From positions 64,001-128,000 of the forward strand of contig JASFQK010000015.1 in assembly GCA_050115495.1 (NCBI GenBank): a stretch of DNA of 64,000 nt, written 5' to 3'. The translations under genes were made by a program, and so were the position numbers. Positions 1 through 64,000 of this stretch are shown here, piece by piece. The stretch comes from Phycisphaerae bacterium (GTDB lineage: Bacteria; Planctomycetota; Phycisphaerae; UBA1845; Fen-1342). The notes under the pieces are model-generated. The model was not told where the DNA came from. It did no database searches and worked only from the letters and a program-made list of their open reading frames with translations. How positions within the stretch are numbered: the stretch's first letter is position 1; each line of letters opens with the position of its first letter.

Positions 1-929
1 CCGAAATGCCGGGCCGTCATCAGCAGCTCCAGCAGGTAGATCGGCGACGTGAACGCCAGCGTCCGCTCCAGCGACACCCCCAGCTCCACCAACGTCCTGC
101 CCAGGACTTCCGTCGAGAAGTGCACCAGCACCTGGACGATGGACATGGCTTGGTCGTGCTCGTCCGGCGTCGTTTCGAGGATGTTCAGGCCGCGGGCGTG
201 GAGCATCCGCCGCAGCCAGGCCAGCCACTCGTCCCCCCGCCCGGGCGTCAGGACGATCCGCTGCCCCTGGAGCGAGTGCACGGAAGGTCCGAAAAGCGGG
301 TGCGTACCGACAACGCTGGCCGTCGAGGCTTCCATCATCGCCCGCAGCGGCTCGGTCTTGACCGAGGTGACGTCCATCAACAGGGCGTCCGCCCGAACGA
401 GCGGCCCCAACTCCCGAACCACCTGTTCGGTCACGTCGATCGGCACGCTGATGACGACGACATCCGCCACGGCCGCGGCCTCTGCCGGCGTAAGGCGCGT
501 GTTCAGATCGGCAACCATGACCGTATGCCCGAGGTCGCTGAACATCTCGACGAGGCACCGCCCCATCGCCCCCTCCCCGCCGATGACGGCCACGGAACGT
601 GGCTCGACGTCGGCCGGCAATTCGGCCTTGAGTGATGCCTGCCGGTCGCGGCTGGCCCACAGCACCAACCGGAAGAGGCTCTCGATCAGCTCTGGCGAAA
701 GACCGAGTTGCTGCGCCCGCCGGCGACGGTCGCCGAGCAACTCCTGCTCACGCTGGTGATCGCGGATATCGAGGCGGTGCTCGCGCTTGAATTGCGCGAT
801 TTCGGCGACGATGCCATTTCGGCGGGACAGGAGCTGGAGGATCTCCCGATCCAGCGCGTCGATCATGGCCCGCAGGATCGGCAACGGGCGAACGGCGGGC
901 GTCTCGTTAGCGGGATCCATCGGGTTCAT
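1..929 (-). CDS. tyrA: Bifunctional chorismate mutase/prephenate dehydrogenase (3' end runs off the window)
   Basis: Not in the ORF track; translated by hand: MNPMDPANE...LRAMIDALDREILQLLSRRNGIVAEIAQFK (chorismate mutase), VAVIGGEGAMG (Rossmann), DVTSVK, GTHPLFGP, EHDQAMSIVQ (PDH motifs). Divergent from aroC. Confidence 0.9.
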   Translation of the reverse strand, partial: MNPMDPANETPAVRPLPILRAMIDALDREILQLLSRRNGIVAEIAQFKREHRLDIRDHQREQELLGDRRRRAQQLGLSPELIESLFRLVLWASRDRQASLKAELPADVEPRSVAVIGGEGAMGRCLVEMFSDLGHTVMVADLNTRLTPAEAAAVADVVVISVPIDVTEQVVRELGPLVRADALLMDVTSVKTEPLRAMMEASTASVVGTHPLFGPSVHSLQGQRIVLTPGRGDEWLAWLRRMLHARGLNILETTPDEHDQAMSIVQVLVHFSTEVLGRTLVELGVSLERTLAFTSPIYLLELLMTARHF

Positions 930-1092
930 GTCGCTGTAGGCCGCCGACTGCGGCTCAAAGATCGTGGCGTCCGCCTTCTCTATCGGTTGGCCGGGGGCGA
1001 CGAACGGTCCGAAAACACGGCGATTGTCGCCCAGCCGGCGTCCGGTACGATATGCGATCGACGCCATCCGTCTCACCAGCCCGGGAGCTGAC

Positions 1093-2262
1093 ATGTCCGA
1101 GTTCGACTATCGCACCGCCGGCGAATCGCACGGAAAAGCCCTCATCGTCCTGCTCGAAGGCCTGCCGGCGGATCTCGCCCTGGACACGGCCCTCATTGAC
1201 GCGGAGCTCCGCCGACGGCAAGGCGGCTACGGCCGCGGCGGACGCATGAAGATCGAGCACGACACGGCAGATGTGCTCAGCGGCGTGCGCCACGGGCGGA
1301 CGATTGGCTCGCCCATCGCGTTGCAAATCGCGAACCAGGACTGCCGAATCGAAACCGCTCCCGAAATCAACCGGCCGCGGCCGGGCCACGCCGACCTGGC
1401 CGGCAGTCTCAAGTGGCTCACAACGGACTGCCGCGGCACGCTGGAACGGGCGTCAGCTCGCGAGACAGCGGCTCGCGTGGCGGCTGGTGCGGCCGCCAGG
1501 TGCCTTCTGCGCGAGTTTGGCGTGGCCTGCGTAGGGTTCGTTGCCGAGATTGGCGGTGTGCGGGCCAGCGTGCCGGACGACATGACGCCCGAGCAGCTCG
1601 TCGCGATCCGCGACGCGAACGAGGCGTATACGCCCGATGCCCCCTGCGCCCCGCGCATGATCGAGGCGATCCGCGAGGCGAAGCGGGCGAAGGACACGAT
1701 CGGCGGCGTGATCGAGGTGCGAGCGTTCGGTCTGCCGGCAGGGCTCGGCACGTGCGCGACCGGGCGAGGTCGGCTGGACGGCCGGCTGATGGGGGCGGTC
1801 GGATCGATTCAGGCGATCAAGGGAGTGGAAATCGGGATTGGTTTCGAGGCCGCCCGCCTTCCGGGCAGCAGCGTGCACGACCCGATTCATTTCGACGCCA
1901 GCCAGCGACAATCGGCGAGCCTGGGTTTCGTCCGGCCAACGAACAACGCCGGCGGGATCGAAGGCGGCATGACCAACGGTATGCCGCTGGTTTTACGGGC
2001 GGCGATGAAGCCGATCAGCACGCTCACGCAGGGCATGGACAGCGTCAACCTGAAGACGCTCCAGGCGGAGCGCAGCGATTACGAGCGCAGCGACGTCTGT
2101 GCCGTACCGGCGGCGAGTGTCGTGGTTGAGAACATCGTCGCATTTGAGCTGGCCCGGGCGTGGCTGGAGCGGTTCGCGGGCGACACGCTGGGCCAAGTGC
2201 GGGCGGCGTACGAGCACTGGGCGGCCAGCGCCCGGGCGCTGGCCTCACCCGCCAGCAGTTGA
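1093..2262 (+). CDS. aroC: Chorismate synthase
   Basis: YRTAGESHG, RRRQGGYGRGGRM, PRPGHAD, ERASARETA, GGIEGGMTNG, ERSDVC; ATG at 1093 after GGGAG. Confidence 0.97.
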   Translation: MSEFDYRTAGESHGKALIVLLEGLPADLALDTALIDAELRRRQGGYGRGGRMKIEHDTADVLSGVRHGRTIGSPIALQIANQDCRIETAPEINRPRPGHADLAGSLKWLTTDCRGTLERASARETAARVAAGAAARCLLREFGVACVGFVAEIGGVRASVPDDMTPEQLVAIRDANEAYTPDAPCAPRMIEAIREAKRAKDTIGGVIEVRAFGLPAGLGTCATGRGRLDGRLMGAVGSIQAIKGVEIGIGFEAARLPGSSVHDPIHFDASQRQSASLGFVRPTNNAGGIEGGMTNGMPLVLRAAMKPISTLTQGMDSVNLKTLQAERSDYERSDVCAVPAASVVVENIVAFELARAWLERFAGDTLGQVRAAYEHWAASARALASPASS

Positions 2263-2350
2263 GGTTCTCCCCCCAAATGCACGGCGGGCAGCCCTCGTCA
2301 GGGCCGCCCGCCACGCTTGCAACCGTTCCCAGCGGAAGGTCGCTTCGTTC

Positions 2351-3220
2351 CTAGCGGCGACGCAGCAGCGTCAGCGCGCCGAGACCGATCAGCACGAGGC
2401 TGGCGGGCTCGGGAACGATGTTGATCGTGTAGGCATCCTGCATGCCGGCGGTGCCGTAGCTCACGCCGTTGAAGGTGCCGGGGGTGATGCCGCGGCCAGC
2501 GCCGTAGCTCAACGTGCCGCTCCACTGGATCTCTGCACAGTCACCGGCTTCGGTGATCGAGCCGCGCGGCGTGTTGGCCCAGTAGTCGCCGCTGTTGAGG
2601 TTGTGATCGAACGGGTCGTTGGCAATGCTGCCCTGGCCATGCGGGTCGTCGAAGACGAACAACGGCTGATCGTAGCTCCAGCCGATGCGGCCGATCGAGC
2701 TGTACGACAGGATGTCGCCGGCCGTACCTGCACTGTCGTACGCGGCGAAGGCCTGGCTGTCCCCGGTCACCGAGTTGCTGCCGGGGCTGTCGCTGTCGTA
2801 CTGCCACTCGTCGACCAGGACGCCGTCGGCGTCGTAGAGCTGGATCAGATCATCGGGACCGTTCTGGATCTCGTTGCTCCCCCATCCGGCGGGCGTGTAG
2901 TCGAGCGCGCCGGGGAAGGCATTCGCGGTCGTGGTATCGAACTGACCGATGACGAAGAAGCCACCGTTTCCGCCCCACTCGCTGGTGAAGTCGTTCGGAA
3001 TCGCGCCCTGCAGCGAGTACGATCCGTAGACAGAACCCACCTGATTCATGAACACGAGCGTCCAACCACTCAGGTCGGTGCCGGCTTCACCGACGAGCTC
3101 GACCCATTCGGTCGTGTCGGTGCCGGGGTTCTGGTAGTCGCACTCATTGATCGCGACCGCGGTCGCAAACGACGGCACGCACAGCGCCGCCACGGCCAGC
3201 ATGCAAACCAACTTCGACAT
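2351..3220 (-). CDS. PEP-CTERM sorting-domain surface protein (lamin-tail-like N-terminus)
   Basis: Signal peptide; INECDY..PGTD..EWVEL; C-terminal VPEPASLVLIGLGALTLLRRR. Confidence 0.9.
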   Translation of the reverse strand: MSKLVCMLAVAALCVPSFATAVAINECDYQNPGTDTTEWVELVGEAGTDLSGWTLVFMNQVGSVYGSYSLQGAIPNDFTSEWGGNGGFFVIGQFDTTTANAFPGALDYTPAGWGSNEIQNGPDDLIQLYDADGVLVDEWQYDSDSPGSNSVTGDSQAFAAYDSAGTAGDILSYSSIGRIGWSYDQPLFVFDDPHGQGSIANDPFDHNLNSGDYWANTPRGSITEAGDCAEIQWSGTLSYGAGRGITPGTFNGVSYGTAGMQDAYTINIVPEPASLVLIGLGALTLLRRR

Positions 3221-3485
3221 TCCTACTCCTCCTGTGTGTTAAGGTTTCCCTATGTGGCTAGTCCGAATCCCTGCAGCGATACTCCTCGCCAGACAGGGAT
3301 TCCTTCACATTACGCCGATTCAACTAGTAGTACGGGGAGGGGGGTGTAGCGCCATCCTCTTCCTCCATCCTCTCTCTCGTGGGACAGAATACTACGCGCC
3401 CTTCAAGGGTCAACCGGCGGCCGTATGAAAACGGTGTTAATTCGGGCGACGGTCCTGTGACGCACATTGACGGCCTGGCGGCAGG

Positions 3486-4868
3486 TCAAGTGACGTCACC
3501 GCGCGGGCCGGCCAGCTCTTCGCGGTCGGGAGCGCATTCGCGAGGCGGGCGGTCGTCTGCGGCGGCCATTCGGCGGAACAGCATAAACGACGTGCCGGCA
3601 AGAACGAGCGCGATCCCGAAAGACCAGTAGCCGAGGTAGTAGTTAGCGGTCCAGCCGGCCAGAGGCATGAGCAGTCCGCGCAGGCCGGTGAGGGCGACAT
3701 GGATGCCCATGTAGAGCTCGGTCTGGTGTTCACGGGCGAAATGGAGGTGTCCAATGTTCCAGGCGATGGCGCCGCCGCCGTTACCGGTTCCGGACAGTAT
3801 TCGTCCGATAAACAGGATAACCAGCGCCACCGGCAGCATTTCGATGCCCCACCAACCCACCACCGCCATCGACACCGTCACGCAGACGAAGGCGAGCAAC
3901 CAGCAGCCGCTGTTGTAGATCCGAAAGCGTAGCACACCCACGCGGTCGAAGAAGCGCGCCCAGAAGCGGATGGAGATCAACACCATCACGGTCGGCACTT
4001 GATAGAGCAGCAGCGTCGAATGGGAATAGCCCAAATCGAATCGGCGGGTCAGCACGTTGACCAGCACGGGGTCGGTGAAGAAGTTCGCCGAGCCGAGCAG
4101 GAACTGGGCAGACATGTACGCGGCGAAGACGCGGTCGGTGCGAAGAATGCCCGCGGCTTCCTTCAGACCGGCCCACAGGCCGCGGCCGCCGGCAGCATTC
4201 GACTCGCGTTCGGCGAGGTGCATGTGCAGGCGACGCAATTCGGCCCGCTCGCCACGCATGCGCATGCGCCGCAACGGCCACAGCGACAGCAGGCCCAGCA
4301 CGGCGACGCCCGGATACACGTAGCGATACAGGTCCGGGTTGCGGTCGAACAGGGCACTGAGCGACGCCACGGTCAGCAGCGAGAGCAGCAGACGCAATGT
4401 CTGGATGCGGCCGGCGATCTGCGCGCGGTGCGAGCCCGGGTAGTTCGCCTTCCACATCGTCGTCCGCAACGTCACCAGCCCCGAAAGGAACAGGTGCGTG
4501 AGGCCGACCTGACCCGCGAAGAGCCAGGCGCTCCAGGGCTGCCAGGCGGCCGAATTCAGGGCGATGGAAGAGAGACCCAGCAGCACGCCGCAGGCCAGGA
4601 TCGTGAACGTCCGGACACGCGGCCGGCCGCGGATGATCACGCTCCACAGGATATTGAGCAGGTTGGCGATGATGGGCGTGGCGAACACGAGCGAAGTGAG
4701 CAGTTCCGGAGCGCCGAATGTCTTGGACGCCACGACGGAAGCGAAGGGCCCCTCGATGCTACCGACCACGCACCCCCATAGTGCCATGTGGCGCAGCTCA
4801 GCCGCGAGGTTTCGGCGAGCCAGGGCCGGGACGTCGCTCGTGCGCAGAAAATCGAAGATCCGGGTCAT
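3486..4868 (-). CDS. MFS transporter
   Basis: 460 aa with about 12 hydrophobic segments in two halves and a central cytoplasmic loop. Confidence 0.8.
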   Translation of the reverse strand: MTRIFDFLRTSDVPALARRNLAAELRHMALWGCVVGSIEGPFASVVASKTFGAPELLTSLVFATPIIANLLNILWSVIIRGRPRVRTFTILACGVLLGLSSIALNSAAWQPWSAWLFAGQVGLTHLFLSGLVTLRTTMWKANYPGSHRAQIAGRIQTLRLLLSLLTVASLSALFDRNPDLYRYVYPGVAVLGLLSLWPLRRMRMRGERAELRRLHMHLAERESNAAGGRGLWAGLKEAAGILRTDRVFAAYMSAQFLLGSANFFTDPVLVNVLTRRFDLGYSHSTLLLYQVPTVMVLISIRFWARFFDRVGVLRFRIYNSGCWLLAFVCVTVSMAVVGWWGIEMLPVALVILFIGRILSGTGNGGGAIAWNIGHLHFAREHQTELYMGIHVALTGLRGLLMPLAGWTANYYLGYWSFGIALVLAGTSFMLFRRMAAADDRPPRECAPDREELAGPRGDVT

Positions 4869-4996
4869 GAAACCTACCTGGTAAGGCAGCGGATGATAGC
4901 GGCCGCCGCTGACAGGTTCGACGCCTGAGGGCGGGCAATCTCCGCGCCGCAGCCGCGCCGGCGGGGTTTTTATCGAGAGGGGCTAGCCGAATCACT

Positions 4997-5025
4997 TTGA
5001 CAGTGGGCGAGAGGCGGCGGATAAT
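4997..5025 (+). promoter_or_regulatory. Sigma70-like promoter upstream of tatA
   Basis: TTGACA-17 bp-GATAAT. Confidence 0.55.
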
Positions 5026-5156
5026 CCATGTAGAGTCGGAGACTTACTGAGGTTGCGGCGATCGCCGGCCGGGCCCCCAGGCAGGTGTGTCGCCGTGGCG
5101 TCGGGCTGCCGCGCAGGCGGCCGTAGCACGGGCAACCGGCTCTCGAAGGACTGGTT

Positions 5157-5450
5157 ATGCTGGCATTCTGGAGCGGCCTGAGTCCCTGGCACCTGTTACT
5201 CGTCGGAGCGTTAGCACTCCTTTTCTACGGGAATCGGCTGCCTGAAGTCGCGCGTTCCCTGGGCAAGGCCGTCAACGAGTTCAAGCGGGGCTTGCGCGAC
5301 GTGCAGGACGAAATCACGAACGAGCCGCCGCGTGACGAGCCCAAGCGGCTTCAGCCGCCCCTGGACGACGGCATCAAAGGTGGCGAGGTCAGTCAGGCCG
5401 CCAAGAAGGCCGAACACAGCGAGCCGGAAGAGTCCGACCGCGAGGAGTGA
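5157..5450 (+). CDS. tatA: Twin-arginine translocase TatA/E subunit
   Basis: One TM helix, then YGNRLPEVARSLGKAVNEFKRGL amphipathic helix and a charged tail. Confidence 0.9.
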   Translation: MLAFWSGLSPWHLLLVGALALLFYGNRLPEVARSLGKAVNEFKRGLRDVQDEITNEPPRDEPKRLQPPLDDGIKGGEVSQAAKKAEHSEPEESDREE

Positions 5451-5558
5451 AGCCCGCCGCCGGGCGACTTCCGCAACGAGCTCCGGTGCACGCCGGGCAC
5501 TTTGTTCCTGTAGCGATAACTGAGGCTCCGCACGAGCCGGCCCCCAGCGGGAGGGAGC

Positions 5559-7775
5559 ATGACCCGTACATGGAAGGCACTCCGTCGCCCCGACCTGCTG
5601 GCCGGGCTGGTTGTTTCTGCGCTGTTGTTGACCGCGGCTGGTGGCTGCCGGGCAACGCCCGGTACGCAACCAACGTTGCAGCCGATCACCCGCGAGATGC
5701 TCACGGGCCGACCGCCCAACTTCAGCGGCTCGTACGCCCGCGGCATGCGCTGGCTGGACGGCGAGCACTACCTCCACGCCCAGCACGGCGAGCTCAAGCG
5801 CGTCGAGGCCCTCAGCGGAAGCGACGAGGCGGCCTATGACGTCGCGGCCCTGGCGGCGGCGCTCGAGGCCCAGGGCGGTTTTGAGGAGTCCGACGCCAGG
5901 CGCTGCGCCGAGCGGCCGCTCGCCTGGACGGACGATCGTAGCGGCGTGCTCATCCAGCACGAGAGGCGTCTCTACTTCTGCCGGCTGGCCGACGGACAGG
6001 TCGTGCGGCTCACTGAAGAGGCTCGGCCGCGGCGGACGGTCGCCCTGGCGCCCGACGGCTCATCCATCAGCTTCGTTCTGGACAACGACTTGTACGCCAT
6101 CGACACGACGGACGCGAAGGAAGTCCGGCTCACGCAGGACGGCAGCGATACGCTGCTGAACGGCATTCTCGACTGGGTCTACCAGGAGGAGATCTACGGC
6201 CGCGGGGCCTGGGGCGCTCACTGGTGGCGCGACGACGGCCGCTACCTGGCGTACATCCAGCTCGATGAGTCGGCGGTGCCACTATACGCCATCGTCGACT
6301 ACATCCCGCACTTATCGGACATCGAGCGAACGCGCTACCCCAAGGCCGGCGACCCGCTGCCCGTCGCCCGGCTGGGCGTCGCCGACCCGCGCACGGGACA
6401 GACCGTGTGGATCGACCTGCCCCGCCCCGACGACACGGACCTGCTCATCACGCGTGTGGGCTGGACGCCGACGGGGCAGCTCATCTTCACGGTGCAGGAC
6501 CGCGAGCAGCGCTGGCTCGATCTGAACGAGGCCGATCCGCAGACGGGGCGAAGCCGCACGCTGATTCACGAGACGTCGCCGGCCTGGGTGGACCGCCTGC
6601 CGCTGCCGGAGTGGCTGCCGGACGGTTCGTTCCTGTGGCTGAGTGCCCGGCACGGCTATCAGCACGTTTACCACTACACGGCGGATGGGCGGCTGATCGC
6701 CCGGGTAACCGACGGCCCCTGGCCGGTGCGGAATGTGATCGGCTACGACGAAGCGACGGACTACGTATACTTCACCGGCTCGCGCGAAACCGTGCTCGAA
6801 ACGCACGCCTACCGCGTGCCGCTGGGTGGCGGCGAGATCGAGCAGCTCACCGAGCCGGGCTACAGCCACAACGTCAACTTCGATCCGACGCTGCACCTGT
6901 TCTTCGATACGTTCTCGAACGTGGCCACGCCGCCACAGGTCGTGCTGCGCAATGCCGACGGAACGCCGGTGCGGGTCATCAGTGAGAACCACGTCGAGAC
7001 CTTGGAGAAGTACTCGTGGCCGGCGGGCGAGTTGCTTCAGGTCGTCAACCGCAACGGCCGTCCGCTGAACGTCAAGATCATCCGCCCGGCGGACTTCGAC
7101 CCGAGCCGGCGCTACCCGGTGTTGATGCCCGTCTACGGCGGCCCGGACGCGCCGACCGTGCGTAATCGCTGGGGCGGCTATCACGAGCTGTTCGAGCGCT
7201 ACCTCGCCACCCAGGGCTACATGATCTGCTATTGCGACCCGTACTCGGCGACCGGCGGCGTGGCGATTGCCGCCTGGCACGCGTATCGGCGGCTGGGCGA
7301 GGTCGAGCTGGCCGACTACGAGGACGTGGTGCGCTACCTCGTCGAGCACGAGAGCGCCGATCCCGAACGCATCGGCATGACCGGGTACAGCTACGGCGGC
7401 TACATCGTCGCGTATGCCCTGACGCACAGCACGATGTTCAAGATGGGCATCGCCGGCGGGCTGCTCTCCGACTGGCGGAACTACGACGCGGTGTACGTCG
7501 AGCGGTACATGCAGACGCCCGATCACAACCCGGCCGGCTATGACAACGCCGCCGTGTCCAACGCGGCGCACAAGCTGCACGGGCATCTGCTGATCGTGCA
7601 CGGCCTCATGGACGACAACGTGCACTTCCAGAACACGGCGCAGCTCATCAACGCGTTACAGGAGCAGGTGCAGCGGTTCGACCTGATGGTGTATCCGCGC
7701 GACGGACATGGCATCGGCCACGGCCACGCGCACTTCCGCGAGCTGCAACTGCGCTACATCACTGAGAACCTGTGA
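5559..7775 (+). CDS. S9B dipeptidyl-peptidase IV-like lipoprotein
   Basis: NGILDWVYQEE, RYPKAG, catalytic GYSYGG, DDNVHFQN and DGHG; lipobox-like AGGC. Confidence 0.92.
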   Translation: MTRTWKALRRPDLLAGLVVSALLLTAAGGCRATPGTQPTLQPITREMLTGRPPNFSGSYARGMRWLDGEHYLHAQHGELKRVEALSGSDEAAYDVAALAAALEAQGGFEESDARRCAERPLAWTDDRSGVLIQHERRLYFCRLADGQVVRLTEEARPRRTVALAPDGSSISFVLDNDLYAIDTTDAKEVRLTQDGSDTLLNGILDWVYQEEIYGRGAWGAHWWRDDGRYLAYIQLDESAVPLYAIVDYIPHLSDIERTRYPKAGDPLPVARLGVADPRTGQTVWIDLPRPDDTDLLITRVGWTPTGQLIFTVQDREQRWLDLNEADPQTGRSRTLIHETSPAWVDRLPLPEWLPDGSFLWLSARHGYQHVYHYTADGRLIARVTDGPWPVRNVIGYDEATDYVYFTGSRETVLETHAYRVPLGGGEIEQLTEPGYSHNVNFDPTLHLFFDTFSNVATPPQVVLRNADGTPVRVISENHVETLEKYSWPAGELLQVVNRNGRPLNVKIIRPADFDPSRRYPVLMPVYGGPDAPTVRNRWGGYHELFERYLATQGYMICYCDPYSATGGVAIAAWHAYRRLGEVELADYEDVVRYLVEHESADPERIGMTGYSYGGYIVAYALTHSTMFKMGIAGGLLSDWRNYDAVYVERYMQTPDHNPAGYDNAAVSNAAHKLHGHLLIVHGLMDDNVHFQNTAQLINALQEQVQRFDLMVYPRDGHGIGHGHAHFRELQLRYITENL

Positions 7776-7872
7776 CCCCCCCTGCCGGTCGCGGCGACAT
7801 CGCCGATCCGCGCGCAAACGGCGCGAGATCCGACGCACGCGGCGACCGCTGCCCCCCTGCCGTCAGAGTCGG

Positions 7873-8007
7873 TCAGACCGCCGCGAGTTGGCGACCGATC
7901 CGCCGCCGGCGGCTGATGATCTTGCGCCCGAGGCGCGTCCGCATCCTCGCCCGAAAGCCGGACTTGCGCAGACGCTTGATCTTGCTGATGCGATGAGGAT
8001 AGTGCAT
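7873..8007 (-). CDS. rpmH: 50S ribosomal protein L34
   Basis: MHYPHRISKIKRLRKSGFRARMRTRLGRKIISRRRRIGRQLAAV, 44 aa. Confidence 0.92.
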   Translation of the reverse strand: MHYPHRISKIKRLRKSGFRARMRTRLGRKIISRRRRIGRQLAAV

Positions 8008-8283
8008 GGCTTCGTCTACTTCTCTGCCGGCGATCCCCGGGTCGGGCTCTGCAACGTCGGCGAGCCGCCCGGGCAGACGCCCGTTGAGTCCATCTTCGAT
8101 ACCCGGCCACCCCGCCCGACACCAGGCAGCGGCCGGCACTGATACAGAACCGTAATTATGCCACGAATCCCCGCCGGCGCCAACCAGCCGCGCTACCGGG
8201 GGTCAGCTTGCCGGGGGCAGGCGCGTTGGATAGAGTACTCCCTTTCATCCCAACACCGTTTTCCGCGTCCCCCGGAGGACCAC

Positions 8284-10245
8284 ATGGACGATAACGCGGC
8301 GATGCACAGGAAGGCCGCCGACCTTGGCAAACTCGTTGTTCGCATGACCGCCCTGGCCGGCTCCGGGCACCCTTCCAGTGCCCTCTCGCTCGCCCACGTG
8401 GTCACCGCCCTGATGTACCGGCGGATGCGGTACGATCCGGCGAACCCGTGGCATGCGACGGCCGACCGGCTGGTCCTCTCCGAAGGCCACGCCGTCCCGA
8501 TCGTTTACGCCGCTTATGCGGACCTTGGCGGGACCGTCGGCCGGGACCGGGATTCGGCCCGCGGGTTGACCGTCGCGGACGTCGATACGCTCCGGGATCG
8601 CGGCAGCGTCCTCGACGGCCACCCCAACCCCGGCGAAGGCTTCCCCTTCTTCGATGCCGCCACCGGCAGCCTGGGCCAGGGGCTCAGCGCCGCCGCCGGC
8701 CTGGCGCTCGCCGCCCGGCTCGACCGGTCCGATCGGCGTGTGTACGCCCTCGTCGGCGACGGCGAGTCGCGCGAGGGGCAGATCTGGGAGGCCGCCGACT
8801 TCATCGTCGATCACGGGCTCAAGAACGTCTGTGCCGTCTTCAACGCCAACGGGCAGGGGCAGGCGGCCAACGTCTCGCCGCAGCAATCCGCGACCAGGCT
8901 CGTCGCCAAGCTGCGAGCTTTCGGCTGGCAGGTGGTCGAGGTGGACGGGCACGATCCGGCGGCGGTCGACGCGGCCCTGGCGAAGGCCGGCAAGTCCCGC
9001 CGACCGCTGGCCATCGTCGCCCGCACGATCAAGGGCTGGGGCGTCGATCAGCTCCTCCAGGGCAACTGGCACGGCAAGCCGCTCAAGCCCGATCAACTCC
9101 CCGCCGCCGACGCGAGCCTCGATCGCGCCGTCGAACACCTGGCGGGGATTAACGACACACTGGATCGGCCACCGCTGCCGGCGAAGCCGAAACACAAGCC
9201 AGTTTCACGGCCGAATCCGCGCGAGGTGGAATGGCCGGCGTTCGCCGAAGTGATGGAATCGGGCGGTCTCAGCGGCGCCATGGCCAAGGGCAAGCTGTCC
9301 ACACGGCGGGCGTACGGGGCGACGCTCAGGGTCGCCGGCGATCTGCTACCGCAGGTGGTGGCCCTCGACGGCGACGTGAGCAACTCGACCTTCGTCAACA
9401 TCTTCGGCGCGGCGCACGCGGAGCGCTTCTTCGAGTGCAAGATCGCCGAGCAGAACATGGTTTCGGTGGCGGTCGGGCTGTCGGCGGCGGGGTTCATCTC
9501 GTTCGTGAACTCGTTCGCGAAGTTCCTGTCGCGGGCGACCGATCAGATCGAACTGGCCAACCTGTCGCGGGCCAACATCAAGATCGTCGGCTCGCACGCC
9601 GGCATCACGCCCTCGGCCGACGGGCCAAGCCAAATGGCCCTGCCCGACGTGGCGTACTTCCGGGCGTTCACCACCGTGCGCGGCGATGATCGCGTCAATC
9701 CGCTGTGCTGGTGCTTCCAGCCGGCGGACGCCGTCGCCGCCTATCACTGCACGCGGCTCATGCTCGAAAAGACCGGCATGTGCTACATGCGGACGCATCG
9801 GCCGGACGTGCCGCTGCTCTACGACGCGCAGACGAGCTTCGAGCCGGGCGGCTGCCACGTGCTGGCCACCGGCGATGATCTCACGCTCATCTCCGCCGGC
9901 TACATGGTGCACGTCGCCCGGGAAGCGGCGGCGCTGCTGGCGCGGCAGAACCTGCGGGTCACGGTGGTCGATGCGTACAGCCTGCCGCTGAACGCCGAGC
10001 GGCTGGCCGAGATCATGCAGCGTGGCGGGGGCCGGGCGCTGGTCGTCGAAGACAACTACGGCGCCGGCCTCGGAGCGGCGGTCGCCGAGGTGGCCGCAGC
10101 GCAGGGCGGCGTTCAGGTGCGCACGCTCTGTTGCGAGCGTCTGCCGAAGTCGACGCGCGACATTCCCGAGATCCTCGACTATTGCGGCGTGAGCGCCCCG
10201 CAGATTGCGGACCACGCCCTGGCCATGCTGCGGCAGCCGCAATGA
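8284..10245 (+). CDS. tkt: Transketolase (single chain)
   Basis: SGHPSS, LSEGHA, ATGSLGQG, GDGESREG TPP motif, IAEQNMV, DGPSQM; GGAGG RBS. Confidence 0.92.
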   Translation: MDDNAAMHRKAADLGKLVVRMTALAGSGHPSSALSLAHVVTALMYRRMRYDPANPWHATADRLVLSEGHAVPIVYAAYADLGGTVGRDRDSARGLTVADVDTLRDRGSVLDGHPNPGEGFPFFDAATGSLGQGLSAAAGLALAARLDRSDRRVYALVGDGESREGQIWEAADFIVDHGLKNVCAVFNANGQGQAANVSPQQSATRLVAKLRAFGWQVVEVDGHDPAAVDAALAKAGKSRRPLAIVARTIKGWGVDQLLQGNWHGKPLKPDQLPAADASLDRAVEHLAGINDTLDRPPLPAKPKHKPVSRPNPREVEWPAFAEVMESGGLSGAMAKGKLSTRRAYGATLRVAGDLLPQVVALDGDVSNSTFVNIFGAAHAERFFECKIAEQNMVSVAVGLSAAGFISFVNSFAKFLSRATDQIELANLSRANIKIVGSHAGITPSADGPSQMALPDVAYFRAFTTVRGDDRVNPLCWCFQPADAVAAYHCTRLMLEKTGMCYMRTHRPDVPLLYDAQTSFEPGGCHVLATGDDLTLISAGYMVHVAREAAALLARQNLRVTVVDAYSLPLNAERLAEIMQRGGGRALVVEDNYGAGLGAAVAEVAAAQGGVQVRTLCCERLPKSTRDIPEILDYCGVSAPQIADHALAMLRQPQ

Positions 10246-11249
10246 ACCTTGTCACCGGAGCCAGCGGGCTGCTCGGCAGCCACATCGTCGAACAACTGCG
10301 TCGCCGGAACCAGCCCGTCCGCGTCCTGATGCGTCCCGGCAGCGATCGCCGCTGGCTGGAGACGCAGGGCGTCGAGTTCGTCGAGGGCGATATCACCGAG
10401 CCGGCGACGCTCGCCGCGGCCTGCGCCGGCGTCGATGCCGTGTATCACTCGGCGGCCAAGGTCGGCGACTGGGGCCCGTGGGAGGAGTTCGAGCGGGTCA
10501 CCATCGGCGGCACGCGGAACATGCTCGAAGCCGCCGCCGCCGCGGGCGTTCGGCGATTCGTGCACATCAGCTCGATCAGCGTCTTCGGGTACTACACCAA
10601 GGACCAGACGATCGACGAGTCGTTCCCGACGGGCTACGGGCTGTACCACTGGGCGTACTACAGCAAGTCGAAGATCGCCGCTGAAGAGCTGGCGCTCGAC
10701 GCTCATCGCCGGGGGCGCATCGAAGTCTCCGTCATTCGGCCGGCGTGGATCTACGGTCCGCGGGATCGGGCGACGATCGCCCGGTTGCATCGCATGGTTT
10801 CGAAGGGGCAGGCGAAGATCCTCGGCCGGGGCGACAACCGGCTGAACGTGGTCTACGCCGGCAACGTCGCCGAGGCAGCCATCACCGCCGCCGGTCTGCC
10901 CGAAGCGGCCGGCGAAGTGTTCAATTGCAGCAACGACGGTGAGATTACGCAGCAGGAGTACTTCGACCTGCTGGCCCGGACGTGCGGCGCACCGCCCGTG
11001 CGGCGACACGTGCCCTACCGCATCGCTTATCTCGCCGGCTTCGTGCTGGAATGCCTGGGGCACCTGCTGCACTGGCGCAAGCCGCCGTTCGTGACGCGTT
11101 ACGCGGTGTGGCTGATGGGCCGGCGGTCGTACTTCTCCGCGGAGAAGGCTCGGCGTGTGCTGGGCTGGCAGGCAACCGTCACATACGACGTCGGCGTCCC
11201 GCTGACGATCAAGTGGTACCTGGAACATGAACGCGAGGCTGCTTCGTAA
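10242..11249 (+). CDS. NAD-dependent epimerase/dehydratase (3-beta-HSD-like extended SDR)
   Basis: VTGASGLLG, YSKSK, IRPAWIYGPRD; ATGA overlap with tkt. Confidence 0.88.
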   Translation: MNLVTGASGLLGSHIVEQLRRRNQPVRVLMRPGSDRRWLETQGVEFVEGDITEPATLAAACAGVDAVYHSAAKVGDWGPWEEFERVTIGGTRNMLEAAAAAGVRRFVHISSISVFGYYTKDQTIDESFPTGYGLYHWAYYSKSKIAAEELALDAHRRGRIEVSVIRPAWIYGPRDRATIARLHRMVSKGQAKILGRGDNRLNVVYAGNVAEAAITAAGLPEAAGEVFNCSNDGEITQQEYFDLLARTCGAPPVRRHVPYRIAYLAGFVLECLGHLLHWRKPPFVTRYAVWLMGRRSYFSAEKARRVLGWQATVTYDVGVPLTIKWYLEHEREAAS

Positions 11250-12273
11250 CTGCGCCGGACGGGCGCTGCTCGGTGCTGCCCTGCTGCTGTCGCTCGCGGC
11301 CTGCGACCGACCGTCGGGCCCGCAGCGCGTCAGCGGCACGTACGCCATGATGGGCACCGAGGCGACGATCACCGTGATCGCCGACGAGGCCAAGATCGCG
11401 CGGCGGGCGGCGAGCGGCGCCTTTGCTCGCCTGGGAAGAGTCAACTTCCTGATGAGCGACTACACCGCCAACAGCGAGATCGGCCTGCTCAACCGGCTTG
11501 GCCCGAACAGAAGGCTGGTCGTGTCGCCGGAGACGTTCGCTTGCGTGGAGGCGGCCCTGAACGTCGCCGAGCGTAGCGGCGGCGCGTTCGATCCGACGTG
11601 TCGTCCGCTCGTGCATCTGTGGAAGGAAGCGGGCAAGGCGGGCCGGCTGCCGTCGGCAGAGGCACTGGCGGAGGTGCGGCAGCGCGTCGGCTGGCAGAAA
11701 GTGCGGCTCAATCACACGGACCACTCGGTGGCCCTCACCGTCGACGGTATGCAGTTGGATCTCGGCGGCATTGCCAAGGGCTACGCCCTCGACCTGGCGG
11801 CGAAGGGCATGCTTGTCCATCCGGTCAAGGGCGGCCTGGTCGACGTCGGCGGCGACATCGTCGCGTTTGGCAAGCAGGAAGACGGCGGATTGTGGCACGT
11901 CGGCATACGCGACCCGTTTCAGCCCGACCACACCAAGAGCATGTTCGTCCTCGAGTTGACCGACCTCGCCGTCTGCACGTCGGGAATGCAGGAACGCTTC
12001 TACGAGATCGAGGGGCGCCGCTACTCGCACATCGTCGATCCGCGCACCGGGCAGCCGGCGGCGGAAGCTCCGGCCGTCACGGTCATCGGCCCCGACGGCA
12101 TGACCGCCGACGCGTGGGCCACGACGCTGAGCGTGCTGAGTGTGGCGGAAGGGCAGACCCTGCTGGCCGGGCCGGCCGCCGACGTGGGCCTCGAAGTCAT
12201 GTGGATCACCGGCACCGCCGACGCCCCGCAGATTACGAAGACGGCGGGGTTCGACCGTTACCTGGTCAAATGA
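11227..12273 (+). CDS. apbE: FAD:protein FMN transferase lipoprotein
   Basis: Lipobox LAAC, MGT, GAFDPT, LDLGGIAKGY, TSG, HIVDPRTG, ADAWAT; adjacent to rnf. Confidence 0.93.
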   Translation: MNARLLRNCAGRALLGAALLLSLAACDRPSGPQRVSGTYAMMGTEATITVIADEAKIARRAASGAFARLGRVNFLMSDYTANSEIGLLNRLGPNRRLVVSPETFACVEAALNVAERSGGAFDPTCRPLVHLWKEAGKAGRLPSAEALAEVRQRVGWQKVRLNHTDHSVALTVDGMQLDLGGIAKGYALDLAAKGMLVHPVKGGLVDVGGDIVAFGKQEDGGLWHVGIRDPFQPDHTKSMFVLELTDLAVCTSGMQERFYEIEGRRYSHIVDPRTGQPAAEAPAVTVIGPDGMTADAWATTLSVLSVAEGQTLLAGPAADVGLEVMWITGTADAPQITKTAGFDRYLVK

Positions 12274-12302
12274 CGACGTGATCGACCGAACGGCGCCGTA
12301 CG

Positions 12303-13175
12303 CTACTCGCTCGCGGCGGCGGTGGCCGCCTCTTCCTCGGCCAGTTGCTCCACGTACTCGGGCTTGGGTTCGCCGAAGTAGACGAGCACCTTCGCCGGGC
12401 ACTTGGCGAAGACGGGGGCGAACTGCTCCTGACCCGTCTCCGGCGTGTACTTGTCGTAGTTCAGGTGGGCGAGGTTGTCGGTGACCTCGAACAGGTCGGC
12501 GAAGATGCGCTGGCAGGCCTTGCAGCCGACACAGCCGACGTCGCAGACCTGCTTGACGTTGCGGGCCGGCTCCTTGTTGGCGCAGGCGACGACGAGCATC
12601 TGCTCACGCTTGAAGGGAATCTGCTCGATGAGGTTCCGCGGGCAGGCCTTCACGCAGGCACCGCAGCCGGTGCACATGGCGTAATCGACTTCGGGCTTGC
12701 CCTCGATCATGTGGAGGGCGTCGAAGTTGCACGCCCGCGAGCAGTCGCCGAACCCGAGGCAGCCATACGTGCACGCCTGGGTGACACCGACGATGTTCGC
12801 CTCGGCGCACGTCCGCACGCCGTCGTAGGGCACCACGCCGTGCTTGTCCGCGGTGCGGGCGGCGCAATGGATCACCGGCCGATAGGGGAAGGTCTTGACG
12901 ACCTCGATGCCGAGGATTTCGGCGACCTTCTCGGCGGTCTTCGAGCCGCCGACGGGACAGCCGTCGCACTCGGCGCGGCCTTCGACGACGGCTTTGGCGA
13001 AATCGGCGCAGCCGGCGAAGCCGCAGCCACCGCAGTTGGCCGACGGCAGGGCGTCGGTCACCGCGGGGATGCGCGGGTCTTCCACGACCTTGAGCTTCTC
13101 CTTGGCCACGCCGAGGAGGGTCGCAAACGCGAGCGTCAGTCCGAACAGCACGATTCCGGCCAGCAGCACCACCAT
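12303..13175 (-). CDS. rnfB: Rnf complex subunit B
   Basis: LPSANCGGCGFAGC, CPVGG, ferredoxin motifs CLGFGDC and CTGCGACVKACP. Confidence 0.93.
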   Translation of the reverse strand: MVVLLAGIVLFGLTLAFATLLGVAKEKLKVVEDPRIPAVTDALPSANCGGCGFAGCADFAKAVVEGRAECDGCPVGGSKTAEKVAEILGIEVVKTFPYRPVIHCAARTADKHGVVPYDGVRTCAEANIVGVTQACTYGCLGFGDCSRACNFDALHMIEGKPEVDYAMCTGCGACVKACPRNLIEQIPFKREQMLVVACANKEPARNVKQVCDVGCVGCKACQRIFADLFEVTDNLAHLNYDKYTPETGQEQFAPVFAKCPAKVLVYFGEPKPEYVEQLAEEEAATAAASE

Positions 13176-13194
13176 GGTGTACGTCTCCGCAGTC

Positions 13195-13818
13195 TTACTT
13201 GCCCATCCCGGTGAAGCCCATGAACGCCAGGGCCAGAATGCCCGCAACCAGGAGTGTGATGCCCGCACCCTGTAACGACTTAGGCACGTCGCTGAAGCGA
13301 ATGTGCTCGCGGATGCCGGCCATGATGGTGATGGCCATCATGAAGCCGATGCCGCCGCCGAAAGCGAAGATCGCCGATTGCAGCAGGCTCCGCTGGTAGT
13401 CCTCGTTCATGTCGATCAGCAGGCAGGCCCCCAGGATGGCGCAGTTGGTCGTGATCAGCGGCAAGAACACGCCGAACGCTGTGTACAGCGGCGGGAAGAA
13501 CTTCTTCAGGTACATCTCGACGAGCTGGACCATCGAGGCGATGACCATGATGAAGGCGACGTACTTCAGGAAGTACAGCGCCCCCGGATTGCCGAGCAAA
13601 TTGGCCCCGATGGGCTCGAAGATGCCGTGGACGATGAGCCAGGTGACGATGCCCGAGACGGTCATGACGAAGGTGACAGCGCAGCCCATGCCGAAGGCCA
13701 TGTCCACCTTGCGCGACACACCGAGGAAGGGGCAGATGCCCAGGAAACCCTGAAGCACCAGGTTGTTCACCAGGACGACGCTGATGAAGACGCCGACGAG
13801 TGCGCCGAAATCCATCAC
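13195..13818 (-). CDS. rnfA: Rnf complex subunit A
   Basis: NNLVL..FLGICPFLGVS; LPLITTNCAILG. Confidence 0.95.
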   Translation of the reverse strand: MMDFGALVGVFISVVLVNNLVLQGFLGICPFLGVSRKVDMAFGMGCAVTFVMTVSGIVTWLIVHGIFEPIGANLLGNPGALYFLKYVAFIMVIASMVQLVEMYLKKFFPPLYTAFGVFLPLITTNCAILGACLLIDMNEDYQRSLLQSAIFAFGGGIGFMMAITIMAGIREHIRFSDVPKSLQGAGITLLVAGILALAFMGFTGMGK

Positions 13819-14444
13819 GCACCTCCCTGCGCCCGGCGGGCGCGGACGTGGTTGAAGATGCCGATGACCACGCCGAGCGTCAGAAACGCCCCCGGCGGCA
13901 GGATCATGATGATCCAGGCGTGGGGCTCAAACAGCTTGAGGTTCAACGGCGTCCAGCCCAGGATCGTCCCCGAACCCATCGCCTCGCGGATCACACCGAG
14001 GATGCACAGAGCGATGGTGAAGCCCAGGCCGATGCCGGCGGCGTCCGCCAGCGAACGCCCCAGGCCGCTCTTGATGGCTACCACCTCGGCACGGCAGATG
14101 ATGATGCAATTGACGATGATCAACGGGACGAAGGGGCCGAGGTTGACGCTGATCTCCCACACGAACGCCTTCAGCACCAGGTCGGCGATCGTCACGAACG
14201 TGGCGATGGTGAGCGTGAAGATGAGGATGCGCACGTGCGGCTTGATCAGATGCCGCAGCGTGCTGGTGATCAGGTTGGACATGAACACCACGAACGTCGC
14301 CGCCAGCCCCATCACCAGGGCGTTCGCCACCGAGTTGGTGATGGCCAGCGTCGGACACATCCCCAGGAGCTGCACCAGCACCGGGTTGTTAGACAGCACG
14401 CCCTCCTTGAACTGCTGGAGGTTGGAGCCGTTTTCGTCTGCCAT
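13815..14444 (-). CDS. rnfE: Rnf complex subunit E
   Basis: NNPVLVQLLGMCPTLAIT; PLIIVNCII; LPPGAF. Confidence 0.95.
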   Translation of the reverse strand: MADENGSNLQQFKEGVLSNNPVLVQLLGMCPTLAITNSVANALVMGLAATFVVFMSNLITSTLRHLIKPHVRILIFTLTIATFVTIADLVLKAFVWEISVNLGPFVPLIIVNCIIICRAEVVAIKSGLGRSLADAAGIGLGFTIALCILGVIREAMGSGTILGWTPLNLKLFEPHAWIIMILPPGAFLTLGVVIGIFNHVRARRAQGGA

Positions 14445-14487
14445 GCGCTTGCACTCCCGTCATCCGCCGCCGCGGGCGGATCGCCGG

Positions 14488-15054
14488 CTACTCGTAGGTC
14501 AGTTCGCTCAGCCGCGGCCGCACCTCGCTGGTTACGCGGTTGAGGATGTCGGTCACGTAGTTGCTCGAATAGGTGGCGCCGGTAATGGCCTTGATTTCGT
14601 TCGCGCCCTCCGCCGGGTCGTTCTTGGTCACCGTCGCCGGCCGGGCGGCGTCCAGGCCGCGGTACTGAAGAATCCACTCGCCGCGAATCTTGTTGCCCAA
14701 CCCGGGGGTCTCCTTGTCGTCAATCACCTTGACACCGAGCACCTTCTCGCCGGCCAGATCGAGGCCCACGACAACCGTGAGCTTGTCGACGAAGCCGATG
14801 CCGGTCGCCCTGACAGCCCAGCCGACCTGCTGGCCGTCGGCGTCGAGGCACTTGAAGACCGTCGTCTTCTCGTCGAACTTCGCCTCGGGCATCTGCACGG
14901 TGCCCGGAGTGACGTCGCCGATCGCCTCTTCCAGGGCCTGCTTCCGGTTCGCCTGGATCTTCGCGTCCAGCGACGTCTGCGTGCCCGCCAGCAGCACCGC
15001 GAACACGATGCCCATCACCAGTACCAGCCACGATTCGTCCACGAATTTCTTCAC
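14488..15054 (-). CDS. rnfG: Rnf complex subunit G (FMN-binding)
   Basis: N-terminal TM, ETPGLG, flavinylation motif ITGATYSS; GTG start. Confidence 0.92.
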   Translation of the reverse strand: MKKFVDESWLVLVMGIVFAVLLAGTQTSLDAKIQANRKQALEEAIGDVTPGTVQMPEAKFDEKTTVFKCLDADGQQVGWAVRATGIGFVDKLTVVVGLDLAGEKVLGVKVIDDKETPGLGNKIRGEWILQYRGLDAARPATVTKNDPAEGANEIKAITGATYSSNYVTDILNRVTSEVRPRLSELTYE

Positions 15055-15101
15055 TGCACCGTCTCCCTTTCGCCGGGCCCGCAGCGCCCGGCGAAGTGTA
15101 C

Positions 15102-16223
15102 CTAGGCCGCCGGCACCTTCCCGCCAAACGGTGTCGGCACCGTCCAGCGCTCGATCAGGGGCGTCAGGGCGTTCATGATCAGAATCGCGAACATGAACCC
15201 TTCCGGGTACACGCCGAACACACGAATCAGCACCACCAGCACACCCACGCCGACGGCGAAAACCCACCGTCCGCGCGGCGTAACCGGCGCCCCGACGTAG
15301 TCCGTGGCGATGAAGAACGCCCCGAACATCAGGGCCCCGCTGGTCAGTTGGTACAGCGGGTTGGCGTAGCGGCCCGAGTCGATCAGATACAGAATCGTCG
15401 TGAACACCGCCACGCTGCCCAGCACCCCTACCGGCATCCGCCAGTCCGCCACCCGCCGGATCACCAGGTACATCCCGGCGAGGAAGGCGATCAGGGCGCT
15501 GGTCTCACCGACGCAGCCACGGACGTTGCCGATGAGCAGTTGCCAGAGCCCGGGCATCTCCTGGCGGACCTTCTCGGCCTCGGCCACGAACTCCTCGGCC
15601 TTGTCCGGGTCGGCCTGCGCCTTGCCGACGAACTCCCGCAGCTTGGCCGCCTGGTACAGCGGCGTCGCGGTCGACGTGGCGTCGACACCCGCGGCCTTCA
15701 TCGGCGCCGTATGCGACCACAGAACCATCGCCGCCGGGAAGCAGATCATCAGAAACGCCCGGCCGACCATCGCCGGGTTAAACAGGTTCTGGCCCAGCCC
15801 GCCGAACACGGCCTTGGCCAGGGCAATAGCGACGATGCCGCCGATGAAGGCCATGTAGAACTTCGACGACGTGGCCATCGACGGAGGCAGCGAGAAGGCC
15901 AGGATCATACCGGTGACGATGGCCGAGCCGTCGGCCAGCGACGACTGCCGCCGACCGCGGATCCAGTTGGCCGCCGCCTCCGCCACCAGGCAGCCCGCCA
16001 CGGTCGTGACGACCAGCACCAGGGCCGACAGCCGGTACATGTAGATGGCCACGGCCAGCAGCGGCAGCATGGCCAGCACGACCTCGAACATGATCCGCCG
16101 GGTCGTCGTGCCCTCGCTCAGGTGTGGCGACGACGCGACGTGGAAAGCCGGAGGCGGCGCCGGTTCGGCCGGCTTCTCCGGCGGGGGAGGTACGCTATCT
16201 GCCTGACTCATCGAATCGGCCAC
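15102..16223 (-). CDS. rnfD: Rnf complex subunit D
   Basis: SSPH, FGGLGQNLFNPAMVGRAFL, DATSTATPL (FMN site), GCVGETS, FFIATD. Confidence 0.95.
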   Translation of the reverse strand: MADSMSQADSVPPPPEKPAEPAPPPAFHVASSPHLSEGTTTRRIMFEVVLAMLPLLAVAIYMYRLSALVLVVTTVAGCLVAEAAANWIRGRRQSSLADGSAIVTGMILAFSLPPSMATSSKFYMAFIGGIVAIALAKAVFGGLGQNLFNPAMVGRAFLMICFPAAMVLWSHTAPMKAAGVDATSTATPLYQAAKLREFVGKAQADPDKAEEFVAEAEKVRQEMPGLWQLLIGNVRGCVGETSALIAFLAGMYLVIRRVADWRMPVGVLGSVAVFTTILYLIDSGRYANPLYQLTSGALMFGAFFIATDYVGAPVTPRGRWVFAVGVGVLVVLIRVFGVYPEGFMFAILIMNALTPLIERWTVPTPFGGKVPAA

Positions 16224-16241
16224 TCCTCTCAGATGCGCTGA

Positions 16242-17678
16242 CTAGGACGCCTTCTGCTCTGCTGCCTGGCGGGCCTTCTCGGCTTCGGCCTTGCGCCGCC
16301 GTTCGGCCTGAATCGCCCGCAACTGGGTCTTGCCGCTGCGCATGTACTGCGGCAGCGGGATGTGCGCCGGACACACAAACGCGCAGCACCCGCACTCGCA
16401 GCAAGCCATCAGGTCATACTGCTCGGCCATCTCCATGTCGTGGAACTTGACGGCGTGGGCCAGCTTCGTCGGCGACAGGTACAACGGGCAGTTGTCGATG
16501 CACCGCCCGCAGCGGATGCACGGCCCCTCCTCGACGTGGTCGACCTCGTCGTCCGTCAGCACCAGAATGCCGTTGACGCCCTTCACGACGGGCACGTTCA
16601 GGTTGGGCACCGTCGGGCCCATCATCGGGCCGCCGGCGATGACCTTGACTGTGTTGGCCGTCACGCCGCCGCAAGTCTCGATCAGCTCGCTGAACGCCGT
16701 GCCGATGGGCACCAGGTAATTCCCCGGCTGCCGCACGCCGCCGCCGGTTATGGAGACCACGCGGTGCGTAAAGGGCTGCTGACGGACGACGGCGCGGGCG
16801 ATGCTATGCGCGGTCGCGACGTTCACCACGACGACGCCGACATCCAGCGGCAGGCCGCGCGGCGCGCTCGGCACCGTGCGCTTCAGCACCGCCGGAATGA
16901 GCTGCCGTTCGCCGCCCATCGGGTACTTCGTCGCACAGACGACGAGCTCGAGCCTCGGCCGGCCGTTGATGATCTTGCGCATCAGCTCGATGGCGTCGGG
17001 CTTGTTCTCTTCGATGGCAACGATGCCACGCTCGGCACCGGCCGCGTGCACGGCGAGCTGCAACCCGGTGACGATCGCCTCCGGGCATTCGAGCATGAGA
17101 CGATGGTCGGCGGTCAGGTACGGCTCGCACTCGGCGCCATTGAGAATGACCGTGTCCACCGGACGTTCGGGGTTGCGCTTGAGCTTGATGAACGTGGGGA
17201 ACGTCGCCCCGCCCTGCCCCACCAGGCCCATCGCCCGCAACTGCTTGCAGATCTCCTCGGGGTCGTAGCTCGTGGGCTCGACGCCGTCCCAGTTGCGATC
17301 GAGGAACTGCTCGAGGAAGTCCTCGGGCATGGCCGGACCCTCGGCCGGCAGCTTGATCGTCACGGCCGGCACCCGCCGTCCCGACGGCAGCAGGGCGATC
17401 GTCGACGCCCCGACCGTGCCGTTGATGGACGAGTGAATCGGCGCCGAGACGAACGACTCGGTGTCGGCGATGCGATCGCCCAGCTTCACCTCGTCACGCA
17501 GCTTCACCACCGGCGTGCAGGCCGCCCCGAGGTTCTGCGCCATCGGAACGATCAGGTCCTTCTTCGGCACGAACAGCTTGATGGGCAGCGATTCGGTGTA
17601 TTCCTTCCGATGCGGCGGATGGATGCCCCGCTGGAAGCTGCACAAACCGGACGAACCACTCACAATGCCGGCGCTCAT
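16242..17678 (-). CDS. rnfC: Rnf complex subunit C
   Basis: GLVGQGGATFPT, NGAECEPYLTAD, KYPMGGE, GGPMMG, CIRCGRCIDNCP, CCECGCCAFVCP. Confidence 0.95.
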   Translation of the reverse strand: MSAGIVSGSSGLCSFQRGIHPPHRKEYTESLPIKLFVPKKDLIVPMAQNLGAACTPVVKLRDEVKLGDRIADTESFVSAPIHSSINGTVGASTIALLPSGRRVPAVTIKLPAEGPAMPEDFLEQFLDRNWDGVEPTSYDPEEICKQLRAMGLVGQGGATFPTFIKLKRNPERPVDTVILNGAECEPYLTADHRLMLECPEAIVTGLQLAVHAAGAERGIVAIEENKPDAIELMRKIINGRPRLELVVCATKYPMGGERQLIPAVLKRTVPSAPRGLPLDVGVVVVNVATAHSIARAVVRQQPFTHRVVSITGGGVRQPGNYLVPIGTAFSELIETCGGVTANTVKVIAGGPMMGPTVPNLNVPVVKGVNGILVLTDDEVDHVEEGPCIRCGRCIDNCPLYLSPTKLAHAVKFHDMEMAEQYDLMACCECGCCAFVCPAHIPLPQYMRSGKTQLRAIQAERRRKAEAEKARQAAEQKAS

Positions 17679-18079
17679 TCGCCACCTCCGGCCGAGTCTT
17701 TCCGCTGATTCGAGACCAACATGAGCAATCCCTTCGCGATCGCGGCGCCCACCGCCAGACCGAGCAGCATCCCCGCGAACTGCCACCAGCCCAGGCTCGC
17801 GCCGGACTTCACCGCCAGCAACCGTCCCGCCGCCCACGCACCCGCCAGAGCGCTGACGAGCGGCAACAGGAAGACCGCAGCACACGAGCCGACCAGCAGG
17901 CCACCCTCGCTATACCGGCGGACTTCGGGATCGAGCAGACGCTGCGTGGGGTCGCCGCCGTCTTTCATGAGCGGACAGGAATCGGTTCCGTCGCCGTGGC
18001 CGTGGCCGTGGCCGTGGCCGTGGCAGTGCCCGCCACAACCAAACCAGAACCGCTCCAGCATGTTGGTGAGGAAGCTCAT
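17675..18079 (-). CDS. RseC/MucC-like membrane protein with Cys/His-rich N-terminus
   Basis: First gene of the rnf operon; two C-terminal TM helices (AAVFLLPLVSALAGAW); CGGHC(HG)5DGTDSC. Confidence 0.6.
   Translation of the reverse strand: MSFLTNMLERFWFGCGGHCHGHGHGHGHGDGTDSCPLMKDGGDPTQRLLDPEVRRYSEGGLLVGSCAAVFLLPLVSALAGAWAAGRLLAVKSGASLGWWQFAGMLLGLAVGAAIAKGLLMLVSNQRKDSAGGGE
17993..18022. repeat. Hexamer tandem repeat (GCCGTG)5 encoding (His-Gly)5
   Basis: Five perfect copies plus one degenerate copy (GCAGTG). Confidence 0.9.
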
Positions 18080-18352
18080 GATCCGCTCATTGCCGCGAAA
18101 GTCCGCCTACGTAGCTCAAAACGAACCAGTATGCAAGAGCCGTGCTAGTTTGATCTAATCACCACATGTTTTAGTGCTATTACATACCAGTTCAAAACCA
18201 CACGAATCCCCCGTTTTCGGGGTCCGGCGGAGGACGCGACCCTCGCCGCCGATGTCCCCGAACTGTCCGACTGCGCGGAATTCCCCGCCCCGGGCGCGGA
18301 ACACCCGCGCCTGGACGCGCCGCCGGATACTTGCACAATGGCACCCTTGGCA

Positions 18353-18446
18353 GTCCGTTGGAAAAGGGAACTGGCTCCGAGCCACAGGGCCCGCACTGCG
18401 TCGGCAACCGGCCGCAGCGAAGTGCCTGTCCCCTTCTTCGACGGAC
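18353..18446. repeat. ~95-bp MITE-like palindromic element, copy 1
   Basis: Imperfect terminal IRs GTCCGTTGGAAAAGGGA / TCCCCTTCTTCGACGGAC; inverted homologue at about 41280-41371. Confidence 0.6.
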
Positions 18447-18480
18447 TCTGCGCCCCGGCACGTGCTGCGGAGGACCCCAA

Positions 18481-19209
18481 GTGATCTCGACCGCCACTGA
18501 CAGGGACGGCCCGCTCGTGCGCGTCGAGCTGGCCAGTCGCGTCTTCCGGATGGGCGAAGTCGAAGTTCCCGCCCTCAGCGAAGCCACGCTCGACGTGCGC
18601 CCCGGCGAGTTCGTCGTCATCCTGGGCCCCTCCGGCTCGGGCAAGACCACGCTGCTGAACCTGATCGGCGGGCTCGACCAACCCACGCGCGGCCGCGTCT
18701 GGTACCGCGATCTCGATCTCACCGCCCTCAACGCCGAGGGGCTCACCGGTTTCCGCCGGGACAAGATCGGTTTCATCTTCCAGTTCTACAACCTCGTGCC
18801 GACGCTGACCGCCCGCGAGAACGTGCAGGTGGCAACCGAGCTCGTCGTCGACCCGCTCGATCCCGGCAAGGCGCTCGCCCTCGTCGAGCTCGAAAACCGC
18901 GCCGGGCACTTTCCCGCCCAGCTCTCCGGCGGCGAGCAGCAGCGCGTGGCGATTGCCCGCGCCCTGGCCAAGCGCCCCGAGCTGCTCCTGGCCGACGAGC
19001 CCACCGGGGCGCTCGATCTGGAGACAGCCCGCCGGGTGCTCGGCATGTTACAGCAGCTCAACCGCACGCGCGGTTTGACCACGATCCTGATCACGCACAA
19101 CCCGGCGATCGCCCGCATCGCCGGCCGCACCGTCCGCATGGCCAGCGGGCGGATCGAAGAGTCACGCGAGAACGACAACGTCATCGACGCCGCCGAGGTT
19201 TCTTGGTAG
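18481..19209 (+). CDS. ABC transporter ATP-binding protein (LolD/MacB-like)
   Basis: [40 protein letters not shown] after GGAGG. Confidence 0.93.
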
Positions 19210-19219
19210 GAACCGGCCG

Positions 19220-21598
19220 ATGCGCGCCCTCACGCGAAAACTCGGACGCGAGCTCTGGCACAACGCCGGCACCATGCTGAGCGTCGTCGCCATCATCGCC
19301 ATCGGCACCGGCTGCTTCATCGGCATGAGCTCGGCGGTGCGCATCCTGTCGGTCAGCCAGGCGGCGTACTATCGCGCGTACCGCTTCGCCGATTTCTGGG
19401 TCACGGTGAAGAAGGCGCCGCTGACCGCCGTCGAGCAACTGGCCGAGATCGACGGCATCGAGGAATGGCAAGCACGGATCGTCTTCGACGTCATCCTCAA
19501 CGTCCCCGGCGAAACGCGGCCGCTGACCGGCCGGCTCATCTCGATGCCCGTCCGCAACGGCCGCCGACCGCTCAACGACATGTGCCTCATCCGCGGCACG
19601 AGCTTCTCCGACGACCGCAGCGAAGAGGTCATCCTCAGCGAGGCCTTCGCCCGCGAGCACGACCTGAGCCCCGGCGACCATGTCGAACTCATCCTCAACC
19701 GCAAGCGCGAGTCGTTCGTCATCGTCGGCACGGCCATCAGCCCCGAGTACGTGTACATGGTTCGCGGCGAGGGCGATCTCATCCCCGACCCGAAGCACTT
19801 CGGCATTCTGTACCTGCCGGAGGCGTACGCCCGCGACGTGCTCGATTTCCGCGACGCCTGCAACCAGGTCACCGGCCGTTTCGTCCCCGGTGCCGAGAAG
19901 CGGGCCGACGCCATCCTCAATCGCGTCGAACGCGTACTCGACCCCTACGGCGTACTGGCCACGACGCCCCGTGAGCGCCACGCCTCGCACCGCTTCCTCA
20001 CCGACGAGATCCGCGGCGGCCGCGTCACGTCAAAGATGATCCCGGCGATCTTCCTCGCCGTGGCCGCCCTGGTGCTCAACGTCCTCATGAGCCGGCTCGC
20101 CGAGCGGCAGCGCACCACCATCGGCACGCTCAAAGCCGTCGGCTACTCCGACCGTGGCATCCTGTGGCACTTCATGGGTTTCGGCCTCGTGGTCGGAATC
20201 GCCGGCGGCGTGGCCGGCAACATCCTCGGCATCGGCTTGGCCAGTGCCATGGTCGAAATGTACAAGGGGTTCTACCAGTTCCCCTCGTTCGTCTACGAGG
20301 TCTACCCCGACCTGCTGCTGATCGGCATGCTCATCAGCGTCTCCTTCGCCGTCGCCGGCACCGCCAAGGGCGTCTGGACCGTGCTGCACCTCCAGCCGGC
20401 GGAGGCCATGCGGGCCAAGCCGCCGGAGCGCGGCGGAGCCATTCTGCTCGAACGCCTGCCGTGGCTCTGGTCGCGCCTCGGCTTCCGCTCGCAACTCGCC
20501 CTGCGCAACCTCATGCGCAACCGCACCCGCACCATCACGGGCGTTCTCTCCACAGCGCTGGCCACTGCCCTCATCGCCTCGTCGCTCATCATGCACGATT
20601 CGATGTGGTTCCTGGTCGACTTCCAGTTCGACCGCCTCACGCACAGCGACGTCGACCTCGGCCTGCACGACGAGCAGTCCGCGGCCGTCCTGAACGAGGC
20701 TCGCGAACTGCCAGGGGTGGATTACGCCGAACCGATGCTCTCCGTCGTCTGCGACCTGCGCCACGGACCGTGCAACCGCCGACTGGGCGTCACCGGCCTG
20801 GCCGCGACGCGCCGGCTGACCACACCGCTGCAAGCGGATCTCCAGCCCATCAAGATTCCGGAGCGCGGCCTGGTGCTGACCCGCAAGCTCGCCGAACTGC
20901 TGGACGCCAACCCCGGCGACCACCTCGAACTCACACCCGTACGCGGCCGCCGCGACACCGTCGACGTCTACGTCGCTTCCGTCGTCGACAGCTACATCGG
21001 TCTTAGCTGCTACGCCAATCTCGACTATCTCAGCAGCCTGGTCGGCGAGTCCCGGGCCGTGAACGGGCTGCAACTGCTGGTCAATCCGGCGGAGACAGCC
21101 GCCCTCTTCCACAGCATCAAAGACCTGCCCGCCGCCCAGGGACTCAGCGTGCGCAGCGACGTGCGGGCCAGCATCGAGGACACGCTGGTCCATACCATGA
21201 CGGCGACGATCGGCATCATCATCGTCTTCGCCGGCATGATCGCTTTCGGCAGCATCCTGAATAACTCGCTGGTGGACATCGGCGACCAGTTGCGCGATAT
21301 CTCGACGTTCCGCGTGCTCGGCTACGGTCCGCGGCAGATCGCCGGGATCTTCTTCCGACAGGCCATGTTCACGTTTGTGCTCGGCGTAGCGCTGGCCGCG
21401 CCGCTGACGTGGGGTCTGAGCCAGTTCTGGTCGGCGGCGATGGATACCGAGCTGTTCCGCATCCACATCGCGTTCCGCCTCCCGGTTCTCGCACAGGCCC
21501 TGCTGGCCGTGGTCGCGTTCGTGCTGCTGGCGCAGGTGCTCGTCTACCGGCAAATCCGCCGACTCGACTGGCTCGAGGGAATCAAGGTTAAAGAGTAG
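19220..21598 (+). CDS. FtsX/MacB-family ABC permease (duplicated)
   Basis: Two periplasmic+TM repeats; [10 protein letters not shown] and [10 protein letters not shown] motifs. Confidence 0.9.
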
Positions 21599-21609
21599 AG
21601 GCCACTACC

Positions 21610-22938
21610 ATGAAAAAGGCCGGTCTGATCGTACTGCTCATCGTCATCGCCGCCCTGGTCATCTGGCAGGTCTGGCGGCCCGCCATGACCGTCGAGGTGC
21701 TCCGCCCGCAGACGACCACGTTGCGGGCGTACGTCGAGGAGCAGGCCGTAACGGAGTTGCCGCACGACTACCTGGTCTCGATGCCGATCGACGGCTGGCT
21801 GGAGCGCATCGATCTGCGCGAAGGCGACGCCGTCCGCGCCGACGAGACGGTCGCCCGGCTGGAAACGGACGACCTCCAGGACCGGGCGCGGCAGGCCGAG
21901 CAGCGCATCGCCGTGCTGGAAACGAAGCTGCGCGAGATCGCCGACCACCGGCTCGAAGAGAACGCGCTCATCGAGACGCGGGCGACGGTGAAGGCCCTGG
22001 ACGAGACGGTTCAGGCGGCCGAGGCCAAGCTGGAAGCCGCCCTGGCCGTCGTGGAGTTCACGCAATCAGAGGTCGAGCGGCTGCGCCCGCTGCTGGAGAC
22101 GGGCGGGGCTGCGGCGCGTGAGGTGCGCGAGGCCGAAACCGAGTGGCGCAAGGCCCGGGCCGAATACCAGGGCGATCTGCTCCAGCTTGCCGCGCTGAAG
22201 ACGGTGAACCGCATCAGCTACATCGGGCCGAAGTTCATCGAGGACTACATCGACCGCAAGTCGTTTCAGACGCAGACGCAGGAAAAGCTGCTGACGGAGG
22301 CGCAGGCGGAGCTCGAGATCGCCAATCGCAACCTGGCCCGCGCCGAAGTCTGTTGCCCCATCGACGGCGTCGTGCTCGCCCGGCACCAGACCCGCCGGCA
22401 GTTCCTCCCCGCCGGCACCCCCCTGCTCACCGTCGGACGCCTGGAGGAAATGGAGGTCGTCGCCGAGATCCTCACCGAACGCGCCACGCAGCTCACTCCC
22501 GGCGACCCAGTGGAGATCTACGGGCGGGCCGTCGGCGACAAGCCGCTCTCCGGTCACGTGCTGCGCGTCTATCCGGCCGGCTTCACCAAGATCAGCTCGC
22601 TGGGCGTCGAGCAGCAGCGCGTGGAGGTGGCGGTGAGTCTCGATGAGCGGCCGCCGGCGCTGGGTATTGGCTTTCGCGTGCACGTCCGCATTTTCTACGA
22701 TGAGGCGGCCGATGCGTTGACGCTGCCGCGCACAGCGCTGTTCCGCGGCCCGCAGGGCGAGTGGCAGGTGATGATCGTGCAGGATGGCCACACGGTGCTG
22801 CGTACGGTCACGGTGGGCCTGACCAACGACGAGTTCGCCCAGATCAGCGAGGGCCTGAGCGCAACGGACCTCATCGTGGCCCATCCGGCGCGGGAGATCG
22901 TCGCCGGCCTACGCGTCCGCACGACCGGCGGCGAGTAG
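21610..22938 (+). CDS. HlyD/MacA-family periplasmic adaptor
   Basis: N-terminal TM, lipoyl halves (SMPIDG, CPIDGVV), coiled coil, GFTKISSLGVEQQRV. Confidence 0.9.
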   Translation: MKKAGLIVLLIVIAALVIWQVWRPAMTVEVLRPQTTTLRAYVEEQAVTELPHDYLVSMPIDGWLERIDLREGDAVRADETVARLETDDLQDRARQAEQRIAVLETKLREIADHRLEENALIETRATVKALDETVQAAEAKLEAALAVVEFTQSEVERLRPLLETGGAAAREVREAETEWRKARAEYQGDLLQLAALKTVNRISYIGPKFIEDYIDRKSFQTQTQEKLLTEAQAELEIANRNLARAEVCCPIDGVVLARHQTRRQFLPAGTPLLTVGRLEEMEVVAEILTERATQLTPGDPVEIYGRAVGDKPLSGHVLRVYPAGFTKISSLGVEQQRVEVAVSLDERPPALGIGFRVHVRIFYDEAADALTLPRTALFRGPQGEWQVMIVQDGHTVLRTVTVGLTNDEFAQISEGLSATDLIVAHPAREIVAGLRVRTTGGE

Positions 22939-22955
22939 ACGACCGAGGCCGGGCG

Positions 22956-23333
22956 ATGTTCGAGCTCGATGAATCCCGCCGCGATGCGCTGCTGGAGCGC
23001 TGGGCCCGCCGGCTGGTGGACCGCGGGCTGGCGGCGCCGGCGGTGTTTCTGCTTGAGGCGCACAAGCCGCTGGCCGGGCTGTCGGCGCAGGCGCTGATCG
23101 CGTTTCGACCGCTGCTGACGCCGCTGGTGCCATTGGACGTCGGCGAACTGGCGGCGTTCATGCGCGACGTGGACAACATCGAGCGGCTGCTTCGCCGAAT
23201 CGAGGAGCTGGAGGACCGGCGAACGGCGCGGCAGGTCATTCGCGGGCGCCGGGCGACCGAGGCTCGGCGACGCCTGCGCCGCATCCGCCGGTGGCAGCGC
23301 GACCGCCGGCCAGGTGGGGCAGGGCGGGCGTGA
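22956..23333 (+). CDS. Conserved-looking hypothetical protein
   Basis: Follows the adaptor gene; GLAAPAVFLLEAHKPL..DNIERLLRRIEELE. Confidence 0.65.
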   Translation: MFELDESRRDALLERWARRLVDRGLAAPAVFLLEAHKPLAGLSAQALIAFRPLLTPLVPLDVGELAAFMRDVDNIERLLRRIEELEDRRTARQVIRGRRATEARRRLRRIRRWQRDRRPGGAGRA

Positions 23334-23341
23334 AGGTACCC

Positions 23342-23896
23342 CTACTCCTTCGTGAACTGCACGCCGACGTGATACTTGCGGGCCGAGACGTACGTGCAGT
23401 GCCGGACGACGGCGACGAGGCAGGGCCGATCGGGGAGCGTCTCGAAGACCGCCCAGACGCGCGTGCCGACATGGACCAGCCGCGCTGACAGAAAGGCGAA
23501 GCCGCCGGAAGAGATGTTCAGCGTGATGACGTCCATCTCCTCCCAGCGCGGGCCGAGCGGCGTGACGTCCTCATACAGCACACGCATCTGCGTGGGCCAG
23601 GGATAGCGCCGGTGGCGGCGCGACTCCACACGGCCAACTGCCGACGGCCGTTCGGCCTCGGCCGCCCCGGCCGCGACCGCCAGCACTTGAGCTACCGGGG
23701 GACCCTCATCCGGCCAATCGGGGCCGGCGTACAGCTCGTCCACCCCCTCGCCCTGGAGAGCGTTGATGTCGGACTCGGTGACCGTCTGGCCACGGGACAG
23801 AACGACGCGTCCCTCTCTGTCCACTACATGGCCGGGGAGTGGGTCCCCCGCAACAAGCGACGCAGGGTCCACTCTCCGACGTTCGCTGTTGCTCAT
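23342..23896 (-). CDS. PilZ-domain (c-di-GMP receptor) protein
   Basis: ESRRHRRY (RxxxR), NISSGG (D/NxSxxG), C-terminal GVQF; N-terminal region resembles the HD-GYP N-terminal domain. Confidence 0.8.
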   Translation of the reverse strand: MSNSERRRVDPASLVAGDPLPGHVVDREGRVVLSRGQTVTESDINALQGEGVDELYAGPDWPDEGPPVAQVLAVAAGAAEAERPSAVGRVESRRHRRYPWPTQMRVLYEDVTPLGPRWEEMDVITLNISSGGFAFLSARLVHVGTRVWAVFETLPDRPCLVAVVRHCTYVSARKYHVGVQFTKE

Positions 23897-24121
23897 GCGT
23901 CACTGCCTGTCGCTCGCATCACCGTCCGTCCTACAAGTCGACGGACCCGCCCCTACGGCCCAGACTACGGACGTACCGCGTCTGGCTAGCAACATAGATC
24001 GTGTGTTTTCAGCAGGCACTTTCTGTATGGCGCTGCATTACCGCGCAATGACGACAGGGGTGGTCCGTGAGCGTTACCGGATCAGCGTGCCTGTGGCGCC
24101 CCTCGCCGCGCGTGATGCTGT

Positions 24122-26026
24122 TTAACCCCACAGCTTCCCCAGCCAGTCCTCGATCAGAAAGCCGATCCGCGGCGCCAGCCAGGACAGGCGCGTGTTCACC
24201 GTGTTGCCGAACATGGCCCCGAAACCGATCATCATCGCCATGCGCCCCGCGCTGATCGTCCCCCGCCCCACCGCCGACCGCGGGCGGAAGATAAACACGA
24301 AATACGCCAGGGATAGCACCGCCACCGCGACGAATACCAGATGTTCGAGCCTCGCCGGATCGAACGTGGTAACCCCCGTTTGCGTGTCGGTTACCCACGG
24401 CCAGACCGGCTGAATAGTGTCCAGAATCTGCGGAATAACCAGATTGGGCTGGTTCTCGAACTCGGGGCCGATCATCAGGCCAATAAACGCGGCCACCACA
24501 AGCTGGTTCAACCAGCGATAGCGCTTCGAATAGGCGAAATACCAAAGCGCTCCCGGAACCAGCAGCAGCAGCCATAGAGCGTTTGTCCAGTGCCGGGCGC
24601 CGGTGAAGCCGCCGAGCATCGGTTCGATCCAATCCGGACGCAGAATCTCGTTGACCTGGTCCAGCAGGTACGCCAGTGCCCCGCCGATGATGATGGCCTC
24701 GATGAACCGGTAGAAGCGATTGTCGCCGAGCAGGAACGCGAATACGCCCAGCGTCAGGAACGCCATGATGAACTCGCCGATGCGCGACTCGATCATCTGG
24801 GCATAGCGGCGGTCAGCTTCGAGGCGGGCGACGGTGGCGAGCGCGGGCACGGACGACTCGGCGGCGACGGCCTGCACTTCGGCGAGCAGGTCGTCGCGTC
24901 CCACGCGTTCATAGCGCGGATAACTGCGCCCCGGCTCGTCGTCCGGACGCGCCACGCGCAGCCGGGCGAACTTGTCGTCCGCGTTGTGGCGCCACACTTC
25001 TCCGAGAACGCTCCCGCCGTAAAACAGGACAAAGGCACCGAACAACGTCCACATGAACCAGCGCGGCAGCGGCGGGAGCGGCGGGCGCAGCTTGCGCGGG
25101 TCGAGGCGCGGCAATCGCCCGCTGCGTTCGGCCCAGCGTGTGGTCAGCAAGGCGACATTGCCGACGAGCACGAGCAGCAACAGAAGCGACTTCCCGAGGC
25201 TCATCGAGTTGTCGATGGGCCGGGTCATGGGCTCGTCGGGGTCGAGGAGGCTGCGGTATTCGGTAGCGGCGCGGGCCGAGTTCAGCAGGCCGAATAGCTG
25301 GTTGGATTTGACGTAGGGATAGAGGCGATTGGCTTCGATGCCGAGCGTAGCGGGCCCGATAAGCAGCGACGGGAACTCGCCGCGGACGAGGCCGGCGATA
25401 TAGCGGCTCTCGTCGCCGGCGGAGCAGGTGATCACGGCTGACACGTCGGCCAGGCCGTGGAAGCGGGCGAGCAGCGGGTAGCTGGCGTCGTCGAGCAGGT
25501 CTTTGTCGTTGACGTAGTCGCGGCCGAAGATCTCGCGCGGGCGAGTGATGATCGAGCGGGCCTGCGAGGCGAAGACGGGGGCGTTGGTATAGCCGAAGTC
25601 GAGGTAGTCCTCGCCGTAGACCCAGGTCGGGATCGGTTCGCCGCGGCGCCAGGCACGCTGGACCTCGTCCTCGCGGGCACGCTCGAAGGCGGCCATGGCA
25701 GCGTCGTGGAACTCCGGCGGACCCATCGAGCAGATGAAGATGAACTTCAGCCGGCGGCGGAGCAGGTGGCGGACGAGCACGTTGAATTGCGGCTCGTTCT
25801 CGCCGGACGTGCCGGGGCCCCAGTTGGTCAGGAAAAGAACGACCTTGTCGCGCTCGACCGGATCGGCGGCGATGCGCTCGATCTGGTCGTAGAACTTCTG
25901 CGTATAGGTGTCCGGGTGGATCGGCAGACTGTACGTCACCACGAACGGCACGCTCAGCACGGCCACCAGCAACAGATAGACGAGCCGGCGGTCGGCCGAT
26001 TGCAGCCAGCGGACAACGCGCAACAC
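24122..26026 (-). CDS. Two-module membrane protein of the DUF6754-like operon
   Basis: N-half: TM + soluble domain + TM. C-half: about 6 TM starting FLTLGVFAFLLGDNRFYRFIE. Confidence 0.75.
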   Translation of the reverse strand: MLRVVRWLQSADRRLVYLLLVAVLSVPFVVTYSLPIHPDTYTQKFYDQIERIAADPVERDKVVLFLTNWGPGTSGENEPQFNVLVRHLLRRRLKFIFICSMGPPEFHDAAMAAFERAREDEVQRAWRRGEPIPTWVYGEDYLDFGYTNAPVFASQARSIITRPREIFGRDYVNDKDLLDDASYPLLARFHGLADVSAVITCSAGDESRYIAGLVRGEFPSLLIGPATLGIEANRLYPYVKSNQLFGLLNSARAATEYRSLLDPDEPMTRPIDNSMSLGKSLLLLLVLVGNVALLTTRWAERSGRLPRLDPRKLRPPLPPLPRWFMWTLFGAFVLFYGGSVLGEVWRHNADDKFARLRVARPDDEPGRSYPRYERVGRDDLLAEVQAVAAESSVPALATVARLEADRRYAQMIESRIGEFIMAFLTLGVFAFLLGDNRFYRFIEAIIIGGALAYLLDQVNEILRPDWIEPMLGGFTGARHWTNALWLLLLVPGALWYFAYSKRYRWLNQLVVAAFIGLMIGPEFENQPNLVIPQILDTIQPVWPWVTDTQTGVTTFDPARLEHLVFVAVAVLSLAYFVFIFRPRSAVGRGTISAGRMAMMIGFGAMFGNTVNTRLSWLAPRIGFLIEDWLGKLWG

Positions 26027-26028
26027 GG

Positions 26029-26883
26029 CTAGTCCCCTCCCCGGGCCGGCTCGGTCAGCCCACGTTCGAGTCCCAGCAGCACGCGCAAGCCCATGGCCAC
26101 GACGGCGACGGCGATACCGATCTCCAGCCCCCGCTGCATGCCCGAATTCAGCACGCGGTTGTCGATGTCGGCCCAGTACGGCAGATCGACCACGTCGTGC
26201 CCACCAAAGACCGTGTTCACGGCGGCACTGAGCCAGCCGCCGAGCGGGTCACTGCCGAGGATCACGACGGCCGCCGAGAGCATCATGACGGTCGCTTCGA
26301 GCGAGCGGATGCGGAAGGCGCGGTAGGCGGCGTAGGTGATGTAGAAGCCGAGCAGCGACATGACCGTCGCGGCCAGCGGGCTGATGAAGTTGTTCAGGTA
26401 GAAGGTGCGTGGCTCAAAGCGATACGTGGCGTCGTATTCGTAGCAGCGGTTGACCAGGCGCAGCTCTTCGGGGCTGAGCGTGCCGAGCAGCCGGTCGCGC
26501 TCGACGGGATCGTCCGTCTCGAAGGCAGCGCGGTAGGTGGCCAACGGACCGGTGGCCTCGGCCTTGAGGGCGCGGCCCTGAGCGTTGAGGTGGTACTCCC
26601 AAAGCAGAAACGTCGTCACGGTGAAGAACGTCACGAAGACGACGATGGAGAAGGGCCACTCCTTTCGGCGGGCCAGGATATTGGCGCCGTGGACCCAGAA
26701 AAGGTTCACGATGCCCAGGCCGACGGCCATGGTGGCGACGACGTTGATGCTCAGCGACAGGCCGGTGCGGACGTCGGTGAGGTGCAGGGCGCGGCCGAGG
26801 CCGGTCTCATCACCGACGAAAAAGGCGAAGATGTAGAAGACGGCCCCCACGATGATCGCCGCCCAGATCAGTCGTTGCCGCAT
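26029..26883 (-). CDS. Polytopic membrane protein of the DUF6754-like operon
   Basis: About 6 TM; SLLGFYITYAAYRAFRIRSLEA, LRVLLGLER. Confidence 0.75.
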   Translation of the reverse strand: MRQRLIWAAIIVGAVFYIFAFFVGDETGLGRALHLTDVRTGLSLSINVVATMAVGLGIVNLFWVHGANILARRKEWPFSIVVFVTFFTVTTFLLWEYHLNAQGRALKAEATGPLATYRAAFETDDPVERDRLLGTLSPEELRLVNRCYEYDATYRFEPRTFYLNNFISPLAATVMSLLGFYITYAAYRAFRIRSLEATVMMLSAAVVILGSDPLGGWLSAAVNTVFGGHDVVDLPYWADIDNRVLNSGMQRGLEIGIAVAVVAMGLRVLLGLERGLTEPARGGD

Positions 26884-26892
26884 GCTGTCCCG

Positions 26893-27801
26893 CTACTGAA
26901 ACGCTTCCCGAAGACGCTGGAGGAACGCCGCCGCCGCCGGCCAGGCGTACAGACCGCAGCCCACGACGATGAGGGCGAGCACACACAGTTTGAAGACGTC
27001 CTGGGCCCCGAGGCTGCCCAGCAGCGGCGGGTCCTGGCTGAGCTTCGCCGAGGCCGCCCAGAATTCCTCGCCGATGAGCGTGTAGTCGCACGAGGCCACG
27101 AAGAACGGCACCTGCGACAGCGTGTCGGTGCCGGCGATCTGCATGGCTTCGAGCGTCTGGCCGGTCTCGGCGAAGAGGAGCGAGTCGGCCTCCCAATAGC
27201 CGAAGTAGAAGCACGCCGCCGGCCGCTCTTCGAGCATCCAGCCCATCGAGCCGATGGCGAAGAAGAACTGGCCGCCGGGATAGAAACGCACGTCCTCGGC
27301 GTGGAAGGAACCGATGGCGCCGGCGTCGATGTAGCCGTCGCGCATGGCGTTGATGTGGACGGGCATCGTCTCGGGATAGCAGCACGGGACGATGAGCCGG
27401 TTGTCGAGCTCGCCGCTGCGGCGGGCCACGTCGCGCAGGAGGGGCATCGCCGCGAAGAGTTGAACACGTTTCAGGTCGCAGGCCCCCCCTACCGTGAACA
27501 GCGTCGGGCGGCCCATCTCGGTTGCGCGGCTGACGGCTTCTTCGATCGCCGCCAGACCGGCGATCTGCCGGCCGGGCAGGACGTGCCCGCGCCAGGCGGC
27601 CCAGATACCGGCCAGCACGCCCGCGGAGACCAGCACCAGCAGCCCGCGCGGCGTCCAGAAGCGCACCGCGGCCCACAAAGCGGCATCGTCGGACGCATCC
27701 TGCCCGAAAGCCGCCGCCGTCGTGAGCAGGACGAGCAGCAACGCGGCACTCCAGCGTGCGTAGTGACGTGTGGTAAAGGCCGAGGGTGCGTCGTGCATCA
27801 C
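26893..27801 (-). CDS. DUF6754-like membrane protein
   Basis: IAGLAAIEEAVSRATEMGRP, ADSLLFAETG, QIAGT, PFFVASCDYTLIGEEFWAASAKLS, GSLGAQD (family recognised from memory). Confidence 0.75.
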   Translation of the reverse strand: MMHDAPSAFTTRHYARWSAALLLVLLTTAAAFGQDASDDAALWAAVRFWTPRGLLVLVSAGVLAGIWAAWRGHVLPGRQIAGLAAIEEAVSRATEMGRPTLFTVGGACDLKRVQLFAAMPLLRDVARRSGELDNRLIVPCCYPETMPVHINAMRDGYIDAGAIGSFHAEDVRFYPGGQFFFAIGSMGWMLEERPAACFYFGYWEADSLLFAETGQTLEAMQIAGTDTLSQVPFFVASCDYTLIGEEFWAASAKLSQDPPLLGSLGAQDVFKLCVLALIVVGCGLYAWPAAAAFLQRLREAFQ

Positions 27802-27953
27802 CTGCGCTCCACCCGGTCGGGCCCCTCGCCAATCAGCTCCGGCCGAGCATCGTCCCCGAAATGACGGCCGCTGTCGACACCCGGGAGCGTCCGGTTAGAG
27901 ACCACGCCGCGCGGGGCCTTCCCGCATGGCGACTACGCTGCGGTAGGGCTGGC

Positions 27954-28022
27954 TTGACGCGGGGCCTGGCGCACGTTATCGTTGTTTGCATAAAGGGATG
28001 TTTTCTATCCCTTTATGCAAAC
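27954..28022 (+). promoter_or_regulatory. AbiE promoter with 16-bp perfect inverted-repeat operator
   Basis: TTGACG-17 bp-TATCGT, then GTTTGCATAAAGGGAT-N7-ATCCCTTTATGCAAAC (27984-28022). Confidence 0.8.
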
Positions 28023-28039
28023 TAACTGGAGCAATAGGA

Positions 28040-28834
28040 ATGGCCGGACTAACCGTGGAGGACTGGGTCGACGCCCGGCAAGCTCGGGGAAAGTACACGT
28101 TCCTCCGCGCCGAAGCGATTGATGGTACCGGGCTCTCGGCCGAGTCCGTCAAGAAGGCCCTTCAACGACTGGCACGGCGGCAGCGCGTCGCGAAGGTCAA
28201 GAACTACTTCTACGTGATTGTGCCGCTTGAGTACCTCCACGCCGGCAGCCCACCTTCCTCGTGGTTCATCGATGACCTGATGAAGGCGATGGACCGGCCG
28301 TACTACGTCGGGCTGCTCAGCGCGGCCGGCATCCACGGCGCTTCCCACCATCAGCCACAGGAATTCCAGGTAATCACGGATCGGCCGGTGCGCCCCTTGC
28401 AGGTCGGCCGTACTCGAATCAGGTTCTTCGCGAGCAAACGCACTGCGAACACCGCCGTGCAAAATGTGAAGACGCCCACCGGCGCCATGCGCGTGTCCAC
28501 GCCGGAAGCAACGGCTTTCGATCTGGTTCGTTTTGCCAAGGCAGCGGGCCAGATGGACAACGTCGCCACTGTCCTGGCGGAACTGGTCCCGCTGCTTGAT
28601 CCGCAGCGGATGTTGAAGGTGGTGCGCACCGGCGGGGACATTCGTAGTGCGCAGCGTCTCGGCTACCTGCTTGAGAAGGTCCGCGGGCGATCGCCGGCGA
28701 AGGCGTTCCATGATTGGCTCAAGCGTCAATCTCCTCGCACCGTGCCCCTGCGGCCGGGACGGGCAGCAGCCGGAGCCGAGGAGGATCGGCGTTGGCACGT
28801 GCTCGTCAGCGAGCCGGTTGACGTGGAATCGTGA
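28040..28834 (+). CDS. abiEi: Type IV TA antitoxin, AbiEi family
   Basis: N-terminal wHTH; YYVGLLSAA..HGA.H; VSTPEATAFDL; QRLGYLLE. Confidence 0.88.
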   Translation: MAGLTVEDWVDARQARGKYTFLRAEAIDGTGLSAESVKKALQRLARRQRVAKVKNYFYVIVPLEYLHAGSPPSSWFIDDLMKAMDRPYYVGLLSAAGIHGASHHQPQEFQVITDRPVRPLQVGRTRIRFFASKRTANTAVQNVKTPTGAMRVSTPEATAFDLVRFAKAAGQMDNVATVLAELVPLLDPQRMLKVVRTGGDIRSAQRLGYLLEKVRGRSPAKAFHDWLKRQSPRTVPLRPGRAAAGAEEDRRWHVLVSEPVDVES

Positions 28835-29703
28835 TTCCGCAGGCACACATCACGGCATGGCGTGCGATCGCCCCGTGGGGCGACGACGCTCAGGTCGAGC
28901 AGGACCTCGTACTCTCGCGGGCGGTTGTCGAGCTGTTCGCCGATGCGGAACTGGCGGAGTTGCTCGCGCTTCGGGGTGGAACGGCCCTCAACAAGCTGTT
29001 CATTCGGCCGGCCTGTCGGTACTCGGAGGACATTGACCTGGTGCAGGTGAAGCCGGGAGCCATCGGCGGCGTGCTCAATGCGATCCGCCGGCGGCTCGAT
29101 CCCTGGCTCGGCCGACCCAAGCGGTCGAGTGGCGAGGCCAGCGTGACCTTGGTCTATCGCTTCGAATCGGAGATACAGCCCGTCCGTCCGCTGCGTCTGA
29201 AGACCGAAATCAACACGCGCGAGCACTTCGCTGTGCTGGAGCACAATCGGCTTCCGCTGCGTGTAGAGAATCCCTGGTTCACCGGCCAGGCCGATGTGAC
29301 CACATACGCGCTCGACGAGTTGATGGGAACGAAGCTCCGCGCACTGTACCAGCGGCGCAAAGGTCGGGATCTCTTCGATCTATGGCTGTGCCTGAATCGG
29401 GGGCTGCTCGACGCGGCGCAGGTGGTGGCCTGTTTCACCGCGTACATGAAGCACGAGGGGCGAACGATCTCGCGCGCCGAGTTTGAGCGCAATCTGTTTG
29501 AGAAGGAGAGCAACCCTGGCTTCCTGGGTGATATCGGCCCGTTACTGGCAGCGGGCGTGAATTACGACGTGAGCGTGGCACTGGCGCTGGTGCGTGACGG
29601 TCTCGTCAGTCGCTTGGAAGGCGACCCGTGGCGGGCGACATCGTCCGAGCCTGACACGGACAGGGGCCGCAGACCCCGCAGAGGCAAGGCGAGGAAGAAG
29701 TAA
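28831..29703 (+). CDS. abiEii: Type IV TA toxin, AbiEii nucleotidyltransferase
   Basis: QVEQDL, RGGTALNK, RYSEDIDL, KLRALYQRRKGRDLFDL; GTGA overlap. Confidence 0.9.
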   Translation: MIPQAHITAWRAIAPWGDDAQVEQDLVLSRAVVELFADAELAELLALRGGTALNKLFIRPACRYSEDIDLVQVKPGAIGGVLNAIRRRLDPWLGRPKRSSGEASVTLVYRFESEIQPVRPLRLKTEINTREHFAVLEHNRLPLRVENPWFTGQADVTTYALDELMGTKLRALYQRRKGRDLFDLWLCLNRGLLDAAQVVACFTAYMKHEGRTISRAEFERNLFEKESNPGFLGDIGPLLAAGVNYDVSVALALVRDGLVSRLEGDPWRATSSEPDTDRGRRPRRGKARKK

Positions 29704-29742
29704 GGAACCACACCGCACGACATACGCCGCTCTGCCAGTGCA

Positions 29743-31200
29743 TCAGACCCGGACGGACGCCGCGGGGGGGCGGGTCGTGCCGAGGCGCTGGAGTGTGGGG
29801 GTAACGATGCGGTCGAGGTATTCGCGAGTCTGCAACGGGGCGAGGCCGACGTAGCGTTTGGCGTCGAGCACCTTCGCCCAGGGCAGTTTGGCGAACGCCG
29901 GGTCGGCTTGCAGGCGGTCGATGAGGTCGTTCGGGCGGGCGTGGCGTTTGACCTGCTGGCCGGCGGCCTGGCTGTGCTGGCGGAGGCGTTCGTGCAACTC
30001 CTGCCGGTCGCCGCCGCGGGCGACGCCGGCGAGGAGGATCTCCTCGCTGGCGATGAAGGGCAGCTCGGCGGCGACGTGGGCGGCGATCGTCTCGGGATAG
30101 ACGACGAGTCCATCGCAGATGTTCCGCAACAGGACGGCGATAGCATCGGCGGCAAGGAACGCTTCGGGTACGACGAGCCGCTTGGTGCTCGAATCATCGA
30201 GCGTGCGTTCGAGCATCTGCTCGGCGAACGTGTTGTACGCCGGAGCGACGAGACCGATGAGGAAGCGGGCCAGGCCGGTGGTCCGCTCGCAACGCATGGG
30301 GTTGCGCTTGTAAGGCATGGCCGAACTGCCGACCTGCGACTTCTCGAAGGGCTCCTCGATCTCCTTGAGCATGGCCAGGACGCGCAGGTCGTTGCACATC
30401 TTGTGGGCGCTGCCGGCGAGCGAGCCGAGCGTGGCCAGCACCTCGACGTCCACTTTGCGCGAGTAGACCTGGCCCGTCACCGGGTAACACGCGGCGAAGC
30501 CCAGACGCGTGGCGAAGAGCTTCTCCAGGCGGGCCACCTTGCGCGGCGTGCCGACGAGGCCGAGGAACGACGCCTGTGTACCCGTCGCGCCGCGCAGACC
30601 GCGACAGCGCAAACCGCGGCGTAGGCCGGCGACGACCTCGAGGTCGCGCAGCAGGTCGCTCAGCCAGAGCGTGGCCCGCTTGCCGACGGTGGTCAGTTGT
30701 GCCGGCTGCAAGTGCGTGAAGCCGAGCGTGGGCAGGTCGGCGTGCTTGGCACAGAAACCGGCCAGCACCCGGCACACCTCGGCCAGCCGCGCTTCGAGCA
30801 GCGTCAGGGCCTCGCGCATGAGGATGAGGTCGGCGTTGTCGACGACGTCCATGCTGGTCATGCCCAGGTGGATGATGCCGCGGGCCGCGGGGGCCGCGTC
30901 GCCGAAGGCGCGGATGTGGGCCATGACGTCGTGACGCAGCTCGCGCTCGTATTTCGCGACGGCCTTGAAGTCGATGTCGTCAAGAGCGCGGCTCATGGCC
31001 CGGATGGCGGCGGCGCTGATGGGGGCGCCGAGTTCGCGCTGGGCGAGAGCGGCGGCCAGCCAGACGCGCCGCCAGGTGCCGTAGCGGCTTTCGGCACTGA
31101 AGATGTGCAGCATGTCCTCGGACGCGTAGCGCGCCGCCAGGGGATGCTCGAACGAATCGGCCGACGGACGAGGCTGCGGGCGACGCGAGCGAGGGGCCAT
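29743..31200 (-). CDS. purB: Adenylosuccinate lyase
   Basis: HPLAARYAS, RHDVMAH, GFTHLQPAQ, GSSAMPYKRNPMRCE, ERTLDDS. Confidence 0.96.
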   Translation of the reverse strand: MAPRSRRPQPRPSADSFEHPLAARYASEDMLHIFSAESRYGTWRRVWLAAALAQRELGAPISAAAIRAMSRALDDIDFKAVAKYERELRHDVMAHIRAFGDAAPAARGIIHLGMTSMDVVDNADLILMREALTLLEARLAEVCRVLAGFCAKHADLPTLGFTHLQPAQLTTVGKRATLWLSDLLRDLEVVAGLRRGLRCRGLRGATGTQASFLGLVGTPRKVARLEKLFATRLGFAACYPVTGQVYSRKVDVEVLATLGSLAGSAHKMCNDLRVLAMLKEIEEPFEKSQVGSSAMPYKRNPMRCERTTGLARFLIGLVAPAYNTFAEQMLERTLDDSSTKRLVVPEAFLAADAIAVLLRNICDGLVVYPETIAAHVAAELPFIASEEILLAGVARGGDRQELHERLRQHSQAAGQQVKRHARPNDLIDRLQADPAFAKLPWAKVLDAKRYVGLAPLQTREYLDRIVTPTLQRLGTTRPPAASVRV

Positions 31201-31204
31201 GTAC

Positions 31205-32422
31205 TTAGTCCTCCAGCGCCTGGCGGACGTCGGCCACCAGGTCTTCGGTATCCTCCAGCCCGACGTGTAGGCGGATGAGCCAGGTCGGGTCGGGCATGTC
31301 CTTCGAGAAAAGCGTACCGCCGACAATGAGGCTCTCGTAACCGCCCCAGCTTACGCCGATGCGGAACAGCTTCGTGCGATCCATGAAGCGGTGGGTAGCC
31401 TCCCGGCTCTGGTCGTGCAGCTCGAAGCTGAACAGGCTGCTGTAGCCGCTGAGCTGACGCTCGGCGACGGCGTGCTGCGGATGCGACGGCAACCCGGGAT
31501 GATGCACGCGGCGGACGCGGGGATGCTCCGCGAGTAATTGGGCGACGGCGAGCCCGCTGCGCTGATGCTGCTGCATGCGCAGGGGCAGCGTGCGCAGCCC
31601 GCGCAGAAGCAGCCACGCCGCGAACGGATCGGGCGTGGCGCCCAGCAGCTCCATCTCGCGGAACACGCCGCGGCGTAGCTTTTCGTCACGACCCACGACG
31701 ATGCCGGCGACCACGTCGCTGTGACCACCGATGAACTTGGTGGCGCTGTGCACGACCAGATCGCAACCGAGATCCAGCGGCCGCTGGAAACACGGTGTGG
31801 CCCACGAGTTGTCGAACATGGTCACCAGGCCGCGCTCGCGGGCGGCGGCGGCGATGGGGGCCACGTCGGGCATCTCGAAGCGCCCGCTCGTCGGGCTCTC
31901 CAGGTACACGACGCGTGTCTCGGGGCGGATGGCCGCGATGAACGCCGCCGGGTCGCAGCCCTCGACGAAGGTCGTCTCGACGCCGAAGCGCGGCAGGTAC
32001 TGCCGCAGGTAGCGGTACGTCGGCCGGTAGACGCCGGCGACCGCGACGATGTGTGCTCCGGCGCGCAGGCACGAGTTGAGCGTGGCCGTGATAGCGCCCA
32101 TGCCCGAGGCGGCGGCGAAAGCCCACGTGCCGTGCTCGAGTTCGGCGATCTTCGCCTGGAGGATCGCCGTCGTCGGGTTGCCGACGCGCGTGTATTCAAA
32201 GTGCGGGCTGGTCGGCTCTTCGCGCTGCTCCCAGGCGGCAGCATCGGGGTAAACGAACGTCGAAGCCTGGTAGATCGGCACGGCGGCGGCGCCGTGGTGG
32301 GCGGAGGGGTCTTCGGCAGAGTGTGTACAGATCGTCCCCGGGCCGGGATTGGGCACCGGATCATCCGTGGAGGGCCGGGGACAGATCTCCACGCTTTCCG
32401 GATCGAAGTCGAATGGGTTCAT
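31205..32422 (-). CDS. Cys/Met metabolism PLP enzyme (cystathionine gamma-lyase/synthase family)
   Basis: YTRVGNPT, SGMGAI, DNSWATP, HSATKFIGGHSD, SWGGYESL, RLHVGLED. Confidence 0.92.
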   Translation of the reverse strand: MNPFDFDPESVEICPRPSTDDPVPNPGPGTICTHSAEDPSAHHGAAAVPIYQASTFVYPDAAAWEQREEPTSPHFEYTRVGNPTTAILQAKIAELEHGTWAFAAASGMGAITATLNSCLRAGAHIVAVAGVYRPTYRYLRQYLPRFGVETTFVEGCDPAAFIAAIRPETRVVYLESPTSGRFEMPDVAPIAAAARERGLVTMFDNSWATPCFQRPLDLGCDLVVHSATKFIGGHSDVVAGIVVGRDEKLRRGVFREMELLGATPDPFAAWLLLRGLRTLPLRMQQHQRSGLAVAQLLAEHPRVRRVHHPGLPSHPQHAVAERQLSGYSSLFSFELHDQSREATHRFMDRTKLFRIGVSWGGYESLIVGGTLFSKDMPDPTWLIRLHVGLEDTEDLVADVRQALED

Positions 32423-32424
32423 TG

Positions 32425-33540
32425 TCACAGCGTGTCCGGTTTGCCGGTCACGGTCAAGCGGGCGAAGTGGTCGACGTTCGGCAGGAGCGTTGCCGCCCGG
32501 CGGAAGACGATTTCGTTGAAGCCGAGGTGACGATAGATGGTGACGGTTCGCTGCGGCCAAGCGGGTTGGGCAGCGATAGCCCGATAATGTCGGCCCAGAT
32601 CGCGTCGAAACCGCAGCATCGCCGGCGGAACCGGGAAGTCCGAGCCGAAGAGCAGCTTCGAGTGCAACGCCTGTTGGCGGGCCAGTCGGCGAAGGAACGG
32701 CACCTTCGGCCAGGCAGCCATGGCGGAGATGTCGGCGTAGAGGGGGGAGTCGGCGAACTCGCCGGCGAGGGCCGCGACGAGGATTCGGAACCCCTCCCGG
32801 TCGCCGAAGGGCATGGCCGGCGTGGCGACGTGGGCGACGATCGCCGTCGGCTCAGCGCCTTCAGCGCGCAGTCGGCGGAGGACGTCCAGCAGCGCCGGCA
32901 TCGAGCGGTACGCCGAGTGCTGGGTGGCGAGCGTGAACTCGGGGCCGCAGTGGATCAGCAGCGGCAGGTCGAGATCTGCGCAACGGCGCAGGAAGGCCAG
33001 GCTCCGTGGATCGTGCGGGTTGATGTTCTGGTGAAGGGGCATCCACTTCAGCAGACAGGCGCCGGCGGCGAAGACCTCATCGAGACAGGCCAGGGCGTCC
33101 GGGCGATACGGGTGCACGGAGGCGCCGAACAGGAATCGCGTCGGGTGCCGGCGGCAGGTGGCGCGGATCAGCGAGTTCGAGACGTACATGTCGCTGCCGA
33201 GCTGTCGGCGCGTCTCGGGCAGTGGCGGCCGGCGACCGTGGTCGTCGTGATAGGCGTCGAAGGCGAGGAGGACACAGCGCTCGACGGGACCGTCGGCGAG
33301 GAGGTGGCGCTCGAACCATTGCTCCAACTGGCGGTCCAGTTCAGGCCCGGGCCGCAGGCGCATGTCGAAGCCGAGGTAGCGCTGCCAGAGACGCCAGGTC
33401 GGCCGCTGGAGGACGCGCGGGGCGAGGCAGGAGTCGTACGCCGGCACGCCGTCGATCTCGGCCGGCTCGAAGGAGAAGCGATCGTCGGGCTGAGCAAGGT
33501 GGCGGGTGAAGGCGTAATGGCAGTGCAGGTCGATGATCAT
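32425..33540 (-). CDS. Amidohydrolase_2 family protein
   Basis: IDLHCH, ASVHPYR, LIHCG, AHVA, LLFGSDFP. Confidence 0.85.
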   Translation of the reverse strand: MIIDLHCHYAFTRHLAQPDDRFSFEPAEIDGVPAYDSCLAPRVLQRPTWRLWQRYLGFDMRLRPGPELDRQLEQWFERHLLADGPVERCVLLAFDAYHDDHGRRPPLPETRRQLGSDMYVSNSLIRATCRRHPTRFLFGASVHPYRPDALACLDEVFAAGACLLKWMPLHQNINPHDPRSLAFLRRCADLDLPLLIHCGPEFTLATQHSAYRSMPALLDVLRRLRAEGAEPTAIVAHVATPAMPFGDREGFRILVAALAGEFADSPLYADISAMAAWPKVPFLRRLARQQALHSKLLFGSDFPVPPAMLRFRRDLGRHYRAIAAQPAWPQRTVTIYRHLGFNEIVFRRAATLLPNVDHFARLTVTGKPDTL

Positions 33541-33551
33541 GGCGCTGAGCG

Positions 33552-34370
33552 TCAGGGCGGCGGTGCATCGTCGGGTGGCCGGTCGGCGGCCCAGTCGGCA
33601 AGGTCGTCGGAGAGATTGAGCGGGGCGGGCCGCCGGGCGCGTAGCGCGCTGATGTCGGTGCGGCCGACGCGGGCGGCGCGACGCAGCAGTAACACGGTGA
33701 TGATGAGGCCGGCGACAACCGCGGCGACGAGCCAGCGCCAATCGACGTTGTTCGCGCTGCTCGTGATCGGGGCGGACCGGCTGACCTCGGTCGGTCCGGG
33801 GGCGACGATGAGGGCGGCGAGGCCGGGTCGGCCGGAACGCGTGGGGTATCGCCGCATCTGGACGAAGTAGCCGGTGAAGCGGACGTCGGCTTCGAGCGGC
33901 AGGTCGCTGACGTCGTTCGTGCAGATCACGGTGCAGGCGACGGGCTCGTCGGGGCGGCGTAGTTCGAGCTGCCAGACGGTGCCGAGGTCGGGCCTGGCGC
34001 CGTGCACGTACGAGTCCTTGTTGCGGCCGAGCGTGCCCTCGATGGTGACGGCCTTGCCGCGGAAGTCGGCGGGACGTTCGACGAGCTGCTGCCAGTCGTC
34101 GATGACGATCGGCTCGATGGCGAAGCCGGGCGACCGTGGCGAGCGTTTCACGAATTCGAGGATGGCGTAGTACGCGGGGTTATTGAAATCGTACGTGTAG
34201 TCCTGGACCGAATCGAGCAGCGTCGCGACGGCGGGCGGCAGCTCGGTGGTCGGGGCGGTGCTGGTGGCCGGCTGGGATGTCTGCGCGAAGGCTGCGGGCG
34301 GCGGCGTGCCGGCGCCGCAAAGCGCCGCGAGAACGCCCGCGGCGGTCAGGAGTCGCCGTCTTCGTCCCAT
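33552..34370 (-). CDS. Hypothetical exported protein with C-terminal TM anchor
   Basis: Signal peptide, PADFRGKAVTIEG (OB-fold-like), C-terminal TM. Confidence 0.65.
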   Translation of the reverse strand: MGRRRRLLTAAGVLAALCGAGTPPPAAFAQTSQPATSTAPTTELPPAVATLLDSVQDYTYDFNNPAYYAILEFVKRSPRSPGFAIEPIVIDDWQQLVERPADFRGKAVTIEGTLGRNKDSYVHGARPDLGTVWQLELRRPDEPVACTVICTNDVSDLPLEADVRFTGYFVQMRRYPTRSGRPGLAALIVAPGPTEVSRSAPITSSANNVDWRWLVAAVVAGLIITVLLLRRAARVGRTDISALRARRPAPLNLSDDLADWAADRPPDDAPPP

Positions 34371-34954
34371 GGGTAGCTCGGGGCGGAGGTTGTGGGAGCG
34401 GAAGAGGTCGTCGGCGTCTCGGGTGCGCGGGGCTGGAGGTCGGCGGGCGCGGGCATCATCCGCCAATCGCCGTCCTCGATGAAGACCAGGATGCCGACGG
34501 CGTTGTGCTGCCGGCGGATGCGGACTTCGCTCTCGGGCTGGAACTCGAGGCGGGCGATCACGAGGTGCACATCGTCGGCGAGGTCCGCGCGCGGGAGCGG
34601 CTCGATCGAGGTGACTTCGAGGCTCTTCAGGGCGTGGAAAATCGCCTGGAAGCGATCGCGGCTGCCCGGGTCGCAGTGGCGGCTGACCAACTGCCGGTAG
34701 CCGGCGTAGTCGCCCGCGAGGCACGTTTCGAGAAACTGCCGGACGAAGGCGACGACGTCGGGGTATTCGTCGGGCAGCGGGTCCGCGAAGCGATACTCGG
34801 GCTTGATCGGCGGCGGCGGCACGCGGTCGGGGTCGGTTCGGCTCGCGCCGGTCGGCTGCGTGCTCGACGAGGCGCCACGGTCGCACCCCGACAGCATCAC
34901 CGCCGCCGTCAGCAGCACGGGCAGGAACCAGATCCGACAAACGCAGCGCAGCAT
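34346..34954 (-). CDS. Hypothetical lipoprotein
   Basis: Lipobox LSGC; GGAAGGAG RBS. Confidence 0.65.
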   Translation of the reverse strand: MLRCVCRIWFLPVLLTAAVMLSGCDRGASSSTQPTGASRTDPDRVPPPPIKPEYRFADPLPDEYPDVVAFVRQFLETCLAGDYAGYRQLVSRHCDPGSRDRFQAIFHALKSLEVTSIEPLPRADLADDVHLVIARLEFQPESEVRIRRQHNAVGILVFIEDGDWRMMPAPADLQPRAPETPTTSSAPTTSAPSYPWDEDGDS

Positions 34955-34974
34955 CGGCAAGACTCCTTCCCGGC

Positions 34975-36138
34975 TCATCCCCGGCGGGCGTAACGGACCG
35001 CCTGCTTCAGCCAGGTTACGACCTCGGCGGGTGCCGCGGCGAGGTCTTCGAAATCGAAGAAGGTCACGCCGGCCTCGGTGGCCTGCGCTACGAAGCGGAC
35101 GAACTCGCTGGCGGCCAGCGGGTGCAGGGCGCTCAGCGGCAACGCCAGGCCGTGGCGGCCAGAGTGGACGAACCGTTCACGCAGGACGTCGACGGCCCGC
35201 GGTACGAGCATCGTGGCGACCTCGGCCCGGGCGGCGACCGTCCAGGCGCCGCCAACCGGAGCATCGTCGCCGGTAGCTGTTGGACGCGGGGCTTCGTCGG
35301 GGCGGATCAGGATCATCTCGCGGTCGGCGAATGACTCGGCCAAACCGTCGAGCCAGTGTCGCAGGTCGGCGGCCCGGGCGGCGCGGAAAGCGGCCACCTC
35401 GGGCTCGGAGGCGGCACGACCGGGATGGCGGGCGGCACGCTCCTCCGGGCTGGCGGCGGCGAGAGACTCGGTGCGGGCTCGGACGAGGCCGGCGATGGCG
35501 TCGGCGTCGAGACCGGCCGCGGTGGCGATCTGCCGACACGCCGGGCAGAAGCACAGGCCCAGCCACGGCTCGATGGGGAAGAGACGATCAGGCTCGCCAC
35601 CGTCGTTAGGCGAGCACGGCTCGACGCGGACGCCTTCGATTTCGAGGCCGTCGGGCGCGTAGCGGACGGCGTCGCGGAGGGTGGCCCGCAGCAGTTCGCG
35701 GAAACCGGGCTGGCATGGGCACGGGGCGTAGGACGTGCGCCGTTCGCCCCAGGCGCCGTGCACGGCCAGCTCGGGGGACTGGTCGAGGATTTGACGGACA
35801 GCCGACAGGTGCACGCGCAATATCAGCCGCAGGCCGAGGCGGGCGACCTGGTCGCGCAAGTCGCCGAGGACGTCGCGGGAGGCCAGCCAGCGGGCGGGTC
35901 GGGGACGCAAGCCGGTGGCTTCGTAGAGCGCCGCCTGCGGCGCGAAGTGCCAGCCGCCTTCGGTGTGAAAGTAAGGCGGATTGAAGCCGCCCGTGATGCC
36001 GAAGCCGGTCAGCTCTCCGGTGACGACGGGCACGGTGAGGTGATCGAGGCCGACCTCGCCGTGGACGCGTTCGAGGAGATCGCCCACGAGGCGGGGCTGG
36101 TTCCAGAGGTAATGGAGAAATCCGAAATCGCCCGCCAT
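34975..36138 (-). CDS. Putative glycoside-hydrolase-like TIM-barrel protein
   Basis: CPCQP..RELL, DGLEIE and CFCPACR pattern, as in GHL/DUF187-like proteins. Confidence 0.5.
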   Translation of the reverse strand: MAGDFGFLHYLWNQPRLVGDLLERVHGEVGLDHLTVPVVTGELTGFGITGGFNPPYFHTEGGWHFAPQAALYEATGLRPRPARWLASRDVLGDLRDQVARLGLRLILRVHLSAVRQILDQSPELAVHGAWGERRTSYAPCPCQPGFRELLRATLRDAVRYAPDGLEIEGVRVEPCSPNDGGEPDRLFPIEPWLGLCFCPACRQIATAAGLDADAIAGLVRARTESLAAASPEERAARHPGRAASEPEVAAFRAARAADLRHWLDGLAESFADREMILIRPDEAPRPTATGDDAPVGGAWTVAARAEVATMLVPRAVDVLRERFVHSGRHGLALPLSALHPLAASEFVRFVAQATEAGVTFFDFEDLAAAPAEVVTWLKQAVRYARRG

Positions 36139-36253
36139 AGCGCACACGTGTCTTCTACGTCGTCCCGGGCGTACGCCGCCGGGAAGGGTGAGGGTAGCCG
36201 ATTCCACGGGGGTCTGCTAGCATGAGTTGCGAGTGTTTTTGGGAGTGGTGCTC

Positions 36254-37852
36254 GTGGCACGCCAGGGCGAAACCGAAGGTTACTATCGTCACTGTCCCGG
36301 CGAAGAGCAGGTGCGCATTTCGGAAGCGATCTGCCTGGGCCGCCGGCGGGCGAACTACGGGAAGTGTCCGGGCTGTCCGTTCAACGATGATGAGCGTGAC
36401 CAGCCCGCTCACCCGGTTCGACCGGTCAAGCAGGCACAGGCGGCGCTGGCGCTCGAGGCGCAGACGGAGATGAGCGTGATTGACAAGGTGTTCAAAGCGT
36501 ACGACGTACGGGCGACGGTGCCCGATATGCTCAACGAGGACGTGGCCTGGCGCATCGGGAACGCCACGGCCCAGTTCCTGCGCTCCTCGCTGGTCGGCTA
36601 CGACCGCAGCGACACGAAGATGAACACGCTGATCGTGGGCCGGGACATGCGCAAGCACAGCCCGGCGCTATGCGCAGCGTTCATCCAGGGCGCGCAGTCG
36701 ATCGGCACGCAGGTGGTGGACATCGGCATGATCGATACGTCGCAGATCTACTTCGCGACGAACTTCATGCCCTGCTGCGGCGGCGTGCAGACCACGGCCA
36801 GCCACAACCCGGCCAACTACAACGGCTTCAAGATCAGCGGGCCGAAGGGCAAGCCGATCGGGGCCGAGACGGGGCTCAAGGAGATCCAGCGCATCGCCAA
36901 GGCGATCGCCCGCCACCCGGTACGGGACACAGGCAGCGTCCGGCAGATGGATCTGTCCAGCGAGTACCGTGAGTATCTGCACAAGTTCCTGCGCGAGCCA
37001 CGACCGTTGAAGGTCGTGATCGATGCCTCGAACGGCATGGCCGGACGGTGGTTCCCGATCCTGTTCGACGGCGTGCCCAACCTGACCATCATCCCGTTGA
37101 ACTTCGAGCACAACGGCGAGTTCGTGCATCCGCCGAATCCGCTGATCCCGGCGAACCTGGAGCAGTTGCGAGCGGCCGTGCGCGAGCACGGGGCGGACTT
37201 CGGGGCCTGCTTCGACGGCGACGCCGACCGCTGCATGTTCGTGGACGAGCATGCCGACATCGTGCGCTGCGACCTGATCACCGCCCTGCTGGCCGGTGAA
37301 TACCTGCGGCGAGCGCCCGGCTCGGCGGTCGTGTACGACCTGCGCTCCAGCCGTGTGGTGCCCGACCAGATCAAGAAACTGGGCGGCATTCCCAAGCGCG
37401 AGCGCGTCGGCCACGTCTTCATGAAGCGAACGATGGCGGAGAACAACGCCATCTTCGGCGGCGAGCTGAGCGGGCACTTCTATTTCCGAGATTTCTTCCA
37501 TTGCGACTCGGGAATGATGGCCTTCATCGCCGTCGTGAACGTGCTTTCGCGGACGGGCAAGCCGCTGAGTGAGCTGCTGCACCCGTTGGAGGTCTACGTC
37601 GCCAGCGGCGAGCAGAACTTCGAGACGGATGACAAGGACGGCGTGCTCCGCGGGCTGACCGAGAAGTATCACGACGCGGAAATCGATCATCTCGACGGGA
37701 TCACGGTGCAGTACCCAGACTGGTGGTTCAACGTGCGGCCGTCGAACACAGAGCCGCTCTTGCGGCTGAACATGGAGGCCGCCAGCCAGAGCCTGTTGGA
37801 GCACAAGCTGGCCGAGCTGACCCCCCTGCTGGGTCGGGCGGTGAGCCACTAA
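36254..37852 (+). CDS. Phosphomannomutase/phosphoglucomutase with Cys-rich N-terminal extension
   Basis: FKAYDVR, TASHNP, FDGDADR, GGELSGHFYF, VRPSNTEP; start codon uncertain (36227-36254). Confidence 0.92.
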   Translation: MARQGETEGYYRHCPGEEQVRISEAICLGRRRANYGKCPGCPFNDDERDQPAHPVRPVKQAQAALALEAQTEMSVIDKVFKAYDVRATVPDMLNEDVAWRIGNATAQFLRSSLVGYDRSDTKMNTLIVGRDMRKHSPALCAAFIQGAQSIGTQVVDIGMIDTSQIYFATNFMPCCGGVQTTASHNPANYNGFKISGPKGKPIGAETGLKEIQRIAKAIARHPVRDTGSVRQMDLSSEYREYLHKFLREPRPLKVVIDASNGMAGRWFPILFDGVPNLTIIPLNFEHNGEFVHPPNPLIPANLEQLRAAVREHGADFGACFDGDADRCMFVDEHADIVRCDLITALLAGEYLRRAPGSAVVYDLRSSRVVPDQIKKLGGIPKRERVGHVFMKRTMAENNAIFGGELSGHFYFRDFFHCDSGMMAFIAVVNVLSRTGKPLSELLHPLEVYVASGEQNFETDDKDGVLRGLTEKYHDAEIDHLDGITVQYPDWWFNVRPSNTEPLLRLNMEAASQSLLEHKLAELTPLLGRAVSH

Positions 37853-39102
37853 TGGCCGCCGCGGTCCCTGCTGACGCCGAGAAGCTCGTCCACGTGCGGC
37901 TGGACAGTGGCGTGGAGTTCGCCGCCGACGTGCTCGACGAGCGGAACACGATGGCGCTGTGCTTCCGCGTGCTGACCGGACTGGTGGACGAGCCGGAAGA
38001 GCTGACGGGCATCAGCGGCATCGTCGAACGGACGCTGTCGAAGGGGACCCGCCAGTACAACGGGCAGGGATTGGCCGACGCGTTTGACGCGCTGGGGGCG
38101 CAGTGGTCGTCCGCCAGCGGGCGGCAATCGACGCTCGTGCGCGTGCTCTGCCTGCCAGAATTCGTCACCGACGTGGTAACGCTGGTGGGCGAGATGATCC
38201 GCCACCCCACGTTTCCGGACGAGGCCTGTCGCATCGCGGTCGATCTGGCCCGGCAGGAGCGGCGGAACCTGGAGGACGAGCCGGGGGACCTGGTGCGAAT
38301 CCTGATCCAGCGGCTGACGCTGGGACCGGTGCTGGGGCGCTATCCCGGCGGCGACGACGAGACGCTGGCCCGCATCACGCCGGAGCTGATCCGGCAGCAT
38401 TGGCAGCGCTACTTCCACGCCGGGCGGATCCAGGTGACGGCGGCCGGGCCGGTCGATCCGGAGAAGCTGGCAGCGGCCGTCGATCACACATTCGCCGATT
38501 TCGGCAGTGCCGAGCCGGCGGGGCGGGAACCGGCGGACTTCACGTTCACGCCGGAGCAGGTGCACCAGGAGAAAAACACCGAGCAGCAGTACATCGCCAT
38601 GACCCTCCCGGGAATGCCGCGTGACCACGAGGATTTCCCGATCGAGCAGGTGGTGCTGCACGTGCTGGCCGGGGGGATGAGCAGCCGGCTGTTCACCGAG
38701 GTGCGGGAGAAACAGGGTCTGGTTTACTGGGTCGGAGCCTGGCACGAACAGCCGCGAGGCAAGGGAATCATCCACCTGGGGGCGAGCACGATGCCGAAGC
38801 GCTCGGCCCGGACGCTGGCCACATTGCACCGCGAACTGACCCGGCTGGGCGAGGATCTGAGCGAAGATGAAGTGCGGCGGGCCCGCGACAGCCTGATCGC
38901 CCACCACGAGACGGAAACGGACCTGACCCGGGCCCGGGCGAGCCACCTGAGCGATGATCTGTTCCATTTTTCTCGGCCGATCGGGCTGGAGCCCAAACTC
39001 CGGGCGATCCGCGAGGTGACGGTGGACGCGGCGAAGGCGTTCGTCCAGCGGCTGCCGCGTGACCGGGTCTGCGTGGCGACGCTGGGGCCGCCGGCGCCGT
39101 AG
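37852..39102 (+). CDS. M16 peptidase family, non-catalytic subunit
   Basis: LSKGT, GGMSSRLFTEVREKQGLVY; lacks HxxEH. Confidence 0.85.
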   Translation: MAAAVPADAEKLVHVRLDSGVEFAADVLDERNTMALCFRVLTGLVDEPEELTGISGIVERTLSKGTRQYNGQGLADAFDALGAQWSSASGRQSTLVRVLCLPEFVTDVVTLVGEMIRHPTFPDEACRIAVDLARQERRNLEDEPGDLVRILIQRLTLGPVLGRYPGGDDETLARITPELIRQHWQRYFHAGRIQVTAAGPVDPEKLAAAVDHTFADFGSAEPAGREPADFTFTPEQVHQEKNTEQQYIAMTLPGMPRDHEDFPIEQVVLHVLAGGMSSRLFTEVREKQGLVYWVGAWHEQPRGKGIIHLGASTMPKRSARTLATLHRELTRLGEDLSEDEVRRARDSLIAHHETETDLTRARASHLSDDLFHFSRPIGLEPKLRAIREVTVDAAKAFVQRLPRDRVCVATLGPPAP

Positions 39103-39148
39103 GGTCGGCCGGGAAGGTGCCGGGCCGGCGGCGGCCGGAGTGGCCCAC

Positions 39149-39176
39149 TTGGCACGTTTGGGGGGCATGCTATACT
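39149..39176 (+). promoter_or_regulatory. Sigma70-like promoter of EF-G2
   Basis: TTGGCA-16 bp-TATACT with extended TG. Confidence 0.5.
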
Positions 39177-39231
39177 GGGGGTTTCGCTAGACTGGCGGGG
39201 GATCGGGTCCCGCGACTGACGGAGGCCGTGC

Positions 39232-41274
39232 ATGGCTGGATACGAGATCGGCGACATCCGCAATATCACGCTGGTTGGGCACTCCTCGGCCGGCAAAACC
39301 ACGCTGGGCGAGGCAATCCTGCTGAAGGGTGGGGTGACCAACCGCCTGGGCAGCGTGGACGACGGCAGCAGCGTGCTCGACCACGACGACGAATCACGCG
39401 AGCGAAAGCACAGCGTCGATTCGTCCGTGTTCCACGTCACGCACGAGGGCAAGCTGCTCAATATGGTCGACACGCCGGGCATGCCCGACTACTGCGGAAC
39501 CGCCATCGCCTCGCTGGCCGGGGTGGATGCGGCGGCGATCGTCGTCTCGGCGGCGGCCGGCATCGGGGTCAACACCCGGCGGATGTTCAACGCGGCCCGG
39601 GACTACGGCCTGGCCCGCGCGGTCATCGTGACGCGGATCGACGCGGAGAACGCGCGGCTCGACGAGCTGCTCGCCGCCATTCGCGAGACGTTCGGCAACG
39701 AGTGCCAGCCGATCAACCTGCCGGCCGACGGCGGCAAGGCCGTCATCGACGTGCTGAAGAACACCGAAGGGGCCAGTGACCTGCTCGACGTCGGCGAGTG
39801 CCACACGGCGCTGGTCGAGGCCATCGTCGAGACGGACGAGGCCCTGATGGAAGCCTATATGGAAGCCGGCACCATCCCCGTCGAGAAGCTGGGGCCGGCG
39901 GTGCAGCAGGCGGTCGCCACGGGGCACCTGATCCCGGTGATGTTCGTCAACGCCGTCGGCGGCGTGGGCGTGAGCGAATTGCTGGATGCCCTGGTGACGT
40001 ACGTGCCGGCGCCGACGCAGGCAACGCCGCGCAAGCTGGTCGTGGGCGAGGGTGAACAGGCCCAGGAAACGCCGATCGTCGCGAAGCGCGACGGCGACTT
40101 CGTGGCCCAGGTGTTCAAGATCACGTCGGATCCGAAGAGCAATATCAAGTACTCGGTGGCCCGCGTGCTGTCCGGGCGGCTGAACCCGGATGGACAGGTG
40201 TTCATCGCCGGCGACCGGCGGGGACAGCGGCCGGGGCACCTGTTCAAGCTGTGCGGCAACCAGCACGACGAGACCGAGGCCGGCGAAGCGGGCGACGTCG
40301 TGGCGTTCAGCAAGCTGGACTTCACAATCGGGACGGTGCTGCTGGGGAAGGCGGGCGAGGGGAACATCCCCATGCCCAAATTCCCGACGCCGATGTTCGC
40401 CCTGGCCCTCGAGCCGAAGGCGCGGGGCGACGTGGAAAAGGTCAGCGGGGCGATGACGCGCTTCGCGGAAGAGGACCCCTGCTTCCAGTACCACCGCGAC
40501 TCCGAGACGAACGAGCTGGTGATGCACGGGCTGGGCGACCAGCACCTGAACGTCATCCGCAGCAAGATGAAGCGGTACTTCAAGCTCGAGGTCGACACCA
40601 AAGCCCCGAAGATCCCCTACCGCGAGACGATCTCCGGCTCGGTCAAGTACGTCGAGTACACGCACAAGAAGCAGACCGGCGGTGCCGGCCAGTTCGCTCG
40701 CGTCTTCATCGACATGGAGCCGAACGAGCGCGGGGCCGGGTATGAGTTCGTCGACAAGATCTTCGGCGGCGTGATCGATCAGGCGTTCCGGCCGAGCGTC
40801 GACAAGGGCGTTCGCGACCAGATGCGCCGCGGCGTCATCGCCGGCTATCCGGTCGTCGACGTCAAGGTGTCGCTGGTGGACGGCAAGACGCACCCGGTCG
40901 ACAGCAAGGACATCGCCTTCCAGATCGCCGGGCGTGGCGTGTTCAAGAAGGCCTTCGCGCAGTGCAAGCCGATCCTGCTCGAGCCGGTCGTGAGCATCGA
41001 GATCACGGTGCCGACTGATTACGTGGGCGAGATCACGCGTGACCTGGCCGGCAAGCGTGGTCAGATCGTCGGGCAGGAGGTCCTGCCGGGCAACCAGATC
41101 TGCATCACGGGCACGGTGCCGCTGGCCGAGGTCGCCACGTACAGCTCGCAGCTCAAGAGTGCCACCGGCGGTCAGGGCAGTTACGTGATGGAGTTCAGCC
41201 ACTACGACATGGTGCCGCCGAACATCCAGCAGCAGATCGCCGCGGCGTACAAGGCAGAAGACGAGCAGGAATAA
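39232..41274 (+). CDS. fusA: Elongation factor G paralogue (EF-G2-like)
   Basis: GHSSAGKTT, DTPG, PYRETI, HKKQTGGAGQF, HPVDS, LLEP; stands alone outside the str operon. Confidence 0.9.
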   Translation: MAGYEIGDIRNITLVGHSSAGKTTLGEAILLKGGVTNRLGSVDDGSSVLDHDDESRERKHSVDSSVFHVTHEGKLLNMVDTPGMPDYCGTAIASLAGVDAAAIVVSAAAGIGVNTRRMFNAARDYGLARAVIVTRIDAENARLDELLAAIRETFGNECQPINLPADGGKAVIDVLKNTEGASDLLDVGECHTALVEAIVETDEALMEAYMEAGTIPVEKLGPAVQQAVATGHLIPVMFVNAVGGVGVSELLDALVTYVPAPTQATPRKLVVGEGEQAQETPIVAKRDGDFVAQVFKITSDPKSNIKYSVARVLSGRLNPDGQVFIAGDRRGQRPGHLFKLCGNQHDETEAGEAGDVVAFSKLDFTIGTVLLGKAGEGNIPMPKFPTPMFALALEPKARGDVEKVSGAMTRFAEEDPCFQYHRDSETNELVMHGLGDQHLNVIRSKMKRYFKLEVDTKAPKIPYRETISGSVKYVEYTHKKQTGGAGQFARVFIDMEPNERGAGYEFVDKIFGGVIDQAFRPSVDKGVRDQMRRGVIAGYPVVDVKVSLVDGKTHPVDSKDIAFQIAGRGVFKKAFAQCKPILLEPVVSIEITVPTDYVGEITRDLAGKRGQIVGQEVLPGNQICITGTVPLAEVATYSSQLKSATGGQGSYVMEFSHYDMVPPNIQQQIAAAYKAEDEQE

Positions 41275-41279
41275 CAGGT

Positions 41280-41371
41280 TCACCGAGAAGGGGGACGGGC
41301 ACCTCGCTGTGTACGGCTGCCGTCGGCGGACGGCGCCCACGGCTCAGAGTCCGTCCCCTTCTTCAACGTGG
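41280..41371. repeat. ~95-bp MITE-like palindromic element, copy 2 (inverted relative to copy 1)
   Basis: Reverse complement aligns along its length with 18353-18446. Confidence 0.6.
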
Positions 41372-41413
41372 TCGAGTCGCCCGGTCTGCGCGCCCGGGGC
41401 AAGGGCACCTGCC

Positions 41414-41567
41414 GTAGGGCGGGCTCGGCCCGCCGAACGTTCACAACGCCGAGTCGACGCTGGACGCCGCGGCAGGTGGAATCCGCCCTACCTCCCTGCC
41501 GCTCTGCCTCCCAGTACGAACCATGCGTTTTTGGGAATCGACGTCCGACACGGAGGTCGGACGCTAC
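41414..41567. repeat. GTAG-type REP hairpins
   Basis: Inverted pair GTAGGGCGG (41414) / CCGCCCTAC (41483-41491); CCGACACGGAGGTCGGACGCTAC (to 41567), with relatives at 42695-42720 and 44035-44060. Confidence 0.65.
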
Positions 41568-41581
41568 GGGCCCGCCGGGGC

Positions 41582-42541
41582 TCACGCGCCTCGCATGAGC
41601 TGCATTGAGGCGAAGTCGGCGAGATCGACGTCGCCGTCGGCGGCTGCGTCGGCCAAACCGCAGAGCGGCTCGACGTACAGGGGCGGATCACACGCCGCCA
41701 GCGGACACGGACCCGTCATGCAGCCGGCGACGAGCTCCAGATCGGCTGCCGTGATCTGCCCGTCGCCGTTCAGGTCGCCGAGAAGATCGCATTCATCGAG
41801 CGTGCCGTTGCCGTTGAGGTCGGTGCTACGGCCGCTGGCCAGATCGCACGCGTCGTTCACACCGTTGCCGTTGCAGTCGGGGGAACCGCAGCTTCCCGGG
41901 CCGAGAAACGTCCCCGCGCACTCCGAGCGCCAGGCCTCGACGCAATACGGCGGCTCGTCGAGGCAGCACACGCCGCGATAGTCCAGCGTGAACGTGTACG
42001 TCCACTCGTTGTCGCTGCCGGGGCCCTCGCCGCACAGGTACGACTCGGTCACCCACTGCGGCGAGACCCACAGCCACCAGATGCCCGGGCCAAGATCGAG
42101 CACGAGTTCAAACGGCTCGCAGGCCTCGTACTGCATCCAGGGGTTCATGATACCGGTCATCTCCGAGCAGTCGCCGCTGCCCGGCGGATCGGTCTCGACC
42201 ATGCCAATGAAGCCGGCAAACTCCGCCTCACCCTTGGCACGAAGCGTCATCGGTTCAGTCAGGACGAACTGGAGCCAATCCGTGTCGCGCTCGGAGCCGT
42301 TGTACCAGGTCGTGCCGCAGACAGCGTCGCCGGGAGCGATATCGGTGAACCGGATTTCGGGGTCGCAGCAGCAGCCGTTGTTGATTTGCTCGCCGCAGAT
42401 TTCACCTTCGGTGTTAACACACTCGACGATGCAAGGCTCTCTGTCCGGCGGGCCGCTGGGCGGGGAACTCGCCAGGAGCGCACCGCAGGCGCAGAAGGCA
42501 ACAACAAGCACGAATCCGCGTGATTTCCCGCCGATCGACAT
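41582..42541 (-). CDS. Secreted Cys-rich protein with C-terminal dockerin/EF-hand-like domain
   Basis: Signal peptide; DCNGNGVNDACD repeats; GDLNGDGQITAADL...DGDVDLADFA. Confidence 0.8.
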   Translation of the reverse strand: MSIGGKSRGFVLVVAFCACGALLASSPPSGPPDREPCIVECVNTEGEICGEQINNGCCCDPEIRFTDIAPGDAVCGTTWYNGSERDTDWLQFVLTEPMTLRAKGEAEFAGFIGMVETDPPGSGDCSEMTGIMNPWMQYEACEPFELVLDLGPGIWWLWVSPQWVTESYLCGEGPGSDNEWTYTFTLDYRGVCCLDEPPYCVEAWRSECAGTFLGPGSCGSPDCNGNGVNDACDLASGRSTDLNGNGTLDECDLLGDLNGDGQITAADLELVAGCMTGPCPLAACDPPLYVEPLCGLADAAADGDVDLADFASMQLMRGA

Positions 42542-42797
42542 GACACACCTCCTCCTCGTACGGCGCGTGATGGCCGTCCCCCCGAGCTGTCTAACGTGAC
42601 CTTCTGGCACGATTATAGCACTTCGGCCCTGTGAATCGAAACGGCCGGTGCACGCCGGCGCCTCCGACCGTGTGCCAAGGGCGGAGCGCTCGCCGTAGCG
42701 TCGGCCCCCCGTGGCCGACGTCGAACGCCGAACGATCATAACCTTGCCAATCGAACCACGAACGCTCGGCCGCGCGTAGCGTTGACCGCGCCGCCGC

Positions 42798-43330
42798 CCG
42801 GGGACTGAAGTTCCTGGCTGGCGTCGTGCGCCCTCCGGGCGGAAGAGAAGAGGGGATGCGGCTCCCGGGTCCAGGGACTGAAGTCCCTGGCAACCAACGT
42901 GCGCCCTCCGGGCGAAGACGACCGCGCGCGCTGCACGCCGCCCAAAGGGCACGCGTTGGCTCCCGCCGAGGGAGGGCACGCGACGTCGCCTCGTCCGGAA
43001 GAAGCGTTTCCTCGCCCGAAGGGCGCACGAACGTAGCCAGAGGCTTCAGTCTTTCGTCATCGATGCGCGCATGCTCCTCTTCGCCCGGAGGGCGCACGGT
43101 CATAGCCAGGGACTTCAGTCCCTGGTGCGGCATTCCGCGCCCCGTCTTTCTCCTCTTTTCTCTTCCCTCTTTCTTCTCGCCCCGAGGGCGCGTATCCTCG
43201 CCCGGTGGGCGTACGAGCGTAGCCAGAGACTTCAGTCCCTGGTGTGGCGTTCGGCGCCCCCTCTCTCTCCTCTTCCCTCTTCTTCCTCGCCCGGAGGGCG
43301 CACGAACGATTCCCCGGGTTTCACCCGGGT
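42798..43330. repeat. Cluster of ~45-bp REP/BIME-like units
   Basis: Unit TCGCCCGGAGGGCGCACG-N3-GTAGCCAGGGAC-TTCA-GTCCCTGG; reverse copies at 42798 and 42871, forward at 43012, 43081, 43198 and 43287; a further copy at 43923. Confidence 0.85.
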
Positions 43331-43470
43331 CCGTCGCCCGCTTCGCGGGCCGTGCCGCGCCCCCCACTGCATCCCGCCATTTCCCAACAGAATCCGCCAG
43401 AACGCGACAGACTGCGCCAATCCCCTCCACCCCTCCGTCGCCGCGCGCTTTCGTGGCCTATACTGAACAC

Positions 43471-43725
43471 TGACGACGGGGTGTGTGGCATGTTGAAGCG
43501 CAGCGCCGGCGTGTACTTCCCGCCACGAGGAGAAGACATGCCGGCGCCTGAGGCTTCAGCATGCCACACTCCGGCTCAAGGCTTAAGGCTACCCCACAAT
43601 GACCAACACGCGCATTGCCAGCAAACCGCGTCCGCTAATACCCGGCCGCAGCGCGCCTGCCGCCAAGAGTCTCATCTACGTCGCGCGCAAACGTGAGATC
43701 CTTGAGACTCTTGGACCCCTTCCCT
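43471..43725 (+). ncRNA. Candidate structured non-coding RNA of unknown family
   Basis: TATACT at 43459-43464; ~95-nt rod hairpin whose three wobbles are G-U on the + strand only; second 12-bp perfect stem at 43662-43713. Boundaries approximate. Confidence 0.45.
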
Positions 43726-44105
43726 CGCATGCAGATCGCCAGCCATTGGCAGGTGCCACACCAGCAACCGCGCGGCGACGCGAGAGACGAGGCGGGTTCC
43801 GCGGCGAAGAAATAGTGGCGGGCGGAGCCGCGTTGTGCCAACACTGGTGGACAAGCCACCAATGGCATCCGGCCGGCACTGGTAGGCAAGCCACCAGTGG
43901 CTCCCGGACGGGTGGGGCTTCTTCGCCCGGAGGGCGCACGATCGTAGCCAGGGACTTCAGTCCCTGGAGCGGTCGAGAGCCATACCCCGCTTTCTTCCTC
44001 TCCGCCCGGAGGGCGGGCGTCGTTCGGCGATCGACGGCCGACACGGAGGTCGGCCGCTACGGAGACGTCCGGTGCGGAGCCCGAACGCTACACGGAGGCC
44101 GGATG

Positions 44106-46181
44106 CTACGGGGTGGCAACAGCAGGCTTGAGGTTGTTGCGAATCGTGTCGAGCAGGGCCGCTCGGTCGATGGGCTTGACGGCGTAGTCGTCGCAGCCGG
44201 CGGCGAGGCACTTGTCGCGGTCGCTGGACATGGCGTGGGCGGTCAGGGCGATGATCGGTCCCGTGTAATCACGCTGCCGCAGAAGACCGGTCGCGGCATA
44301 GCCGTCCAGCACCGGCATCTGCATGTCCATGAGAATGACGTCGAACGGCGTGCCGGCGTCGCGGGCCGCCAGAGCCGCGTCCACAGCGAGCTGCCCGTTC
44401 TCGACCATGGTGACCTCCGCCCCCGCTCGCTTGAGCATGAGCCCGATCAGGCGCTGGTTATCCGGGCCGTCCTCGGCGACGAGGATCCGGCAAGGCGGCA
44501 GCTTGGCGCAGGCACACGACGAAGCGCCATCGGCCTGCCCGGCGGCGCAGGCCGTGGAGAGCGGCGGTTCGCTGAGCATGCGGACGCCGGTGACGTCGCC
44601 GGTCGTGATCGTCGCCCGGAAACACGATCCTCTTCCGCTGTGCGACTCGACGAGGACAACATCCCCGCCCAGCATGTTGGCGAAGCGCTTGCTGATAGAG
44701 AGGCCGAGGCCGGTTCCGCCGAAGCGACGGGTCATGGACGAATCAGCCTGCGTGAAGGGCTGGAAGAGGTGGCTGATCTGCTCAGGGGTCATGCCGATGC
44801 CGGTGTCGACCACGTCGAACTGCAGGAGCGGCTCGGGGGCCTGTTCGACAAAGCGAACGGTCAGGCTGACGCCGCCGCGATCGGTGAACTTGATGGCGTT
44901 GCCGACAAGATTGATGAGGATCTGGCGGAGTCTGGCGGGGGCGGTGCGAATGGTCTCCGGCACGAGCCCGTCGTAGCGAATATCGAAGGAGAGTCCGGCC
45001 TCCTGCGCCGCACTCTGCATCAGTGTCGCGATTTCAGCGAGGATCTCCCCCGGCCGGCACGGCGTCTGCTCGACATCCATGCGGCCGGCTTCGATCTTGG
45101 AGAGGTCGAGGATGTCGTTGATGATGGCGAGCAGATGCTCGCCGTTGCGCTTGATGGTGCGGGCGGCTTCGCTGCGCTGCTCTGCACTCTGGCTACCGTC
45201 GCCGTCCTCGAGCAGGATCTCGGCGAAGCCCAGGAGGGCGGTCATCGGCGTGCGCAGTTCGTGACTCATGTTGGCGATGAAGGCGCTCTTGGCAGCGTTG
45301 GCGGCCTCGGCCAGCTCCTTGGCCCGGCGCTGCTCCTCCGCCTGCTTGCGGCCGGTGATGTCCACGAAGCTCTCGATGAGCACTCGCCGGCCGTTCATCA
45401 CGACCGAGGTGGCCGTCTTCAGCACTGGGACCAGGTCGCCGGTAGCGGTGACGAGCACACGTTCCGAGTTGTCGATCGTCTTGTGCAGATCGGTGATCGG
45501 GCAGCGTCCGCACTCGGCGGGACAGATGAACTTGTGGCAGACGCGGCCGAGGACGGACTCCTTGGACGCCGCGATCAGCCGGAGCGCGGCGGGGTTAGCC
45601 TCCAGGATGACGTGCGTCTCGGCGTCGATCACGACGATGCCGGCCTGGACGGTGTCGACGATGGCCTGCTGGCGGCGGTGTTCCTCCTGCGCCTGTTCCT
45701 CGCTGGCACGCAGGGCGTCTCTCTGGCGGCACGCCCGGCAGGCGGCGGCCAGCTTGTGGTTCAGGCGGGTCAGCGACTTGATGATCAAGTCGTCCAGCTC
45801 GGCGTGCATGCTGACGATGAAGAGCACGCCGCACGTGTCCAGGCTCATGAGGTGGCACACGCCGTCGGGAACCGGGTACCGCAACGGCAACGACCGGTTG
45901 TAGGCGGCGACTTCCTCGTCGGTCGCCGGCGGCGGCAAGGCACTGCGGAGGGCGGTGCATGTCTCGCCGCGGGGAAACGACCGCGGAATGCTGAAGACCG
46001 GCAGCAGCGTGTAGCGGCCGCCCGGCTGCTCGCACCATTCGAGTACGCCGCCGGCCGAGCAGTTGAGCTTGCGCAGGTAGGTGGAGAGGGCCTGCTGGAG
46101 CATCGGGCGCAGCTCGAGGCTGTTGCCGATGGACAAGGCAATCTCGTAGAGGACGAGATGTAGCTGCTCGGCACTGAGCAT
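44106..46181 (-). CDS. PAS-domain hybrid sensor histidine kinase/response regulator
   Basis: GAF-like N-terminus, [37 protein letters not shown], receiver ILMDMQMP. Confidence 0.95.
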
Positions 46182-47299
46182 CAGGTCGCCAGCACTCCTA
46201 CGACGGAAGTCTTGTTGTAGAACTCGAGATAGTCGCCGCGGCTGTTGGCGATCTCGCCCAGGGTCAGAGCCCCGATGAGCGGCACACCCTCCTGGTACAC
46301 GGCCTCAAGCTCGCGACCGAACTGCTCCTCCAGGAACAGGGCCCGCGAGATGCAATCGATGAAGAGCGTGGCCTTTCGCCCGGGCGTCGCCTGGAAGCAC
46401 TGCTCTCCGAGCTGCAGGGCGCGGCCGGCCGCGGTGACCAGCGAGTGCACGTCGCCCGTGAGAATGTGCACGTACGAGCCCTGCGGCACCTCGCCGACGC
46501 AGACCAAGGCGTCGCCATCCTGCACCATCAGCGGGTCGCGCACGATCTTCTCGGCGCCCAGCTTCATGATGCCGAAGGGGTAGCTCTTGGCAATGTCGAA
46601 GAAGTTGTCGGCGGTCAGCGACTTGCCCGAATGCTCTTCGACGATCCCGCGGTAGACCTCGAAGGCCGGCGACCAGTCCAAGGACTGGATAACGTTGTGT
46701 TCCGACTCCGTGACCTGGTACGGCCCACCGATCTCGGTCCAGCCGTGGCAGACACCCACGCCGCTCGGCGTATCGAGCGTCGCCAGCAGGGCGCCATCCT
46801 GCACCAGCCCCTCGTTGGTGAACAGGCAGGGCCGCTGCTGGAAGCTGAGCGAGCCCGCCCCACCGCCGACGTAGTTGAATTGCAGACCGAACACGTTGAA
46901 CAGGGCGTCGACGAGGGCGCCGATGCGGCGGGCCAGCCCGTCGACGAAGACGATCATGGTCTTGGTGTCGCCCGTCATCCGGGCATCGTCGATCAGGCTT
47001 TCGTAGTCGGCGTCGGCGTCGCTCAGCCCGGCGATCACCTGGACATCGGCGCGCTCCGTCAGGCCGACGACAATACTGCCGCGAGCGAGCTTCTCCCTCT
47101 CGTAGATGATCTCCGGGAACACGCCGCCGAAGAGCGGAACGGGCACGCCGGCCAGGATGCTGTCGACGGCCTGCGGCGTGAAGCCGTTCTGGTCGCAGGC
47201 CAGGACGAGTATGGACTGCACGTCGGGCTGGTCGGCCACGTCGCCGAGCAGACGCCTCAGCCCCTCCACTGATCCGCTGCGGTCCAGCCTGGTGATCAT
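46181..47299 (-). CDS. FIST N/C-domain (NosP-like) sensor protein
   Basis: [41 protein letters not shown]. Confidence 0.88.
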
Positions 47300-47303
47300 G
47301 ACT

Positions 47304-48473
47304 CTACATCCTCTCGTGCAGCAGCGCCGTCATGTCCGTCCGATCCAGCGTGACTGGGCTGTTCTTGTTGGACGCCCGGTCGGCGATCTCGCTGAGGCGC
47401 GACGCGTCGAGGCCGTAGTCGCCGAGCCGGGGCAGCTCGAGCTGCGCCACCCAGCCGGCGAGGGTCTCGATAAGCGTGCCACAGCAATCATCGACATCGT
47501 CAGTGTCGGCGCCGAATAGCCGACCAACGGCGGCGTATTTGTGCAGCGCGGGTCCGCCGATCTGGCGGAGCTTCTCGATGTTGCGGCGTGTCGCAGCGGC
47601 GAGGAGCGTGCCGCAGATCACGCCGTGCGGCGCGTCACAGAGCCCGCCGATAACCCCGGCCAATCCGTGCACGACACCGAGCCCCACATTGGCCAGCACA
47701 AGCCCCGACATCAGCGACGCGTAGGCCATGCCCGTTCGCGCCGGCAAGTCGGACTGCCCCGCCCGGCATGCCTGGAGCAGATGCTCGTGGGCGGCGATCA
47801 GGCCACCACGGGCCAGGTCATCGGTCATGGGCGAAGACCGCGTCGACACGAACGCCTCAAGCAACTGCGTCAGCGCGTCCAGGCCACTGGCCGCCGTGAC
47901 CGCCGGCGGACAGGACAGTGTCAGTTCCAGGTCGACCAGGGCGACGTCGGGGGCGAGGTTCGGGTGGCGAAGCGACGCCTTGTATCCGTCGTGTCCGACG
48001 CGGCCGAGGACGGCGTTCACCGTTGCTTCGCTGCCCGTGCCGGCGGTCGTCGGGACGGCGACGAACGGAACCTTCCGACCGTCGTGGGCGAGCGTGCCGA
48101 CGTTTTCCAGGAACGCCTCGACGGGATGCTCCTGCGGCAACATCGCCGAAACGGCCTTGCCGGCGTCGATGACGCTGCCGCCGCCGATGGCGACGACGAC
48201 CGCCGACTCGCGACCGCGCAGGTCGGTGACAATGTCGTTGACCAGTTCCGGGCTTGGCTCGCGACAGACCGTGTACGTACGGCATTGCGACCCGGCCTGG
48301 GCGAGCATGCTCAGCACCTGGTCGAGTTTGTCCGATTGCTTCAGCGAGTGCGCACCGGTGAGGAGGACCACGTTTCGGCCGAAGACACCCACGATCTCGC
48401 TCAGTCGAGCCAGGGTGCCGGCGCCGAAGATGATCCGCGGGGTTCGCGTCCAGGCGAACTCACCGACTACCAT
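47304..48473 (-). CDS. Iron-containing alcohol dehydrogenase
   Basis: GGGSVIDAGK, PTTAGTGSEAT, GLDALTQLLE, GLGVVHG, PHG. Confidence 0.92.
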   Translation of the reverse strand: MVVGEFAWTRTPRIIFGAGTLARLSEIVGVFGRNVVLLTGAHSLKQSDKLDQVLSMLAQAGSQCRTYTVCREPSPELVNDIVTDLRGRESAVVVAIGGGSVIDAGKAVSAMLPQEHPVEAFLENVGTLAHDGRKVPFVAVPTTAGTGSEATVNAVLGRVGHDGYKASLRHPNLAPDVALVDLELTLSCPPAVTAASGLDALTQLLEAFVSTRSSPMTDDLARGGLIAAHEHLLQACRAGQSDLPARTGMAYASLMSGLVLANVGLGVVHGLAGVIGGLCDAPHGVICGTLLAAATRRNIEKLRQIGGPALHKYAAVGRLFGADTDDVDDCCGTLIETLAGWVAQLELPRLGDYGLDASRLSEIADRASNKNSPVTLDRTDMTALLHERM

Positions 48474-48775
48474 TGCGCCTTCTCGTCCGGGTACACGACG
48501 CGATGCTTGAGGCCCACGCGTGGGCGGGCCATCCAGCTCTCGACGGTCTCACGCCACTTGAGGTAGTGCGGCGTCTGCTTGTGGGCGGCCGCCGCCTCCT
48601 CGGACTCGTAAGCCTCGTAGAGTGTGAACAGGGTCGGATCGTCCGCGGACTGGAGCACGTCGAAGCGCATGTTGCCGGGCTCCTGGAGGGAACACTTGCT
48701 GTTCTCGACCGAGGCCCGCGCGAAGTCGTCAACGTGCTCTCGCCGCACCTGGACACTGACGCAGGTGACAACCAT
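48467..48775 (-). CDS. Antibiotic biosynthesis monooxygenase (LsrG-like)
   Basis: EPGNMRFDVLQ, LYEAY, AHKQTPHYLKWR; GGAGG RBS. Confidence 0.88.
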   Translation of the reverse strand: MVVTCVSVQVRREHVDDFARASVENSKCSLQEPGNMRFDVLQSADDPTLFTLYEAYESEEAAAAHKQTPHYLKWRETVESWMARPRVGLKHRVVYPDEKAQW

Positions 48776-49344
48776 CGGCATCCTCCGCCGGCAGAGCTAC
48801 ACGCCGCACGGAACAGAGCTACTGGGAGTAATGTTGTAGTTCTTGTATCGGCTAACCGGTGGGCAGCTTTGGTTGGGGGGCGTGCGGTGCAGGCTGGGGC
48901 GAGATTACCGGACGGTGGGGGGCGGAAGACGATGGGGTGCCGGGCTGGGGGCGTTATGCGTCTTGCCGGCGCCACCGCGCCACCGTCGGTTCATTCAGGC
49001 AGCAGGTGCGCCGACAAGCGCGGGGCAGTCCGCGGCATGAGACATCGGGAATTGACCGTCAGGCCGCGAGAGCGTCGACAGGACACATGTCATGCCTGCG
49101 AGCGTAGCTCATCACCTGGGACATCAGCCTCGTGCAGCGCGAGGACGCCGACGCGGAGCAACAGCACCTGGCGGTCGCGGCGCCTGTGTCGATCGAACGT
49201 CGGTCGGATATCGAGCCGACAGAGTCGCGTTGGGCGTTGCGCGGCCGTATCGAGCCGATAAGAGAAATGCAGAGGCACACCCAGACGGGTGGTCTGCGCG
49301 CTGCGGACCGTCGCCCAGGGGAGGGTGCGTGCCGGAGGAGCCGC

Positions 49345-50622
49345 GTGTCCACGATCTCACAGACAACTTGCCAATCGCTGGGATGTCGTCTCGTCGGCCC
49401 CTGGGTGATGCTCGTGGGGACCATCCTCCTCTTGCTCTGTGGGCACAGCGCATGGGCGACGGATGGTCTGGAGCCGATCGGCGTGAGCATGCAGGCTCGC
49501 GCACGCGGCGGCGCCGATGTCGCGGTCGGGGACTCGGCGCTTTCCATGATTGAGAATCCGGCCACTCTCGCGCTGTGGCGAGTGCACCGGTTCGACTTCG
49601 GCGGGGAGATCCTGATACCCCAATTGCGGTGGTCGAGTCCGCTGGGAGAGGCGCACGCACTGGGCATACATCCGCTGAGCGACATGGCGGTAGCCGTGCC
49701 CATCGACGATCGTCTGACGCTCGGCCTGGCGATGCACTGCAAGTGCGGCATGGGGACTCACTACGAGATGCGACACCTGCTCATGCCCTGGACAAAGCGC
49801 GACGTGATGTCCGACCTGAAGAACGGCGGCCTCATGCTGGGCGCCGGGCATCGACTGACGGACAAGCTCTCGATCGGCGCCGGGGCGAGCGTGGAGATGG
49901 CGACGGCCAGGTTCAACTCAGTCCTTGGCCCCGCCGACGTCAGCTTCGGGCGCGGATACGCGTACGGAGGCAGTTTCAACGTCGGCTTGCATTACCAGGC
50001 GACGGAAAGGCTGGCGCTCGGACTCGGCTACCGCTCACCTTCCTGGTTTGGCGATGTGTCCGGCGGAGAGATGAAGGCGTCCATGTTCGGCGTTATGCCA
50101 ATTCACCTGGGCAGCGTGCGTATGGAGGACTTCCGGCTGCCCCAGCGAATCAGCGGCGGCGTGGCCTGGGATGCAACGGATTGGCTGAAGCTGGTCGGCG
50201 AAGCGCGTTGGGTCAACTACTCGAATTCGACGTTTGGCTCAACGACGGTCAGGCTGAAGGACCTCGGGATCGGCATTCCGATGCCGCTGGGCTACCGGGA
50301 TCAGGGCATCTTCATCGTCGGAGCCGAATTCAAGCTGGCCGAGCGATGGAAACTGGGCGTGGGCTACAACTACGCCACCAATCCCATCCCCGATGAGCAC
50401 CTGTTTCCGATCATGCCCGCCACCATCCAGCACCACGCCACGATCGGGCTGCGCTACGAACGCGACAACTGGTGGGCCGGCGTGGGGTACATCTGTGGTT
50501 TCAATGCCTCGGTCGACAACCGCAGCCGGTACAGTGCGATTCCTCTCGGCATCGATTACGGGGCCTGCCGAGTCGACCACCGGCAACACAGCCTGTTGTT
50601 CGGGTTTGGGTTCAGCTGGTAG
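49345..50622 (+). CDS. FadL/OmpP1/TodX-family outer-membrane transporter
   Basis: ARGGA..A...NPA hatch motif, amphipathic beta strands, C-terminal FGFSW; GTG after GGAGGAG. Confidence 0.85.
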   Translation: MSTISQTTCQSLGCRLVGPWVMLVGTILLLLCGHSAWATDGLEPIGVSMQARARGGADVAVGDSALSMIENPATLALWRVHRFDFGGEILIPQLRWSSPLGEAHALGIHPLSDMAVAVPIDDRLTLGLAMHCKCGMGTHYEMRHLLMPWTKRDVMSDLKNGGLMLGAGHRLTDKLSIGAGASVEMATARFNSVLGPADVSFGRGYAYGGSFNVGLHYQATERLALGLGYRSPSWFGDVSGGEMKASMFGVMPIHLGSVRMEDFRLPQRISGGVAWDATDWLKLVGEARWVNYSNSTFGSTTVRLKDLGIGIPMPLGYRDQGIFIVGAEFKLAERWKLGVGYNYATNPIPDEHLFPIMPATIQHHATIGLRYERDNWWAGVGYICGFNASVDNRSRYSAIPLGIDYGACRVDHRQHSLLFGFGFSW

Positions 50623-50772
50623 TTCGAAGGTCTGAACACGGTGACGCAGGCGACTTCGCCCGAGACAGACGCGTTGGAGGAACTCCGGCAGCGAGTCTCG
50701 ACGCTGGAAGGCAAGGTCGCGGCCGGCGCCGACTCGAACGCCCTGCCCCCGAACGCTCGCCGTTTCCGGTGC

Positions 50773-50801
50773 TTGGCCATGGACGGACCCGGCGGTAAAA
50801 T
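50773..50801 (+). promoter_or_regulatory. Sigma70-like promoter of tRNA-Gly
   Basis: TTGGCC-17 bp-TAAAAT. Confidence 0.5.
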
Positions 50802-50885
50802 GAACTGTCCCGGCGGGCCGGTGAGGTCACGTCGTTTCTGACGTTGAAGTGCCCGGGAACGCCGAGATATGCAGGAGAACTGCTC

Positions 50886-50958
50886 GCGGGCGTAGCTCAA
50901 TTGGTAGAGCATCAGCCTTCCAAGCTGAATGTTGCCGGTTCGAACCCGGTCGCCCGCT
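50886..50958 (+). tRNA. tRNA-Gly(TCC)
   Basis: Acceptor GCGGGCG/CGCCCGC, D arm GCTC..GAGC, anticodon stem TCAGC-CTTCCAA-GCTGA, T loop TTCGAAC; CCA not encoded. Confidence 0.97.
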
Positions 50959-50984
50959 TTGAGACATGATGCGACGCGGACGCG

Positions 50985-51024
50985 CAAGCTGAATGTTGCC
51001 GGTTCGAACCCGGTCGCCCGCTTT
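50985..51024 (+). repeat. Exact 40-bp duplicate of the tRNA-Gly 3' half (att fragment)
   Basis: CAAGCTGAATGTTGCCGGTTCGAACCCGGTCGCCCGCTTT identical to 50921-50960; 24-bp spacer. Confidence 0.95.
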
Positions 51025-51115
51025 CGTGAATGCTGTTGCACGTCGTAGCTAACTCTTGATTCTCGTTTGGGTTACGCGCCCCGTCCGCCCCGCCCCGCCG
51101 TGTGTCGCGATTGAA

Positions 51116-52690
51116 TCACGTGGAACCGTTTTGACTCGCTTGGCGTGCTTTTCCGCCAAGCAGAACGCCAAGCGCCTCGCCCGCCGGAGGCGTCGCCGTC
51201 GCGCTGTCCGTCCCGGTCGCCCGACCGTGTCCGCGGTCTGGCACGGCGTCCATGCTCGGCAGAGCGTCCAGAGCCGCCGCGGTGTCGAGCAGCCGCGGGT
51301 CGGTGTACGTGCCGAGCGTCAAGCGGATATCCGAGTGCCGCATGATCGTCTGGGCGGTCCGTGGGGCGACGCCCGCCTTGGCAAGGTATGTCGCCGTCGT
51401 GTGCCGCAAGGCGTGAACATCGACGGTCCGCCCGTCGGCGTCTCGTGTGTCGATTCGCCAGCAGTCCCGGCCCTTGCGGTCCTTCGCCTTCACCCGCCGG
51501 GCGATGCCCGCCGCCACAAGGTCGCGGTCCAGAATGCACACGAGCTGTTTCGGAACACGGAACACCGGACCGCTCGCCGCCCCGTCGCCGCAGTCGGCCC
51601 GCCACGCCCGCAACGACTCCGCCAAGTCCGCCCGGATCGGCAGTGTCTCGGCCTTGCGGTTCTTGGCGACAGCCGCCCGCACCGTCAACGTCGGCGCCTT
51701 GCCGTCCAGCGACAAGTCGCCCCACAAGAGCGCTGCCAGTTCGCCGCGCCGAAGCCCGGTAAGCACGAGCGTTCGATAGATCAACCCGCGTTCTCGGCCG
51801 AGCCGCCGGAGCTTGGCCACAAAGGCCGGCTTCAAGCGGAGCTTCTCGGCCGCCCGATCCGCCGCCGCGTCGATGTTCGCCAGCGTCAACGGTTCGAGCG
51901 CCAGCGGTCCCGGCTTCCCGTCCGGATTCTCTTCTCGCTTGATGCTCTCCCGCCCATGCTCGGCCAGCGGGCGAAGCTCGGCCACACGGAGCAGCGCCAG
52001 AAGCTCGTCTTCGGTCAACGCCCGCCGTTCCCGCCGCCTGTCGCCCGCTTCGTCGGCTCGCCGCAGCGTACCCAGCGGGTCGGCTACCATGCGACCGTCG
52101 GCGACGGCCCAGCGGATGAACGCCCGCAAGCTCGCGGTGTACGTGTTACGAGTCCGGGCCCCCATGCCTTCGCTTTCGCGGAGTCCTAACCACCTTTGGA
52201 CGGGCTCGGCCGTCACCCCCGCCAGTCGAGTGAAACCGCAGTCGGCAACGATGCGCCTGAGCCGCCGGAGCGTCTCGGACAAGTGCGCCGCCGACACGCC
52301 CGACGCCCGCAAGTGCGTTTCGTAGGCGTCAACGTGTCGGTCGATGTTCGCCTTGAGACTGGCGGAAAGGTCGATACTCTGCTGGTCAATGATCCCCGCC
52401 CGTTCGCGTTCCACGGCACGGGTAAGCTCGGCCGCCTTCGCGAGCGTCGCCCCCTTGTCGGCGTAGCCCTTCACCCGCCGCACGTGCCCCCCGGCGTCCG
52501 TGTACTCGATTGCCCAGTTTCGGGCTTCGACGGTCACGCGGCGCCCGGCGTGCCTGCCGCGTTTCGTGACTGGAGCCGTCACCATCCGGCCGTTGCGGCG
52601 GAACCGGGCAAGGCACTGGCCGTCCCGGTCGGAGAGCACAGCCCCCGCCGGTATCGGCATCGTGTATGTCGGTCGGTACACGCGTGCCAT
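51116..52690 (-). CDS. Tyrosine recombinase/integrase 1
   Basis: LTGLRRGEL (R), AKNRK (K), HALRHT (HxxR), MRHS, TLGTYTD (Y). Confidence 0.95.
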   Translation of the reverse strand: MARVYRPTYTMPIPAGAVLSDRDGQCLARFRRNGRMVTAPVTKRGRHAGRRVTVEARNWAIEYTDAGGHVRRVKGYADKGATLAKAAELTRAVERERAGIIDQQSIDLSASLKANIDRHVDAYETHLRASGVSAAHLSETLRRLRRIVADCGFTRLAGVTAEPVQRWLGLRESEGMGARTRNTYTASLRAFIRWAVADGRMVADPLGTLRRADEAGDRRRERRALTEDELLALLRVAELRPLAEHGRESIKREENPDGKPGPLALEPLTLANIDAAADRAAEKLRLKPAFVAKLRRLGRERGLIYRTLVLTGLRRGELAALLWGDLSLDGKAPTLTVRAAVAKNRKAETLPIRADLAESLRAWRADCGDGAASGPVFRVPKQLVCILDRDLVAAGIARRVKAKDRKGRDCWRIDTRDADGRTVDVHALRHTTATYLAKAGVAPRTAQTIMRHSDIRLTLGTYTDPRLLDTAAALDALPSMDAVPDRGHGRATGTDSATATPPAGEALGVLLGGKARQASQNGST

Positions 52691-52788
52691 GCTTCACCCG
52701 TTCATCCGCGTCCGTCGTGTGGGGTGCGGTTCAGGCCCCAATACACTGCACGGTTTGTCGATGCGCGCTATGCCCAGATCGGCATTGC

Positions 52789-54075
52789 TCACGGCCGCAC
52801 CTGCTGGTCGCCCCGCCCCATCGGCGGTGGAACACGATCAACACGATCAACTCGATCAGGTCGCTGCTTCACGTGTTGCTCGTCTTCGTCGTCTTTATCG
52901 TGTGTATCATCAATACTGGCAGGTGCGACGCCTTCTGCCCCGGTGCCACCTGTCGCCCGGGACGCGGGCGACGGAAGCTCCCAAGTCCAGGGCGGGTTCT
53001 TGATACCCTTTGGCCGATTCTTCACAACACCGACTCGCTTGGCGGCTCTGACTAAAGTGCCCTGGGCGATTTCTGCGTTGACCGCCCGGTCGCGCAGCGC
53101 CTCCACCTCCACCGGCCCGTTCGCAAGCTGTTCCTTGAGCCATTCCTTCGCCCTCTCGGTCGCGCCCTTGCCCACGCTGCTACCCTGCTCGGAGGCGAGG
53201 GCCTCGTCGGCGGCCAATTCCACGGGCTCTTGATCCCAAGAGACAGCCGGGCCGTCCCCATCGTCACGGATGACGAAGCCGAGACCGGGGGGGACCTCAG
53301 CGTTGTTCAGCTTCGCGCACGTCATGAGACGCCGTCGCGGGTTCTCCCTATCCCGCGATATCAGCCAAGTCGCACGAGCAAAGGCCGTGAACGCGATGGA
53401 CCCGCCCACCCGATAGACCGCTTTGGGCTGTGCCACGTTCTTGTTGAGATGCTTCACCAAGAGGACGGCAACGTGGTGTTGTTCCGCAAGCTGCTTCAAC
53501 GGCCCGAGTGCCACTCGCACATCCTCGTTCTGGTTCGTGTCCGTGTGGCCCAGGAAGCCGTCCACGGGGTCAATGATGATTAGTCTCACGCCCTTTCTCT
53601 TTCTTACCTCCTGCTCAAGCAATGCAATGTGGTCTTCGAGGCAAAACGGGGTGTCCCGTTCGTCCCCACGCGATCGTACGGCCGTCAATGCGACGATTCG
53701 TGCGGGGTTAGCTCCCGCCGCGGTCAACCGGGGCTTCACAGCATCGTCGAGGTTGTCCTCGGCAGCGAGTATGATGACGTCCCCCTCCTTATTGGGCTCG
53801 TTCGGTTGATCTGGCCACCGCGTTCCGGCCGAGACCCTCGCCGCGATATCGAGCGTCACAAAGGACTTGCCCAAGCCGGGGTCCCCAGCGACTATGTTGA
53901 GGGCACCGAGTTGGATGCGCTTGGGCCACAGCCATTCCGCGGGCCTTGCAACGACTTTCGTCAGCGGTACAAGCACGGCCCTAGCTTCCGGTTTCTTCCG
54001 CCTCTGAGCTGCCCGCTTGGCCGGTCTGGACGCGGACGACCCGAGGCGCTGTTTCTGGCGCGAGCTTCCACTCAT
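52789..54075 (-). CDS. AAA_25/RepA-like replicative helicase without primase domain
   Basis: EWLWP, GDPGLGKS, AAED, LIIIDP, HLNK, GGSIAF...AR. Confidence 0.88.
   Translation of the reverse strand: MSGSSRQKQRLGSSASRPAKRAAQRRKKPEARAVLVPLTKVVARPAEWLWPKRIQLGALNIVAGDPGLGKSFVTLDIAARVSAGTRWPDQPNEPNKEGDVIILAAEDNLDDAVKPRLTAAGANPARIVALTAVRSRGDERDTPFCLEDHIALLEQEVRKRKGVRLIIIDPVDGFLGHTDTNQNEDVRVALGPLKQLAEQHHVAVLLVKHLNKNVAQPKAVYRVGGSIAFTAFARATWLISRDRENPRRRLMTCAKLNNAEVPPGLGFVIRDDGDGPAVSWDQEPVELAADEALASEQGSSVGKGATERAKEWLKEQLANGPVEVEALRDRAVNAEIAQGTLVRAAKRVGVVKNRPKGIKNPPWTWELPSPASRATGGTGAEGVAPASIDDTHDKDDEDEQHVKQRPDRVDRVDRVPPPMGRGDQQVRP
52831..52857. repeat. 3 x 9-bp tandem repeat AAC(A/T)CGATC in the helicase 3' end
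   Basis: Copies at 52831, 52840 and 52849. Confidence 0.8.
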
Positions 54076-54284
54076 TGTCGCACCGCCTCTCCGGCCTCGA
54101 ACGCCCGCATGTCGCACCCGCATTCGATGAACCGGGCGATGTCGCTCTCACGCCAGCGCACCGACCGAGCCAGCCGCACCGGCAACGGGAGTCGCTCGGA
54201 GCCAGCCAGCTTCCATACTTGCCGCGTGCTCACGCCGAGCCGCGCCGCTACATCTCGCACACTCAACAGTCTGTCTTCCATCAT
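54072..54284 (-). CDS. AlpA-family excisionase/regulator
   Basis: LLSVRDVAARLGVSTRQVW...LPLPVRL..SVRWRESDI. Confidence 0.9.
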   Translation of the reverse strand: MMEDRLLSVRDVAARLGVSTRQVWKLAGSERLPLPVRLARSVRWRESDIARFIECGCDMRAFEAGEAVRQ

Positions 54285-54521
54285 TGCCGCAACTTGTCTT
54301 TCGCACTTCGCCGCTGATTCAATCTGCATCATCCTGGCACCTCGTTCCATCCGTGTAGGCCGCACACGCCGTGCGGTCTTCTCGTTCGATTATGCCAGTC
54401 AGTTTGGACGGACGAATGCGGCCGATTTTGTCCGGCGCCCTTGTCCGGCGCGGCGAGTCCGCAAGTGCTTGTGTGTACAGAGTTGAACGCCCCCGCAGGT
54501 ACGGACGGAATTAGTGGCCGG

Positions 54522-55133
54522 TCACTTGACGGATTTTCGGGCTCGCCGCTTTCGGTCCCGATCTATGGCGAGTCTGACCGCGCGTTCGGTCAAACCCTTC
54601 TCTTGGGCCAGTTCCGCGTACGTGCGCCATCGCTTGCCCTCCCACGCTCGGGCAATCTTAGCGTCGGCCGCGGCATCCGTGTCGGCCGGTCGCCCTCGCC
54701 GCTTGCCGGGCGTCGCGCCCCGAACGGCGATCGCGTCGCGAAAGGCCGTCTCGTACTCGACGGGTGCTTCCGACAGCATGTTCGACGTGATCGGGGTTCG
54801 TTTGCGAGCCGGGCCGTACGTAACCGTCGGTTCCACCTCCAGGATCAGCTCTTCGATCAACTCGTACGCCCGGTGCCGTACGTCTGCTGGAACGACGTCC
54901 CCGGGCAATGGAGGAACTAGCCCCGCATTTGCCATCGCATCGCGTGCCCGCCGCGCGCGCTCCAGAAGCTCGCGTCGGTGCCGCCTCGACACGACGTAGT
55001 AATCCGCCGCACGTGCTGGGTTGAAGGTCTTGCGGATATTGGACCGCCCGCGAATCGGGGGTCTGTAGGCCACCCGCTTGATGAACCCAGCGAGGTCCCT
55101 GAGGCAATCCTGCCAGACTACACTCTCGACCAT
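54522..55133 (-). CDS. Hypothetical protein with C-terminal HTH
   Basis: RRGRP..TYAELAQEKGLTERAVRLAIDR; start uncertain. Confidence 0.6.
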   Translation of the reverse strand: MVESVVWQDCLRDLAGFIKRVAYRPPIRGRSNIRKTFNPARAADYYVVSRRHRRELLERARRARDAMANAGLVPPLPGDVVPADVRHRAYELIEELILEVEPTVTYGPARKRTPITSNMLSEAPVEYETAFRDAIAVRGATPGKRRGRPADTDAAADAKIARAWEGKRWRTYAELAQEKGLTERAVRLAIDRDRKRRARKSVK

Positions 55134-55260
55134 AGCGTCGCCATCTCCAGAACGGTGGCGCGCACTCGCCTTCTCACGCCCTAGAGCGCCGGACGCGTTA
55201 GCGCGCGCGTTTGGCCGATCCATGCGCCGATCAGAACACGGGGGCCGCCACGCGGTCTCA

Positions 55261-55635
55261 TCAGTCCTGTCCAAACCACTCACGCAGCTTATCCCGGATG
55301 GCTCCCCGCCGCTCTATCGCCTCCACGGTGCGGACCTGAACCAGCTGGCGATCAATGCGACAGGTCACCAGGTGACCCCAGAGAAACCCAGGCGAGATCC
55401 TCACCTCAAGGTGATGCCGTTTGCCAGCGTGCACGAATGTCTCGTGGAACGGCCAAGTCTGGTCCAATGCTCTCCAGTCAAAAGACGCGATCGTCTGGAG
55501 GCGCGGCGACGGCGATGCGGTCACGTCAAGTGCGCACACCTCGACTCGGTATGAATGGTCGCTAATCCCAATGTCCACTCTGATTTGTCCTTGCCACGGC
55601 TCGCACGTGCTATGCAGTTCCTTGTCGTACGGCAT
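55261..55635 (-). CDS. Hypothetical protein (element cargo)
   Basis: GAAGGAG RBS then MPYDKELHST; beta-rich composition. Confidence 0.55.
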   Translation of the reverse strand: MPYDKELHSTCEPWQGQIRVDIGISDHSYRVEVCALDVTASPSPRLQTIASFDWRALDQTWPFHETFVHAGKRHHLEVRISPGFLWGHLVTCRIDRQLVQVRTVEAIERRGAIRDKLREWFGQD

Positions 55636-55763
55636 GCAGGTCTCTCCTTCCGTCGGACCACTGAGGATCGGTGCGCGCAGCGGCATCTCTCGCCTGCGGG
55701 GCTCGGTGCACGCATCGTACGCGCATCGCCAGACTCCGTCCGGCCGCCGTCTGGGTATTCGCG

Positions 55764-56234
55764 TTACACGCTAACGGAGCCACTCTGTGCCCTCGTGGCG
55801 GGCCTTGCTGTCGGCGCCCTGGTCGGCCCGGCTCCACGTCCGCGGTCGTCGCAGTTCCCGAGAATGTCGTCGTCCGAGTCCGCCGAGAGCCCAGCGGCTT
55901 CCGCCCGCGCGATCTTCAAGCCTATCGGCGACAGATACAACCCGGCCAGCATGCACAGCCGATGTAGTTCAAACGCCTCTACACGCGTTCGCGGCGAACG
56001 GCGCACGTCTCGGGCTATCTCGCCGCAGTGCCCCGCAACGGATGCGAGCTTCGCCACGAGCGCGGCGCGGATCACGTGGGCGACCCGCAACCGCTCACGG
56101 GCCGCAACCCGGCGGAGCAGTCTCAGCGCCGGGCGTGGCAGCCGGACGTGGACCGTCACGTCGTGCTGCCGCCCCCGCGGTCGCCCCCGCCGTCGTCCGT
56201 GTTGTTTGCTGTCACGTGCTGCAATCATACCCAT
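55764..56234 (-). CDS. Hypothetical protein, possible ribbon-helix-helix regulator
   Basis: RGRPR..VTVHVRLP..LLRRVAARE..VAHVIRAAL. Confidence 0.4.
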   Translation of the reverse strand: MGMIAARDSKQHGRRRGRPRGRQHDVTVHVRLPRPALRLLRRVAARERLRVAHVIRAALVAKLASVAGHCGEIARDVRRSPRTRVEAFELHRLCMLAGLYLSPIGLKIARAEAAGLSADSDDDILGNCDDRGRGAGPTRAPTARPATRAQSGSVSV

Positions 56235-56510
56235 ATTCTAGCAACGCAAGAAGTCTCGCGCCAGCCATATCTCGCTTGACTGTCAGGAGTTACGAGCGTT
56301 CGCCAGCCAGGCCACACAGCCTCCGAGCAGCAGGAAGCCACCTTCCCCGGCTCAGAGCCACAGCCGGCGGACCAGCAGAGCACTCCGGGACAACAACCCG
56401 CCGTTCGCCACGCACGGCCGGCTCGCCCACGTTCCGCCGGAGCAGCGGCCCAACCGGTCCGCTGTCGGGTTTGTGGCGGGGAACGCGACGCTCCCCACCC
56501 GAAGGTAGAC

Positions 56511-56532
56511 CAGGGTATCCCCTGTTTTTTTT
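56511..56532 (+). terminator. Intrinsic terminator-like hairpin
   Basis: CAGGG-TATC-CCCTG followed by a T run. Confidence 0.5.
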
Positions 56533-57011
56533 CAATTCATGCGGTAGGCTTTCCACGCTCCGACAGTCGTATTCGGGTCCACCGTCGCCATCACGGGGTG
56601 AGGTTCCCACTGAATCAAGTAGATCTCGCCCTGAGGCGTGACCGCAACGACCGTTCGTTCGTTTACCTTGATGGCCGCGGCAGTCCGTACCTCGATTTCC
56701 TTGGGGACGATTCCGTCCAAGGATGTCCCTTTGACGGCAATCTCCCGTGGAATACCGGAGATGTCCCCTGTCACGTGGATGCTGTCTGGAGCCCCGGTCA
56801 TTTGCACTTCATGTGGAACGCCAGACACCCGGACGGAGTAATCAGCGTGTTTCTCGCGCTCATAGAACGTGCCGCCCCAGAAGGCCACAACACCGATGAG
56901 AAGCGCGAGAACGAACGGGACGGCGGCGTTCCCGGCCTTCACGGTGATCGTCGGTCGTCCCTGGGGTTGTCTGGAAACCGCCTCTGCTGTCACGCGTGGT
57001 TGTTCGCTCAT
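56532..57011 (-). CDS. Hypothetical single-TM membrane protein
   Basis: AGGAGG RBS; TM VPFVLALLIGVVAFWGG; repeated V.G.P..I.V motif. Confidence 0.7.
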   Translation of the reverse strand: MSEQPRVTAEAVSRQPQGRPTITVKAGNAAVPFVLALLIGVVAFWGGTFYEREKHADYSVRVSGVPHEVQMTGAPDSIHVTGDISGIPREIAVKGTSLDGIVPKEIEVRTAAAIKVNERTVVAVTPQGEIYLIQWEPHPVMATVDPNTTVGAWKAYRMN

Positions 57012-57146
57012 GATCCAGCCGACCTCCTGCTGTTATAGTCCCTTTCCCGCCCCAGACACGGCTTGCGGCACTTCTCTCCCCGTACCGAGTTGGCATCCTG
57101 AAACGCATGCTCCGAAGCACACGCCGAGACCGTTGAGGTTTGCCTG

Positions 57147-58901
57147 TCACCGCCCGGTCAGCAGCGCCACAAACGGGCCGATGTCAAAGTTGTTCACCAT
57201 GCTGTCGGCGTTGATGTCTGCGTTGGCGGGGGTGCAGTCCGGGTAGGCCGCCGCGTAGCCGGCGGGATTGGTCAGGGCCAGCACGAACGGGCTGATGTCG
57301 AAGTTGTCCACGACCCCGTCGCAATTCGGGTCGCCGGGCAGCGGGCATAGTTCGTCCCCTGGCGGCGGGCACGCGCCGTATTCGTAGGCTCCCATGTCGA
57401 TGATCGGCGCCCCGCCGTAGCCGGTGTCCGACGTTCCCGGGTCGTCACAGAACCGGGCGTTGCCGTCCAGGTCGATCGGTAGCAGTTCCGTCAGGCACTC
57501 GTCCGTGTCCACGTCGAGTTCGTCACGCCCCACGGCGGAGTTGTCTCCCGCGTCAATGCAGGGTGACCCGGCCGCCAGCCGATAGTCGCCGTTCGTTGCG
57601 GACACGAAGAGCGGGTCACTCCCGGTGTTGCCCACGCCGCCGTAGACGCCGGACCAGCCTTCCACACACGAGTAGGTGACGACGTGGTCGCCGCAACAGA
57701 GATCAAGCTGGGCCGATTCACCGCTCCCGGTGTGGTCAGAGTTGCCCCACAGCACGGACGACCGGATTGTCGCGTCGCCCATCGCGTAGACCCCTCCGCC
57801 GAAACCGCCCGCTTCGTTGTCCGCGACCGTGCAAGCGCTGAGCGTGGCATCGCCACCGAGCGTATGAACGGCGCCACCGTACTCAAAGGCGAAGTTCCGT
57901 TCGAATGAGGAGTTGATGAACTGCGCGGGCGCGACGAACAGATAGACAGCCCCGCCCTCGCGCGCCATGTTTTCGGCGAACCTGCAATTGCTGACCTTCG
58001 CCAACGGGCAGCTCAGGTAAATCGCTCCTCCCCAGGCTTCCGCAGTATTGTTTGCGAACGCGCAGTTCGAGACTTCTGCAGACGCCTCAGCGTTAAGGTA
58101 AATGGCACCACCCGCATAGGCGTGGTTATCCACAAAACTACACGAGGTTATGACGAGGTGCTGCGACCCTGAACCTATGCGGTAGTAGATCGCCCCTCCG
58201 TTGTCGCTGCTCGCATTCTCCCTGAAGGCACAATTCTCTACTCGCGCATCGCAGTCCTGTAGCCGCACGCAACCGCTTGGCCCCATCGCCACGTTGTCCT
58301 CAAACGTGCACCCCGCCACAAGAAGCGCCTCGTTGCTGGCATGAATGCCCGCTGATGAGTTGTCGCGAAACAGGCAATCCAAGACACGCACTTCGATGTC
58401 GGGGTTGCCGTACGTGATGACGCCCGGTGGCGCCATTTCTTCGAAGATGCAGGCCTCAATGGTCACGAGGCACCCCGGAATATGTAGAGCGTAAGAGCCG
58501 TTTCCTCGGCGAAACGTGATACCGCGTATGACCGTCTCATGAGATTCGCAAGTGCCGAACTGGACACCCCACACTCCGGGGGCGTTCTGCATGTCGATGA
58601 CACACGCCGTGGGCTGCCCGTAGCTCTCGATGGTCAGCGCCTTGAAAGATATGTACAGGTTCGTGTTGCCTGCACCCATGTACACGCCGTCCGCAATCAG
58701 CACCGTGTCGCCCGTGGTGGCCGCGGCGTCGATGCCCGCCTGAATGGTCCGCTTGGGGCCGCAGCTTCCGCCGTCCCACGCTTCACAAAGGCCGTCCCAA
58801 CCGTCGTTGCCCGTTGTGCCGTTCACGTAGATCGTCCGTGCCGGGCACACCGACACCACCAGACCGACAAGAACCGCACAGATTGTCGCCGCTGCTTTCA
58901 T
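57147..58901 (-). CDS. Secreted right-handed beta-helix protein with C-terminal dockerin-like domain
   Basis: Signal peptide; TIQAGID; Pmp-like FxxN/GGAI repeats; [32 protein letters not shown]...[17 protein letters not shown]. Confidence 0.88.
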
Positions 58902-59647
58902 GGTCAGCCCCTTTCACAAAGGACGTGCCTCTCGTGAGCGTGGGAACCGCCACGGAATCCCGCCCATGCCCCTGCGCTGAGCCGGATTCCGGCGGATGCA
59001 TCCCCACACCGCCATGCTACCCAGCGGCCCGAGCCGGTTCAAGGCACTTGAACGCACCACGGCGCTTCCCCGTGTCTGCCGATGTTAAGATGTGCACCGG
59101 CCCAATTTCATGGGGGACCTTCCGCAAAAAAACGGCCTTACCCCTGCCCTGGTCGGCGCGGCCGGGGCCGAACCAGTTACGCCGCGTACTGCCGCCTGAA
59201 GGCTTGCCCGCGTCCACCCGATCGGCAAACAGACTCGTTCGGACGCGACGGTGCCCGCTCACGCGCCACACCCGGCCCGTGACGCGGGGCGCCACGTGCT
59301 CCGTGCCAGCGTTTGCCCGCTTCGGCGGACGGAACACCCGCCGGCAGCGCGGCCCCGTTTCGCGGCGGCCCTGCCGTGGGGCCGTCCAAACCGGCGTCCA
59401 GGGCGATTCCTCGCTGATGCCTACCCGGCGGCCGCCGCGCTGCTGATCGTTGATTCTGGGGTCTCTCCCGCGGTCTGGCGCGCCTTCTGGGCGTACCGAT
59501 GCTGTCGTTGCCGTCCGCAGCCGGCCAGCTGGTCGCCGGGCTCGCTTGACGATCCGCGGCGCTGCGGGCGCCGCCACGTGGCTGCGGGTCGCCAGCGATA
59601 ATAGCGGCCAGGCGGAGTGGCGGAACCGCTAACAGCAGCCCTGGAAG

Positions 59648-60006
59648 CGTAACCCCTGTAGCGGCAAGGGTTTAGAAAAGAGGACCTCTAGGGTTGAGAC
59701 AGCTTGCCAAGGGGTGTGACAAATCAGGCATCTGGGTATGCTTTGTCGCAAGCTATCGTAAATGCTTTCCGGGGCGTGGCTTAGAAAAGAGGACCTCCAG
59801 GGTTGAGACAGAGAGACAGTTTTGTCAATCAACATACATGAGGCTTCCCCTCCTGTTGAATAAGGGGTCTATATGTATGTACGCAAAATCGCTGTCTCAC
59901 TGTCTCAGACCGATTGGTCCGCAATTTAAGCCCTTACGGCCACGTAGCTTATAGCGGCCCGGGGTGAGACAGCGGACCTCCATGTCCGTTGTCACAGAGT
60001 GTCTCA
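59648..60006. other. Candidate replication origin (iteron-like repeats around an AT-richer palindrome)
   Basis: 31-bp direct repeats at 59672 and 59781; GAGACAG/CTGTCTC heptamers in opposed orientation; ~100-bp imperfect IR at 59804-59907. Confidence 0.6.
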
Positions 60007-60199
60007 CCAGCGGCTCACCCCCTGGTCTAGGAAGTCTAGGCGGGGAATTTGCAGGGGGGTTGTCGCAAAAAGAATGGCTTACCCCCGCGCTATGGGCCGC
60101 GGCGAGGGCCAAACCACGTCGCGCGTCGCGGGCATCGCGGGCAACTGGGGGACCCGTCAAGTGTATGGCTAGAGTACCTAGAACGCGCGGGTTGCCCGA

Positions 60200-62329
60200 T
60201 CAACCGACGGCAGACGCCGACGCTCGGCTGGGGTGCATGGCTCGGGCGAACGTGGTGAGGCTGTCGTTTGGGCGGGATGCACAGCGAGCCCAGGTGGGCG
60301 AGGCGGGCAGAATGGTATGGGGCCGCGTGGCGCCAGAGAGAACCCACGCCGGGCTAGGCTGCGTGGGGCCGTGGCAACTGGCCGTTGGGACATCGACGCG
60401 CCGACCGACGGTCGGACTGGGGTTACCGATCATACGTCGGTGGGGACGGCCGGCGGAAGGCGGAGTTGGAGCGCTCGCCTGTACCGTCGCGACGACGCCC
60501 GCCCGCACGGGCTCCGGCAGCGTCGGCCACGCGGTCACGACCGCCGCCAAGTCCGGGGCGCTGCTGGCAAGCTCCGCCAAGCAGTCCGCCAAGCGGTCGC
60601 CCGCCGTGGCCTTATCTCCCTGTTCCGCAAGTGCTTGTGATCCCGCCCCCGCAGCCTTCCAATCCGCGTCCATCGTGGCACTTACAGCAGCCCTGCCCGA
60701 AGGCCGATCATCACCGCTTGTGCCAGCTTGCGACCCGTTCGTACACGCGTTGCCGGAATCTGGTACAAGCGTTGGTACAAGAAAACTCCGGCCGTCCGTG
60801 CCCGTCGCCTTCGCCCGCTGGGCGTCCGGCCGCCCGATCGGCGGAAGTGCCGGCAGAGCGTCGAGCGCACCGGCCACGTCGAGTAGCCGCGGGTCGGTGT
60901 ACGTGTTCATCGTGAGTTCAATCGTGCTGTGCCGCATCGCGGCTTGCGCCACGCGCGGCGTCACCCCGCCTTTGCTCAAGTGCGTTCCGAAGGTGTGCCG
61001 AAGGGAATGCACGTCGAGCACGCGGCCGCGGTCGTCTCGCTTCGGTATGTCCGCCACCTCAAGGTCCCGGTCGAACGCCCGTACCAAGTCTGCCGGAACG
61101 TGAAACAGCGGCGTATCGTCCGGCAGCCGGGCCGGCAACGGCAATCCCTTCGCCTTCGCTGCGGCCCGCGCCGCGTCGAGCCGTTCCCCGAGCCAAGCGT
61201 TCAGGTCGGCCACCAAGTCGGACCGCAACGGGATTTCCGCCCCACGGCCGGCCTTCTCATCGGCCGCGGCGAGCACCGCATACGCCACCCGCCCGTCAAG
61301 CTCAAGCTGTGCGACGGTCAGCGAAGCAAGCTCACCCTTTCGAAGCCCCGTCAGTAGCAGTGCCTTGTATATCAAGGCCCGCTCACGGCCGCGGCGTTCA
61401 AGTTCGGCGATGAAATCGGGCCGCTTGGCGAGCACGTCGCGGGCGTGCGCTTCGGCCGCGCCGAGCGTGCTAAGCGTCAACGGCGCCCGTTTCCAAGTTC
61501 GTCGACTGCGATTGTTCTCACGCTTGCCGGCGTCGGCGAGCTTCACCGTCGGTCGGCCGTACTCGGCAAGCGGGCGCAGCCGCGCCACGGTCAGCAGCCG
61601 GCGCAGCTCATCTTCCGTCAGTGCCCGACGCGGCCGGCGTTGGTCGGCCTTGCCGTCCCGCTTCGGCGGGCGGGCGAATGGGTTGGCCGTCAAGCGCTTC
61701 GTATCGACGCACCAATTCCCGAAGGCGCACGCCGCCAGTAGGTAGCCGTTCAGCGTGTTGGCGGGCATCCCTTCGGCTTCCCGAGCGTTCGCCCACTTCT
61801 CAAGCGCCGGCCGGCCCAGGTCGCGCAACAGCGTGAAGCCGCAATCGGCGATGACGCGCTTGAGGCGAAACCGGGCGTTGCGGACATGCGCCGCGTTCGT
61901 CCGCGGCTTCCCGCCCTTGCCGCGCTTCGTGCCCAGATGCTCAAGGTAGGCGTCCACGTGCGTCGAAAGCGCGGTGGTCCGGTGGTCAAGCACGGCATCT
62001 TCCGCGGCCGTCAACGAACCGCAGCGGACCCGCTCGGCCCGTTTTTCAAGCTCGGCGAGCACGATCAACGCCGCGTCGGCGCTTCGGCAGCCCGTCGCCG
62101 TCTTGCGTACGTGCCCGGCCCCGTCGCGGTACTTCGCCGTGAACGTCCGCGCTTCGACAAGCACGCGGTCGATGTCGGCGTGCTCGCCGTCGGTCGGCGT
62201 CGTCACCTTCGCCGTGTGCTTGCGGCCCCGACGGTCGGTCCAGCGGGCGAAGCGCTCGCCTTTGCGGGTGAACACTTCCGCGCCCGACGGCAGCGGCTTC
62301 GTGTAGGTTTCGCGGTACACGGTGCCCAT
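60200..62329 (-). CDS. Tyrosine recombinase/integrase 2 with long C-terminal extension
   Basis: LTGLRKGEL, DEKAGR, HSLRHT, MRHS, TMNTYTD; paralogous to integrase 1 up to ATGTD. Confidence 0.93.
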   Translation of the reverse strand: MGTVYRETYTKPLPSGAEVFTRKGERFARWTDRRGRKHTAKVTTPTDGEHADIDRVLVEARTFTAKYRDGAGHVRKTATGCRSADAALIVLAELEKRAERVRCGSLTAAEDAVLDHRTTALSTHVDAYLEHLGTKRGKGGKPRTNAAHVRNARFRLKRVIADCGFTLLRDLGRPALEKWANAREAEGMPANTLNGYLLAACAFGNWCVDTKRLTANPFARPPKRDGKADQRRPRRALTEDELRRLLTVARLRPLAEYGRPTVKLADAGKRENNRSRRTWKRAPLTLSTLGAAEAHARDVLAKRPDFIAELERRGRERALIYKALLLTGLRKGELASLTVAQLELDGRVAYAVLAAADEKAGRGAEIPLRSDLVADLNAWLGERLDAARAAAKAKGLPLPARLPDDTPLFHVPADLVRAFDRDLEVADIPKRDDRGRVLDVHSLRHTFGTHLSKGGVTPRVAQAAMRHSTIELTMNTYTDPRLLDVAGALDALPALPPIGRPDAQRAKATGTDGRSFLVPTLVPDSGNACTNGSQAGTSGDDRPSGRAAVSATMDADWKAAGAGSQALAEQGDKATAGDRLADCLAELASSAPDLAAVVTAWPTLPEPVRAGVVATVQASAPTPPSAGRPHRRMIGNPSPTVGRRVDVPTASCHGPTQPSPAWVLSGATRPHTILPASPTWARCASRPNDSLTTFARAMHPSRASASAVG

Positions 62330-62332
62330 GAT

Positions 62333-62542
62333 TCACCCTTCCCGCCGGCGCACGCGCCGGCACTCAATCCCGAAGTGTGCGGCGAGCTTGTCCGCCAGGT
62401 CCAGCCGAAGCGATTGCCCGCCGTTGACGAACCGCACCAGCGATACATGCGTCAGGCCCGTCGCCTTGGCCACGCCCCGGATAGAATCGGCTTCGGCGAG
62501 CGATTCGCGGAGCAGTTGCGTCATTGTCTTGTGCGTCGGCAT
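62333..62542 (-). CDS. Small XRE-type HTH regulator
   Basis: SIRGVAKATGLTHVSLVRFVNG..LRLDLADKLA; ends 3 bp before the int2 start. Confidence 0.85.
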   Translation of the reverse strand: MPTHKTMTQLLRESLAEADSIRGVAKATGLTHVSLVRFVNGGQSLRLDLADKLAAHFGIECRRVRRREG

Positions 62543-62728
62543 GGTAGCAATTGTTACCGCCCGACCGGCGTCCGTCAAGCCGGGATTTCCTCATTCTGCA
62601 CCCGCGGGGTGCGCCAGCACGTAACCCCGCGGGTGTCTGTGTACCCGTAGGGTACTGTGATACCGGGACTACACGCCCGTAAGCAGCGGGCGTGCACGCC
62701 CGGTTTGTCAGCGGGACTACACGCCCGC

Positions 62729-63160
62729 TCACGGCCGACCCCCTTCCGGCATCAGCAGCCGCCAAACCGACGGCCCGCCGGCCAGCGTGCCGCGCTTGAC
62801 CCGTTCCACAAGCCCGGTTTCCCGGAGTCGCTTCAGCGCCCGACGCATGGCCGATTCGTCACGCCCGGCTCGCCGTGCCAGGTCCGCCACGCTCGCCGTT
62901 ACGATGCCGTCCGGCTTGGCGTGCCGGTACAACAGCAGCCATGCGGCAAGCTCGGCCCGCGTACGCCGCGGAAGCTCGGCGTCGATGAACGCATTCAGCA
63001 GCGCGAACCGTCGCCGCACGGCGCCGCCGCCCCGGCCGGGTTTCCGCTTCGGCTTCGGCTCGGCACCGGTCGAAGCGGGATCGTTGCGGCGTTCGCGCCG
63101 CTCGCCCAAGTCCATCGGCGGAAGCACTTCGCCCGGCGGGATGATGCGCGGGTCGGTCAT
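62729..63160 (-). CDS. HTH protein, replication-initiator-like
   Basis: ELAAWLLL...ASVADLARRAG..ESAMRRALKRLRETGLV; followed by direct repeats. Confidence 0.75.
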   Translation of the reverse strand: MTDPRIIPPGEVLPPMDLGERRERRNDPASTGAEPKPKRKPGRGGGAVRRRFALLNAFIDAELPRRTRAELAAWLLLYRHAKPDGIVTASVADLARRAGRDESAMRRALKRLRETGLVERVKRGTLAGGPSVWRLLMPEGGRP

Positions 63161-64000
63161 TCATCGCCCCCGTCATCATCCGCCGCCGCGGGCGTCGAGC
63201 CCCACAGCGTCCGCAGCGATGCCGTGAGCTTGCCGCGGTCTGCGGGCGTCGCCGGCCCCGGCTCGGTCGGACGAAACGATTGAATACGCCGCTCGAAACG
63301 CAAGTTCACGTCCACCGGCTCGCCGTGCCGGTGCTTCAGGCAACGCAGCGTCACGGCTTCGGGATCGTCGCGGCCCGGCACCAGCACGTAAGCCGTGTCG
63401 GCCCCATATTCGAGTTCTGAGCTTTCACGGAAGCTCGCCAAGCTCAGCCCGTCGCCCACGTAAGATGAACGACCGCGTTTGTCTTTCGTCCGCGCCACCG
63501 CGGACACCGCCAGCACCGCGCATCCGGCGTCCGCAAATTGACGCAGGAAGTCCATCAGGGCATCGACCGAACCGCGTTTGTCGGCGTGCTCGCCCGGCGG
63601 CCGGATGCGTTGCAGGTAGTCCAGCGTCAGCAAGGCGCCGCCGAAGTCATCGGCCGTTGCGGCAATGTTGCCCAGGTCGAACGGCGGCGCGACGAACGCC
63701 AGCCGGTCGGCCACGGATTCGAGCGTCGCAAGCCCGCGGTCAATGCGGTCGGCGTGCTCGGCGCCGAGCGTCCGCTTGGCGATTGCGTCGAGCGGAACGC
63801 CCGACAGCCGGGCGAGCTGGCGGTCCAGTAGCACAGCCACGGACATTTCGACATTCGCGACCACGGCCCGTAGCGTCGGCTCGGCCCGCAGCGCGTCGAT
63901 TACCCACTGCATCGCGAGCGCAGTTTTCCCGCCACCCGGCAAACCCCCGACCAGCACCACACGCCCCGGCCCGACTTCGACGGTTGCCAGTGCGCCGGTG
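63157..64000 (-). CDS. DnaB-like helicase C-terminal domain (5' end outside the window)
   Basis: GGLPGGGKT, NVEMS, LDYLQ, FRESSELEYGAD, LKHRHGE. Confidence 0.9.
   Translation of the reverse strand, partial: TGALATVEVGPGRVVLVGGLPGGGKTALAMQWVIDALRAEPTLRAVVANVEMSVAVLLDRQLARLSGVPLDAIAKRTLGAEHADRIDRGLATLESVADRLAFVAPPFDLGNIAATADDFGGALLTLDYLQRIRPPGEHADKRGSVDALMDFLRQFADAGCAVLAVSAVARTKDKRGRSSYVGDGLSLASFRESSELEYGADTAYVLVPGRDDPEAVTLRCLKHRHGEPVDVNLRFERRIQSFRPTEPGPATPADRGKLTASLRTLWGSTPAAADDDGGDE

Follow-up and report, generated by a model that had tools for sequence, protein, structure and literature searches.

Integrase genes that span the attachment site in planctomycete islands: a widespread layout that probably acts as a switch favouring the inserted state

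Judged from sequence, a gene layout in which the frame of a tyrosine integrase (int) extends across the attachment (att) site is real, selected and widespread in planctomycete islands, and our analysis suggests that it probably acts as a switch favouring the inserted state. The window, a stretch of 64,000 nt that forms part of contig C15 in a 5.97-Mb assembly (G000), contains two such integrase genes. In these islands, the sequence shows, int is not confined to the catalytic domain: its frame passes through the arm sites, the tRNA half belonging to the island and the crossover core. In attP, the form carried by the excised circle, the frame stays open into the opposite arm, where it closes with a conserved helical hairpin of about 30 aa that is of either of two types. 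Integration cuts int at the core; the predicted integrated Int keeps its full catalytic domain and gains a short host-derived peptide, and the hairpin is stranded at the far end of the island, lacking a start on the promoter side. That int spans attP, with a tailed circle form and a tail-less integrated form, appears almost certain. The explanation as a whole, which adds the history of the locus and a tail that activates Int, we put at roughly 60%.

Two islands at one tRNA gene in the window

The two integrase genes, int1 and int2, are both directed towards tRNA-Gly(TCC). The features of the locus are as follows.

50886..50958, plus strand: tRNA-Gly(TCC) (ARAGORN), the target gene, its 3' half contributed by element 2; the displaced host 3' fragment is at G000:C41:5838-5881
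50924..50987, plus strand: first 64 nt of the att arm of element 2, severed from the remainder by the insertion of element 1, as assigned from the fold after in-silico removal and alignment to a relative's arm; contains the tRNA 3' half, a left hairpin arm (~50965-50980) and a 7-nt loop (50981-50987)
50988..60662, no strand: element 1, a 9.7-kb integrative island at a secondary site, with CAA at each end and an arm repeat common to both ends; its genes (Pfam) are Int, an AAA_25 helicase-like gene, an AlpA/HTH_17 gene and cargo
50988..51024, plus strand: the copy of the tRNA 3' half that element 1 itself carries; its antisense reading is part of the int1 extension
51116..52690, minus strand: int1, tyrosine integrase of element 1, separated from the tail by a TGA at 51116-51118
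51152..51174, no strand: arm-type direct repeat of element 1, int side (91% identity to 60573-60595), a putative Int arm site
60200..60472, minus strand: non-conserved read-through of ~90 aa past the motif, probably from a lost stop; the longest of 118 tails
60473..60577, minus strand: the conserved motif of type-1 tails, two helices flanking W-P-x-L-P; C-terminus of Int1 in its attP form (profile match, alignment and AlphaFold)
60573..60595, no strand: arm-type direct repeat of element 1 (23 nt), tail side, which assigns the tail arm to element 1
60652..60662, plus strand: att core of element 1 (anticodon stem-loop sequence) and its right end
60663..62329, minus strand: int2, tyrosine integrase of element 2, with the remaining part of its att arm, including the right arm of the hairpin (~60663-60678)
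60762..60781, no strand: arm-type repeat pair of element 2 (copies at 60762 and 60774), matched at G000:C41:5760 and 5772

As the original prediction had it, int2 reads through the inferred att core past its catalytic domain. The frame is open for 709 aa (62329..60200, minus strand), with PF00589 at residues 317-480 and the residues D-W-K-A (555-558) across the 11-nt core, a sequence that occurs in the genome only at 60652-60662 and in the tRNA. The tail of about 150 aa ascribed to this frame does contain a helical motif, but its conserved part ends at about 60473, some 65 aa past the core, and the further 90 aa are an outlier; over 118 tails the distance from motif to stop has a median of 4 aa, and the 90 of the window is the maximum. 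The int1 frame (52690..51116) was likewise found to hold a single TGA and to stay open thereafter through the tRNA duplicate, a 40-nt copy of the 3' part of tRNA-Gly at 50985-51024, 64 nt beyond the first copy. Joining this duplicate to the tail arm at the two CAA triplets continues in frame into the tail, as had been claimed, and this join is the correct attP for element 1. The route through the intact tRNA does break the frame, with the 64-bp offset corresponding to the displaced arm of element 2. Contigs from the likely source run are identical to the window at 50995-57216 and 57450-62319, with 50929-50994 unbridged by any listed piece; because these contigs, which are not independent, carry no differing letters there, the TGA and the junction do not appear to be errors of the window.

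The 23-nt repeat is common to the int1 end and the tail arm, and the repeats at C41 adjoin both the displaced tRNA-Gly 3' fragment and a type-2 tail. Because the arm-type repeats, whose role as arm sites is putative, pair in this way, the tail arm was attributed to element 1, and the far end of element 2, which lies on another contig, was placed on C41. The present locus shows two oddities, namely the extra 64 nt at the left and the absence of a tRNA half at 60663, and in-silico removal of 50988-60662 accounts for both. Without element 1, the site forms a hairpin whose loop has 7 nt (-15.1 kcal/mol); among 1000 shuffles 7 folded as low, and among 2000 randomly drawn right arms 56 did. In this reconstruction the integrated Int2 has 580 aa, with a stop right past the core, and the attP form of Int2 has 674 aa and is open into the different, type-2 tail on C41. 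A genome of the same family carries an island at tRNA-Gly(TCC) (L291) whose Int is 72% identical to Int2 and 43% identical to Int1 and which bears a type-2 tail in frame; its arm matched the restored site in a nearly gap-free alignment (score 214, versus 125 and 107 for the two present ends). Loss of the tRNA half from the arm of element 2 by deletion was also considered and was superseded by secondary-site insertion on the strength of the restored hairpin and the L291 alignment.

On these comparisons, element 2 very probably entered the anticodon loop of tRNA-Gly first, and element 1 later inserted off-target into the 7-nt-loop hairpin within the arm of element 2. Given such an off-target insertion, the fusion of int2 to the tail is a one-in-three accident. 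By the reconstruction, that fusion is a hybrid and not the attP form of int2 itself; the tail at 60473-60577 belongs to int1, with which it is in frame apart from one TGA, and the tail of int2 is the second type on the other contig. The proposal of a tail in frame with both integrases thus stands for int1, whereas for int2 the match is coincidental. A mismatched overlap hinders excision by tyrosine recombinases. That of element 1 would impede its own excision, consistent with a later stop in int1.

Several other features of the two elements were observed. The target of element 1 is a non-tRNA hairpin (50965-50987 plus 60663-60678) that lies inside the integrase extension of another island and mimics an anticodon arm. 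The non-coding right part of element 1 contains a 34-nt direct repeat (94%; 59669-59702 and 59778-59811) with inverted short motifs nearby, a possible origin or transfer site, and its cargo at 57147-58901 includes a 584-aa beta-helix/PMP-repeat protein. The cargo of element 2 includes a 1972-aa ORF (G000:C15:133842-139760, L005) that extends to the contig end.

Reading frame across reconstructed attP sites

Tails and integrases were located separately and paired by the longest stretch they share, which had to reach 14 nt and to overlap an ARAGORN gene. For type-1 tails, 21 of 26 pairs were in frame (binomial versus 1/3, p 9e-7, a value overstated by the non-independence of related genomes, as are the p-values here generally), corresponding to 20 of 22 genomes, and the proportion rose to 21 of 22 when the int frame was required to stay open for 350 codons or more. 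The 21 in-frame linkers (195-513 nt) contain no stops in 2,235 codons, compared with 48 and 75 in the other frames; five of these segments are also open in one alternative frame. Four of the five out-of-frame pairs come from one assembly with short int frames (105-319 codons), and the fifth has an intact int (L128). Two further type-1 pairs (L230 and L311) were in frame. Under the same rule, all nine type-2 pairs were in frame and free of stops (8/8 once the G000 pair from which the model was built is left out), and over all sets, excluding that pair, 31 of 36 were in frame. Left out of the 26-pair count, as having no ARAGORN overlap or being too short, were L150, G168, G061 and G033/L074, the last in frame by eye, together with cross-locus arm-repeat matches. 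The replication count leaves out L306, L317, L319, L330 and L305 (arm-repeat or short matches) as well as two loci that are in frame by eye, L298 and L318. L245 is a duplicate of L120.

Among the pairs are 13 types of target tRNA as well as tmRNA, the two orientations are both represented, and a quick tree places the integrases in three or more deeply split groups. Three more islands of G000 fit the layout, at tRNA-Ser (C29, sense), tRNA-Glu (C28/C75, antisense) and tRNA-Val (C14), the last having an integrase of a different group and a type-2 tail. At tRNA-Ser, the island's tRNA half is without the in-frame TAA that the displaced host half has. The two copies of the tRNA-Ser 5' half (G000:C29:434-478 and 8840-8884, L001) were seen to differ at 4 of 45 positions, one of which abolishes the in-frame stop. 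Elsewhere in the genome (G000:C8:95177-95495), an int2-like gene is represented by its first 13 codons, some 200 nt ahead of tRNA-Thr; with a tRNA-Thr 5' fragment at 99075-99104, we read this as a deleted integrase remnant.

In the integrated form, the stop is reached at a median of 26 nt past the shared core (range, -1 to 241 nt), and int keeps the whole catalytic domain; in int2 the att site lies past residue 550. Natural single ORFs combining PF00589 with a tail made up 7 of 22 matches besides the window's own, most with tRNA-derived linker peptides. Direct int-tRNA-tail junctions were in frame in five of nine cases and open in three of nine. They may be mostly tandem hybrids, which is how we have taken them, and any true out-of-frame circle among them would be a counter-example. 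No circle junction was present among the 15 joints listed out of 20, in a search of contigs, which drop rare forms. The frame test as a whole supports the original proposal that attP lies inside an extended int, with the circle encoding Int plus tail and the integrated copy encoding Int without it.

Two families of tail

The type-1 tail is a helical hairpin of about 30 aa at the far att end of planctomycete islands. A search for the motif across Planctomycetota, suggested with the original prediction, found it conserved, constrained at the protein level, adjoining tRNA fragments and in non-random frame relative to int. In a single-protein search, it was present in 43 of 301 genomes of the phylum. 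Searches of contigs returned 263 genome stretches and 404 metagenome stretches, 80 of each being kept; among 80 named records, 78 were titled Planctomycetota and two actinobacterial, these two (L099 and L121) reflecting either spread past the phylum or mis-binning. At E 0.001 the family comprises 12,280 protein cluster representatives, called hypothetical where named, and the best 150 of these are without exception short ORFs (42-237 aa). Of 116 type-1 tails, 83 have a tRNA or tmRNA piece in the 450 nt upstream (33 being without one), compared with 2 of 115 that have one downstream. For type-2 tails the corresponding numbers are 17 of 45 (28 without) and 1 of 43.

AlphaFold predicted the type-1 tail as a confident helical hairpin (mean pLDDT 91) that contains an invariant Leu and Trp. 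In the model of a natural fusion, residues 457-609 have pLDDT below 50, about 150 disordered residues, and the hairpin has values of 80-89. A homodimer prediction for the tail scored 0.37 (mark, 0.42). Fold searches with the tail model gave no match in Foldseek and a best VIA Z of 4.1, with none at or above 5; the weak rows include small dimerisation domains, which carry no weight as evidence. Neither tail matched a Pfam, NCBIfam or PHROGs family, apart from single weak Pfam rows for UBM and LRV_2. A protein search with int2 residues 556-640 returned only the query, the tail had no match among 50,697 phage records at E 1, and a search of viral contigs gave one locus. An ssrA-like degron was rejected as the identity of the tail on the absence of an Ala-Ala end in 150 representatives, a result that concerns this kind of degron.

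The second family, with the consensus core A-R-L-P-L-S-D-A-E, is represented in G000 at C41:5556-5681 (L004) and C14:8933-9061 (L169). It was found in 37 of 401 genomes of the class with a two-row profile; a single type-2 protein as query had no match in 300 other genomes. No homology between the two types was detected by hhalign (probability 0.4%) or by profile score (near 0).

The type-1 motif also occurs in other settings. Three database proteins (P0002, P0003 and P0013) carry two to four motifs in tandem. At L011/L012 (G061:C20 and G168:C1), a type-1 tail precedes the gene for a Xer-like recombinase by about 1 kb, and no tRNA piece is clearly present. A 131-aa ORF with a good ribosome-binding site (L168:3020-3415, G000:C34) is found in a tRNA-Arg island whose integrase faces away from the tRNA and stops normally.

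Role of the tail and comparison with known systems

We propose that the hairpin, carried on a long disordered tether, serves as a module for protein interaction, and that the tailed, circle-encoded Int is the more active, integration-competent form, most simply through the assembly of Int subunits. Loss of the tail on integration would lower Int activity and help to retain the island, a covalent switch of the Mx8 kind. For the direction of the switch, our analysis leans slightly towards activation by the tail.

The same layout would serve a switch of opposite sign, in which the tail restrains circle-encoded Int by auto-inhibition or faster turnover and a fresh circle gains time to replicate or move. 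The frame statistics fit this equally well, the motif does lie at the extreme C-terminus, and in the integration-dependent immunity of mycobacteriophages the att-spanning protein of the free phage bears a degradation tag that integration removes (PMC3694055). However, 0 of 150 tail representatives end in Ala-Ala, compared with 10 of 10 tmRNA tags, the tail termini being variable, and a folded hairpin with an invariant Leu and Trp resembles an interface rather than a linear degron. We consider restraint unlikely.

Less probable still is that a directionality factor or host protein docks on the hairpin, or that the hairpin is also made as a free small protein from the integrated arm, the in-frame fusion being one context among several. 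The type-1 motif forms the N-terminal part of the separate 131-aa ORF, which has a weak HTH_17 match (E 0.18), tandem motif copies exist in some database proteins, and 13 of 26 arms have an in-frame ATG, GTG or TTG. Yet an in-frame ATG is present in only 3 of the 26, the predicted starts, 3-212 aa ahead of the motif, share no common position, and a search with the 131-aa ORF returned itself alone. A free gene, moreover, would not require some 100 stop-free codons back to int.

By its codon pattern, the tail is a protein-coding element and not a mere DNA signal. Pairwise identity over 117 tails was 0.66/0.77/0.46 by codon position, a contrast inflated by the collection of tails with a protein profile; 55% of same-residue pairs use different codons, and the conserved Leu is encoded by TTR as well as CTN. 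A neutral by-product, with GC-rich att arms open by chance and the motif a DNA or RNA signal read as protein, would suit the long open frames usual in GC-rich DNA, the chance fusion of int2 in the window and the 5 of 21 segments open in an alternative frame, but is largely refuted and very improbable in view of the 0 stops versus 123 in the other two frames, the in-frame total of 31 of 36 pairs, the free third codon positions and the two kinds of Leu codon.

The layout explains a large orphan family as the cut-off ends of integrases and makes the tail a marker of where islands end. It also shows integrases that span att, known in bacteria chiefly from Mx8 and Mx9, to be frequent in one phylum and clearly under selection. 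Those recovered from integrated islands of these bacteria are the truncated form and may need their attP form to serve as tools, and control of direction without a separate factor becomes testable. More tentatively, and at less than even odds, the layout may be a phylum-wide and repeatedly re-fitted state switch: unrelated integrase groups would each have taken one of two interchangeable hairpins, which would act as a built-in directionality factor coded by the state of the DNA and be kept in frame through changes of target tRNA, with tandem and off-target insertions swapping modules.

The islands have the features of those that target tRNA genes through tyrosine integrases, namely an intact tRNA and a fragment at their ends, an integrase and arm repeats. 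Our literature search found no paper on an att-spanning int layout in Planctomycetota, and supplementary island tables may contain such elements; the term 'Planctomyc' does not occur in the available part of PMC12884075 or, by term search, in that of PMC8138268. The archaeal elements SSV1, pTN3 and pT26-2 have attP in int, target many tRNAs and translate the tRNA-derived att sequence (PMC7253208), and SSV-type integration gives two inactive halves, with the catalytic domain in int(C) (PMC8371274). The originally suggested likeness to SSV-type integrases holds for the position of attP inside int and for the tRNA target; in the present islands, however, the catalytic domain is wholly upstream of att, only a small tail is lost, and the hosts are bacterial (78 of 80 named records being Planctomycetota). 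In BPs and its relatives, integration strips a C-terminal segment from an attP-spanning protein and recombination itself is the switch (PMC3694055), but there the split gene encodes a repressor and the segment is a degradation tag, whereas here it encodes an integrase whose tail has no ssrA-like end.

The nearest precedent is Mx8. Its attP lies within int and integration creates a new 3' end of int without inactivation (PMC6070905), and Mx8 and SSV are named as having integrases that extend across attP (PMC4383910). A tblastn search with int2 against the 50,697-record phage collection (E 1e-5), in which the presence of an Mx8 record was unchecked, gave no Mx8 match. The planctomycete integrases share with Mx8 (and Mx9) a tyrosine recombinase with attP in its frame and an integrated form that keeps the catalytic domain and has a host-derived end. 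They differ in belonging to small islands and not to a known phage, and in losing a conserved hairpin, from one or other of two families, that follows about 100 linker codons and stays in frame across 13 tRNA types plus tmRNA, either orientation and at least three integrase groups.
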